From Octopus vulgaris (Eukaryota): a stretch of DNA of 64,000 nt. The first letter of the stretch is position 1. Every line of letters begins with the position of its first letter. Below the pieces are notes generated by a model. The model ran no database searches. It was not told where the DNA came from and worked only from the letters and a program-made list of their open reading frames with translations. Position numbers and translations under genes: made by a program. Positions 1 to 64,000 of the stretch are shown here, piece after piece. The DNA is taken from the NCBI GenBank assembly GCA_951406725.2, contig OX597816.1, positions 102,486,001 through 102,550,000 of the forward strand. The letters are read 5' to 3'.

Positions 1-175
1 AAAACTTCTTAACGCAACTGGAAATCCCTTGCAAGATTGATGGCTGGCAAAAAGCAGCTTTATTGGGCACAGCGCACATCTTAAGGAAAGTACTATCTGA
101 CTGAGGTCCTTGTTGTGACTTGACAGATAACTAAAGACTCCGGTGTATTTTTACCTACACTGTGTTACGAAGGAA
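1..175 (+). mobile_element. 3' end of an R4/Dong-like (RLE-type) non-LTR retrotransposon
   Basis: Frame 3 (3-104) reads NFLTQLEIPCKIDGWQKAALLGTAHILRKVLSD*, the typical QKxxLLGTAxILRKVL C-terminus; a short 3' UTR runs into an AAT/GAT repeat. Confidence 0.8.
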
Positions 176-177
176 TA

Positions 178-221
<44 letters not shown>

Positions 222-268
222 ATATATATATATATATATGTATATACATACATACATACATACATACA

Positions 269-300
<32 letters not shown>

Positions 301-380
301 GTATAAAGGATCGTGGGTAAGGCCAAAACAGTGCGAAGTGAATCATATATGTATATATATATACCCATGAATGTATGTAT

Positions 381-444
<64 letters not shown>

Positions 445-445
445 T
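176..445. repeat. Compound microsatellite (GAT)n/(TA)n/(TACA)n/(TAA)n
   Basis: Directly visible simple repeats; source of the spurious ORFs at 155-622. Confidence 0.97.
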
Positions 446-1096
446 TTGGCGGCATATTTTGGGAAAGAGAGAGAGAGAGCGAGAGAGCGGTAGAGATGGT
501 TGGTGTGACCGTAGTTCTTGAGTTATCGACCTTGGAAAGAGGAAAAGCAAAGTCAATCCCACTGAAACATAAAGAGATGTAACCAAATACTGCAAGTCAG
601 TTAATATGAATCTGCTAACCACTAATCCTAATCAGTTTATAATTTTAATTATAATGTTTATAATGTTATAATTATAATGTTTATAATATACATGTTTATG
701 CGGCGATATACATACATACATGCATGCATGCATACATACATACATACATAAATACATACATACATACATACATACATATTGACTGCTAGTAGAGATACTG
801 TGTTTCGTACCAATTATATTAAATTTTATAAGTATCCTACTTTATAATCGTACCAATTATATTCAATTTTATACTGTATCCTACTTTTTGTGTATTGGCT
901 TAAAAACTTTTATTATACTTCGTAGTATATTATGGTCACAAAACCAAAATACAGTCTCCCCTGAAGCAAGTAATATGTACGTACCAGTTAAACGGAATAA
1001 GCTTAATATGTTAATTGGTCTATCCAATATCGTTACACAGCTAAACGTAATGACTATTTAAGAAATGTATTCGTGGATGGTTAATGAGTTGGATTA

Positions 1097-1141
1097 GAGC
1101 TGAAGAGGGATCAATAACTCCTGAAATGTGCATATACACTC
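1097..1141 (+). ncRNA. Candidate degenerate type I hammerhead ribozyme
   Basis: CTGAAGA(1100-1106)-GGGA/TCCT stem II-GAAA-T GTGC A-TA; stem I (GAG/CTC) forms only if 4 nt (TACA) are looped out. Confidence 0.35.
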
Positions 1142-1615
1142 ATTATCTATTTTTCTATCTTCGATTGCATTGTTTACATAGACATATTCGTATACGAAAG
1201 GTTGTAACTTTCATTGCTGGCTCTCAATTCTATTGAAAATCTGTTGAGATAAAAGTGATACATACATATAAACATACATACATATGTGCATACATACAAA
1301 CATACATGCATGCCTGCATACATGCACATATAAATATCACGTTCCATAAAAATGTTTGGTTAATAAATCCCAGGTTGCATCATGCTGAAGACTTCTAAAA
1401 CAATGAAATAGTACTAGAACTTTGTAATTAGGTAAGCAAACAAACAAGAAAAAGGTAAATATGTTTATTCTAAGTACCTTTTCCCTCATAATTCCTTAAT
1501 TTCAAAAATCCAAATTTGTAATCCAGCCAGACATTATAAGAAATGATAATCTCCTTTTTTCTTTATCTCACTAGAGGATAACACATATATGTCTGAATAC
1601 ACACACACACACACA

Positions 1616-1647
<32 letters not shown>

Positions 1648-1923
1648 GATCGTAAAGACGGACGAAATGATGAAATACCGCTAAGCATATTGCTCGGCGT
1701 GTTAACGATTCGACCACCTGACCATCCTAGAATCAGTTTTGATATAAAGTCTCAGGATACACCACTCACGAAAAAAATTTGCCTGGTGTACATGGTAATA
1801 GTGTTTGCTTGTATATTGCTAGTATATTGTTCCTATGTTTTATATACTAAGGATCATGAACTTATAACCCTCATTATATGAATGTATGAATATTTGCTAT
1901 CTGTCTATATATGCGTACCTACA

Positions 1924-2111
<188 letters not shown>

Positions 2112-2134
2112 GCGTATGTTTGCATGCATGTATG

Positions 2135-3060
2135 TCTCTGCTATTTCTAAATTATAAATCTACCACTGAGGAGGGAGCCGGTTTCCAACAAAGAGACAAG
2201 GCTCCATCTTTGGAATGTAGTCAACATAGGCAAATTCACATTTGGAACTTGAGAAGAGTCTTGCATATTTTTACTGTTCTACTCACAGATTGCACTTGCA
2301 ATGTACGAATTGGCCGATCGATTTCTCTTCCTGAAAACCCCAGTTTATCCAGATTCTTCTTTAAGCATTTACTAACAAAACCTAGTGATCCAATTATTAT
2401 TGGTATGATTATGAATTCATAGTCTGTATATAGAAGCTGGCGGTTTCGAAGCAGTTGTCCAAAGATATCCTCTTTTTCTTTGATTTACAAAGAGATATTT
2501 ATATCTGCAGGGTAGCTGACCTCTATGACGGTACATACATTTGCCCCTCTGCTCCAAACGACAATATCCAGCCTGTTATGCTTATTTTTCACGGAGGTTT
2601 TGATGGGAATATTCCACCCGTATTTCTTGAGTTGGTGTTTATGATTGTATTCCATAACAGAGGGATTTTCTAAGTTTATTTCAGGACAGTCTTTCTTGAG
2701 GATGGCATTGTAAATGTTTTAGCGAGAAAATCGTGCCGCATAGGGAGATAATACCGTGACGACATTTTAGGACAGCTGCTAATCAAATGCGTGATGTCTT
2801 CCACAGAAACATGACATAGACTACACATGCGGTTGCACCTTGGGGTTACAAGAGTGTCACTGTCTCTCTTCTTCACCAGATACTTTGTGGCAATCTCCTG
2901 TTCCTGGATTGCAAACGCATAGCCTTCAAAGTGTGATATGATGTTTTGTCTTGTGTCCAAAAGAGGCTGCGCTTTGTGTCAATTCTACTGTCTTCTTCAA
3001 GCTTCCGGGTAACATACCCATGCATAGTCTTTTTTTGTATGCTGAGTGCTTTCCATCCAG
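2135..3060 (-). mobile_element. 5'-truncated R4/Dong-like retrotransposon (CCHC knuckle, RLE endonuclease, 3' UTR), frameshifted
   Basis: AIQEQEIATKY...CSLCHVSVEDITHLISSC...RHD, then WNIPIKTSVKNKHNRLDIVVW...VIEVSYPAD (PD..D/E nuclease); ends in a CATA/CATG repeat. Confidence 0.85.
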
Positions 3061-3084
3061 GTCTCTCTCTCTCTCTCTCTCTCA

Positions 3085-3132
<48 letters not shown>

Positions 3133-3221
3133 GCACGGACACACACATGCACGCACACATGTATATACGTCCCTCTAAGTTGGCAGTGACTTGAAGTTTC
3201 GCTTGTCCTATCAGTCTAGAT

Positions 3222-3446
3222 CAGGGGTGGGCAAACTACGGCCCGCGGGCCGCATGCGGCCCGCCATAGGTTTTCATGCGGCCCGCCGAGAGGAATATTT
3301 CACAAAATTTCCTTTCAATCAATTGTGTGTTTATAGGTCTATAACCGTCTTTAAAAATATTTTCACTTGATTTCTATAAATGAGGCCCGCCAAGGTTCCA
3401 AAGACGCACTGTGCGGCCCGCGATCAAAAAAGTTTGCCCACCCCTG
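3222..3446. mobile_element. hAT (Charlie-type) MITE, 225 bp
   Basis: Perfect 16-bp TIR CAGGGGTGGGCAAACT/AGTTTGCCCACCCCTG; perfect 8-bp TSD GTCTAGAT (3214-3221, 3447-3454); repeated subterminal GGCCCG motifs. Confidence 0.95.
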
Positions 3447-3572
3447 GTCTAGATGAACAAGCCGATGGAACGAAACTCGAAATCCTAGTCAACATAAAAT
3501 AATGAAATACATTCGACTCCGCTAAACGTATAGCTTCCCGCCATTAGTAACCGTTTCTATAGCAAAGGGGAC

Positions 3573-3607
<35 letters not shown>

Positions 3608-4318
3608 TGTATGTATGTATGTATGTATGTATGTATGTATGTATGTATGTATGTATGTATGTATGTATGTATCTATCTATCTGTCATACACACACACAAG
3701 CGTGTGTGCGTGCGCATATAAATATATATATATAAATGTGTATATATGTACATACATATTTAAATATATATATATATGCATCTGTATGTCTGTATATATG
3801 TACATATATACACTTATGCATGAAAGTGTGTATCAATATGCCAATATGCTTTGTGGTGTAACATATGTTTGCTAGCCACCCTTGTAGATTAGACACAAGG
3901 GAAGGTTGGGTGTGGTCGGCATGGTTACTATTTTCTTTGAAGTTGTGAAAGGTTACATTTTTGTGGGAAAGAGCGATACAAACACACACACACAACACAC
4001 ACACACACGTAATATAATAAAACACACACGCGTATATATATATATATATATATGGCTGCATATATGTATATATGTATATGTGTGTGTGTGTTTGTGTGCA
4101 TGTGTATATGCGTATGTTTGTGTGTTTCTGTGTGTGTATATAGATATACATACACACATATAAACACATATTTATGCATTTAATTAGCTACGTTATTCAC
4201 TTTTTGCGTCACTCTCCTCTTCCTTCACCCTCTCCCTCCCTCCATACGCACAGCTGCAGATACATATGCATTCACACACATGTGTGTGTGTGTGCGTGCG
4301 GTTATATGTATACAAAAA

Positions 4319-4357
<39 letters not shown>

Positions 4358-4578
4358 TTACAGTTATATATTTATATGTATGTATATATACATACGCTAC
4401 ACACATATACAAATCGGTATAAATTATATTAGTCATAATTTCAATTACAAAGGGGATCTAAAATAAATTTTATTCCCTCCAAACCCATTTGTCTCTCTCC
4501 CTCTTTATATTTCTCTCCCCTTTATTTCTCTTTCTTTTCACATTATAAATATATATATCCTTTATCTCTCAGCCCCTG

Positions 4579-4624
<46 letters not shown>

Positions 4625-4732
4625 TCTCTGTCACACAGTTTGTCAGTCACTGAGTTTCTTTACCTAACGATATATACTTCCCGCTTTATATATACATAAG
4701 CGTTATGGATGCATACATGCACATACGCTACA

Positions 4733-4788
<56 letters not shown>

Positions 4789-4812
4789 GTATGTATATAT
4801 GTATATACGTAT

Positions 4813-5025
4813 AGGAATGGCTGTGTGGTAAGTAGCTTGCTTATCAACCACATGGTTCTAGGTTCAGTCCCACTGCGTACCACCTTGGGCAAGTGTCTTC
4901 TATAGCCTCGTGCCTACCAAAGCCTTGTGAGTGAATTTGATAAACGGAAATTGAAAGAAGCCCGTCATATATATATATATATATATATTGATAAATATCA
5001 ATTTTTACCCTAAATTTAAAATTTA

Positions 5026-5090
<65 letters not shown>

Positions 5091-5290
5091 TGTATATATA
5101 TGTTCGTCTGTCTGTGTTTGTCCCCCACCAAGATCGCTTGATAACCGATGCTGGTGTGTTTACGTTCCCGTAATCTAGCGGTTCGGCAAAACAGACCGAT
5201 TGAATAAGTACTAGGGGTCGATTTTGCTCGACTAAAGGCGGTGATCCAGCATGGCCGCAGTCAAATGAATGAAACAAAAGAATAAAAGAA
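4813..5290 (+). mobile_element. tRNA-derived SINE family A (CORE-like centre, internal TA microsatellite, LINE-derived tail)
   Basis: A box TGGCTGTGTGG, B box GGTTCAGTCCC, CCTTGGGCAAGT segment; homologous copies at 22153, 27120, 37469 and 45720/47830. Confidence 0.85.
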
Positions 5291-5386
<96 letters not shown>

Positions 5387-5444
5387 TATATAGACACGTA
5401 CATACATACATACATACATACATACATGCATACATACATACATG

Positions 5445-5494
<50 letters not shown>

Positions 5495-5603
5495 CACATA
5501 TAAGAAGATATACTTGGAAACATACATACTCTGTTTGTCCTCGTCTCTCTGGCTCTATCAAATCGTTACATAATATTACTCGTATTATATTGTACAGATA
5601 TTC

Positions 5604-5644
<41 letters not shown>

Positions 5645-5802
5645 TATACCTTTATATATATATATAGTGTATATGTGTGTGTGAGTGTATGTGTGTGTGT
5701 GATATTTATGCGCACATCTATGACATATATAATCATATATTCAAATACTGCATATCTACACAATCTTTTCTTTGTCCTTCTCACATGCTCATTCCTCCCC
5801 GC

Positions 5803-5857
<55 letters not shown>

Positions 5858-6139
5858 CGAGTTAAGGTGAACGGATTATATTTGGTTGGTGTGTAAGAGG
5901 AGGAAAGCCGCATTAAGTACATATGCTGTGAGAGGAGAAAGATAGCTTTGATGTTAAAACAATTAATCGACATTCTTTTGATTAAATTTAAGCGCTGCCA
6001 TTAAATCTCCTCTTATGTTTATATTCAGGAGCCACTTCTATACTCTATATAGCTCCATATACCACTCCTTAATATCTTCCTAGGTCCAGTCTACTAACAG
6101 CCCTTCTCTCTGCGTCAGTCGTCCGCTCTTCTTTCTTTC

Positions 6140-6350
6140 TCATTCGCGCAAGGCCGGAACTTTCAGAGGATGGGGATTAGTCGATTACGTCAAGCAAGTG
6201 TTGAAGTGGTACTAATTTTATCTATCTCGAAAGGATGAAAGGCGAAGTCGACAGTGGTATTTGAACTCAGAACGTAAAGAGCCGGAAGAAATGCCACTAA
6301 GCATTTTATGTGATGCGCTAACGATTTCGCCTGTTAGCCGTCTATGCGCC
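6140..6350 (-). mobile_element. tRNA-derived SINE family B, degenerate
   Basis: Reverse complement carries GTTCTGAGTTCAAAT and GCCTTTCATCCTTTCG, as in the 23052-23442 copy. Confidence 0.7.
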
Positions 6351-6510
6351 AGCTCCTTCATAATGGCTTTTGATTTAGACCAATAGTTTTGAGAGAATGA
6401 GATTAGTCAATCCGATCGATCAGTATTTGACTGGTTCTTTATCCTATCAATCTCGAAAAGACGAAAGATACAGTTGACTTCAATGGTCTCTGTCTTCGAA
6501 TATCTTCCTA

Positions 6511-6764
6511 TTGGATTGGTGCGTAATTATTGTGGCTTTTTTTCAACAAATTTTATTCAACAAAAGCAATAACAATATTTAACAAAAAACATCTTTAAAT
6601 GGCGGTCTGACCGTCTGCCAAGCAAATAGGAAGCTGTAATTGAAGTAGATGGCGAATATGCTCCGGAATAATCTTTTAAAGATGTTTTTAACTCATGTTA
6701 TTGTTTTTGTTGAATAAAATTCGTTGAGAAAAAAAAAAGCCGCAATAATTTTGCACCAACCCAA
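6511..6764. mobile_element. Mariner-derived MITE
   Basis: ~60-bp imperfect TIR (TTGGATTGGTGCGTAATTATTGTGGC / GCCGCAATAATTTTGCACCAACCCAA), TA TSD, and an internal remnant of the transposase C-terminus (VIEVDGEYAPE*). Confidence 0.85.
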
Positions 6765-7078
6765 TATCATTGACAACCACTTTCGCTTATACGATAGTTT
6801 CTTTCACGTTCACAAATACTCACACTGTTGGATTGGCAAAATCAGCCAAGCGCAGGACAAAATGCCTTGTGGTAGTTTTACTAAGTCTTTATGTTACGAG
6901 TTCAAATCCTGTCGAGGTCACTTCGTTTTTCATTCTTTCGGAGTCGATAAAATAAAGTACCCATTGAAAAACTGGAGAAGATTTAATGGAATTACCTCGA
7001 TCTCTAAATTTCTGGCCTTATACGTCAATCAGAACGAATTTATTTACATTCAACACTCACATAGTCACTCATACACAG

Positions 7079-7109
<31 letters not shown>

Positions 7110-7268
7110 CATACATACATACATACATACATACATACATACATACATACATACATACCTACATACATACATGTGTCTCCTCGAGTTTGCCCACCAGTGA
7201 GCGGAGCGTTTTGATGCCACTGTAATAACCAACCGAAACTACTCGAGTTGTTTATGAGTTCAGGCTGC

Positions 7269-7344
<76 letters not shown>

Positions 7345-8254
7345 TATGGGCAAACCACGCCGTTTTTACACATGAGGCTAAATGTATGTTTATTAAACGT
7401 ATGTTAAGTTCTATTTACAGTTTATCTACACGCATAAACTTGCCTCATGACTTTAGTTCTGTTGATAGATTATAGCTTCATTATATATACACTGCTAAAG
7501 AATGTACTGACACATAAATGAATAAAATCCGTGCATGCTACACATAGCATTTTTCATAACACATCTCTGAAATGTCTGCTCGCTCAGTAGGACGAATCGG
7601 TGCTCACATTCATGATAATGTGCATGTGTTAGGATGAATTCTTGCCTGTTTTTGCAGAGAAAAGATAGGAACTATCGCTAAATTATGTTTCTATTCTAAA
7701 ACTGTGTGATACTACATTATTTTTTCCCCTTTCTTCTCTCTCCTTTTCGTCTCTTCCTATCTGATTTCTGATTTAAACTAAAGACGTCAGCTTGGAGAAT
7801 ATTATATTATCAATTAATTGAATATTTATTTTTCTGTAATTTCATGTTGAAAGTATACAACTACAGGATCAAGTTTGTCCGTAGACATGGAACCAGTGAG
7901 AAATATTAAATATTCAATGAATGATCAATATGATATCTTGAGTTACTTATGATTATACGTCTGAGAGAGGAAAAAAAAAACCCAAATAATTTTTACAGCT
8001 TCCTTCTCGTAAGTGAAAAATGGATGAACCAATAGTTGAACAGCTTATATAGAGACATATAGATTCTTTACATGATATAGCCTGTAATTAATCGCTCAAC
8101 CTACTGGAAACAAGAGTCCAACTCCTCAAATACATTCTACAATCTAAAAACAAACAAACAAACAAAAAAAAACATTAACAATGCAGTTCCTGATGATGAT
8201 TTGGTTACTGATCGAATGACATAGATCATACTCAATCAGGCGAGATCTAGGGTT

Positions 8255-9075
8255 TCACAGTATCTCGCCCCCACCCCAAAATTCACAAAGATTTACAAAC
8301 CAGTTTCATCACATCTACTAATGGTCCTGGCCCAGACAACATCCCAGTGGAACTTCTAAAACATAGTCGACTATTAAACACCAGTCTGTTCACATTGATT
8401 CTCCGAATGTGGAAGAACTGCCATGTCCCTAAAGACTTCTAAGATGCTGTTATTATCACCATTTTCAAAAAAAAAGAGATAGAAAGATCTGTGGGAACTA
8501 TCGTGGCATCTCACTGCTCTCCACTGCAGGGAAAATTTTTGCAAGACTCCTTCTGGATCGTCTCTAAACTATCGCAGAGGAAGTCCTGCCCGAATTACAA
8601 TGTGGATTTCGACCATCCAGAGGGATAACTGACATGATCTTTTGTGCTCGACGAATACAAGAAAAGAGTAGAGAACAACAAAACGTCTCTATTTTGTTTT
8701 ATACGACCTCGAAAAGGCCTTTGATACCGTGCCAAGGACTACAAACTGGAAGGTCCTACGACGTTTTGGCTGCCCACGCGACTCGCGAAGAGGGGTTTTA
8801 GAACAAAGATCTGAACCACAAAACAAAATTAAGTGTCTACCAAGCAGTCGTGATCTCCACTCTCCTCTACGGCTGTGAAACCTGGACTCTTAACCGAAGT
8901 GACGTCACAAAACTAGAGCGATTTCACCAACAGAAGCTCCGTTCTATTATGAATATTAAATGGTGAGAACGAAAAGCAGTAGCATCGAGGCTACCATCCT
9001 GAAACATCGTCTGAGATGGGCGGGTCACATAGCAAGAATGAAAGAAACCAGGCGGCCGCGTCAAATTTTATATGG
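8255..9075 (+). mobile_element. RTE-clade LINE reverse transcriptase relic with internal deletion
   Basis: GPDNIPVELLK, GNYRGISLLSTAGKIFA, QCGFRPSRG, DLEKAFDTV, then TLLYGCETW and LRWAGHIARM; stops and frameshifts present. Confidence 0.9.
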
Positions 9076-9609
9076 TGAACTTTCCCCCGGAAAAAAACTC
9101 CGTGGCTGAAAAAAAAAAAAAATCCACTGTAGAAGGAAAAAGAAACATCTCCTGGATAATAACCACGAAGAAAAAAAAAAAAACCACGAAAAATCCAGAC
9201 CACATCGTTGGATTAAGTATCACTTTCATCTTCTATTTCATATTTTGTTTATTATCCTATTTTATATAACCTAAGCCCACATCTCCGTTAAAGTCTACGA
9301 TCGCTATTTTTTTTTTTTTTTTTTTTTTTTTTGTTTGTTTACATTTCAATAACTGTCTCGAACTTGGCTTCAAAATTAAATAACCCTTTCTTCACACTTT
9401 AAAATATATATATATTTTAATATATTTTCACTCATTTTCTTTCTTTTTTTCCACCTTCCTTCTCTCCCCGTCTGTGTATATGTGTATGTGTGTGCACCTG
9501 TATGTATGTGTGTGTGCGTGTATGTATATATGTATGCGTATATATGCATGGACGTGAACTTTCACGAACTTTATATAGATAACTAATCTTTCCCCTCTTT
9601 CTTACCTCT

Positions 9610-10440
9610 TTCAGATACTCCATCTTCTAATTAGCCTTAAGATTAAATAACGTTTAATACTGTTTATTGTTAATAATTTTTCAGATACTCTATCTTCTAA
9701 TTAGCCTAAGAATAAACAACGTTTATTACCCACACTTTAACATCTAATTTTTTACCCACACTCTAATATCTTTCTAATTAGCCTTTTTACCCACATTTTA
9801 AATATTTGTTAATATATTTTCAGATACTCTATCCTCTAATTAGCCTTAAAATTAAATAACGTTTCACCCACACTTTAATATATTTTTGGATGCTCTACCT
9901 TCTAATTAGCCTCAAGATTAAATAACGATTATTACCCACACTTTAATATAATTGTAATATTGTTAACATATTTTCAGATACTCTATCCTCTAATTAGCCT
10001 TAAGATTAAATAACGTTTTACCCACACTTTAACTTTAACTTTTTCACCCACACTTTAATATATTTTTGGATGCTCTACCTTCTAATTAGCCTCAAGATTA
10101 AATAACGATTATTACCCACACTTTAATATAATTGTAATATTGTTAACATATTTTCAGATACTCTATCCTCTAATTAGCCTTAAGATTAAATAACGTTTTT
10201 ACCCACACTTTAACTTTTTCACCCACACTTTAATATATTTTTGAATACTCTACCTTCTAATTAGCCCCAAGATTAAATAACGATTATTACCCACACTTTA
10301 ATATAATTGTAATATTGTTAACATATTTTCAGATACTCTATCTCCTAATTAGCCTAAGATTAAATAACGTTTTTACCCACAAACTTTAATATTGTTAATA
10401 TTAATAATACTCTATCCCATAATTAGCCTTAAGATTAAAT
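9610..10440 (+). repeat. Tandem array of ~60-90 bp monomers with a ~175-180 bp higher-order period, directly upstream of ORF1
   Basis: 11 copies of TAATTAGCC (mostly within CAGATACTCTATC.TCTAATTAGCCTTAAGATTAAATAACG) interleaved with ACCCACACTTTAA; higher-order units start near 9862, 10042 and 10217. Confidence 0.92.
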
Positions 10441-10500
10441 ATCTTCTTGTCTTCTCTCGAACATAGTTAAATAGATAAACAAATAGACAGATCATCCAGC

Positions 10501-11409
10501 ATGTCCAGAGCATGGAGACCTGACGAGCTGGATTTATTCGTACAAGCATGGGAGTGCGCCGGCGGAGATAGCCCTAGCGAGGTGATTGCGGCTGCGCTGA
10601 AGAGCAGAGGCTACAAGAGGACAGCGGCTCAGATGGAGCGAAAGAGACGGGAATTCGTGCGCTCATATGCGCTTGTACGGTCGCACATTGGCGCACTTGA
10701 TGCCATCTTTGAGAACGAGCGAGGCAAAGATGACAAGAATGGAGACGATGAAAGAAGTCACCCCCACCTGGTGGATGCCCGGGAGGAGGTTTTGAATGAG
10801 AAACCTGCCCAGGAAGTGAACCCAGGTGCAATTTCTCCAACCGGCAGCAAAGGCCATGGAGACGGAGAACCCGGTGAAGAGGTAGAGGGAGGAGGAAGAA
10901 CTAAAAGAAGGGCTGGTAGAGCTAAAGGAAAAGCTCAAGCAGGACCAAAGGGTGAAAAAACCAGGAATAGAAGTGGAACCGCAAAAGATGGAAACGGACA
11001 GCGCACACAGGTGTGTAGGTTCTACCTGAGAGGTTCCTGCTGGCATGGAAAGGAAGGTGCAGGCTGCCGCTTTGCACATCGGAGACCCTGCCACAGAGAC
11101 ACGAGGCAGATGGACAAACCGTCAACACAAGGAAAAGGGATGGACCACGCACCACTTGCCCCAAAGCGGAGGTACGCAGATGTTGTGCGTGCCACAAACC
11201 ACCAACATGATGTTGTCGAAAGGGCAGCTGCTGAGCAACAATCTTTTTTGTGCATGGCACAAAAGATTGTACAGCAGCTGACCTGGCTTCATCAAACCCA
11301 AGCCCGCAGGTGGGACTACCCACTATATACCAGACCACCACCACAGCAAACAGACCCAGGATGGACACCACCGGCAACAGCGTACACCTCACCTCGATGC
11401 TCCTACTGA
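10501..11409 (+). CDS. LINE ORF1 protein, 302 aa: N-terminal trihelix/Myb-SANT-like domain, charged linker, CCCH zinc finger
   Basis: Intact ORF; WRPDELDLFVQAW...IAAALKSRGYKRTAAQMERK...Y...LDAIF; CRFYLRGSCWHGKEGAGCRFAH (C-x7-C-x8-C-x3-H, 11014-11079). Confidence 0.85.
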   Translation: MSRAWRPDELDLFVQAWECAGGDSPSEVIAAALKSRGYKRTAAQMERKRREFVRSYALVRSHIGALDAIFENERGKDDKNGDDERSHPHLVDAREEVLNEKPAQEVNPGAISPTGSKGHGDGEPGEEVEGGGRTKRRAGRAKGKAQAGPKGEKTRNRSGTAKDGNGQRTQVCRFYLRGSCWHGKEGAGCRFAHRRPCHRDTRQMDKPSTQGKGMDHAPLAPKRRYADVVRATNHQHDVVERAAAEQQSFLCMAQKIVQQLTWLHQTQARRWDYPLYTRPPPQQTDPGWTPPATAYTSPRCSY

Positions 11410-14359
11410 ACATCAGAGGACTGCAAACACTCAGTAACAGGACAAAAATCCCGTTCCTGAGAGATTTTGTTGCATGCAATCAAGCCTTATGCATAGCACT
11501 AACGGAAACGCACCTGAAACCGGATATAGCAGATGCGGAGTTACACATACCACAGTATGCTGTACTACGGACCGACAGGAAAGAAAGGAGTCGTGGAGGT
11601 GTTGCTATGTACATCCGTGAGGACCTCACACCGCAGGTCCTCTTGTCATACTCAAACTCGGTGTGTGACACACTAATTGTACATATTAGGCAACTTGATG
11701 TAGTTGTGTGTGCTACATACCGCCCTCCAGATGCCCCAAGCCATGTAGGCAAGTTTGAAGACTGCCTTATAAAAATAGAAGACGTTCTAACCACATTAGA
11801 ACAACACATAAGTGTACTTCTTATGGGAGACTTCAATCTGCCAAATGTCAGATGGCCCGAGGGCCTTTCTCTCCCAGGAATGACAAGATGTGAACGAGGA
11901 CAGGCGAGGTCCCTCCTGAACCTCATCAACACCCTGTACATGGAGCAGGTAATACTCCAACCAACCAGGGCAGGTAACACACTGGATCTCTGCTTCACAA
12001 ATGACATGGATCTCATCCATAATGTGAAAGTGACACCGACACTACTCTCGGATCACAACATGATAGAGCTGACCATGTACGGGCCAAAAGAGAGCACGGA
12101 CATGCAGCCTACAAGAAACCCTCAAAATCTTTCCAGCTTGAACTACCATAAGGCAAACTGGAAACAAATTGAGAAAGAGATCCTCAAACAAAACTGGCCT
12201 AAATGTCTCTCCTCGCCAGACATCGACGTGAAACTTCAACAATTCATGTCTGTAATGCAAGCCATATGCTACAAATGTGTCCCAGAGAGAAAGGCCACTG
12301 TACACAAGAACAAAATCCCCAGAGAGAGAGGAAAATTTTAATGAGACGGCGTACGAAATTTTCAAATCGCCTAAACAAACAGATTGAAAGCAGTGAAAAG
12401 TCCCGCCTAAAAATAAAACTGTTGGAAATCGAAAAATGTCTGCAACTCTCCCATGAAAAAGAAAGAGCAGACAAAGAAGCCTGGGCTATAGAAAACATAA
12501 AATCTAACCCCAGAGCTTTCTACAGGTATGCCAAAGAAACAGCTACAGTGCACTGTAGAATAGGGCCACTCCTCGAAAAGGATGGCACACTTACAGGAAA
12601 ACCAATGAGGGTAAGTGAAATACTGAATGAGCAATTCAAGAGTGTTTTCACTCCACCCCTTGGGCATCTCCAAATCACCAATCCAACTGACTTTTTTACC
12701 ACTGCAGATATAAAATCAGAGGCGGCGACGATAGATTACATCGATATAAAGGAAGACGATGTAACCAAGGCTATAGATGAAATGAAAACAGACTCAGCTA
12801 CTGGCCCCGATGGATTCCCGGCAATCCTCCTAAAAGCATGTAAGAGAGTCCTAGCAAGACCACTGCAGTTCCTCTTTCAGAGCTTCCTTGCAGCTGGCAA
12901 ACTTCCAGGAAAACTGAAGGAAGGTAAAATATGCCCCATTCATAAAGGAGGTAGCAGAGCGGAAGCCAAGAACTATAGACCTATCTCTCTGACCTCACAC
13001 ATCAGCAAGGTCATGGAACGAATAGTCAGAAGGAAGCAGATCACCTTCCTTGAAGAAAATGACTTGCTGCCCGACACCCAACATGGTTTCCGACCAGGGA
13101 GAAGCTGTTTAACTCAGCTCCTACAACACTATGACTGGGTGCTGAAACGGCTGCTCAACCACTCAAATGTGGAAGTGATATATCTCGACTTTGCAAAGGC
13201 CTTTGATAAAGTCGATCATGGAATGATATGTCACAAACTGCGTGATCTCAACATAGTTGGAAAACTGGGAGAATGGCTTCATGACTTTCTGAAGGATAGA
13301 AGTCAGGTGGTAGTAGCCAATGGGGCCACCTCCATTAACACACAAATAGTGAGCGGTGTTCCGCAGGGCACTGTTCTGGGACCACTACTGTTCATAATGG
13401 CCCTCTCAGACATGCCCTCAGCCACGCAGAGAGCCACGATCACAAGTTATGCAGATGATACAAAAGTTTCACAGGCAATACAGAACCCTGAGGACACTAA
13501 ACACCTGCAATGTGAGCTGGACGAAATATACAAGTGGGCTGAAAAGAATAGCATGCAGTTCAATGCTGGGAAGTTTCAAGCTTTATACTATCAGCATGCA
13601 AAACTGAATGCAATACCCAATGAATACACTGGACCCGGAGGGATTGCAATCCCAGAGGCACAATCAGTGCGTGACCTGGGTATTCACATGAGTGATGACG
13701 CGACCTTTCATGTATATGTTGCTAAACTGACAATGAAATGTAGACGGCTGGCTGGATGGATTCTTAGAACCTTTAGAACAAGAGAACAAGAAACCATGAT
13801 GATCCTCTGGAAGACACTTGTCCTAAGCCACTTTGACTATTGCTCTCAGCTATGGTCACCATCCAGTGTCAAGTTGATGACAGAACTTGAGGCGATCCAA
13901 CGAAGCTACACGAAGAAGATAGCCTCTATGCAGAATGTAAGCTACTGGGAAAGACTCAAGAGATTAAAATTATATTCCCTGGAGCGTAGGCGGGAAAGAT
14001 ATGCCATAATATACATCTGGAAGATCCTGGAGGGAAGTGTCCTGAACTTTGGCATCGAGAGTTACGCAAATGCCAGAACTGGGCGCCACTGCGTGGTGCC
14101 TAGGACTCCAAACCTGCCATCAAGATGTAGGACAAGATTCTGTGATAGCCTGGGCTTCCGAGGCCCACAGCTCTTCAATATCCTCCCGAAGAACCTGAGA
14201 GACCTGCATGGGGTGGATACAGATGTCTTTAAAATGAAGCTGGATCTCTTCCTGTCAGGTGTCCCAGATGAACCAACTTCACGGCAGGAGGGGTAGATGA
14301 GGGCAGCTGCATCGAACTCTCTCATGCACCAAATAGCAGTTGCTAGAAAGCCTTCATGA
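11397..14359 (+). pseudogene. LINE ORF2 (AP endonuclease plus reverse transcriptase) with one frameshift and a probable late nonsense codon
   Basis: NIRGL, LTETHL, YRPP, GDFN, TLDL, SDH; then NYRPISL, QHGF, YLDFAKAFD, GVPQG, YADD (13448-13459). Frame switches in (AG)5 at 12321-12330; TAG at 14294-14296 is followed in frame by MRAAASNSLMHQ. Confidence 0.92.
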
Positions 14360-14455
14360 AGTGAAACCAAGTAGCAACACCAAATGGCGGTGCCCCAGCA
14401 TGGCCACAGCTCATAAGCTGAAACTAGAATCAATCAATCAATCAATCAATCAATC

Positions 14456-14768
<313 letters not shown>

Positions 14769-14774
14769 ACACAA

Positions 14775-15800
14775 CCAAAGCATTCTATAGGGGTTTAGTG
14801 GAGGGGAGGTACGACGACGAGCTCGGGGCGAACCTGGACGTCGACGAGGAGTACCTGACCCGCCTGTTCAGGACGACTTTCGGGCCAGGGCCCATGGACA
14901 ACTTCCAGAGATCCCTGGCCTGGCAGTGCTACCGAGAAGCGCTACCCGTTCGGGATAAGCTCTACAGACACGGCTCGAGAAACACGGGGCCGACCTGCCC
15001 GAGATGCGGTCAGAGCGACGAAACCGTTCTGCACGCACTCGTTCAGTGTCCAACAATTTCCGACCTGTGGGCTTATGTCGAACAACTGCTGTCACGTGTG
15101 GGACGAGTCGGTTTATCAGCTGAGTCTATCGTCAATATTGTCACGCCTCCTTCCTCCAAACGGGAAGGAAGAGCTATTTTCATCATCCTTGTGGCTATGG
15201 CGAAGGAATGTATCTGGTGGACGCGTCTGAAAGGATTGGAGACAAACACTTTCCTCTCTGGTCAATCTCTCATCAACTTCTTCAAGTACCACTTGAAAAG
15301 GAAAGTGAGAGTAGAGAGGCAAGTTTTGTCTAGCGAATGTTTTAAAAAGATGGGTGAATGTAGCAAGAATGGCACGTATGAATGACGAAGCCACCTTGAG
15401 CATAGTCCTATGAACCCAGAAATCGAAAACAGAGAGTTGCTTATTTGCAAAAAAAAAAAAAAAAAAAAAAAGAAATATAAAATGTGACTTCATTGACCGA
15501 GGTTACCGTGGTCTTTTCCGTAGGCTTTTCTTTCCACGGGTAAACCTCACCTGTCCTCCCCTTTACACTTCATATTGACATTTCTGTGATAACGATCCCT
15601 ATTGATCATTTTTTTTTTTCCTCTCCCCCTTTTTTAACCCCCCTTTTTTTTGTCCTCTTTCTCTCCTTTTAAGATCCCTTTTGATCGAAACTCCCCCTTC
15701 CTTTTTTTTTTTTTTTTTTTTTTAAACCTTCAAAAGAAAAGCTCTACCTTGTAATTTGTTCTATCTGTGTGCAGCCCTGTGTGGCTAATAAAGAAACATA
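14775..15800 (+). mobile_element. 5'-truncated Tx1/L1-clade retrotransposon (C-terminal zinc finger plus pyrimidine-rich 3' UTR)
   Basis: SLAWQCYREALPVRDKL...CPRCGQSDETVLHALVQC...W (zf-RVT-type CCHC); 3' end CAGCCCTGTGTGGCTAATAAAGAAACATA; microsatellites on both sides. Confidence 0.88.
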
Positions 15801-16058
15801 TCTATATCCATACATACATGCATTCATACATAATACATACATACATACGTACATATATACATAATTCATAATAATACATAATACATACATGCATACATAC
15901 ATAAATACATACATACATACATGCATACATAATAGATGCATACATAATACATGCATATATAATACATACATACATAAATACATACATACATGCATACATA
16001 CATAATACATACATACGTAATACATACATACATAATACATACATACATACATACATAC

Positions 16059-16089
<31 letters not shown>

Positions 16090-16218
16090 CATACTTACAT
16101 ACATACATGCATATCTTACTAACATATCTAGCTCGCATAAATTCATAAATTCCAATGAGTTAGAAATCTGTTGTTTTTATATTGGAGGGAAGTATAAGAA
16201 AATTAAAATCACACGACT

Positions 16219-16286
<68 letters not shown>

Positions 16287-16895
16287 ACACAATGATAAAG
16301 AAACCATGCTGAATCTCTTCATGACATCAACTATGTCTGTGAGCTTCTTATCCACACTCCAACCTAACCCGAAAAGATTGCATGAAGGCAGTGCTCTAGC
16401 GTTGTTTTGTCCGCAATGGTTTATGAAAACTAAAGAAATTACATAGATATACACATAAATATATATATAATTTCAATTATAGATTGATTTACATTTAGAT
16501 ATGTGTAGAAAACTGTTTACGTACGCATTCACAAACATTAATCATTCATAGACACGCCACCCTATCTAATACATCTCCTGATATCGTTTTTTACATACCA
16601 CTCTGTTGATATAACGTTCTATATCAACATATATTTATCGCTGAATAAACATATAGGTATACTTATTTATTTATATATTTATTTATATGTGTGTGCTTAA
16701 ACACAAACACAAATGTATATAGATATAGATATAAATGCAAGAATACAGGAATAGAAGTATGAGATGTACAGGCATATATATATAAACAATACTGAAGTAA
16801 AATTGAAAAACACGACAAAATTTTCTCCAAAATGTGACCGCGTGTGTACCATTGGCGATTTTTTTCCTCTGTCTTTGGATCTTTCCTATTCCTAT

Positions 16896-16930
16896 GTTTC
16901 TGACGAAGAGCTCTGCTCGAAACGTTAAAC
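16896..16930 (+). ncRNA. Minimal type I hammerhead ribozyme within a ~250-bp repeat (approx. 16790-17030) ending in (TA)n
   Basis: GTTT-CTGACGA-A-GAGC TCT GCTC-GAAAC-GTT-AAAC: stem I GTTT/AAAC, stem II GAGC/GCTC, palindromic AACGTT stem III. Confidence 0.7.
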
Positions 16931-17027
16931 CCTCCTTCTTTCCTTCCTTCCTGAGCGTCCAATAATACTATATTTGTTCCACGTCCTCGCGTTGTTGTGT
17001 TTTCTCTTTGTGTTTTCATGCTTGGAT

Positions 17028-17106
<79 letters not shown>

Positions 17107-17699
17107 AACTATTTGGACTTTGGGTATGTCTATTAGTATGTCGATAAGCATATTCTCCATTTGGACTACCTGATGTCATCCACAGTAATGATATAATTTT
17201 CACTGGATCTACGCCAGGAAACACTGTATGTGTGTGTGTGTGTGTGTGTGTGTATACATACATACATACATATATAAATATTACTAGCAGTAATACTCGT
17301 CGTTGATCGGGTAATTACTTTTACTATTTCTCAGGAGACACATTTACAGTATTATTATATATATATAATTTACTCTTCCTGTATGTGTGTATTTTTATAA
17401 GAGAAAACTATGTAATAATTGAAGCAGAAAGAAGATCAGTTTCATACATGAAGCTCCTTAGACAATAATAAATGAGTTGTATGTGTTATTTTATTTATCC
17501 ATACAGTAACGACAATTTTATAATACAGTTCATTTGAATAGGTAATTTAGTCATTCTTGAAGTATTTATATTGAGAAATAAAGAGAGACAGAGAGATAAA
17601 TAGATACATAGGTAGGTAAGTAGGTAGGTAGGTAGGTAGAGAGAGAGAGGAGGAGAAAGAGAGGGAGAGCAGGACTAGACTCCAAAATGTGATGGCAAC

Positions 17700-18900
17700 A
17701 AGTTACAACTTTGTTACACGTTTTGCCGGTAAACCAGAAGCCAGCAAGCATGATTTTCTTTAATCGTACCGGATAGTTGTTGCTTACAAAAGTAAAACGT
17801 GAAATATACGCGTGCACACACGCATACGCGCACACACACAACTCCCCCCACACATATACAACCCCCCCACACACACATCGAAACCAGCACATATTCATAT
17901 GCTTCTGTAGAGTTTCCTGCTTCAATGCAGAAAAAGCCGAAGCTATAGAATAAATTACTTCAGAATAGCAAATCCGGTTGTATAACAGATCTTCCATTTT
18001 TACGGGAGACAGCTGGCAAGAGGATACATACATATGTTCTACATTTGAATTTATAGCTTTGATTTTTAAAATTGGATGTTATGGTTCACCTCTCCATCCA
18101 CACGGAAACCGGAATTTTGGAATGTAATTTTATTCCAGATGCGTTTTTCACGGTTCGAAGTAGTGCTGGAATTCTTGCAAAATGATGCCTTTTAGCGCCT
18201 CCTTTTTTTCTTCGCCTCTTCCAGATCTGCAATTTACGTTGCACCGACTTTCATCACCACTGATGACCTTCGAAAAAAGGTCCGGATCAACTAACTTCCA
18301 ACTGTTCTTTCAGTTCACGACATATATCTTACTCGTGACTACTTTTGATCCTCTGTGAACAAGCGAGGCGCAAGTTTTGCTGCAACTTTTTTTATTCGCA
18401 ATTCCGCGCTCAGAATTCGTTGGCAGGAGCTCCAAGATACACCAATCAAATCAAGAATTTCGGCAATTGTTCAGTGACAGTTCTCCAAGATGAGTTTATA
18501 AATTTTCATTCGTACGGTGGTCAACGATTGCCCTGAACAAGGTTGTCTTCAAGTGGCAAGTGTCTTCAAGCGATTAGAATGGTCACTTGTCCTCAAGCAA
18601 CAAGTGACCATTCCTAAAGCGTGAAAAGCATTCGTAAACTTCTGTTTTACTTATGACAGCGTACTTGCAAGCTGTTTAAAGCACGACAACTGTCTCAGCT
18701 GCCGTTTTCCCCAGAATTTCACGGATGCACGCTGTTCTTTCGTTTCAGCCATCACAAATATCGACGAATAGGGGAGAAGAACTGCAAAACAAAGTCATAT
18801 ACACGAGTGAGTGGACAAACGAAAGAAGGTCACTCAACAAATTTATTTGGAGTTACATGTATGGATAAAACAGTTTGATTCAAATTCATTGGTACTTTTT
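17700..18900 (-). mobile_element. Degenerate mariner transposon
   Basis: Minus-strand APRLFTEDQK (WVPxxL-like) near 18345-18372 and ISGDESRC (first catalytic Asp, TGDExW) at ~18241-18264. Confidence 0.7.
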
Positions 18901-18965
18901 TGTGTACTCGGAAATTCAAAAGTAACAACGAATTTGTATCAAACTTTTGATCCATATATATATAT

Positions 18966-19191
18966 CATACATATAAGAGGGGTGACCACTATGTGGTCAT
19001 CCATATGCTAGAAGCAGATCCGCTATGGTCTTACCACTAAGAAAGGAATATTCTCAAGAAAGTTTTAGCAAACGCCAGAAATTTTCTTGCTAAAATTTTC
19101 TTGAGAATATTCCTTTCTTAATGGTAAGACCATAGCGGATCTACTTTAGCATATGGATGTCGACGTAGTGGTCATCCCTCTTATATGTATG
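18966..19191. repeat. Long inverted repeat (fold-back), ~105-bp arms, ~15-nt spacer
   Basis: CATACATATAAGAGGG...TTTTAGCAA mirrors TTGCTAAAA...CCCTCTTATATGTATG. Confidence 0.93.
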
Positions 19192-19974
19192 TAATATAAT
19201 TTTTCTGTAGTTATATAATTTTTCTGTAATATAATTTTTCTGTAATATAATTTTTCATCAGATTTCAATATGCTAGACCACTGGTTTTAAATTGATATTA
19301 ATCAAATTAATATTCAATTTTTCACCCTCATTATTTTAAATTTAAATTTTTATATATACATATCTATATACATATATGTGTGTGTTTGTGTGTGCGCGTG
19401 TACTATCCCATATATTTGAGCTTTCAAGTCAAGAAACAAGCACACACACACACACATACTTACACACATATATAATTTGATTGACGGTAACGAAATCTGA
19501 CGGCTACTTCCACTAGTGCCAGGTTATAAGTGCTATAAATATATCAATTACATTTAGGGTTCACTGAAAAGAACATGTTAGTGTATCGTTGGTCGAGGTC
19601 CTTTGTCAACAAAGAAATGATTTATGTGCAGGTTAGCAGTAAAATTTCCTGTTCAATCTATACATTTGAGTATGTTTCCACCTGATAAGATGTTGCAGGG
19701 CTTGCTATCAAAGATTTCCTCAAGCATACACTGTTGCTATCAATAATGCCATGTATTTTGATTTGCCTTCGTTGTTGTTTTTGTTGTTCTTGTCGTGGTT
19801 GATGCGAGCTAGCAAAGGAATCTGCCCTGTTAAGCTTACAAATCAAATCCCTTTGAAACCATATTTTGCTATCTTAAAGAAAGAACAACATATTGGTCTT
19901 TACTCTTTCGATATTCTGCCATTGCTTGCAGCTCAACCGTGCACATGTTATCGTGTTTTATTATTGCTATTATT

Positions 19975-20411
19975 AAGGTGGCAAGCCGACAGAATCGTAA
20001 GCACGCCGGACAAAATGCTTAGTGGCATTTCGTCCGTCTTTACGTTCTGAGTTCAAATTCCGCCTGGGTCGACTTTGCCTTTCTTTCTTTCGGGGTCGAT
20101 AAATTATGTACCAGTCGAATACATGGGTCGATGTGATCAACTATCTTCGTCCACGCAATTCCAGGCTTTGTGCTTATATTAGAAACGATTATTATTATTA
20201 AAGCGGCGATCTTGCAGAATCGTAAGTACGCTGGACAAATTGTTTAGCAGCATTTCGTCTGCTTTTACGTTCTGAGTTCAAATTCCGCTGAATTTGACAT
20301 TACCTTTCATCCTTTCTTGGTTGATGAAAGAAGTGCCAGTCGAGTACTGTGGTTGATGTAATCGACTTACCCCCTACCCCAAGTTGCTGGCATTGTGCCA
20401 AAATTTGGAAG

Positions 20412-20412
<1 letters not shown>
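19975..20412 (+). mobile_element. Two tandem SINE family B copies with (ATT)n tails
   Basis: Each has CAGAATCGTAAG, GTTCTGAGTTCAAATTCCGC, a CCTTTC.T.CTTTC central block and an ATT tail. Confidence 0.85.
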
Positions 20413-20472
<60 letters not shown>

Positions 20473-20845
20473 GAATTCTTTCTATAATAAAGATGTTGGT
20501 TTCTGTCAAAGAAACAAAGTTACTGTTGTGCTTTAGTTAACAAAAAATAAAAAAGGAAAAATTAAGAAAAATACTTTAGAGAAGTCTTACATATCGTTAC
20601 TGTTCCACCTACAAATTTTATTTCTTATTTTATTTCTTGTGTTAGGTGATGACTTTCTTTGCTTGTAAACTATAGCTTTTACAAATTTACGACTTCGATA
20701 TTTAATATCACTGATAAGTATACCGATAATTACAGGTATAAATGTAATTACAGAATTCGGGTAGAGAAACTGTAGGTTTTGAAGCGGTTTAGAAATATAT
20801 CTACAAGCGTGTGTGTCTTTGTATGTGTGTATATTTGCATCTGTG

Positions 20846-21139
20846 GCGGCACAATGGCCCAGTGGTTAGGGCAGCGGACTCGCGGTTTCGATTCCCAGAC
20901 CGGGCGTTGTGAGTGTTTATTGAGCGAAAACACCTAAAGCTCCACGATGTTCCGGCAGGCGATGGTGACGATCACTGCTGTACTCTTTCGCCACAACTTT
21001 CTCTCACTCGTTCTTCTGTTGGCCTGCTCGCTTAGCCAGCGGGGTGGCATCATTTGAAGGTTAAAACAATGCGAAGCGCATTGTGACCAGCGATGCGCAG
21101 CAACATCTGATAGCCTGGTCGGTCACGCTGATCACGGTG
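20846..21139 (+). mobile_element. tRNA-derived SINE family C with intact TSD
   Basis: A box TGGCCCAGTGG, B box TTTCGATTCCC; 15-bp direct repeat ATATTTGCATCTGTG at 20831-20845 and 21140-21154. Confidence 0.88.
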
Positions 21140-21225
21140 ATATTTGCATCTGTGTCTGAGTGTATGCGCATGAGTATTTGTATATGTTCATGTTCATGTA
21201 CACATCTCAGGCTATCAATCATTTC

Positions 21226-21355
<130 letters not shown>

Positions 21356-22152
21356 TATATATACGCATGTCAGTATTAATGTTATATGTCGGAATATAAA
21401 TGTTTCTAACGCACAAGCCTACACGCACACATACACATACACCCAAATATATTTAGACTGAGCGATAGAAGCACACATGCATATAAACAAGTGTGTGTAT
21501 GTGTGCGTGCGTGCGTGTGTTCGTGTATGCGTGTGAGGTGTGTGTGTGTGTGTGCGTGTGTGTGTGCGTGTGTGGCTATATAGCGAGTTTAGATAGTTAG
21601 CTTAGTATGTAGGAGTTTAATATCAACACTAGATACGGCAGAATGACTATAATTATCCCATGCAACTGTCAACTGAGCTCCACACCAAGCGGCCATTACA
21701 GTTCGAGAAAACACTTGAAGCGGCAAAAATTTTAGTGACACTGGGACATATTTTGTGAATCAGAGCTTAATGTTGATGTTGGCGCTGGTTGGTGAAAGGT
21801 TAGTTGTTTAGTTCTAATCAAATCTGATCTTGCACTGGTATAATCAAAAGTGTCCGGACCCCACCAGTCTGTGTTGCACAAGAATTACATTGATCAATGC
21901 ATCTTCATTTGAGATGGTACTGGGTAATTTGAGGAAGATGGAGCTGCTTTTTCTGTCAAGTCAAGCAACGACCAAATAGAAGCTCTCTCATGTTTGTTGT
22001 TGTCGTTGTTGTTGGTGTTGGTGTTGTTGTTGCTGTTGTTGCTGTTGTTGTTGTTGTTCTTGTTCTTCTTCTTCTTGCTGTTACTTTAGTTATTGTTGTT
22101 CTTGCTGCTGTTGTTATTTTAGTTGTTGTAGGAGTGGCTGTGTGGTAAGTAT

Positions 22153-22552
22153 AGGCGCAGAAGTGGCTGTGTGGTAAGTAGCTTGCTTACCAACCACATG
22201 ATTCCGGGTTCAGTCCCACTGCGTGGCACCTTAGGCAAGTGTCTTCTACTGTAGCCTCGGGCCGACCAATGCCTTGTGAGTGGATTTGGCTGATGGAAAT
22301 TGACGGAAGCCCGTCGTATATATGTATATATATATCTACGTGTGTGTATAGGTTTGTGTGTCTGTGTTTGTCCCACCAACATCGCTTGACAACCGATGGT
22401 GGTGTGTTTACGTCCCCGTAACTTAGCGGTTCGGCAAAAGAGACTGATAGAATAAGTACTAGGCCTACAAAGAATAAGTCCTGGGGTCGATTTGCTCGAC
22501 TAAAGGCGGTGCTCCAGCATGGCCGCAGTCAAATGACTGAAACAAATAAAAG
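22153..22552 (+). mobile_element. SINE family A, full-length well-preserved copy in a (GTT)n tract
   Basis: A/B boxes, CCTTAGGCAAGT, internal TA/TG tract, tail GGCGGTGCTCCAGCATGGCCGCAGTCAAATGACTGAAAC. Confidence 0.9.
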
Positions 22553-23000
22553 AGTTGTTGTTGTTAGGGCAGTGAATTGACAGAATGGTTAGAGCTGTCG
22601 AAGAAGTGCCTTGTGGAATTTATTCCGGTTCTTTACTTTCTAAGTTTAAATCTCAACTTTACCTCCCATATTTTGGGTCAATGAAATAAAGATCCAGTCA
22701 AGTGCTACGGTCAATGGTATCGAATAATAACCTCTTTCCCTCAAAGCTGCTGGCCTTTTATGCATACGTCAGAAACCATTGTTATTGTTATTGTTGTTGT
22801 TTCGGTGGTGAATTGCCAGACTCGTTAGAACGCCAAAAAACTAAAAACAAAACAAACAAAAAAAAATGCATTGCGATTTTTGCTCTCCAAATCCCGGAGG
22901 TCAGTTTTGCCTTTTATTTTTTCAGGGTCAATAAAATAGAGTACCAGTAAAGTACTGGGGTCCTTATAATCGACTTTTCCTCTCCTTTCAAACTTCTGTG

Positions 23001-23045
<45 letters not shown>

Positions 23046-23051
23046 AGTTTT

Positions 23052-23442
23052 AATCCTTTCTACTATAGGCACAAGGCCTGAAATTTGGGGGAAGGGGACT
23101 ATTCGATTATATCGACCTCAGTGTTTCAATGGTACTTAATTTATCGACTCCGAAAAGATAAAAGGCAAAGTCGACCTCGGCGGAATTTGAACTCAGAACG
23201 TAGCAGTAGACGAAATACCTATTTCTTTACTACCTACAAGGGACTAAATACAGAAGAGACAAACAAACGGATTAAACCGAATATATCAACCCCAGTGCGT
23301 AACTGATACTTATTTAATCGACCCCGAAAGGATGAAAGGCAAAGTCGACCTCGGCGAAATTTGAACTCAGAACGTAATGGCAGACGAAATATCGCTAAGC
23401 ATTTCGCCCGGCGCGCTAACGTTTCTGCCAGCACGCCGCCTT
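23052..23442 (-). mobile_element. SINE family B, dimeric (full monomer plus 5'-truncated monomer)
   Basis: Block TATTTCGTCT..TACGTTCTGAGTTCAAATT.CGCCGAGGTCGACTTTGCCTTT occurs twice, each followed by a different tail. Confidence 0.88.
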
Positions 23443-24084
23443 GCATGTCAGTATTAATATTGTATGTCAGAATATAGAAGTTTCTCACATGCGCGTGCGC
23501 ACACACACAGATACACACACACACACACGCACACACACATACATACACAGTCTCACACACACACACACACACACATTTAGACTGAGCGACAGAAACACGT
23601 ATGCACATAAACACTGTTAGAAGCTACTATTGTTGTTAAGCAACTTGGAATAAGGATTGATATAAAAAATTTCAATGTATGCAACAGCTCGTTAGAATTC
23701 TGTCACTTCTTCCCTTACGACTTCTGATGAAACTACATTTTTTAAGGTACTTTTCTGAGTATTTGATGTTAACTTGGAATAATTGTGTACTTTGGTGCCT
23801 AAACAATTATATCATCGAAGACCTTCTAGTCGATAACATTCTATTCCATCTTTCTTCCAGACAGAGTAACCATGTAAGAGCATTATTCAATATATTCTTA
23901 CCATTTAAACCGGCCATATCTGACCCATATTTTCTATCTGCTCTACATTAAAACTGGCCAGATCCACCCTCTCACATTTACCCTAGAATGTCATTTTGAA
24001 AATATACAATGTCTTCATCGAAATCTCAAAGCTACAAGACGATACATAATTCAAAACTAAGTAAATGAATATGCATTACATTTT

Positions 24085-24220
24085 CTTTTCTTTTTTCTTT
24101 TTTTTACGATCCCTTTTTATCGAAAATCTACCCCGCCTTTTCTCTTCCTCAAAAGAAAATCTATACTTTGTAATTTGTCCCCTCTGTGTTCAGCCCTGTG
24201 TGGCTAATAAAGAAACATAT
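24085..24220 (+). mobile_element. Tx1-like 3' end only
   Basis: Homologous to 15670-15800 (GATCCCTTTT.ATCGAAA...CAGCCCTGTGTGGCTAATAAAGAAACATAT). Confidence 0.8.
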
Positions 24221-24290
24221 TTACCAGAGTAATTTGAATGTGAAAATGTTAAAACAAGGTTGCGTGATATGTGAGATAGATAGATAGATA

Positions 24291-24338
<48 letters not shown>

Positions 24339-25578
24339 GAGAGAGAAATAGAGAGAGAGAGGAATCTCACAACCATTTCTGGCCTGTCTAGCGACCACAT
24401 ATAGATTCCTACGCTGACTCGTTCCAAAGTAATTTTGACATTGCTGTTGACGGTAGCGCAGTTGTTTTTGTCTTCTCTCTTTTTAACATTACTCTCATAT
24501 ATCATCGACAACAGATATTTTGGAGGCTAAACTAACGCCCAGCGCTACACTTTTGTGTTTCTTAGTTTGATTTATTTATTTATTTATTTTTTCAGTATTT
24601 TGCTATCTCTCTGCTAAGTAGCTCTTCAGCATGCGAGATCGAACGAACCCAAGCACTCGCCAAACCGTAACTCGGTTTACATCCCTTCGCGCTTCCTCTC
24701 TCATAACACTTCTTCCTGTGTCCCTCATTAATTTCCCTTCCACTTCTCTTCACGACATCTCTCTTCCATCTCTCTCTCTCTGTCGCTAGTCAGCTCGCTC
24801 TCTCTCCCTCGATGATTGCAATTTAACTTCGTTCGAACTGAAGTATTCAGACATGCAGTCATGCAAACAATCAAAGAGACAGTCTACGTGTGATGACTTC
24901 TCACATGATTAGAGAAGCTGGATTCATTTGTTTTCATATCTCTCCGCTAGGTGTCGCTCACGAACGAGATCGACCGAACGCCTTCATTTTAAACGCATCG
25001 TTTCACCGAGAAACATCCTGATCCATCAATATAGTTCCATCAAATAGTAACGCCCCACTCTTCAAACATTCATTTTTAACTGTCATATACCATAGTCCAC
25101 TCCTTCCAATATTTTTTTTATATACAAACAACTCTGTCACACACTTTTATTCCTCTCTGTATCATACTCTCACTCTTTCGATCACTACACATACATAGAC
25201 TCTTTCACAAACATGTACCTTTCCTCTCTCTCACACATACATACACACACACACACGTTAACGCTTTCTATCTCTCTCTCTCTCTTAAACACTCTTTCTA
25301 GCACATACATATACACCTACGTACAAACACACGTATTGATATACACGAGGACATATATACATAATTTCTTTCACACGCACACACACGCTCATATACAGAT
25401 ACATGTTCTTTTCATCATACATTCTCTTTTCGTCATACATACACGCGCGCACACACACGCACACATACACACACAAAACACACACACACACACACACACA
25501 AACACACATTTCCAGCTGTTTCTTTTTTGCTCCAATACTACATACATTCGCTCGCTCCTAGAAACAAGTACATATGCG

Positions 25579-25637
<59 letters not shown>

Positions 25638-25761
25638 ACACTCTGTCTCTCTTTCTCTTTGTTTTGTTTCTCTTTCACCTACATGCTCAAACACTCGCTT
25701 CATTATAGACAACGGGTAGCACCTTTGTTTACCCGCCTCAGTGACAAAACAAAGTATCAAA

Positions 25762-26122
25762 AGAGAACTCAAAGAGCGCAAACCTCCATCAAGGCAACAC
25801 TAACATACTCTCAACGATTAGCCAAAGATGATTTTTAAAATGAGAATGTCTGAAATAAACTCGACTGCCCTCACAAACGAGAATACTAAAAATGAACCCG
25901 ACCGCTCTCAAAAACTAAGTAAAAAAACAGGAAAAGTAATCCAGAATCCTTGTCTGGTACCGGATTGATCCCAAAATCTAATCAGATCATGCCAGTTACG
26001 AGGCCAAACATCACTGAAAGTTTCATCCGAATCCATCCAGCGGTTCTTGAGATATATTGTCCACGAACAAGCAAACACAACTGAAAAACATTACCTCAGC
26101 CTTAGCGAAGGCGGAGGTAATT
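25762..26122 (+). mobile_element. Helentron/HINE-like non-autonomous element
   Basis: Terminal hairpin ATTACCTC(A)GCCTT-AGCG-AAGGCGGAGGTAAT; 5' sub-terminal GCGCAAACCTCC.CAAGG is inverse to the 3' arm; head fragments recur at ~57255-57292 and ~58474. Confidence 0.6.
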
Positions 26123-26366
26123 ATCCAAAGGCATCGATACAGTGTTTTTAGAACTATTTCAGAATAACACCCTGCTTCATATGAGTAGTAAAGTCGTTTT
26201 TTACATTGAAAGATCCGCTTCAGTGTATTCTTTTATTCTGAATCTTTTCTATCAACATTTATATTTTTTATATTTTTCGAATATGTAGGCGTGCATTCTG
26301 TCATTCTTTGTCTATCAGTCTGTCTCGTTGTAATACACACACGCGCAGACATATACGCACACACAT

Positions 26367-26397
<31 letters not shown>

Positions 26398-26991
26398 TGC
26401 ACACACATTACGAAAGATACAGACAGACTAATATATATATATATATTACAGATATATATGATACGTAAAAGATATATATGATACGTAAAAGATATATATT
26501 CTACGTTAAGTATGTAAATGAATATATATGTATATTATATACATGCATACACACACATATGATACACATACACGCAAACATATATATTGATACATCCAAG
26601 AACATTTACCTTAATATATTTTTTGAAGTGGCGAATATAATTTGTTTAGCGTATATGTAATTAAATAGATGACGTTGTCGTCATTGAAATCACGATTTAT
26701 GCAAACTAGATAAATCGATTTAATGGACTGTTCATATTTGTGGCTGTAAATAACTGTAAATCATATTTGTGTCAGTAAGCAAACATAGGTAGATATGTTA
26801 TCTCAGAAGAAATCGCAACTAGGATCGAAACCAGGTCGGGCTAATCCTCTTTGTTTCCTACAGAGTGAAAAAAAAATTTTAAAAAAGAATTGTTTATACC
26901 TAAGCGTATAAAATTAGAGAAACATCGTTGGTTAAAAATGGGTAATGCATAAAATATACCTTAATTTGCATACCAATAAGATACTTATTGC

Positions 26992-27061
<70 letters not shown>

Positions 27062-27119
27062 TTACACGCGCGTGCACGCACACACAAACACACACACACA
27101 CACACACACATATGTGTGT

Positions 27120-27345
27120 CTTTTATCTTTTACTTATTTCAGTAATTAGACTGCAGTCATGCTGGGGCACTGCCTTCAATTTTTTTAGTCGAATGAATCG
27201 ACCCCAGTACTTATTTTCTAAAGTTCGATACTTATTCTTTCGGCCCCATTTTTACCGAACCGGTAATGTTACGGGGACGCAAACACACCAACACCAGTTG
27301 TAAAGCTGTGGTGGTGGTGGTGGGGCAAACACAAACACAAAGACA
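27120..27345 (-). mobile_element. SINE family A, 3' half, degenerate
   Basis: TTTCAGT...GACTGCAGTCATGCTGGGGCACTGCC and ACGGGGACGCAAACACACCAACACC are reverse complements of the family A tail. Confidence 0.8.
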
Positions 27346-28429
27346 CACATACACACTCACACACACATATATGTGTGTGTGTGTGCGTATATATATGTAT
27401 ATATATATATATATACGAGCAAAATTCCCCCCGTCCAATGGACGGTGCTGAGTTGTCAAACATTTAAATCAAATTTTCTTAAAACAACTTGTCCGACCGT
27501 CCCATTGGCCTCCCCTTTGAGAAACACTGATTTAACCTAAATTTGAGACACCAGCAAAAGAAGAAATAAAGATAGACTTTTTTTCTATTCCAAAGAAAAA
27601 CGGTTTTATTCATACAAATATGCAACCGAAGAGTTTAAAGTACCAGTAATGATAAGGCTGTTGACTGGGAGAACACAAACATGGTTTAAACAGTAAGCTT
27701 GGCAGTAAAGAAACGTACCTTTAAGCAGTACAAAAACAACAAAAAAATGGAATGTGCAGTTATGTACAGGTTGAAGGAAGAAAAGCAGGACAAAAACGAT
27801 GCATGTAAATGGGTAAGTGGAGGTAAATCTAGATGGAAAAGCATGATGAATTTATGAGAACGTATCTGGGACAGTAATAAGTTTATATTATTTCAAGCCA
27901 GCCAGCTTTTTTTGCGCAAACTGCACGTGCATTTTTCTCGCGTATGCGTAGTATCGATCGCAACAGCTGATGTACTTGCGCGTACAAATGCACGTTCCCA
28001 CGGCTTTATCGATCGCATTCTCACCTGAATCGATTTTTGTAATTTTTTCAAGACCTATACACGCCCTGATACCGTCAGTAACTACATATCAAATTTGAGC
28101 GCGATCGAATGGTGGATGCCCGAGAAGACACGCACACAGACAGACAGAACGGATTTTATATAATATATATAGTTAAAATTTTTCGCGAGCCTACAAAAAT
28201 ATTAGGATGGGGCTCATCCGAATTTCTTGGTGTACAAGCGACCGAGAACAGAATTCGGCATTCCCCTGAACTTGACGCTGGTCTGTGGCAGTGTTAAAAT
28301 GCTAATTGTAGTATTTTTCGGACGAGTGGACTGGAACGTGTGAAGATATATATATTGATATATTGATACATACATAAAAATATACCTTTCTCTATATTTC
28401 AGATTATCGAACATAAGCTGTTTCGTGCA

Positions 28430-28745
28430 TCAATAGTTAAATAATTGAAAACAGACATTGAAAGTACTATTTATGCAAATAGGATAAATTGATTTATTGT
28501 AATCTTAATATTCAGTGGCTGTAAACTATTTTTTATCTCTCTTTATGAGTGAAAAAACAAAAAAACAAAACAAAAACAAAAAACAAAACGAAAACAAAAA
28601 TTGGTTGTGTGAGGTCTGAAGAATTCCGAAACTAGGATCGAAACCAGGTCAAGCCAATTATTTCTCTCTCTCAACAGAGTGGTAAAAAGAGATTTCTTAA
28701 CACCACATTAACACCAATTAACATCACATCGCTGGTTGAAAGCTG
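28430..28745 (+). repeat. Dispersed repeat (paralog at ~26690-26935) carrying a decayed hammerhead core
   Basis: Shared TTATGCAAA..GATAAAT.GATTT, GTGGCTGTAAA and ACTAGGATCGAAACCAGGTC; CTGAAGA at 28616-28622. Confidence 0.6.
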
Positions 28746-29399
28746 TACAGATTTCAAAACTATACTTTAATATAAGGATCGAAACTAAATACATTATTTC
28801 ATACACACGCGTGCACATTCACACACACAAGGTCACACACATGCATACACACACACACACACGTATATATGCGTGCACAAAGGTGGAAAATAAGAAAGAT
28901 AGAGTAAATTAGTGCTTTATTGAAGCTGAAAAACTTCACAAACTGTTACTCAGATGTCAGTAATGAGTATTTAGAACAATACTATAATTTTTAAGTATTT
29001 ATAAACGTTTCAGCAATTATTATTTAGAAATTCATCGAATACACACTTGAAGCTAATTGGAGAAAGCAAAATTATTCAATATAACAGAAATCTGTTGGAT
29101 GAAAAACGACTGACCATAACGGAAAAACATAAATATTGAAAGCGAATCGAATTAGAATTAAAAACAGAATAATTAAAATATCTATAGTCGTGGAAACAGG
29201 TATAATAAACAGAGCGAATGAAAAGGTCCTTTTAGGACTGAAGATTTAAAGGAAAATATTTTGTAAAAGATTAAAATTGAAATTAAAATTGATAGTTGAT
29301 ACAATGTTAATGTTAATCAACGCAATGTTAATGTTTACGCTAAAGATAATAGTTCGTTGGCAAAGCTTTCGAAATCCGAAACTTCGATGAATGCCTGCA

Positions 29400-29710
29400 A
29401 TAATTCAAGGGAGATTTATCTTAGAAAAGGATAATATATTTTTCACTTAAGCGCAATGGGCATTTCATACAACTGTGGTAGGATTCATGCTTGCATGGTC
29501 TGGCTTTTTCCAAGATAGGCCACCGGATCTTGAAAGGGGAACAACCAATTTAACTGCCGTATATGTTGCTGATAGACTCGTTGACAATCTGTTGTCTGGA
29601 TATTTGAAAGAATTTTTGTGCAGATAAAAACTCGTGTTGCTGTTATTTTCTATGGCTCCAGTGTTAGTTATATGTATGGCTGTTATTGATCTGGACCATA
29701 GCTCTATAAA
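29400..29710 (-). mobile_element. Penelope-like element GIY-YIG endonuclease relic
   Basis: TGAIENN..SFYLHKNSFKY..STSLS, then KIRWPILEKARP and CPLRLSEKYII in shifted frames; parallels the 42250-42760 copy. Confidence 0.65.
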
Positions 29711-30102
29711 CAACTACTTTAATCAGGCAATTACTATTATGAAAGTAGTTAATTAACATCATTAACTAGTTAATGATTAACCAGTTAATAATGTGGATTT
29801 TAAAATATCTATAACATATGTATATACACAAATTACAGAAGACTCCCACCGATTGAAATAAAAACGATCGAAACCAACTAAGTTTGCTGTCTCTTAAAAC
29901 CATTACATGTAAACCGCAAGTTAATTGGTTAAAATAAAGGCAGGTTCTATGCCAGTAATACTGGTTCGCCCGGCAAACCGTGACGTTTAAGCTGCATGCA
30001 GATTGGTCGAAACCGTATTCCAAAACTTCGGCTTGTTGGATCCTTCTACGAGGTACAGAAAGGAAGAAGTCAGTCATTTTACAACACTTATCAAGAATTC
30101 AA

Positions 30103-30190
<88 letters not shown>

Positions 30191-30213
30191 ATAATATCAT
30201 ATAATATATATAT

Positions 30214-30264
<51 letters not shown>

Positions 30265-30843
30265 ATGCATATATGGGTGCAGGATGTCACCAACATTAGA
30301 CAACATGAAATACGAAAACAAATAAGTTAAATACATAAACAACGAGAGAAAAAATGAAAAACAGGATAAATAATACAAAGAATACAAAGAACGACCCTTC
30401 ATCTGTTGTCGGTTGTCCATCTACTCCCCATTTCGACAATCAATGACAATATGAGTTTTCGAAGACAGTTGCTCCCATAAATACCACAATAAAATATTGG
30501 ATTTATGAAGTGTCAAAGTTGGGAACAAAATCAGGACAGTAGAGACATACAAGGAAACCGAACGAAAACAAACAATGAGTGCCATTAGACCAGAACGAGG
30601 GGGAAATTGTGAACGCTGAGAGAAATGTTTTCTTTGAAAAGAGAAAAGATAGAAGAGAGCGATAGGAGACGTCCAGTCCTTAGAACGTCCGTGCAAGAAA
30701 AGAAAGATGGACGATGGTCACGCGTAAGCAACGAAAAAGAGAAAGAAAGTGAAAGAGAGGGAGAGAGGGACAGAAGACTGTGAAAGGAAGAAAAAGGGAA
30801 TAGAGAAGGTTGGGGAGAAAACAGTATAGAGTCGCAGTAGTAA

Positions 30844-30902
<59 letters not shown>

Positions 30903-32399
30903 ATTGTAGTAATAATAATAATGATGATGATGATGATGATGATTAATCGCCATGAGCACAATGAACATCAAGGATCAAAACGATGGCTTGCATATTCATT
31001 CGAAACACGTTCCAGCGGATTCGAACCTAAATATGCTAATCGCTGGTGTATTTCGTCTTCCGTGAAAACTTCTTTCGGAAGAAATGCGTGCTCGTAACGC
31101 ACTCATTCATTAAGGTAAAAGGACTTCGAGATACACATTAAAACCGATGGCTGTTTTTAAGAAAAAAAAATTACGACAAGAAAAATTTCCAGAAGTGATT
31201 ATATTACTGCAACTAAAAGACTGGATGAATGGAGATAAATGTGGCAAAATGGATAGGTGAAGCTTGGAATTTACAATCTGCCGGGCTGAAAAGGAAAAGA
31301 GTTTACGAATCTAAGATTAGCTTATATAACATCCAGTGAAGATATTTGTTGATAATATCCGGTAACATAGTAGCAATTCCCGTCAGATTTACATATTTTT
31401 TGCAACCGTTATATATCGGTATTAATAAACTATTTAGGGACATCATGTGTAAATCTAATAACTGGATACTCGATGGAGCAACTCACAGAAGAGAGGAAGC
31501 AATACGTAGGCTGCATCACTGCTTCTCGTTTGTGAATGGATCGTTAAATCAAGGAAGGAAATAAAAGCTGACATTATCATCAAATTTTTCAGATATGAAA
31601 TTTTGAATACATTGAATGGTACAGAAGGCGAACATTTGTCGAATGATGATAATGAAAAAGCAACAGATGTCGTGTAAGTTATAATTATAGACAGCAATGA
31701 AGAGGATCCGTACGGTGACATCATTCACCCTAATGATTATGGAAGTTTATTCAGTTCTGAAGTTGATTTTGCAAGATCTTAATGAATTTTTGTTTGATAC
31801 GTTTAACATTTACCCTGTAATTGTGATTTAAAGCCATAATAAATAGCTACATCACTCTTGTATGTATTAATTAAGCTTATGAATTCATGTTCGTTCACCT
31901 TTTTATCATTTTCGTTTTAATATTTATACCGTTAAACTGCATTGAACCTAATTAAAAATAAGATTTCAGTACTGTAATGAAAGTGACGTGGGCTTGTGCA
32001 GTTGATCAAGTATGATAGATACGAGTAAACCTCTAAATAGAAATATTCTAAATAGCCACAAGACCCATATTTATTTAGTAAGATGAATGTTTTGATTTAG
32101 TAAGATGTATATTTTTATTGGTATTATCACTGCATGTCATTGTTTATTCATTTCCTTTATTCATTAAAAAAGATTATTTGTGGGTTTGCTAGATTTATGG
32201 TACGTAGTACTGTACCTTAAATTTCGTCTAGTTAAAGTAGTATCCATTTAATATCCGTTCTCGCAGTTTTTAGCCTAAAAATCTATGTAAAAATGTCGAC
32301 TCTTAAACGAATATATATATATATGTATATTCGGTAATCTAAGCAAGAAAGAGACGGGCCTCTGTTAGAGGCCCGCAAAACTGTAAGATGCATAGAACC

Positions 32400-33074
32400 G
32401 AATCAAACTCTTTTAAATAATATATAATATGAATAATATATAATATATGTATATACATATGTATATATGTGTGAGTGTATGTGTGTGTGCGTGTGTACAA
32501 TCGTCTATATAAATATGGTAGATATATATATATATATATATATATAAATATAGATAGATATATACCATATCTAAATACATGCACATACATACATCCAAAC
32601 GTAGACATAAATATGTATATGTGAATGTCTATAAATGTATGCGTATATCTATCTATACATACGTATATATATATATATATATATATATACGCATGTATAT
32701 GAGAGACACACAAGCACATGGTTAATTCCTTTTGGCTGAGCCTTTTTAAGTATATACGCATGTTGATGTTTATATGTATGAAGGTATATGTGCATGTGCG
32801 GAGAGTGTGTGTGTATGTATGTGTAGAAACCCAAAAGACTAGGAGTCGTAGTCAATCATTTTCCTTAGTTCACACGATGTTTTTAATGATATGCCATTTG
32901 TACATAAGACGAACAATGCTGCTGTTGCGTATAATTTGTACTCCCCTGGATATTGCACTCCCCATTTGTCATTATGTTTATAATAAGCACTCCTTCGTCA
33001 TGATTATACGCTTAATATCTATTTCCCACCGAGCATATTATATATACACTCCTCTGTCTACAAGAAAACGAACA

Positions 33075-33107
<33 letters not shown>

Positions 33108-33271
33108 GCGTGTGTGTATGTATATATAAGTATATAATATATATGAATATGTATATATCTGTATATATATATATATATATATATACATACACATATATAT
33201 GTATATGTATGTGTATATATATAAATGTATATATATAAATGTATATATATATATACGTGTATATATATATG

Positions 33272-33317
<46 letters not shown>

Positions 33318-33399
33318 CACATATATATGTATATATATGTATATATATAAATGTATATATATACGTGTATATATATATATATATATATGTGTGTCTGTG

Positions 33400-33458
<59 letters not shown>

Positions 33459-33470
33459 TATACACATATA
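32400..33470. repeat. Large degenerate (TA)n/(TG)n low-complexity region
   Basis: Directly visible. Confidence 0.9.
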
Positions 33471-33813
33471 GTACAAAAGCGCGATACTATGAAATTTTCT
33501 ATTAAGTCTGTCTATTTCATTGTCGACATTTTCAAGAGCTTAATTCCGTTACAATCATTCAATGACACCGATATCTTGGATTTTGCATGACCTGAAAATG
33601 AAATACCATTTCAAATTCTGGTAAAATCGTAAACCTCAATTGGGAACAAGGCGTACCATGAGTTAAACAGTAGAATATGCACTAAATAGAAATAAAGTCC
33701 TGATTTTATTTGGTTAGTTATTTTATTTGATTGCCTTTGTAAAACTCATTAACAGACACACACATATGCGTGCGCGCACGCACACGGATACACACACACG
33801 CGCGCACGCACGC

Positions 33814-33871
<58 letters not shown>

Positions 33872-34126
33872 ACACGTAGTTATACTCGGAAGAACTGTTG
33901 TGGTTCAGTATCCATTTGGAATACTTACAAGGAATACCCATTGCAGCGGGTGCAAATGCCCACAATGGTGAAACATAGGCAGGGAACAAATGATATTAAC
34001 TGCATCTTGTGTTTATCATAATTTTCCCCATCCATCCATCCATCCATCCACCCATCCATCCATCCATCCATCCATCCATACATACATACATACATACATA
34101 CATACATACATACACACATACATACA

Positions 34127-36253
34127 TTGTAAACTCGATAAACCTGATATAATGATTTAGTATAGAGAAGAGAAACTGAGAGCAGTTGTGGAAATCAGAT
34201 GCCCAGCAGATGTTAATATAAAGCTGAAGATCAGTGAAAAAGAGAATACCTACGCTGAACTATTGAAAAATCTGCAGTTACTCTATCTAGATCACAAGTT
34301 CAGGTTTATACCTTTAACTATTGTGTAACTGGGATATGTAACGCACTGCCTCAATACCAATCTTGTGAAATTAGGTTTCTCAAAACGAGAAAGAAGGAGG
34401 CTGATTTGAAGACTACAGATCCAAATCATCACTAGAAGTGTAAAAGTCTGTAAAACTCCCCAGAAGTCTATCCTTTAAGTATGTATAGGGCATGTATAGA
34501 TATGCAAGGATATGCATGAGAAGACATACATAATACAAATCTGCACGTATACATACATACATACATACATACATACATACATACATACATACATACATAC
34601 ATACATAGATACATACATACGTACGTACGTACATACATACATACATACATACATACATACATACATACATGCATACATACATACATACATACATACATAC
34701 ATACATACATACATACATACATACGTACGTACGTACGTACATACATACATACATACATACATACATACATACATACATACATACATACATACATGCATGC
34801 ATACATACATACATACATACATGCATACATACATACATACATACATACATACATACATACATACATACATACATACATACATACATACATACATCCAAAC
34901 ATACTAGGTTGTCACTCATGAATTGTCGAATTTGAAAAGTAACAATGAAATGTTTCAGAAGTGTTAGAGAACTGATTTATTTAATCAAAGTATAATCCAT
35001 GTTCAGTTATGACCTTTGCCCAACGTTTCCCTGAGTTATGTATACCATCTTAAAAAAATTTCATCTTTTGCTGTGACGAACTGTCCGAATGCTTCAATTA
35101 CCTTTTCTCTATTTAAGAATGTTTTATTGCATATGAAAAGCTCCAAATGCTTAAATAAGTGTTAATCAGTAGGAGAGATATCAGGAGAATAGGGAAGATA
35201 TTGCAACTTTTGGACCGGAGCTTGAGAAGTGTTAGGCCGTGCATTGTCGTGGAGCAAAATTGGGCCATCTCTATTCATTAATCTAGTTTGCTTCTTTTTC
35301 AAATTCTCATGCATACAATCAATTTTCAGGCAATATGATGTTGCTGTTACCGTTTTTCCTTGTTGCAAAACTGAATAATGAATAACACCCTTCGCAGATC
35401 ACCACACAGTGACCACTAACTGTTTAGGGCGAAATGGTGGTTTTGGGCAGAGTTTAGAAGACGCTTCTGCATCTAATCACTGTCCTGTTCGCCTGCTGTT
35501 GTCAAAGAGTATCCATTTTTCATCACATGTATTTATCCGATGCAAAAATGGTTCTTTTCCAGTTGAGAAAGCAGTAAGGAGCACACTTCGAGGCGCTTGC
35601 TTGTTTGAATCTCGTTCAGTTCATGTGAAACAAATCTATCCATTTTCTTGACTTTTCCAATTTTTCCAGGTGTCGAGAAACAGTTGTGCGAGATGTTTAG
35701 AGCTCTGATGAAAGTTTTCGGACCGTTGTTCTCAGATTTTGTTCAACCAAAACATTTAATCCATCATGCTGCGTAACTGATTTTGGCCTCCCCCTTGGTT
35801 CATTTTCAAGGCAATCATCTCCTGAACGATATCTTTGGAACCATCTCTGGACAGTTCTGATGTCAACAAAACCATTACCAAAGGCCCGCTTGATATTCCG
35901 TAGAGCTTCTGCAGCAGAGTGACCTTGTTTGCACGCATACAAGAAAACCACTCATCATTGTTTCGTTGTTATCATTTTCATAAGGTCTGTGGGTACGAAT
36001 TTTGTATTTCAATATTGTTTGGAAAGAAAAAAGAGTCAAAATTAAATGCAAGGGTATACAAAATTGAGTTTTTAAATGCCTGAAATAACAAGTAATTAAA
36101 AATGTGACACTTCATATGTGACAACTTAATACATTCATGCATACATACATACATACATACATACATACATACATACATACATACATACATACATACATAC
36201 TTACATGCATACATACATACATACATGCATGCATACATACATACATACATACA

Positions 36254-36287
<34 letters not shown>

Positions 36288-36412
36288 CATACATAGCCTG
36301 TTGTTGATGTTGAAATTCCAATGAAAGAGCCATGGATCTAGGTTAGAAACCGGCTCTTTCTCTATTGGAAATAAATCTTGAAATAAAACTGAATAATGAC
36401 ATACAATCATAC
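34127..36412 (+). mobile_element. R4/Dong-like 3' fragment (RLE domain plus 3' UTR) split by the mariner at 34904-36129
   Basis: [27 protein letters not shown]...KENTY...; the distal UTR at 36297-36412 is homologous to the 3' UTR of the 2135-3060 element. Confidence 0.75.
34904..36129 (-). mobile_element. Full-length (1226 bp) decayed mariner transposon
   Basis: Imperfect TIRs (CTAGGTTGTCACTCATGAATTGTC vs TTAAGTTGTCACATATGAAGTGTC), TA TSD; HTH RTVQRWFQR..GRP, TCDEKW, LLHDNARP, YSPDISPTD. Confidence 0.93.
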
Positions 36413-36544
36413 TAAACACACATGCGCGCGCGCACTCACACACACACACACACACACACATGTATGTACGAAATTGCGGAGACCGTGCAACATGCCTGCT
36501 TATTTTCAGTTTTTCATGCTGCAATAATATTATACTTATCTGAA

Positions 36545-37250
36545 AACTGATTCTCCCCATCGATAAAAGCAGCTCATTAATATGTAAAAACCTAACCTTT
36601 TCTATCATTTCTTGCTTTCCGTATTCTAGTAGAAGTTTAGCCAATCAGCAACATAGTGACAGGAGCTCGATAACCCCAACTCCAATTAAAGCAATTGACC
36701 AGTCATGATTGTCGTTTTATGTCACTGAAAACCAAGATGTCATCTGTAGATAAGATGCCTCGGCGAACACGGTATATATTACCCTTTTTTCTTTTGAACT
36801 TTCACAATGCAAATGTGTAAACGCAATGGAATAGAATTCTGTAATATTACTTATACAAATTATATTCACTGTAGACTCTGTGTGTGTGTGTGAATTTTTC
36901 AGGTTGTGGCGCGATAACGCAATCTACATTACGAACATTAATTCCAAGCTTTGTCTCGACAATAATTTCACTCTTTTTTGCAGTCAAATTTCACCAATTT
37001 TGTTGCGAAATTGACTTATTGTTTCCAGTTGTCCTTATTTAATGCAATGAAATTGTTTTCTGCTTTAGGATGACATTACATAATGCCAACACATAATACA
37101 ACAATCTTGATTGGTAAATTTCTTTATTGGACTCATGGAACACATGTGACAATGTTGCTGATTGGCTAAACGTATGCGTTCTAATAGAATGCAAGAAATG
37201 CGATAAAATTTTCTTCATAGCTTAATACGCAAATTTTTTTCGATGGGGAG

Positions 37251-37255
<5 letters not shown>
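36545..37255. mobile_element. Old non-autonomous DNA transposon with long degenerate inverted arms
   Basis: ATTCTCCCCATCGA/TCGATGGGGAGAAT, CATTTCTTGC/GCAAGAAATG, GTTTAGCCAATCAGCAACAT/ATGTTGCTGATTGGCTAAAC. Confidence 0.6.
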
Positions 37256-37295
<40 letters not shown>

Positions 37296-37432
37296 TCACA
37301 ACAAACGGGAATGTGAAACTCTGAGTAACAGGCCTGTGATAATTATGCGGCCTTAATAAAAAAGTATATTACTCTATCTTTGGTATTTGAGTACTATTTT
37401 TTCCACCTTGTTTTGCACTTATTTGCTCATCA

Positions 37433-37468
<36 letters not shown>

Positions 37469-37471
<3 letters not shown>

Positions 37472-37810
37472 CGCAGGAATGACTGTGTGGTAAGAAGCTT
37501 CCTTCCCAACGACATGGTTAGTGTTCAGTCCCACTGCGTAGCACCTGGGGCAAGTGTCTTCTGCTATAGCCTCGGGCTGACCCAAGCCTTGGATGAATTT
37601 GTTATTTCTATCTGTGTTTGTCGCTCCACCATCGCTTGACAATCGGTGTTGGTGTGTTTACGTCCCCGTCAGTGGTTCGGTAAAAATAGACCGATAGAAT
37701 AAGTACTAGTCTTACAAAGAATAAGTCCTGCGGTCGATTTGTTCAACTAAAAACAGTGCTCCAGCATGACCACGGTCAAATGACTGAAACAACTAAAAGA
37801 ATAAAAGAAT
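37469..37810 (+). mobile_element. SINE family A with internal deletion, inserted in (TA)n
   Basis: Head GGCGCAGGAATGACTGTGTGGTAAG; tail GTGCTCCAGCATGACCACGGTCAAATGACTGAAAC. Confidence 0.85.
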
Positions 37811-37814
37811 ATAT

Positions 37815-37880
<66 letters not shown>

Positions 37881-38486
37881 ATATATAGAGATTATGTAGA
37901 AATAAGAGATGTAGAGATATATCTCTTATTTCTACCTTAAGTCTTATATCTCTTCTATCTGCCTTACCTCATCAATTTATATTATATTATATTATATTAT
38001 ATTATATTATATTATATTATATTATATTATATTATATATATATATATAGTAAAGATTATATGCCAACATAATGTGGTAGTTCCAGTTGGGGCGAATGTTA
38101 CTGTTATTTAGCCCCAGGAAGCATCATCTCCAGCTAGCTATACGACACACTATCTGTGTCCTTATATTTTCGAACAGGGGAGTTCAGCAAACCCACTCAG
38201 CACAAAGCAATATCTCTGGACTGCGGTTTTTGGATTATTTCGCTTCCTCGGCACAGAATAACCGCTCGGCTAGAGATGGCACTGCCAAACCCTTGTTCGA
38301 AAATATATATAATTTTCAAAGTGACATACAGTTTCTGATCTAATAATAGAGACATCAAATAATTGTAACATTCGTTGCAACCGGGACTTCCACATTATGT
38401 TGGCAAATAATCTTTTCTTTAGAGTACTGTTACTGAATGTCTCTCGTTGAAAGATTTAGAAAGAATATTAATGTTTCACTCTCTCT

Positions 38487-38584
<98 letters not shown>

Positions 38585-39093
38585 TATACATATATTAATA
38601 AGGTGGTTGACTGATAATATACATGCGGTGAACACAACATTTGTTATTACATACATCACGGGTTAGGTAGGTTCGATTCATCTGGCTATAACAATGCGTA
38701 GACTTTTTTTTTTATAACTATCTTAACCTGTACTTCACTTTTCCAACGGTAAGAATGTAGATGAAGTCAGCAGATTGTCTAGTATCGTCCAAATTAACTT
38801 AATCTGCGCAAAACCGGTTGCAAACTCACTATACATATCTTGACAAAAGTGGCAATCCCCAAGTATATTTTACACATTGTGATTAGCAATTGAATAGTTA
38901 TAACTGCAGTCTCTATGCAATTGCGAATACCATCGAATTTCTGACAGAAAAAAAGTAATCCAATAACACGATATGAAAAATGGTAAGTTGAAACGGCATC
39001 TCATAGAGTGTTTTCAAATGTGGGTGTTGTTGGAGTTTCCTAAATCATTGAAGCGTAGTCAAGGAAAGCAGCCTAACACAAAGCAACCAACTA

Positions 39094-39192
<99 letters not shown>

Positions 39193-40011
39193 TGCCATAT
39201 TTAGTGGTTGAACAAAATTCGTTTATTGCATTTTGCATATTTTCCGTTTACTTTTTTTACAATTAAATATTTTTATCAATAAAACTACTCCATGGCGTCC
39301 CTCTTAATTTATCAGAAATTAATAAAGTTAGCTTCTGCATACAACATTTGCAACAATGATTGGAGCAAAAGTTACATTTCAAGGGGAGTATATATATTGT
39401 ATGTATTATTGTATCTGGGGGATGTGCAAATAATTCAAGGGGAGTGTAAATTATATGTATAATAGTGGCTTGGGAGTGACAATTATGCGTATAATAATGA
39501 CTGGGGAGTGCAATATGTGGGGAATGCACATAAAATGAAAGAAGATTAACCTAGTTGCAAGAGTAGCATATGGTGCAATCTCCACGCTAAATGCTTCACT
39601 GCAGTGCTATACTACCTTCAACTTTCATGAACGAATGTGTTTATTGTTGATTCAGTACTCGGAAAACCTCCGATATCCGACGTAGTTTAGATTAAATGGA
39701 TCCCAGTAACCAAACTGAATGACAACGGTAAATGACTTAACTACATTTTTGCCGGTCGCTTATAAATTGATCCGCCATTTTATTTGTTTCGATGCATTAA
39801 ACTCATCGCATAATAAATGAGCTTAATTATTATTTTGCTCATAAATAAAACTAGTTGGATAAATTAGACTATTACGGATGTAATACAAACACTGTAATGA
39901 TAACGACCCCCATTAAATATAATCCGGATCTTTGAGGTAGGAAACATTTTGTTGTGTACGCTGTCTACTTTAAAATTTAAGTGGTAAGCAGAAATAATAA
40001 GTTTACATTAA

Positions 40012-40440
40012 TTCTTTCTACTATAGACACAAGGCCTGAAACTTTGGTGGAGGGGCTAGTCAATTACATCACCCCCAGTGCCCAAAAGGTACTTATTTTA
40101 TTGACCCCGAAAGGATGATTGATAAAATCGACCTCGCCCGGATTTAAGCTAAGAACGTAATGAGTCATAAGAAATGCTGCTAAGCATTTTGTCCGGCATG
40201 ATAACGATTAATATAACATTAAAATAGTCATATCCGAAGGTGACGAGCTGGAAGAATCTGTAGCAAGCCGGACAAAATGTTTGGCGGCATTTATTCCGGC
40301 TGTGTCTTCTGTCTCTGACGTCAACTTTTGCCTGCCATTTTTTGGGGCTCGATAAAATAAAGTACCATTTGAGCACTGGGTTCGATATAATTGACTAGTC
40401 TCTTTCCGAAAATTCCAGGCCTTGTACCTATAGTAGATTG
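40012..40440. mobile_element. Two divergent (head-to-head) SINE family B copies
   Basis: Minus copy ~40012-40200 and plus copy ~40238-40440, each with a CAGGCCTTGT..CTATAGTAGA tail. Confidence 0.75.
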
Positions 40441-40549
40441 AAATGTAGTCATTTCTCCAAAGATGGACCACAAAAACATTATATTAAGGTTAAGAAACAT
40501 GACAGAATATTTAAATTATACGAAATTCAAGTTGTTGCAATAGCAGTGC

Positions 40550-41111
40550 TAGGAGGTTTGACCAAAAAGTATTGGAACTGATGCTATGAAAAGAAAACTA
40601 CAACACTTATCATTTCGGCATTTAATTTCTTTCGAAGTAGTCCCATTTGGAAGCTACTCAATTTATCCAGTGTCGTTTGCATTGGTGGAAGCTTTCTGGA
40701 ACGCCTTTTTTGGGGATAGTGAGCAGCTGCCACGTTGCATTCTCATGGATTTCCTCCACGCCTTGAAATTTTGCTGGGATTTTTCGCTGCGAACCCTGAG
40801 CCTTGTTTTCGGAACCATAGCCATAGATCCACGCTTCAGCACCTGTTATGACCATTTTGTAAAAGTTTTCATCTTTCTCGACATCTTTCTGTACAAAATC
40901 CTGTGCAGCTGAAACCCGATCTGTTTGAAACGAGCACACTTTACTTTATTTCCAAGCACTGTTACAAACAACGGAAGTGAGCGAGAACGTTATAACTTAG
41001 TGTGCATGCGCGACAGAGTTCAAAGTCAATCTATGCCAAGCAGCTTTACTCTGCGTACTTTAGTTCCGTTGCGACAGCAACAGTCACGATACCCTTTGAT
41101 CAGACATTGTA
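40550..41111 (-). mobile_element. Internally deleted mariner
   Basis: VITGAEAWIYGYGSENKAQ (ITGDETWxYxYDPExKxQ), ESFHQCKRHW; degenerate TIR-like ends. Confidence 0.75.
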
Positions 41112-41663
41112 TACAATGGTTAATTTATGTAATTTTGTAATATTTAAGTTTTTATGCTTTTAAGTTTAGTTTACATCAAAATCAGAATCTACTGAGAAAG
41201 AGTTCATCCATTTAAATTCCTCGCATAATTTACTGTCTAAGTCGTCGTCCTTCCAGGTCAGACATTTAAATATTTCATTTAAGTATCGAGATTTACGTTG
41301 ATAAAATAATAAATAGTAGAACTCTTTGTTTTCATTTTCTCTACTCCTCCACGCTCGCTATATGTTTTTACACACATCTTCACACATACATACGTACATA
41401 CATACATACATACATACATACATACATACATACATACATACATACATTACATACATGCATACATACATACATACATACATTACATACATACATACATACA
41501 TACATTACATACATACATACATACATACATTACATACCTACATACATACATATGTATATACGAACTTACGTACATACATACGTACGTATGTACTTATATA
41601 CATAGTACGTACGTACGTACGTACATACGTACATACATACATACGTGCATACATACGTACATA

Positions 41664-41702
<39 letters not shown>

Positions 41703-42249
41703 TACATACATACATACATACATACATTACATACATACATACATACATTACATACATACATACATACATATGTATATACGAACTTACGTACATACATACG
41801 TACGTATGTACTTATATACATAGTACGTACGTACATACGTACATACATACATACATACGTGCATACATACGTACATAATACATATATATATATATATGCA
41901 TACATACATACATACTTATGTCTTTATATATAGTTTACTAGCCCATGATAGTATCATATAATATACACAGAATTTTAAAAAGGGCTACTAATAGTTTCAT
42001 GTCATAAAGATACAGTAACTTGGCATTCTTGTATAGCACGCCATGTGTCTTCAAGCAACCCTTCAGGCTTAATGCATACCTTTAGACCTATTTGAAAACC
42101 AGGGCGCTGGTCTATGAGAAAACATGAGAGAAAAAAAACGAGAAATAAAACGTGAAGGTTGAAGCAAAATGCTGAATGAGAAGAAATAAAAGAAAAGTAA
42201 GAAAAGCAAGATCTATGTGTCCTTTGTCTGTGGAAATCATAACTAATCT

Positions 42250-43420
42250 AGCTGGTGAAGAATAATAGATCAGAGAGGAAGCCAAAGTCTGTGAGATAGC
42301 AACTCAATCTAGAGAGGGTGGCATCCTCCAGTTTATCCATATATTTATCCATATGTTTGTATTTGCTATTAGTTTTGGATCTGGAATTAAGTAGCGTGTT
42401 GGAATTCTTGGATATAAAAAGAATGTGTGATATTTCAGCTACACATAACTTGCATCTGCTTAATTCATTTATATACGGCATAGATTTTTCCATGATTTTC
42501 CACTTGAATGTATGTGGTGTGCAGTTAGTCGTTAGACCCCATACATTTCTAGCCAGCTTAACATTAATTTTATCAATGTGTCGGAGAGAAAACTGATGGT
42601 TTGCATAACGACTTTTAAAATTGCCTTCGCTTAGACTGACGTAATTTTTCTAATCGATTACATTATCTTGAAGCACTACTGTGTCTTCGGTTTCATAAAC
42701 AACTGCGTTTATCAAATACACCTGACGGAACGGGCAAGCTTCAGGGTCTCAGAAGTTACAAATGTGAGTGGGCTCTTTGTGTGACTTGCGAGGGATAATG
42801 ATCTTCCTTGTCAATTAAATTTTTTTGTATTTGTGTTTTACTGGGAAATGTTAATACCAGCAATTTCTTGCCTGTGTTAGTTTTGACATTTAAAGAGAAA
42901 GTGGGGGTGAACCACATTATTTTCCTGGGTCTATTGTTAGGCCATTTTTGGCTTCATATTTTTAACTTAAGGGTTATATGATACTTTATGATTGAAGCCG
43001 CTGTTATCTCGGACATTGCTAGAAAGTGTTGCCTTAAATGTTCTATTACTGATGTTGACTATCAGGTTTTTTTAACACTATGGGGTGGGTAGGTGACAGG
43101 ACTGTTTATGTGTATATGTGAGTTTCTCATTCTGTTTATGATAGGCTCTATAAGAGTATGAGTTTAAGTCTGTCTGGGGAAATATCTAAGAAATCAATTT
43201 TGGACAGATTAGTATATCCAGTAACTTTGAAGCCTAACAGTTTAAAGGTATTCATGAATTTTTCCCTAAAGTTATCGAGTATATGTCCATCACAGTCGTG
43301 TGATATTTCCAAACTATCGTCATTGTCGTAGATTTGGAACTTGGATCTCAGAGTATCTAATATATAGAGACATACAAGTTCACTGATGCCTGCACTACCA
43401 CACGATCTCATCGATATATC
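42250..43420 (-). mobile_element. Penelope-like element: RT C-terminus, Cys-rich linker and GIY-YIG endonuclease (decayed)
   Basis: ISELVCLYIL, IYDND (YxDD-like), IDFLDI; then C..ACP..AVVY..NYVSLSEGNFKSRYANHQFS..FKWKI..CKLCVAE..LLNSR. Confidence 0.8.
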
Positions 43421-44659
43421 AAACAATTATATATACACACATAAATACGCACGCACACATGCACACACACATGTGTGTTTATGGTGTGTATACATATAAA
43501 AATGTACCATGTATGTATGTATGTATGTATGTATGTATGTATGTATGTATGTATGTATGTATGTATGTATGTATGCATGTATATGTCTATCTATCTATCT
43601 GTCTATCTATCTATCTATCTCTATCTATCTGTCTGTCTGTCTGCCTTCCTGCTTGCCTGCCTGTCTGCCTGTTTGTCTGTCTGTCTGTATGTATGTATAT
43701 ATTATAAATGTAAGGTAAAATTATGCTTTTCTTGCTTTGCGGCCTCCCCTCGTCCCTTTTTTCCTTATTCTCGCATTGTATTTTTTCTGTCACTCTTCTC
43801 TCTTTCATGATTTCTCCTTATCTTGTAATTTTCCCCCACCCTGAGATATAATTAAAGTGATTTTGAACGTTATTTAAAATAGATTGTTAAAAACTGTGTT
43901 TCTCTCATCACACACACACACACACAAAATTTTAGATAATCTGGAAAACAGCCATAAAGTTTGCTTCGTATCACTAGCTGAAATACAATATGCACAAGTT
44001 CACGAATATATATAACTTTTACCAAAATATATTGATGTTCAGTATGTATTATATTTTACCAGCTATGGTATATATGATATACCATATAAATCAATGTCTG
44101 CTGTGATGTATTTTTAGTTTTAAATTAAGTTTGTCTACTTTGAAAGAAGATTCCATTTTTAATGGAGCGGTAAATCCTAGCATGTATCAAAACAGTTTCT
44201 TTTTCCTTTTTTGCTAATATATCGAAACAAACACTTGATAAATTATAATGAAGTATTGGTTTCAAGGCACTATTGACTTTTTTGGTTTCAGGTTTTATTT
44301 AATTTCTTTTTGTTTATTGGCAATACTGCTGTTGATTTTACCGATTGTTTTCTTTCATTATTTAAACTATATTTTAAAGATTTTTTGTTTCTATTTACAC
44401 TATTGCTGCGGAATTTAATGACGCATGTATGAAATTTTAAATCAACCTTTAGGTTAAAAGTAATTGATAAAAAAAATCCTACATACCATGCCACATATAT
44501 CTCCACCAAATTACATTGGTCACACAACTTCGCCCTAAGGGGAAATAGTTTTTTTCCTGAGTCACAATACTTTATTTGTCTATAGTTCCCATGAGTTAAA
44601 TTATGTCGTCAGCTTCCATAATTTAACTCGTAGGAATTCATATAGTTAAGTCCTCTTAG

Positions 44660-45250
44660 TCAGTGATATTTATAACCATTGGACCTCTCCAGATGAACAG
44701 TTCTGTATTTTCCAGCGTCGAAACCGTTATGATTCTGGATTATAGCGCTGCTGATGAGGGAATTTTCACGCTTTTTGTTGTCTTTTTCGTTAACTGTTGT
44801 CCCGCACGCCACTCTTCTCTCCTTCAAACCGAATACAAATTGCTGCGGTACCCACTTGGTACACACTTCCCGATCCCCAAAGTCTTCCACCGTCTGCGGG
44901 CGATTTGTGTTACTTGTCACAGCTCATGGGCTTCCATGGCGTTTTTTTGTTCTTCTGCTTTCCAGAACAGGCTGGTCTCGTACCTCCACCACTTAAGTAC
45001 CCCGATCACCCCATCTCTTCACTTCTCATCACATTTGATGCGTCCAACCCAACTTTATCCGCACTAAGTGCTATGCCTAATCCTTCATCACCAGAACAAC
45101 GGCTCTCTATGATTTTCTCCGACACATAGCTTTCTTGCAGGTGATGAGCTGTAACAATTCAAATTGAACATTAACACCATCCCTGCTCTCAAGTTATCTA
45201 AAAAAATCTTTTTTCCTGACTCGGTAAGTAAAAAGAAAATCCAATTCACT
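44660..45250 (-). mobile_element. Mariner relic
   Basis: EVCTKWVPQQF...KERRV (WVP motif); boundaries approximate. Confidence 0.6.
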
Positions 45251-45606
45251 GTCTTAAATGGCGCAATACATATACGGTCGGTATTAGGAAACGGGGATGA
45301 CTTAGTAGCATGTATCATGCTTTCGTCTTAAATGACTGAGTATTTGCAAGGAGACATAGATACTCTGTCGGCTCTCCCACACTTGACTCAGTACAACGTT
45401 TAGGATTCGATGTCCAGTGGGACAGAAAGCTGTAACAGCAGCTGAATGCTACATATTTTCAGTTATGTAGGTTGGAAGAACGCAGAACGAAGTGCCTTGA
45501 TCAAGGACAACCGGCTGTTCGAACCAGAAAGTTAACTCATGATCCCACTATCATGTGACGAAATAGCTCACTCTCCCCCTTCCCTCCCTCTCTTCCCCTC
45601 TATCTG

Positions 45607-45698
<92 letters not shown>

Positions 45699-45719
45699 GC
45701 TATCTATCTATCTATAGAT

Positions 45720-45862
45720 TGGTAAGTAGGTTGCTTACCAACCACATGGTTAGGGTTCAGTCCCACTGCGTGGCACCTTGGACAAGTGTCTTCTTCTATA
45801 GCCTCGGGCTAACCTAAGCCTTGTGAGTAGATTTGGTAGACGGAAACTGAAAGGAGCCTGTC

Positions 45863-45864
<2 letters not shown>
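45720..45864 (+). mobile_element. SINE family A, 5' half
   Basis: GGTAAGTAG..GCTTACCAACCACATGG..GGTTCAGTCCCACTGCGTGGCACCTTGGACAAGTG...CCTGTCG followed by (TA)n. Confidence 0.85.
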
Positions 45865-45919
<55 letters not shown>

Positions 45920-46072
45920 GTGAAATAGAAAGATGAATAATCTTGTTGCAGATTAATCAAAAGTTTAACCGATACCTTGGTAGCAAAAATCACAGCAGAA
46001 GACAGCACGGTTGGAGGTACAACCATATGGTGTTGCAACCGTGCGTTGGTGCGGATAATTGAATTTTAATAT

Positions 46073-46199
46073 TATTAGTGAATTGAAGAAATGGAGTTGA
46101 ACGAAGATTGACAGAAATCGTTTTATTGTATTCTACAATAAAATGCAATAAAACGATTTCTGTTCAATCTTCGTTCAACTCCATTTCTTCAATTCACTA

Positions 46200-46202
<3 letters not shown>
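46073..46202. repeat. Near-perfect inverted repeat, ~60-bp arms, ~9-nt spacer
   Basis: TATTAGTGAATTGAAGAAATGGAGTTGAACGAAGATTGA... mirrors ...TCAATCTTCGTTCAACTCCATTTCTTCAATTCACTAATA. Confidence 0.93.
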
Positions 46203-46293
<91 letters not shown>

Positions 46294-46303
46294 TGTATGT
46301 ATG

Positions 46304-46410
<107 letters not shown>

Positions 46411-46599
46411 ACTAAGCAATAAAGGGTTTAGCAACGAATTGCCTTACCACAGACCGAATTTAGAAATAGCAGTCAAAGAGTTATAGCTATTTCTTCTACT
46501 AAAAAGGGAGATCTCAGTAAAAATACAGCAATTGGAAGGCAGACACAAACAGGTAAGAGAGAATGAATTGACGGCAATCTATCATACAATTTTAAGTTA

Positions 46600-46699
46600 T
46601 CTACGGACGCACGTTTCGAAATCAAGTTTTTAGGAAAGCATAAGAATTAAATATTAAATAATTCTACCTTACCCAAACTTCTTTTCTCTTCAGCGTAGA
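46600..46699 (-). ncRNA. Canonical type I hammerhead ribozyme with extended stem II
   Basis: Reverse complement: TCTACG-CTGAAGA-GAAA..AAGTTT..AGAATTA[loop]TAATTCT..AAACTT..TTTC-GAAAC-GTGC-GTC-CGTAGA; 6-bp stem I, all core residues intact, GUC cleavage triplet. Confidence 0.85.
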
Positions 46700-46860
46700 A
46701 TACTATAATCATAAATGATTATATATTGAATTTTGAGATACTAGAAGGCACCAACTCAACTCAGTATCAGAGCGAGCTAGAATCCGCAACTAGTATCACC
46801 AAATTCAAAGTGTGACTGAAAAGATTGTGTCACCAGCCCCTTCCCACCCGCATATGTATA

Positions 46861-47315
46861 GAGGGTACTATTATTCATAGGTACCGCACGCTAGGAGGGA
46901 CTCTTGCAGTAAAAACTACTAAAATAAACAAATTGTACCGAATGCAAAACTTCAAAGCAAGTAATTTAAAAACAGAATTTAGTTACATATCACCTTACCG
47001 AAATGCATTGCGAATAAGCCCGCCATTTTCATAGATATGTAAAGATAAACATTCGTACATGCTACGACGAATTCTACGGTTGGCTGTCGGGTATGCTATA
47101 TTGTGTTTTTTCCTTACATGTCTTGAGTTCGTTGCACTGAAGAGCATAGAATGCATATTCTGCATTGATTGCGAAATCACAGGTAATATGTAAATAAATT
47201 CTGTTTTTAAATGACTTGCTTTGAAGTTTTGCATTCGGTACAATTTGTTTATTTTAGTAGTTTTGACTGCAAGAGTCCCTCCTAGTGTGCGGTACCTATG
47301 AATAACAGTACCCTC
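46861..47315. mobile_element. 455-bp MITE with ~120-bp TIRs, GAG termini and TATA flanks (Sola-like?)
   Basis: GAGGGTACTATTATTCATAGGTACCGCAC... mirrored by ...GTGCGGTACCTATGAATAACAGTACCCTC; TATA at 46857-46860 and 47316-47319. Confidence 0.85.
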
Positions 47316-47433
47316 TATATAATATAAATAAATATTTTCAAAGTGGAAAAATTTACAGATTTTTTCTCTTACGAGGTTTTTCACGCTAACTACTGATAAT
47401 TTCTTATAAAGATATTATCCTTAATTTTAAATA

Positions 47434-47510
<77 letters not shown>

Positions 47511-47541
47511 ATGTATATATATATATATATATATATGTGTG

Positions 47542-47620
<79 letters not shown>

Positions 47621-47629
47621 ATGTATGTA

Positions 47630-47812
47630 TATTCGCTAACCACTACACACACTGTAGTTTCTCTCCTTGTTACTTTCTGCGTTCCTTTCTGTAGAAGAGC
47701 GTAGGCTCGAAACGTTAACGATTTTTTCACTTCCCGAGCATTAAGCTAATACATCTGTTTGTTGTATACACCACCTGTCTTCGTCTTTTATTTTTGTGTG
47801 TGAATTCTCCCC
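47630..47812 (+). mobile_element. Short repeat with a variant hammerhead core, related to the 16790-17030 element
   Basis: TTT-CTGTAGA-A-GAGC GTAG GCTC-GAAAC-GTT-AA (47686-47718); same downstream TTCC.GAGC layout. Confidence 0.55.
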
Positions 47813-47829
47813 CTATATATATATGTATA

Positions 47830-48052
47830 CCTGTGTGTGCATGTTTGTGTGTCTGTGTTTGTTCCCCCCCACCATCGTTTGACAACCGATGCTGGTGTGT
47901 TTGCGTCCCCGTAACTTAGTGGTTCGGTAAGAGACAGATAGAATAAGTACTAGGCTTACAAAGAATAAGTCCTGAGGTCGATTTGCTCGACTAAAAGCAG
48001 TGTTCCAGCATGGCCGCAGTCAAATCACTGAAACAAATAAAAGAATAAAAGA
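47830..48052 (+). mobile_element. SINE family A, 3' half
   Basis: CATCGTTTGACAACCGATGCTGGTGTGTTT...CAGCATGGCCGCAGTCAAATCACTGAAAC. Confidence 0.85.
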
Positions 48053-48071
48053 AGAAAGGAATATATATATA

Positions 48072-48301
48072 CAGGATTGGCCAAAAGTCACTCGACAGTA
48101 AATCAAAATTCAATAAATACTATCTGTAATTCTGTATTGACTCGAATGGAAAAATGTGTGGCTCAAGGACTTCAGTTCGAACAATTTTCATGATAATTCA
48201 TATTTAGATGTTTTTATTAAGTTCATTCAGTTGTTGAACATAAATACATCTTGGAATTAAATTGTTTTCATTTACTGACAGGTGACGTTTGGCCAACCCT
48301 G
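48072..48301. mobile_element. Tc1/mariner-type MITE, 230 bp
   Basis: TIR CAGGATTGGCCAAAAGTCAC..ACAGTAAA / TTTACTGACAGGTGACGTTTGGCCAACCCTG with TA TSD. Confidence 0.85.
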
Positions 48302-48332
<31 letters not shown>

Positions 48333-48658
48333 TGTAAAGCTTAAAACTTAGAATACCGAATGCCACGATGTCAGAAGAATCAGAACTTTCAACTTTGGAA
48401 TATTTTAGGGAAGAATAATAAAAAAATTATCTTAAAACATTTATTTACGGTTTTAATAGAGGATTTATTTGTGAACATATAAGATTCACTTTTTACCTTA
48501 TACTATATTAGAATAACAAAGACAAGCCGGATATGGTGAGCATATTTACTTACAAAGAATAAATTAATGAAAATGTATTGCAGACATACGATATCGAAGA
48601 CAAGCGAAAATTTGATTTATTTATCGATTTTTTTCCGTGCTTTAAATTCTTTCATTAG

Positions 48659-48777
<119 letters not shown>

Positions 48778-48989
48778 TTTGTCTTTCAGTATAATCATAA
48801 ACACACAGAACGATTAAAAGACTGCAGTTTGATTAACCAAGAGTGTATATTGACTTATCTGGCTATCTGTCTGCTTTCACTCTTTCAATACTTAATAACA
48901 ATAATAACTGAGTGAATCTAGAGTGCCTGTTTGGTGGTAGGACGAGAACTAGCTTTGATGAGCAGAAGCCATCGTAGTAAAGGTTAAAT

Positions 48990-49760
48990 TGGCAGATAGA
49001 TGAGACAGTATGTCTGTCGGTTACCGGTAGGAATGCGAATCAACTGTGTAGCGTGTCGCTTGATGCGGCCTAGTATGTAAGGACATGTCGTGGTAGCAAC
49101 ACTGTCCAGATGTGAGAACAGTAGTCCATTTTAGGCCTCACCTGAGAGTTAGTAGACGTCGGGGGGGGGGGTAAAATTATTTTCTTGGCTTGACGAAAAG
49201 CGATTGCTGTAAAACTAGTTGCTCTCTGCTTACGTTCAAGTGAAATAAAGACAATAATATTTTCTTATGTGCAGTGTTTGAGTGTTTTTGCTTCTGAAGG
49301 ATAGAATATTTGTCTGACACCATTAGAAGTTTGTGAGTTTTCTGCTAGCGTAGATCTGGTGTGAAATGCCTCGGATGCAAAAAGATGAAGGTTGAGTGCG
49401 GAGGATTAGGGAGGAATGAAAGTTGGTGTGATCTGAGGATTGTTAGAGGTGACGGGAGTTATGTCATTGATGATAAGAACAACAGTTATGTGTAAGAAGT
49501 GAAAACAATTCTCAGCACTGTAGGGTTGATATATTGTAGGTTACAGAGAAGTTCATTGACATGCGCACCAGACATGATCGACAGCTTTGCTGCTGTCGAG
49601 AGCAATAATATTGCTTTCGCTAGATTTCTCGAGATCGAGAGCTTAGTGTTGATTGATGTAGAATATGTCTCCACCATATCTGTCTTTATGATAACTGTAC
49701 AGACGGTTGTTAAGGAGGAAAAGCATTTCTCCATGGGGTGGATTGTTATCCACCAGCTTA
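48990..49760 (-). mobile_element. Highly decayed APE-class LINE RT relic (Jockey/CR1-group-like)
   Basis: ESNIIALDSSKAVDHVW (LDISKAFDxVW) near 49565-49620; QVRPKMDYCSHIW...ILGRIKRHA near 49050-49145. Confidence 0.7.
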
Positions 49761-50179
49761 GAGATACTGAAAAAGAGTGCGAAATGGCGGTAGTTGGTTA
49801 GGTTGGAGAGTAGCCATTAAAGAAGTTTCCATCAAAGAAGAATATATGACAAAGTCAGAAAAAGACTCGTTTTTGTTTCTGGGGTTATTTATTCTGGGCT
49901 CAGTCCTGATTAATCAGTGATAAGATTAAAGTCTTACCCGTCATGATCAGAATATGATTGTTGTGCGTCGATTTAAAATGTTTATCAATAACAATATTTT
50001 CGACACCGTGGGATGCATTACGAGGGAAATTTACTTGCTATTTCTGGCAGATCAAGCGATAGTGTAGGACCTTCTACATTGTCTCGTAATTTTCTTAGTT
50101 TTAACTAAAGGTTCATTTTACTAGTTTAGCCTCATCACTGGCTGAAAAGATTCATAATCAAAAGTTTCTCTTCATAACC

Positions 50180-50236
<57 letters not shown>

Positions 50237-50409
50237 CGGCATTTTGTAACTAGGACTACATTATTTAATGTTCTCTTTCTTTTTTAGACAATGAGATGCA
50301 AACTCGAAGTAGAAAAGCTGCTATTTCGGACAGGTCAAGCGAACACATATAAAGTCAGAAACTAGGTCATAATTCACCGCCTAACCCCACTATCGACAAC
50401 TGCACTATA

Positions 50410-50575
50410 ACTATAACGTCAGCAATGTTCAGCCCCTATAATACGGCGTCTCTTTCACTAGCTTTCCAATAATAAATAGATTTCAGAGTGACGTGATGCG
50501 CATGACTGAGTATATTTGATGGCAGCCATTTTTTCCTCCTATAAAGCATGAGCATTATTGCAGTCACGTCAGCAT
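50410..50575 (+). promoter_or_regulatory. Putative promoter/enhancer motif cluster
   Basis: TGACGT 50489, TGCGCATG 50497, GCCATTTT 50525, TATAAA 50540, ACGTCA 50566 and ~50416 in apparently non-repetitive DNA; no downstream gene seen. Confidence 0.35.
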
Positions 50576-50883
50576 CATGTGTAGCAGCATCTTCAAAGGG
50601 GTTCTCCGTTTTTAAATATTCCTGGCTGTTTTGTAGGCTTTATTCAATGTGTGTATGTGTGTATGTGCATGCGTGTGTGCGTGCATGCGTCTGTGTGTTT
50701 GCGCATATGCTTGCGCGTATGAGTGTGTTTGCTCGTTTCATTTTAACGTGCGTATAATTTATCTTCTCTTTAAAGTTATGAATGTGAGTGTTAATAGGCA
50801 TAAACACACACACACACAGACACACTCATATACATGTATACATATATATATGCACATACATATACATATAATACACACACAAA

Positions 50884-50935
<52 letters not shown>

Positions 50936-51817
50936 AACAGATATTTGTATAGGAAATAGGCGCAAATGTTGGTGTGTATTGCATACATACTCATACACAT
51001 GCACGTATATATCGATTTATAGTTGTATATATGCAACTTTCCGTTTATGGCATCTCTTTATTCAAAACATTTTAATACATATATACGCCTGAAATCTCTC
51101 TCTCTCTCCTTTTCTCGCCCTCCCCCCTCTGTCTCTCTCTTTCTTTCGCACACATTCACAAAAAATATAGATAAATAACACTCACATGCGTACTCCTTTC
51201 TTTTTACAGCAACACTGACATATATGCATATATGCAAACGTACATATACTTTCACACAAGCATACATATATACATGCATTCATATACCTACATATATTTA
51301 CACACACACATACACGTGCCCGCACACGCGCGCATACATGTATTATAAATTCATGCGCGGAGAATATGGTTGCTGAAACCGCGATACGTACATTTTGCAT
51401 ATACATATGTGCGTCACATGTGTATATGTTTCTTTGTAAATAAGTAGTTCTTTGGCAATCAATGGAAATCGTACCGATACGCTGATGTCTTTCTACGTGT
51501 TCTAAAATAAATGCAATTTTTTTTGCCTTTAAATAGGCATTAACCTGGGCTAGGATTGAAAAGATACGCTAATGTAAAAAGAGTTTTGTGTATATGCGCT
51601 TGTATGCATTTGAGAATGTGTTTGTGCGTGTATATGTGCATTTGATGCTTTTTTTTTTAATATATGTGTATGTGTATGGATGTGTCTGTGTAGATGAATA
51701 TATACGTCTATGCGTATATGTGTGTGTGGATGTTTAGGATAAAACTATTGATATCCGTTTGAGCCCGTGTATGTTTTTTTGTATCCAAGATAAAAATCAC
51801 GTTGTTGCGTATTATAT

Positions 51818-51851
<34 letters not shown>

Positions 51852-51881
51852 GCATGTGTGTGTGTACGTATATATGCATGT

Positions 51882-51919
<38 letters not shown>

Positions 51920-52103
51920 CGAGAAAGAGAGAGAGAGAGAGAGAATGTGTGAGTGCTTGACACATGCACACTCTTAAAAACAGCAACTAAGATAGATTGG
52001 ATAGATAAATAGATAGACAGATAGGCAGATAGATGTGTAGATAAAAGAGGAAGAGAAAGAGAGACAAAGCGGGAAGACAGAAAGATAGATGCACACATAG
52101 AAA

Positions 52104-52164
<61 letters not shown>

Positions 52165-52459
52165 CGTTTAATGTGTGCAGTTTGAAGAGACACGAATCTA
52201 GATACGAATATGTGCCTAAAACACATATATTAACATGTCTGTGTATATTTGTAAGTTTGTGTAGACTTCTCCTCGGGTACCACATACATCAAATAGCATT
52301 CTAGGGTCTTGAATGGGTTTTCATTTCTGCTTTTCTGTCTTTGCTTGATGTTTTCTTCTCTCTGCTTTTCTGTCTTTTAATTAATTGTTTTCTATCTTAC
52401 ACGAAATGGTTCATAAATCAAAATATATACTAACACTAGTAATTATAATCGTAATAGTA

Positions 52460-52501
52460 TTTTGCCCGGTATGCTAACGATTCTGCCAGCTCGCCGCTTT
52501 A

Positions 52502-52566
<65 letters not shown>

Positions 52567-52571
52567 TGATG

Positions 52572-52650
<79 letters not shown>

Positions 52651-53104
52651 TAATAATAACGATAATAATAACGATGATGATAATAATAATGATAATGGTG
52701 ATAATAATAATAATGATAATAATAATGATGATGATAGTAATAATGATAATGATAATGATGTAATAATAATCATAATATGGCGAGCTGGCAGAATCGTCAG
52801 CACGCTGGGCGGAATTCCGCCAAGGTCGACTTCACTTTTTAACCTTCCGGAGTCGATAAATTAAGTCCCAGTATAACACTGGGGTCGATATAATTGACTA
52901 GTCCTCACCCATCAAATTTGAGGCCTTGTGCCTCCAGTAGAAAGGATTATTGTTATTATAATTATTAATCGTTAGCACACCGGTATTTCGTCTGGCTTTA
53001 TGTTCTAAGTTCAAATTCCGCCGAGCTCCTGTCGGGGTTGTTAAATTACGTACTAGCGAAGCACTGGGGTCGAGGTAATTGACTAGTCCCCTCCCCCAAA
53101 ATTA

Positions 53105-53136
<32 letters not shown>

Positions 53137-53235
53137 ATAATAATAATAATAATTCTTTCTATTATAGGTAGAAGACTTGAAGTTATGGAGGAGAGGGCTA
53201 GTCGATTATATCGATCCCAGTGCTTGACTGACACT
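52460..53235. mobile_element. Cluster of SINE family B fragments in both orientations around (TAA)n/(TAC)n tracts
   Basis: GGCGAGCTGGCAGAATCG heads at ~52495 (-) and ~52779 (+); AGGCCTTGTGCCTCCAGTAGAAAGGATT tail. Confidence 0.75.
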
Positions 53236-53571
53236 TATTTTTGTTTTGATTTCGCAAGAATGAGAGACAAGATCGTTTACAAATTAAGAAGGAATGGGTT
53301 AGAGATGTAATACAGTATATGGAAGGATGTATTAAGCATTGTAAAAGCACACAAACACACACACATACACGCACATACGCGCATGCACATACAGATGCAA
53401 GCATATGGACATATGTATACGCACACATTTTTGCACGGAAATAAATATAAAACGCAACCATAAAGCGCACAATAATCAAAATAAGATACATTGAAAAAAT
53501 ACAAGGCGTGAAAGATTTTCTGGCTATGTTGAGTTGTGTATTATACCAACCATTTCTTCAAATGTGTTGGA

Positions 53572-53913
53572 GTGCATCCGAACGGTAAACATTTCGAGAT
53601 ACTTGGAACTGGAAGACTCCAATATCTTGAGGACATATTCTTTAAAGTTCTATTTAATGTTTTAACTTTACTTTTGGTAGCAGTGTATCCGAACGGTAAA
53701 CAGTTTCGAGATACTTGGAACTGGAAGACTCCAATATCTTGAGGACATATTCTTTAAAGTTCTATTTAATGTTTTAACTTTACTTTTGGTAGCAGTGTAT
53801 CCGAACGGTAAACAGTTTCGAGATACTTGGAACTAGAAGACTCCAATATCTTGAGGACATATTTTTTAAAGTTCTATTTAATGTTTTAACTTTACTTTTG
53901 GTAGCAGTGTATC
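53572..53913. repeat. Recent tandem triplication of a 111-112 bp unit
   Basis: Units start at 53572, 53683 and 53795 (remnant at 53907) with only a few differences. Confidence 0.95.
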
Positions 53914-54299
53914 TTTTGCTTTTAGTTTAGAGAGTGAAATCATACTGGAAGTTGGGGCATCTACTCACACACTGATTATGTAAACCTATTTATCCACTCT
54001 TAGACTTAATTACTATCACGATCCATCGTCTTATTTTCCTCACCCTCGATTCCTTCCTAATCTTTCCTCATTTCAATTCTCTCTCTAACACCCATAACTT
54101 CGATATTTCTTTCTCATCAATATTGACTCTTCCATTTCCTCTAGTTTCTTTGCAATCACTTCCCATTTTTCACTTAAAACTTTTCTTACTTTACTAATAA
54201 GCCTTGTAAACAGTCATTGGACTGTGTTTCTGCCTGGGACTATTTGAACCAATTATATTCAGTGGACTGCGACTACATGTATATTTTATACACCGTAAT

Positions 54300-54515
54300 A
54301 TTGGTTTCAAATTTTCGCTCAAGGCCAGTGATTTTGGGGGAGAGGATAAATCAATTATATCGACCCCGGTGCTTTGCTGGTACTTATTTTATCGACCCCG
54401 AAAGATGAAAGACGAAGTCGGCCTCGGTAGAATTTGAACTCAGAAAGTAAACTGACGAAATGTCGCTAAGCATTTTGTCCAGCGTTCTAACGATTCTGCC
54501 GGCTCACCGCCTTAT
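54300..54515 (-). mobile_element. SINE family B
   Basis: TCGACCCCGAAAGATGAAAG..GAATTTGAACTCAGAA..CTAACGATTCTGCC..CCGCCTT; flanked by a likely TSD CACCGTAATATTG (~54291 and ~54519). Confidence 0.8.
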
Positions 54516-55478
54516 CTGCACCGTAATATTGCCTCCGTGATTTCTCCTACCCTTCCTTGTTTTTACTGTACACTCTCCAACCAAACCTCCTTATATATTT
54601 CCCTAACTAGAACTCATGAACCGAATCAAAATAATAACATCATAAGGGTTAATATTACATTTATACCAACAATCATTTTTTTTATTACTTCATGGGTCAT
54701 CACACTTTATAATTTTCTAATCGCTTAATTCTCTCACTCTCTTTTCACAAGTGTTGAAAAATCGATCTAATCGATGGTATTTCCCCTTCATACATCATGT
54801 GATATTTAGTACTACGATATTGAGAACAGATCACGTTATTGTTCTAAATAATATGATAGGTGTAGTCAACGATTATAAATACATGCAGGCCTCGTTTGCT
54901 CTCAAAGCAATGTATGCTATTTATTTAATCGTTCATGTTAATTTAGTCCTTCAATACATTCCTCTAATACTAATATATATCGCCAAACACTATCCTACTA
55001 AATGACAAAATTTACTTTACCCTACTAACAAGAAGTGCCGTATTATTTGTTTAAAGAGTTCACAGCAACCCCATATCTTATGGTTCCACGGTATCGATGT
55101 TTCACTACAGAAAAGCTATTACTCCAGGTAGAACCTAATGAACGAAATACCGGATTAATTCTTCTTAGCTCCACCACATCAATCCGCTTCGAGGAAAGAT
55201 ATGCATAGATTGAGCTCTCTTAGTTTGTTAATATATTTTCCCACCACTTCCAGCCTCAACTACATCGATAATGTGGACCTCTCCTAAAGTGTATATGTAT
55301 AGGAGTATGCTACACTGGATCTCTCAGTGTTGACTCTAATGACGAAATACCGGCTTAACACAACTCTCATCACTTGAAAACACTTTGAGGATTAACATAT
55401 CAAGACTGAACACCGGAAGTTTACGTATGTTTCCACCGCTTCCGGTCTCACTCTATATTGATATTATGGACTCGTATA

Positions 55479-55569
<91 letters not shown>

Positions 55570-55819
55570 GCATGTAAGTATGTATGTATAATATGGTATT
55601 ATGTATGTATACATGTATGTATGTATGTATGGATGTATGTATGTATGCATGCATGTATAATAAGAGAGAAGGGGAGAGAGCAGTGTATGGTGTATTGGGT
55701 ATGACTACATAAAAAATACATTTGTAGTGTAACAACTCTATTGCAGGTATTGGAAACTTCAGGAACCCTCAATGATTTACTGTGAAACAATGCCTATAAA
55801 TATATAGATATTCTTGTGT

Positions 55820-55900
<81 letters not shown>

Positions 55901-56197
55901 CGTGTGAGTGTGAGCTTTAGATTAGTTCAAATAGAAGAGAGGAAATTCTAGACAGACTCAATGAAGTTCGTTTATGCCTAAACCCTCCTTGGCGTTGTTA
56001 CTGCTGAAATACATACATATCTACATAAATACATATATACATACATATACATGAACGTATATGCAACATTTCATACATACGTGCGTACGTACATACATAC
56101 ATACATACATGCATGCATACATACATACATGCATGCATGCATACATACATACATACATACATACATACATACATACATACATACATACATACATACA

Positions 56198-56228
<31 letters not shown>

Positions 56229-57984
56229 GTATTCATATATAATATTTGATAAATTTCATAAATATATCTAACATAAATCTGCAACCAGCATATATGCTGA
56301 CAGTGTCAAATAACAGTTGATGAAAACAAAATATATCAGTGTATACCAGCAATGAGATTTTAGAGGGAAAATATTTTGAAATTGGAAGAAGTATGAGACG
56401 AGAAAAATTGCTCACGTTGTATGAGGCACAAAAGATCGTGAGATAAGAGATAAGATATAGATTATCAGCGAACGGCAAGAAAAGTAAACATATTAGAAGA
56501 AGCAAGAATACATGTATGCAAGAATTTGCACGTGTTAGTATGTATTTGTGTGTGCAATTATATATGAATGTGTGTTTAACTTTCTGCTAAAAAAAATAAT
56601 GAACTATGCAGAGTTACTCAACTGTTCCTTTACCATTAACATAAGACGACTGACAAACAAAGTAAATGGAGTTTTGGGGAGCTTCTTCATGCAAATCTCA
56701 TCTGTCCCTCATCTCTCCCTTCAAGCTTTCCACCACAGTCTTCAGCCACCTTCCCATTGCATTCATTTAACCTCCGACCCCAGTTCTATCGTTGACTTCC
56801 ACGGCTCTAAGATTCCAAGGTATCCGGACCACCACAGCCTTGTTTTCCATTTTGTTAACCGCCCGACTACTCCGAGAACTAGCTATATTTGGACAATAGA
56901 ACAAAATTACTATTATGCATCTTTATTCTTGTAATTCCTTAATTTCAAATTCAAATTTCTAATCCCACCACATGTAGTGAAGGGAAGATTATCTCCTTTC
57001 TATTGACTGCCATTACTAGAAGTAACCACGTGTACCCACGTATTCCCACGAAAGATATTACTGTATCATCACATATCACAAAATTCATTGCATACGGGCA
57101 TGCGTATTAAACAACTCCCTGACATCTCAGATATGTGTATTAGTTCACTGTTATAAACATATGCATAACTATACCTACTACTTATGTACAACGGTGTTTT
57201 CAGTAATCCAGTATTTTATTTTTAGTGATGGCTCTTCCCAATAATCATAATGATAACTAGGAAAGCACTCGGAGTGCGCAGACCTCCGCCAAACCAGCAG
57301 GGGCAGCAATACGACGACGATGACGACGACGACGACGACGACCACCACCACCACCACCACCACCAACATCATCGGCACCAACATCATCGGCACCAACATC
57401 ATCGGCAGCATTGTCATTGCTTCCACTTCAACCATATACACCGCCATCAACATTATCATGACGATTACCTTGACAGTCACTTTCACCACCACAACCAGTA
57501 TAACCACTACAATACCACCATTACACAACTAACACTATCATCAACACCACTATTACCACCATCACCTCAGCATCACACATCGCACCACTCCTGTCGCCAT
57601 TATAACCACTGATACTATTTCATCCTCCTCTCGTACTTATCTCGACCATCGTCATCATCGACACTGTCTCTGCTTTCACCACAATCACCGTCAAATCTAC
57701 GATCACCACAATCAGTTTCTTTACACTGTTGAAAATCCATTATCTTATACTCATGGGACCGAGACTGTTGCAGATTTTTGATTTTTCCTAATTTCGGAGT
57801 GCTTTATTAAAAACGGAACAGTTTGAGGATAGAAACCAGGTCTAAACACAATAGCTTATAGACATACCCTGAATGTGGTTCTATATAAATATTTAATAAT
57901 TTTTTTTATACTCAAGACCATCAGAAATGTTAAGATATCAGCCTCTACCCACGTTGTTATGCTTTGATTAAAACGTTATAGCAT

Positions 57985-58430
57985 AGATTTGATTACTTAG
58001 ATAAGTTTCCGCCGAAGTTGAATGAGGCCATGTCTAATTTAATAACATCACCTGGAAGAAATACATAGTCAGCTCTGTGGAACCGTAGCCCATTTAAGCA
58101 GAGGGTTATTGTTTTCAGAGACATATCAAGGTGTGGGTGATTTATCTGATATTTGTTGTGGGTAATCATCTACGGATCGTTTGAATGCCGTGAAGTCACT
58201 TTCCTCCTTTATGTGTGTCTGGCACGATGGTGAAGAGAGCAGGGCCAATTAAGGTGAAATAGTTCTGTCATAGTTTTGTGATACGATACGAACATTTCTG
58301 TAATGGACGAATGGCACGGGGACCAAGCCTCGGACGAATTTTAAAGATGGGCAATGTTGATGGAATATTTTCCACATCATACAGATTATATAGAGCTCAC
58401 AGCGGCGGTGGAGGGAGCAAAGCCTGAGTT
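57985..58430 (-). mobile_element. Old CR1-group LINE 3' fragment, distant relative of the main LINE
   Basis: SLHRRCELYII, FTLIGPALFTIVP, AFKRSVDDY...DKSPTP*YVSENNNPL parallel LYSLERRRERY/GPQLFNILP/FKMKLD/PDEP..SNSL; UTR retains CATGGCC...GAAACT. Confidence 0.7.
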
Positions 58431-58639
58431 TTTTGAGTCGATCTCAGTAGACAAGGCTTGTCATGTCATCCTCCGCAGACCTCCGCCAAGCAGCTCATTT
58501 TAAGAAAGATACGCGAGTAAAATTACTAATAGAGAAACGAAAATGAACTTTGGAAACAGCAACGCCACCATAGGTTACGTGCAAACGATGAACGTGTTTT
58601 CAAGGGAGATAATCAAAGAACGTAGCTATATTAATAGGA

Positions 58640-58762
58640 TGAACCAAACTAACAACATCAACATCAAACGAGGCATCTTTCAAGGTGACTCCCTCTCTCC
58701 ATTACTCTTTTGCATGGCACTGATCCCACTCTCAAACGAACTAAATAACACCAGGTATGGGT
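58640..58762 (+). mobile_element. R4/Dong-like RT fragment
   Basis: INIKRGIFQGDSLSPLLFCMALIPLSNELN. Confidence 0.8.
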
Positions 58763-58924
58763 TATTATTATTATAATAATAATTATTATTATGGGTTCTT
58801 CTTCTTCTTCTTCTTCTTCTTCTTCTTCTTCTTCTTCTTCTTCTTCTTCTTCTTCTTCTTCTTCTTCTTCTTCTTCTTCTTCTTCTTCTTCTTCTTCTTC
58901 TTCATGTTATTATTATTATTATTA

Positions 58925-59475
58925 TTATTATTGCTTTTGCACAGCTTCTAACGCTGGAGATGTACTACGGTGTCAGCTGTTCACTACCAGTAAACGTCTC
59001 TTAGTTTTCGAGCACCTTCCGGAGTATTCGAGCGGATCAAAGCAGTGCTGTTTTCTGCGAGTACTCCACCCTTATTGCAGCCCCTATTTGTTCCATGTAC
59101 TTCTCGAGATTTCTTCTCACTTCTCCCAGGGTTCCAACAATTATTGGTACTACAACTGCTTAACTTTCCAAGCTAACCTGTCATATCTTCCGACTTTTCT
59201 TTTTTCCTTATCGCATACCTTGTTGTCAGCTGGGCATGCTATATCTATGATCCAGCATAGTTTGTTTTCTTTCTCAATTAAGACTATGTCCGGCTTCACA
59301 TACTATGTCTCATGGTCGCACTGAATCATAAAATCCCATAGGATCTTCGCATTTCTATTTTCGATGATGCCTTCAGGTTTGTGGTCGTACTAATTTTATG
59401 CTCTGTCAAGTCCATACTTGTTGCAGAGTGTCCAATGGACAAGCCTGGCTATATTGTCGTGGCGTCTCTTATATT
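58925..59475 (-). mobile_element. R4/Dong-like 3' end with (TAA)n tail
   Basis: RRHDNIARLVHW, KPDIVLIEKENKLCWIIDIACPAD, QKTALL*SARILRKVL; UTR then TAA repeats. Confidence 0.85.
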
Positions 59476-59477
59476 CC

Positions 59478-59930
59478 TTTAAATCTAATATTTTCCTATC
59501 CTTCCATAATACCGGATCCCATATGCTATTCATATCTGCACTCGGTCTCCTTAGGGGGTTGTTGTGTCCTGGCATATGTCCTGCTTCTTTTAGTTTTCAT
59601 ATTTTCCAGTGGTGTTCTTTGTCTGTTATTTTAACTTCATCCCACAGAGGGAGGTGGTCTCCATTTTTCCATAGATGATCAGCTATACCGTATTTTATCA
59701 ATATCTCCTCGTGTCACAGCTTTGCGATGTTCGTCTACCCTTATTTTGAGGGGGCGGCATGTTTCGCCTTTGTATAACCTACCACAGCTGCATGGGATGG
59801 AGTACACGCAGTTTTTGGTCATATTCTCTTCTACTGGTGGTTTTACTAGAAGGAGATATTTGCGAAGTCTTGTATTACTCTTGAATACCGTACTGATGTT
59901 AGATGGCCCGCATATCCTTTGTATCTTAAT
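59478..59930 (-). mobile_element. Penelope-like GIY-YIG endonuclease fragment
   Basis: KNCVYSIPCSCGRLYKGETCRPLKIRVDEHRKA; GIADHLW...KLKEAGHM. Confidence 0.85.
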
Positions 59931-59963
59931 TATAAGCCCAAAAATTCACAACGTAATTTCCCA

Positions 59964-60202
59964 CCGGCATATGGCGTAGTGGTTAAGAGCGCGGGCTACT
60001 AACCCCAAGATTCCGAGTTCGATTCCAGGCAGTGACATGAATGATAATAATAATAATAACATTGAAAAATACCCTAGGAATGAGAACCAAAGTTCGAAAT
60101 TTCCCTAAGACACCTGATGAAGGCTGGAGGGTATATCAGCCGAACTGTGTTTACAACAAACACGATGAGGACAAATATCCGTCAAATGTAAATAATGTAA
60201 AT
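59964..60202 (+). mobile_element. tRNA-headed element carrying a damaged hammerhead ribozyme
   Basis: A box TGGCGTAGTGG (59972-82), B box GAGTTCGATTCC (60015-26); GACAC-CTGATGA-A-GGCTG..CAGCC-GAAC-T-GTGTT (60109-60151). Confidence 0.7.
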
Positions 60203-60699
60203 ACAGTCACCGATTTCCTTTGGGAATTTAGTTTTTAGTGGGTGTATGTGTCTTGTGCTCTTTGAATGATTTGTATGTGTGTAGGTATGGAGATTGTGGG
60301 TGTTATAGAAACTGTTTGCGTTATGATGGTATATTTTTATGTAATTCGTGAAATCTGCGTTTTCTGTGTTTATTACCATGTAGTTAGTAATGCTACTTTC
60401 TTTACTTTGTGCTTGCTTTTGTTGTTATCATTGTTGATTGTTGTGTATGTGGGATGGGTTGTGTTGGTGGCTGTGGTGGGGAAGTGTTTATTTCGTAAGC
60501 TTTTTGTTTTTGCCGCTTTTACTTTTCTTCTTCACTTTTTATATGGATGATGGTTGTTTTTTGTCTGTTGTTGATTTTTTTTTCCGTTTTGCCTTTTCTT
60601 TCCTTCTTTTAGTTTTTGTTTTCCTGTCCTCGTCCTTTTTTTGCTGTTTTGTTGATGTTGCAGTTCGTGTTGTTGCTTTTTTGGGCTTTGATATCTATT

Positions 60700-61240
60700 G
60701 TTGGTGGCTTCCTTGGTGTTGAGAGAAGAGAGGGTGTATTCTTTTTCTCTTTTAATTCATGTGTGGTCGAAAGACAGATGACACTCTTGGTCTTCCTTCC
60801 TTCCTTCCTTCCTAAAGGGTATGATGGTGCCGTCTGGGAGATGCATTTAGTCTGGGATGGTAGTCACATTTTTTTGAGTGGTCTGGATGAGAGTTCTATC
60901 CCTATTCCCGATCAGCTCTCTCTCTCTCTTTTTATTATTTTTTTTTTGGTGCAATAGACTTCAAGGATTTTTGTGTTTTCCTCGATGTCTACCACAACCG
61001 CAGCAATTAGCCAAGAAATAGCTATTTCTGGCGGTACTTGCTGACCTGGATTTTGGCTAATATCTTGACGCAGTAGGAAGGAACCAACAAGAGATCCTCA
61101 CTTTTCAGGGGTTTTAGAGAGTGAGTTTTTGCTTCTTTCTCTGTTTCAAATCTTATCGCCACCGTTCCGTAACCCCTTCCTCTTTGTATGTATTCTTTTA
61201 GGTTCCAAAAGGCATTTTGGATTTGAGAAACCGAATTCTG
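60700..61240 (-). mobile_element. Probable Tx1/L1-type ORF1 relic
   Basis: YIQRGRGYGTVAIRFETEKEAK..LLVPSY..VPPEIAISWL (RRM-like), then an EGRP..CHL knuckle-like remnant; frameshifted. Confidence 0.45.
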
Positions 61241-61289
61241 GGTTTTCGAAAAATATGCAATGATAGAGATGAAGTGGAGAAAACTTAAA

Positions 61290-62480
61290 GCATAGAAAAA
61301 CAGAAATTTTTGTTAATACTAGAAAGTAACAAAATCAAAAGTATAGAAATAAAGAAAATCCTCAGTAATAAAAAAAATATTTACGTAGAATGAAGAAAAT
61401 TCTAAAATCCAAATTTAATGCATGGAATATCATACAAGCACTCAGCCCGAGGTATCTCTATTAAGTTGTGAAACAGGTGTTATTAAATGGAGAAAGGATG
61501 TGACGAAGGACATCAACAGGAAAATGTGGAAGCTGCTCACAATGCATAGAAACATACATCCCTAATCTAATGCGGACCGGTTACATCGGGAAAGAGTAAA
61601 AGGAGGGTTAGAAATAAGGTGTAGTAGACCTAGAGAAGACAAGTGTCTATAAGTAAAAGGAGAAATACTGCTTAAGATTGGATTAGCGTATTACTATTTG
61701 AAGGATGTGCAGAAACCAAAGAGAAAATCAGGAAATATGGTAAAGAGGCAAAATTCAATGGAAAGAAGCTTCACGCAACGTTTTTCAAAAAACACATAAA
61801 AGGTAAAGGATGAGAATGACAGCTGGTCATGGCTAACGAAAAGTTACTGAAGAACGAGACGGAGAGAATGATCGTGGCAGCTCAAGAACAGGCCTCTACG
61901 GATAAAACGGATCCAGAGGACGATAGATAAACAAAACTGCTCACCCAAATACTTTGCATCAGAGCGTCCGCAATTAACTCTGAATACGAAAAGGGTCGGC
62001 ATGATAAGGTTGCTACAATAATACAGTGGAATTTTTGCTGGTAATTTGATTTTGTATTCACAGAAAAATTGTAATAATTTTATGGAAATAGAAATGTAAG
62101 TCCTCGAAAACTATGAAGAGAGGTCGCTGTGGGGCTTTCCGATACAAACCAAAAGAAGAATAGAGCACAACATGCCGGATATTAACAACAATAAGAAACT
62201 AAGTATTGTAATCGACGTGGCAAGCCTGTTAACACCTGAGTAAAAAAAAATGGAAATAGAAAAAAGTAGAGTATTATACCGATTTGAAGTATGAAATACT
62301 CAAGTACTGGAACAAACAAGTTAACAAGGTCATGAGCTTCACAGTTATCTTTGGGGCCGTGGGAACAGTGACAAAATGTCTGAGAACTAACCTTGAAAGT
62401 CTTGATCTTCACCTGGGAATAATGCCTTGCAAAAACGTCTACTTGATACAGCAAGAAAAATGCCGTCAATACAATGTAGA
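61290..62480 (+). mobile_element. Decayed R4/Dong-like element (post-RT region and RLE)
   Basis: YLRRMKKILKSKFNAWNII, LLTMHRNIHP..DRL..GG, LKNETERMIVAAQEQA, RHDKVA, IEHNMPDI, VIFGAVGTV. Confidence 0.8.
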
Positions 62481-62622
62481 GCAGTAACACAATGAAGTAC
62501 AGAAAAATCTCTTTGCAAAATTTAGTCAATATTCTTCCTTTCAGACTACTTATTGTAGTTCAATAGTAAACATGATTAACTTAAAATTCCATGAAGCAAC
62601 ATAGTTCATTAATAATAATAAC

Positions 62623-62682
<60 letters not shown>

Positions 62683-62685
<3 letters not shown>

Positions 62686-63180
62686 GCATTGGCTCGCATG
62701 GCTTCTGATTTTAACTGACTGGCAGTGTTATCTTGTACATGTTTTGCTTTGGCATAAAAGATGGGCTACAACAAATATTCTGCTCAATAACACAAATTTG
62801 CTTGTCAGTGGTTTTATCTTAACCAGTTGAGCATGTCCTTTGGTGACTGACGATATGTGCATCTCTGATCACCAGCAGTAGTGGGGAGCATCATAGCTAT
62901 GTGCTGAGAAGAATTCTTTGGAGTTCAACATTTCGTTCAATATTCTTAAACAGCCCTTATTCAAGGACCATTTGAGCAGGATGGCATACTCGACCTGAAG
63001 AAAATTCTAACTGGGCCCCACCTGCAAGGACATGCGCTGTTTATCTTGATATGAGATCACCATGTTGCGCACATATGGTTGTGATGCATATGCTTGGTGT
63101 CCCCTTACCAGACGGGTATACTGGACTTTGTATATTTGATCCCAGTGTCATTTTGATGGCATGCACTGCTCGTTCACTCA
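62683..63180 (+). repeat. Unclassified ~500-bp insertion bounded by (TAA)n on both sides
   Basis: GC-richer non-coding block between TAA arrays; no recognisable ORF. Confidence 0.4.
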
Positions 63181-63700
63181 ATAATAATAATAATAATAAT
63201 GATGATAATGGTTTCTTTATTAGACATCATGGCTCAAACAAAATTGAAGACAGTACAAGTTAATATCGCCAGCATATGCGGACACGGCTCTTCTAAAGGA
63301 ATGCTCCTCAGAGCCACCAGTTTCCGTTGCAATTGATTTAAAGTTAGTAAATAGTGAGGGGATGAGTACATGAATCGTACTGATTTCAATAAGTGGCCAT
63401 TTAATTTGACTTCCGAGCAAATGTCTTTGAACATTTGAATGAAAAGAACGAAACTGATCGCCGTGAGGACAGTTGGCATTCAACAAAAGCTTACTGGAAA
63501 GCTTTCGTCCGATCCAAACTGATGAGGACCCCGCTGAAACCAGGTTGTTATCCTCCCTGCCTGCGATATATCGCATGAAATGGAGGGTGTGTAGATGGAT
63601 CTGTTCGAGATCATGCAAATTTAGGTTTTCTCGCTTTAAAATCTGCACTCAGTAAAAGTATGGGCTAGAAATGTATAATTACCTACTTCATACATTCGAT
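63180..63700 (-). mobile_element. Internally deleted Tx1-like element (partial RT joined to 3' tail)
   Basis: LLSADFK, LHFMRYI, GVLISLDRTKAF, VKLNGHL, VSAYAGD (63265-63276), then within ~50 nt CTAATAAAGAAAC and (ATT)n. Confidence 0.7.
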
Positions 63701-64000
63701 CAGTCTCTCTTCATTAGCTGTATTAATTTGCAGTTCACAGACATGAAAGTTCCCCATTCTGCCTAATACAATGAACATGTACCAAGAAGTTGGCGAACAA
63801 ATTTGGCATACATACTTAAAGTTCATAGGGCAGACTATCCAAACCAAGTGATTTGTTCCCTGCACTACAGTTGCTGTGTATCGGCCTTTCTTAGTATTCG
63901 CATAATCTGCCAAAAATTGCAGCTGGCCAGCGAAGTAGGCATGAAAGTTCATTATGGTCTCCATTTCACTGTTCATATCAAACAGTTGAGTAAAATGTTG

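Follow-up and report, generated by a model that had tools for sequence, protein, structure and literature searches.

In the case of the rodent L1 elements L1Md A, Tf and Gf, tandem monomers are located 5′ of ORF1 and connected to it by a non-monomer tether, with a more diverged ORF-proximal monomer (PMC9022269, in the passages available); the monomers measure approximately 200 nt and form a CpG island, and the tether spans approximately 250 nt (available parts of PMC5381506 and PMC9022269). For vertebrate CR1-group elements, the available text of PMC13343379 describes one to five repeating subunits, each 100-500 bp long, close to the 5′ UTR in some elements that lack ORF1, and that of PMC4120745 mentions repetitive 5′ regions. 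Repeats in the 5′ UTR of some Drosophila retrotransposons act as enhancers or insulators, as described in the accessible part of PMC3286476.

Here, we analyzed a 64,000-nt stretch of Octopus vulgaris DNA (the window), which consists of microsatellite-rich animal DNA of 36% GC. It contains an AT-rich monomer array immediately upstream of a LINE ORF1, and the features of this region are summarized in Table 1. With rodent L1, the array shares the tandem monomers 5′ of ORF1, the non-monomer tether and the more diverged ORF-proximal monomer, but it differs in its monomers of 62-92 nt, its 26% GC, its 59-nt tether, its A/B higher-order structure, its decayed 5′-most monomer and the CR1-type element involved. 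With the vertebrate CR1-group subunits it shares tandem repeats near the 5′ UTR of a CR1-group LINE, whereas the octopus array comprises 12 shorter monomers preceding an intact ORF1 of another type. As in the gypsy insulator and ZAM, short cores are repeated in what is probably a 5′ UTR; those repeats, however, come from LTR retrotransposons whose host factors have been tested, while the present array probably belongs to a LINE.

Table 1. Coordinates of the array, the downstream LINE and adjacent features within the window.
Feature	Positions	Strand	Description and basis
Degenerate RTE-type LINE fragment	8251-9215	+	RVT_1 E 1.3e-4 at 8672-8875; three-frame translation
T-rich stretch	9216-9342	+	55% T; T run 9307-9340; composition
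Decayed twelfth monomer (m0)	9343-9430	+	A-type head, B-type tail, eroded core, TTTTCA end
Interruption between m0 and m1	9431-9613	.	183 nt; TTTCA at each end; junctions
3′ splice-site-like sequence	9583-9614	+	Strong; branch-like CTAAT, pyrimidine tract, CAG; interruption/m1 junction
Main array	9609-10441	+	11 monomers of 62-92 nt; 26% GC
Three higher-order units	9862-10390	+	B+A monomer pairs; period 180, 3.0 copies
Tether	10442-10500	+	59 nt, no ATG; monomer homology stops at about 10441, ORF1 ATG at 10501
ORF1	10501-11409	+	302 aa, open; Pfam, 34 relatives, model, fold searches
ORF2	11235-14296	+	APE endonuclease and reverse transcriptase; Exo_endo_phos_2 E 7e-13, RVT_1 E 1e-29
LINE 3′ end	14297-14456	+	(AATC)7 tail at 14428-14456

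The monomers of the main array are built around the core TAATTAGCC, which occurs 11 times in the window, always on the plus strand and always within 9628-10420, at successive spacings of 70, 77, 62, 66, 88, 92, 88, 87, 88 and 74 nt. The 10-mer CTAATTAGCC is matched ten times against 0.14 expected, a count reached by none of 100 shuffles. Inside the array, the ACCCACACTTTAA box is found nine times exactly and 11 times with at most one mismatch, being missing in m1 and m11, altered in m10 and doubled in m6 and m8. The palindromic CTAATTAG is present in 10 of the 11 monomers and nowhere else in the window, and ACCCAC boxes number 12. A-type monomers (m1, m2, m4, m6, m8 and m10) start with TTTCAGATAC, and B-type monomers (m5, m7 and m9) lack the AG of this start; the remaining two are m3, which is short and rearranged, and m11, which is eroded and lies at the array edge. 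Successive higher-order units are spaced 180 and 175 nt apart. In a permutation test, the core is the longest invariant run (p 0.02 with eight monomer types; 0.07 without m11; 5e-5 with the rearranged m3). The array is T-rich, with 9 CpG and two ATG in its 833 nt, and its GC content contrasts with the 46-54% of the ORFs; folding of its RNA is unremarkable (z-score 0.33, with 12 of 20 shuffles folding equally well). Similarity of the tether to m0 and m11 is borderline (control fraction 0.04-0.05, against 0.34-0.51 for the other four monomers tried), and the tether is possibly a further eroded monomer.

These observations bear out the preliminary description as regards the 11 monomers with an invariant core, the interleaved box, the higher-order units of about 175-180 bp and an array end some 60 nt before the ATG. 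It had also placed the greatest homogeneity near the ORF, but the maximum lies in the middle of the array: m5 and m7 are identical and the heads of m4, m6 and m8 are 98-100% identical, while the m11 head reaches 67-80% against the others. The term "iteron-like" describes an analogy of shape alone, the neighbor being a LINE ORF1 in animal DNA and not a Rep gene; a comparison with 72,556 plasmids returned no match, and a 25-nt monomer pattern had no exact match in GTDB prokaryotic genomes.

A short monomer-like piece had been noted at about 9373-9400, and it proved to be part of a larger decayed monomer, m0 (about 9343-9430). Its score of 66 exceeds the best of 3138 control pieces (41), the score of its head (37) was reached by none of 4172 controls, and it is 72-79% identical to the other monomers over aligned columns. 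It is also the best nhmmer match outside the array (E 0.015; next best E 3.5). Since m0 ends with TTTTCA at 9430 and m1 resumes in phase with TTTCAG at 9609-9614, the simplest reading is that the intervening 183 nt were inserted into a formerly continuous array. This interruption contains a degenerate TG/TA microsatellite, GGACGTG (9550), a pyrimidine tract, TATATA (9572-9577) and nine ATG, and part of it is similar to a low-complexity stretch at 47806-47858 (78% over 55 nt, E 4e-5). It also contains a perfect three-unit HSE-like GAAnnTTCnnGAA (9556-9568), followed by TATATA, some 30-40 nt 5′ of the main array. The HSE pattern occurs twice in the window against 0.45 expected, and 8 of 100 shuffles reach this count; given this and its location in the interruption, the HSE and TATA combination at 9556-9577 was rejected as a signal.

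Further upstream, 9216-9306 was compared with the monomers as a potential continuation of the array, and its similarity is not significant (control fraction 0.09-0.44). The T-rich stretch as a whole (9216-9342) could represent either the unique 5′ terminus of the element or host DNA. The fragment preceding it, which we take to be RTE-type from its motifs, ceases to be recognizable as protein at about 9215, and the 5′ end of the LINE that follows can lie no further upstream than this position.

The LINE downstream of the array appears from its sequence to be a dead, near-complete, CR1-type element, with an apparently intact 5′ region. A frameshift near 12330 interrupts ORF2, and a stop (14294-14296) cuts it off short of the C-terminal end seen in P0004, its closest relative; the two ORF2 pieces share 84% and 86% identity with P0004. 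The closest named relative among the 120 matches listed is an Argonauta hians record (58% identity), and in a reverse transcriptase tree of 28 rows the two fall within a 100/100 group of seven. RNase H was not found in ORF2, RVT_1 being the sole Pfam domain in P0003, and no C-terminal CCHC pattern was found in the ORF2 protein of the window or in seven relatives. The CR1 group is defined by an ORF2 without RNase H and without a C-terminal CCHC finger. The combination of APE endonuclease and reverse transcriptase, the lack of both features and a tail of short tandem repeats instead of poly(A) fit this group. None of the described ORF1 types (esterase, PHD, RRM, CCHC, transposase-22) is among the six Pfam matches at E ≤1, which is compatible with CR1 membership because the ORF1 type varies within the group. 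A search for target-site duplication gave a longest match of 8 nt, within microsatellite, and no duplication was found. Other copies of the LINE are absent from the window, where its body matched itself, microsatellite and SINE-like 3′ ends.

ORF1 and ORF2 overlap at 11235-11409 in different frames, and the ORF2 start of P0004 corresponds to position 11250, within ORF1. Near its 3′ end, LINE sequence at 14386-14412 is common to three SINE-like repeats at 5237 (+), 22505 (+) and 27174 (-), with 5-7 mismatches in 27 nt, and 20 shuffled queries gave no match; the LINE family is thus a candidate mobilizer of the SINE. Elsewhere in the window, the LINE tail is followed by a Tx1/L1-like 3′ fragment with zf-RVT (14780-15800, E 4e-8), and a second zf-RVT piece lies at 2679-2978 (-). 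A mariner/Mos1-like transposase remnant occupies 35165-35951 (-) (HTH_48 E 4e-16, Transposase_1 E 6e-8), and a weak reverse transcriptase fragment lies at 58504-58773 (+) (E 7.5e-4). Long-period tandems comprise a 225-nt SINE-like dimer (19990-20425) and a 112-nt repeat of 3.1 copies at 98% identity (53571-53913). An Rfam scan of 8000-16000 returned ten matches, all to microRNA models far below their cut-offs and nine of them on microsatellite.

The age of the LINE copy was estimated from ORF2 residues that are near-invariant in 45 relatives (the first of the 120 listed with a length of 950 aa or more). Six of 137 such residues are changed in the reverse transcriptase piece and none of 21 in the endonuclease piece, against medians of one and zero changes per relative, respectively; assuming neutral decay, this corresponds to approximately 1.7% (range 0.6-3.7%). 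The edge monomers (m0 and the m11 head) are too diverged to be explained by this decay, and the array is therefore older than the LINE insertion. In contrast to these edges, higher-order units 1 and 2 are identical at all 174 aligned positions (P 0.003 for 1.7% decay and 0.12 for 0.6%), while unit 3 differs at 5 of 173, matching the expectation from copy age. Judging from the sequence, one higher-order unit was probably duplicated in place after insertion, with an assembly artefact as the alternative. A homogeneous middle, eroded edges and one late duplication would be expected from turnover by slippage or unequal exchange, and the array would not be renewed from a start site within each monomer.

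An array that predates the insertion was either inherited from the parent element or present at the host site, and we consider it probable that it is carried by the LINE rather than by the host. Long-period arrays are otherwise few (one other with a period of at least 60 passed the filter, and up to three were allowed for in the estimate), so that insertion this close (60 nt) to the end of an array has a likelihood of approximately 0.2-0.6% by chance; moreover, a profile search of the 64 kb recovered no monomer beyond the LINE 3′ tail, which argues against a LINE that simply split a host array. The absence of a target-site duplication marking the 5′ end counts against an element-borne array, and the host-like interruption with its nine ATG fits a 5′ UTR poorly, except if it postdates the insertion. 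An unlikely explanation is that the array is a local minisatellite of the host that has no relation to the LINE and was in place before it; the LINE would then have landed at its edge, either complete with a short UTR or truncated just above ORF1. The array is indeed older than the copy, was interrupted by host-like DNA and went on changing in place; its low GC content and T-rich composition are sharply unlike those of the ORFs; and P0152, a distant ORF1 relative (41% identity), has a reading frame that runs for 179 residues across microsatellite-like DNA immediately upstream of its start, so that no comparable array is present there in this copy or gene model. A host origin nevertheless requires the coincidence estimated above, leaves the absence of monomers past the 3′ tail and elsewhere in the 64 kb to be explained, and sits poorly with a 3′ array edge that is eroded and not freshly cut.

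With regard to function, the reading that we tentatively favor is that of a minisatellite in the 5′ UTR of a CR1-type LINE, working as a multimerized factor-binding module. The 5′ end of the element and its start site would lie at or above the decayed monomer, at about 9216-9343, and the monomers would multiply short factor sites, namely the palindromic CTAATTAG, which we take by consensus to be a homeodomain-type site, and the ACCCAC box. The block may act in an enhancer- or insulator-like manner, as do the 5′ UTR repeats of some Drosophila retrotransposons; the gypsy insulator has AT-rich spacers. The low number of ATG in the array and their absence from the tether support this reading, as do the 5′ repeats described for CR1-group and Drosophila elements. 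The invariant core and the array-restricted palindrome mildly favor a protein-binding site; against this, the core test weakens without m11, and 11% of 85-nt AT-rich controls also contain TAATTA. The array could also travel with the element and yet have no function. A poly(A)-signal reading was rejected: ATTAAA or AATAAA is present in 10 of the 11 monomers, yet also in 24% of AT-rich controls. A sigma-70 scan, irrelevant to animal DNA, found 8 sites against 8.4 expected and was likewise discarded.

The preliminary description had regarded the array as the 5′ UTR promoter of the LINE by analogy with rodent L1. Placement in the 5′ region is favored by the low probability of coincidence, but the analogy itself fails on base composition (26% GC with 9 CpG), the 59-nt tether and the decayed 5′-most monomer. 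A promoter of the mouse L1 type is rather improbable; in it, transcription would start at the TTTCAGA of each A-type monomer, 28 nt upstream of a DPE-like AGATT, and the array would be renewed since copies start within a monomer. Six monomers start with TTTCAGAT, which we take to fit the BBCABW initiator consensus. The DPE consensus is RGWY in its relaxed form and RGWYV in its strict form. In three of these six monomers (A at 9613, 9976 and 10156), RGWY lies exactly at +28, an arrangement found in 2% of 1860 AT-rich controls, and the homology of m1 begins precisely at the initiator-like motif. Such initiator-like and DPE-like words 28 nt apart, in three monomers, recall the promoters of jockey, Doc, F, I, TRAS1 and SART1; the 28-nt initiator-DPE spacing and the use of DPE promoters by insect LINEs are taken from the available part of PMC4748587, and a diverged 3′-most monomer also occurs in mouse L1 (PMC9022269, in the passages at hand).

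Jockey-type elements, however, possess one promoter at the 5′ end, and the array misses the strict consensus: with three initiator definitions, no pair of initiator and strict RGWYV at +28 to +32 was found in 9300-10500, nor any TCAKTY-based pair. Three of the six A monomers lose the spacing or the motif, and B monomers lose the initiator. In addition, m1 starts at TTTCAG, yet a decayed monomer lies upstream of this supposed start in phase, with no duplication marking the 5′ end, and a self-renewing promoter should not be expected to keep such a monomer. The low GC content also departs from the CpG-island monomers of rodents (PMC5381506, as far as its available text goes), and the motifs were picked post hoc from consensus sequences. 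The GGACGTG that had been likened to a downstream promoter element is present at 9550, but it is left without a partner, since no strict initiator-DPE pair exists in 9300-10500 and no initiator lies at the right spacing.

The junction of the interruption with m1 raises a different explanation, in which an upstream promoter is borrowed and its transcript is spliced into the ORF1 leader at one of the repeated TTTCAG acceptors, acceptors further downstream staying in the RNA for the next copy. We regard this as very improbable. The site was found post hoc; by a general acceptor rule, 9614 is one of five strong acceptor-like sites in the 64 kb, counting both strands (three lie on the plus strand), its use would remove 9 of the 11 upstream ATG, and TTTCAG, which starts six monomers, is present in 4.5% of AT-rich control pieces. 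The strong pyrimidine tract, however, belongs to the interruption and not to the monomer, none of the other five sites passes the rule, and the AG is lost in B monomers. Scanning of 148 ORFs (of 255 complex ORFs and 581 in total) revealed no credible host exon, and spliced-leader splicing is not established in molluscs according to the available part of PMC3795323. A strong donor-like site on the minus strand (9598-9607) lies partly over the pyrimidine tract of the acceptor on the plus strand; it is an equally good match, at 9606, and indicates that such motifs arise easily.

ORF1 begins with a Myb/SANT-like three-helix region (aa 1-75), followed by a disordered linker, a CCCH zinc finger (about aa 172-194) and a long C-terminal helix (aa 225-271). 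Both Pfam matches lie below their cut-offs, namely Myb_DNA-bind_4 (PF13837; E 0.0065, 17.3 bits against a cut-off of 27) and zf-CCCH (E 0.011), and the former recurs in 3 of 11 ORF1 relatives, likewise below the cut-off. A full HMMER search retrieved 34 relatives at E ≤0.001, so that the absence of matches in word-index protein searches (with a single sequence, or with a profile against proteins of 281-2000 aa) is weak evidence. Among the 24 relatives listed, P0124, P0126, P0128 and P0133 combine the N-terminal domain and CCCH as in the window ORF1, the finger of P0129 is degenerate, and many of the relatives consist of N-terminal fragments. In the protein P0136, a Lipin_N protein carries a fused piece of the ORF1 family, pointing to either a chimeric gene model or a transcript that arose by insertion into a lipin gene.

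Conservation within the family is highest in the N-terminal domain, where R40, Q44, K48 and Y56 are near-invariant in 21 aligned sequences. In the structure model, helices span residues 7-19, 25-35 and 42-75, with pLDDT of 85-97 over residues 1-70, and helix 3 is basic (six K/R and two D/E in aa 41-62). Fold searches with an 80-residue single-sequence model of the N-terminus ranked Myb/GARP DNA-binding domains first and GT-1 lower down. The best match, ARR1 (Z 7.9, rmsd 2.1, 57 aligned), falls below the Z 8 noise level, Foldseek gave E 0.15 or worse, and SANT, homeodomain and other helix-turn-helix folds score similarly to Myb. An Atlas search with aa 1-78 gave leads all below 0.9, with 8 of the 10 best family matches Myb-related; the whole ORF1 yielded no usable match in the Atlas, and a PDB sequence search with the ORF1 profile returned none. 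The domain thus shares three helices and a long basic third helix with Myb/SANT-like and trihelix domains (PF13837; GT-1, GARP), but all its scores are below cut-off, its helix 3 has no tryptophan, and it sits in a LINE ORF1 together with a CCCH finger. For the Myb-like ORF1 of the preliminary description, a conserved three-helix fold is supported, although every score falls short of a confident cut-off; from the model, a Myb-like fold of the N-terminus is likely.

This fold suggests a further possibility, a rival or an addition to either element-borne reading, in which the Myb-like domain of the ORF1 protein would bind the core or the box and repress or activate the element. We consider it doubtful. 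The conserved three-helix domain, its basic helix 3 and the leading Myb/GARP matches are consistent with such binding, as are nine [AT]TTACC sites that read on the minus strand as what we take, by consensus, to be trihelix GT-box-like. Against it stand the weak fold scores and the lack of any PDB sequence match, and the domain may instead function in chromatin binding, in recognition of the target site or in contacts with proteins. Feedback switches are known for Myb-bearing DNA transposons. By comparison, a Myb-like ORF1 binding the 12-unit array in its own 5′ UTR would constitute such a switch, with the dose set by monomer number and the SINE possibly driven via the shared 3′ end, a scheme to which we assign little probability.

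As tandem 5′ arrays are already known in LINEs, the array by itself is modest news. Literature searches by title and abstract start found no description of Myb or CCCH in a LINE ORF1. Among surveys of the CR1 group, the main text of PMC4120745 is without Myb, CCCH and SANT and that of PMC13343379 without Myb and CCCH; in the part of PMC4120745 available, the ORF1 domains named are CCHC, RRM, PHD and esterase, with CCCH not among them, and neither PMC7986045 nor PMC3747384 contains mollusc or octopus terms. In these searches we found no printed description of an ORF1 type combining a Myb-like domain with CCCH, a family that Repbase, Dfam, subscription journals or supplements may contain. LINE expression in the octopus brain is of current interest (PMC9115989), and the authors of that study found no full-length copies assembled in short-read genomes. 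Less ordinary than the array is the combination found here, a near-complete CR1-type octopod LINE with an AT-rich higher-order array and a Myb-like/CCCH ORF1. LINE ORF1 proteins are regarded as RNA chaperones, and sequence-specific binding of ORF1 to the promoter region of its own element, if true, would represent a new role.
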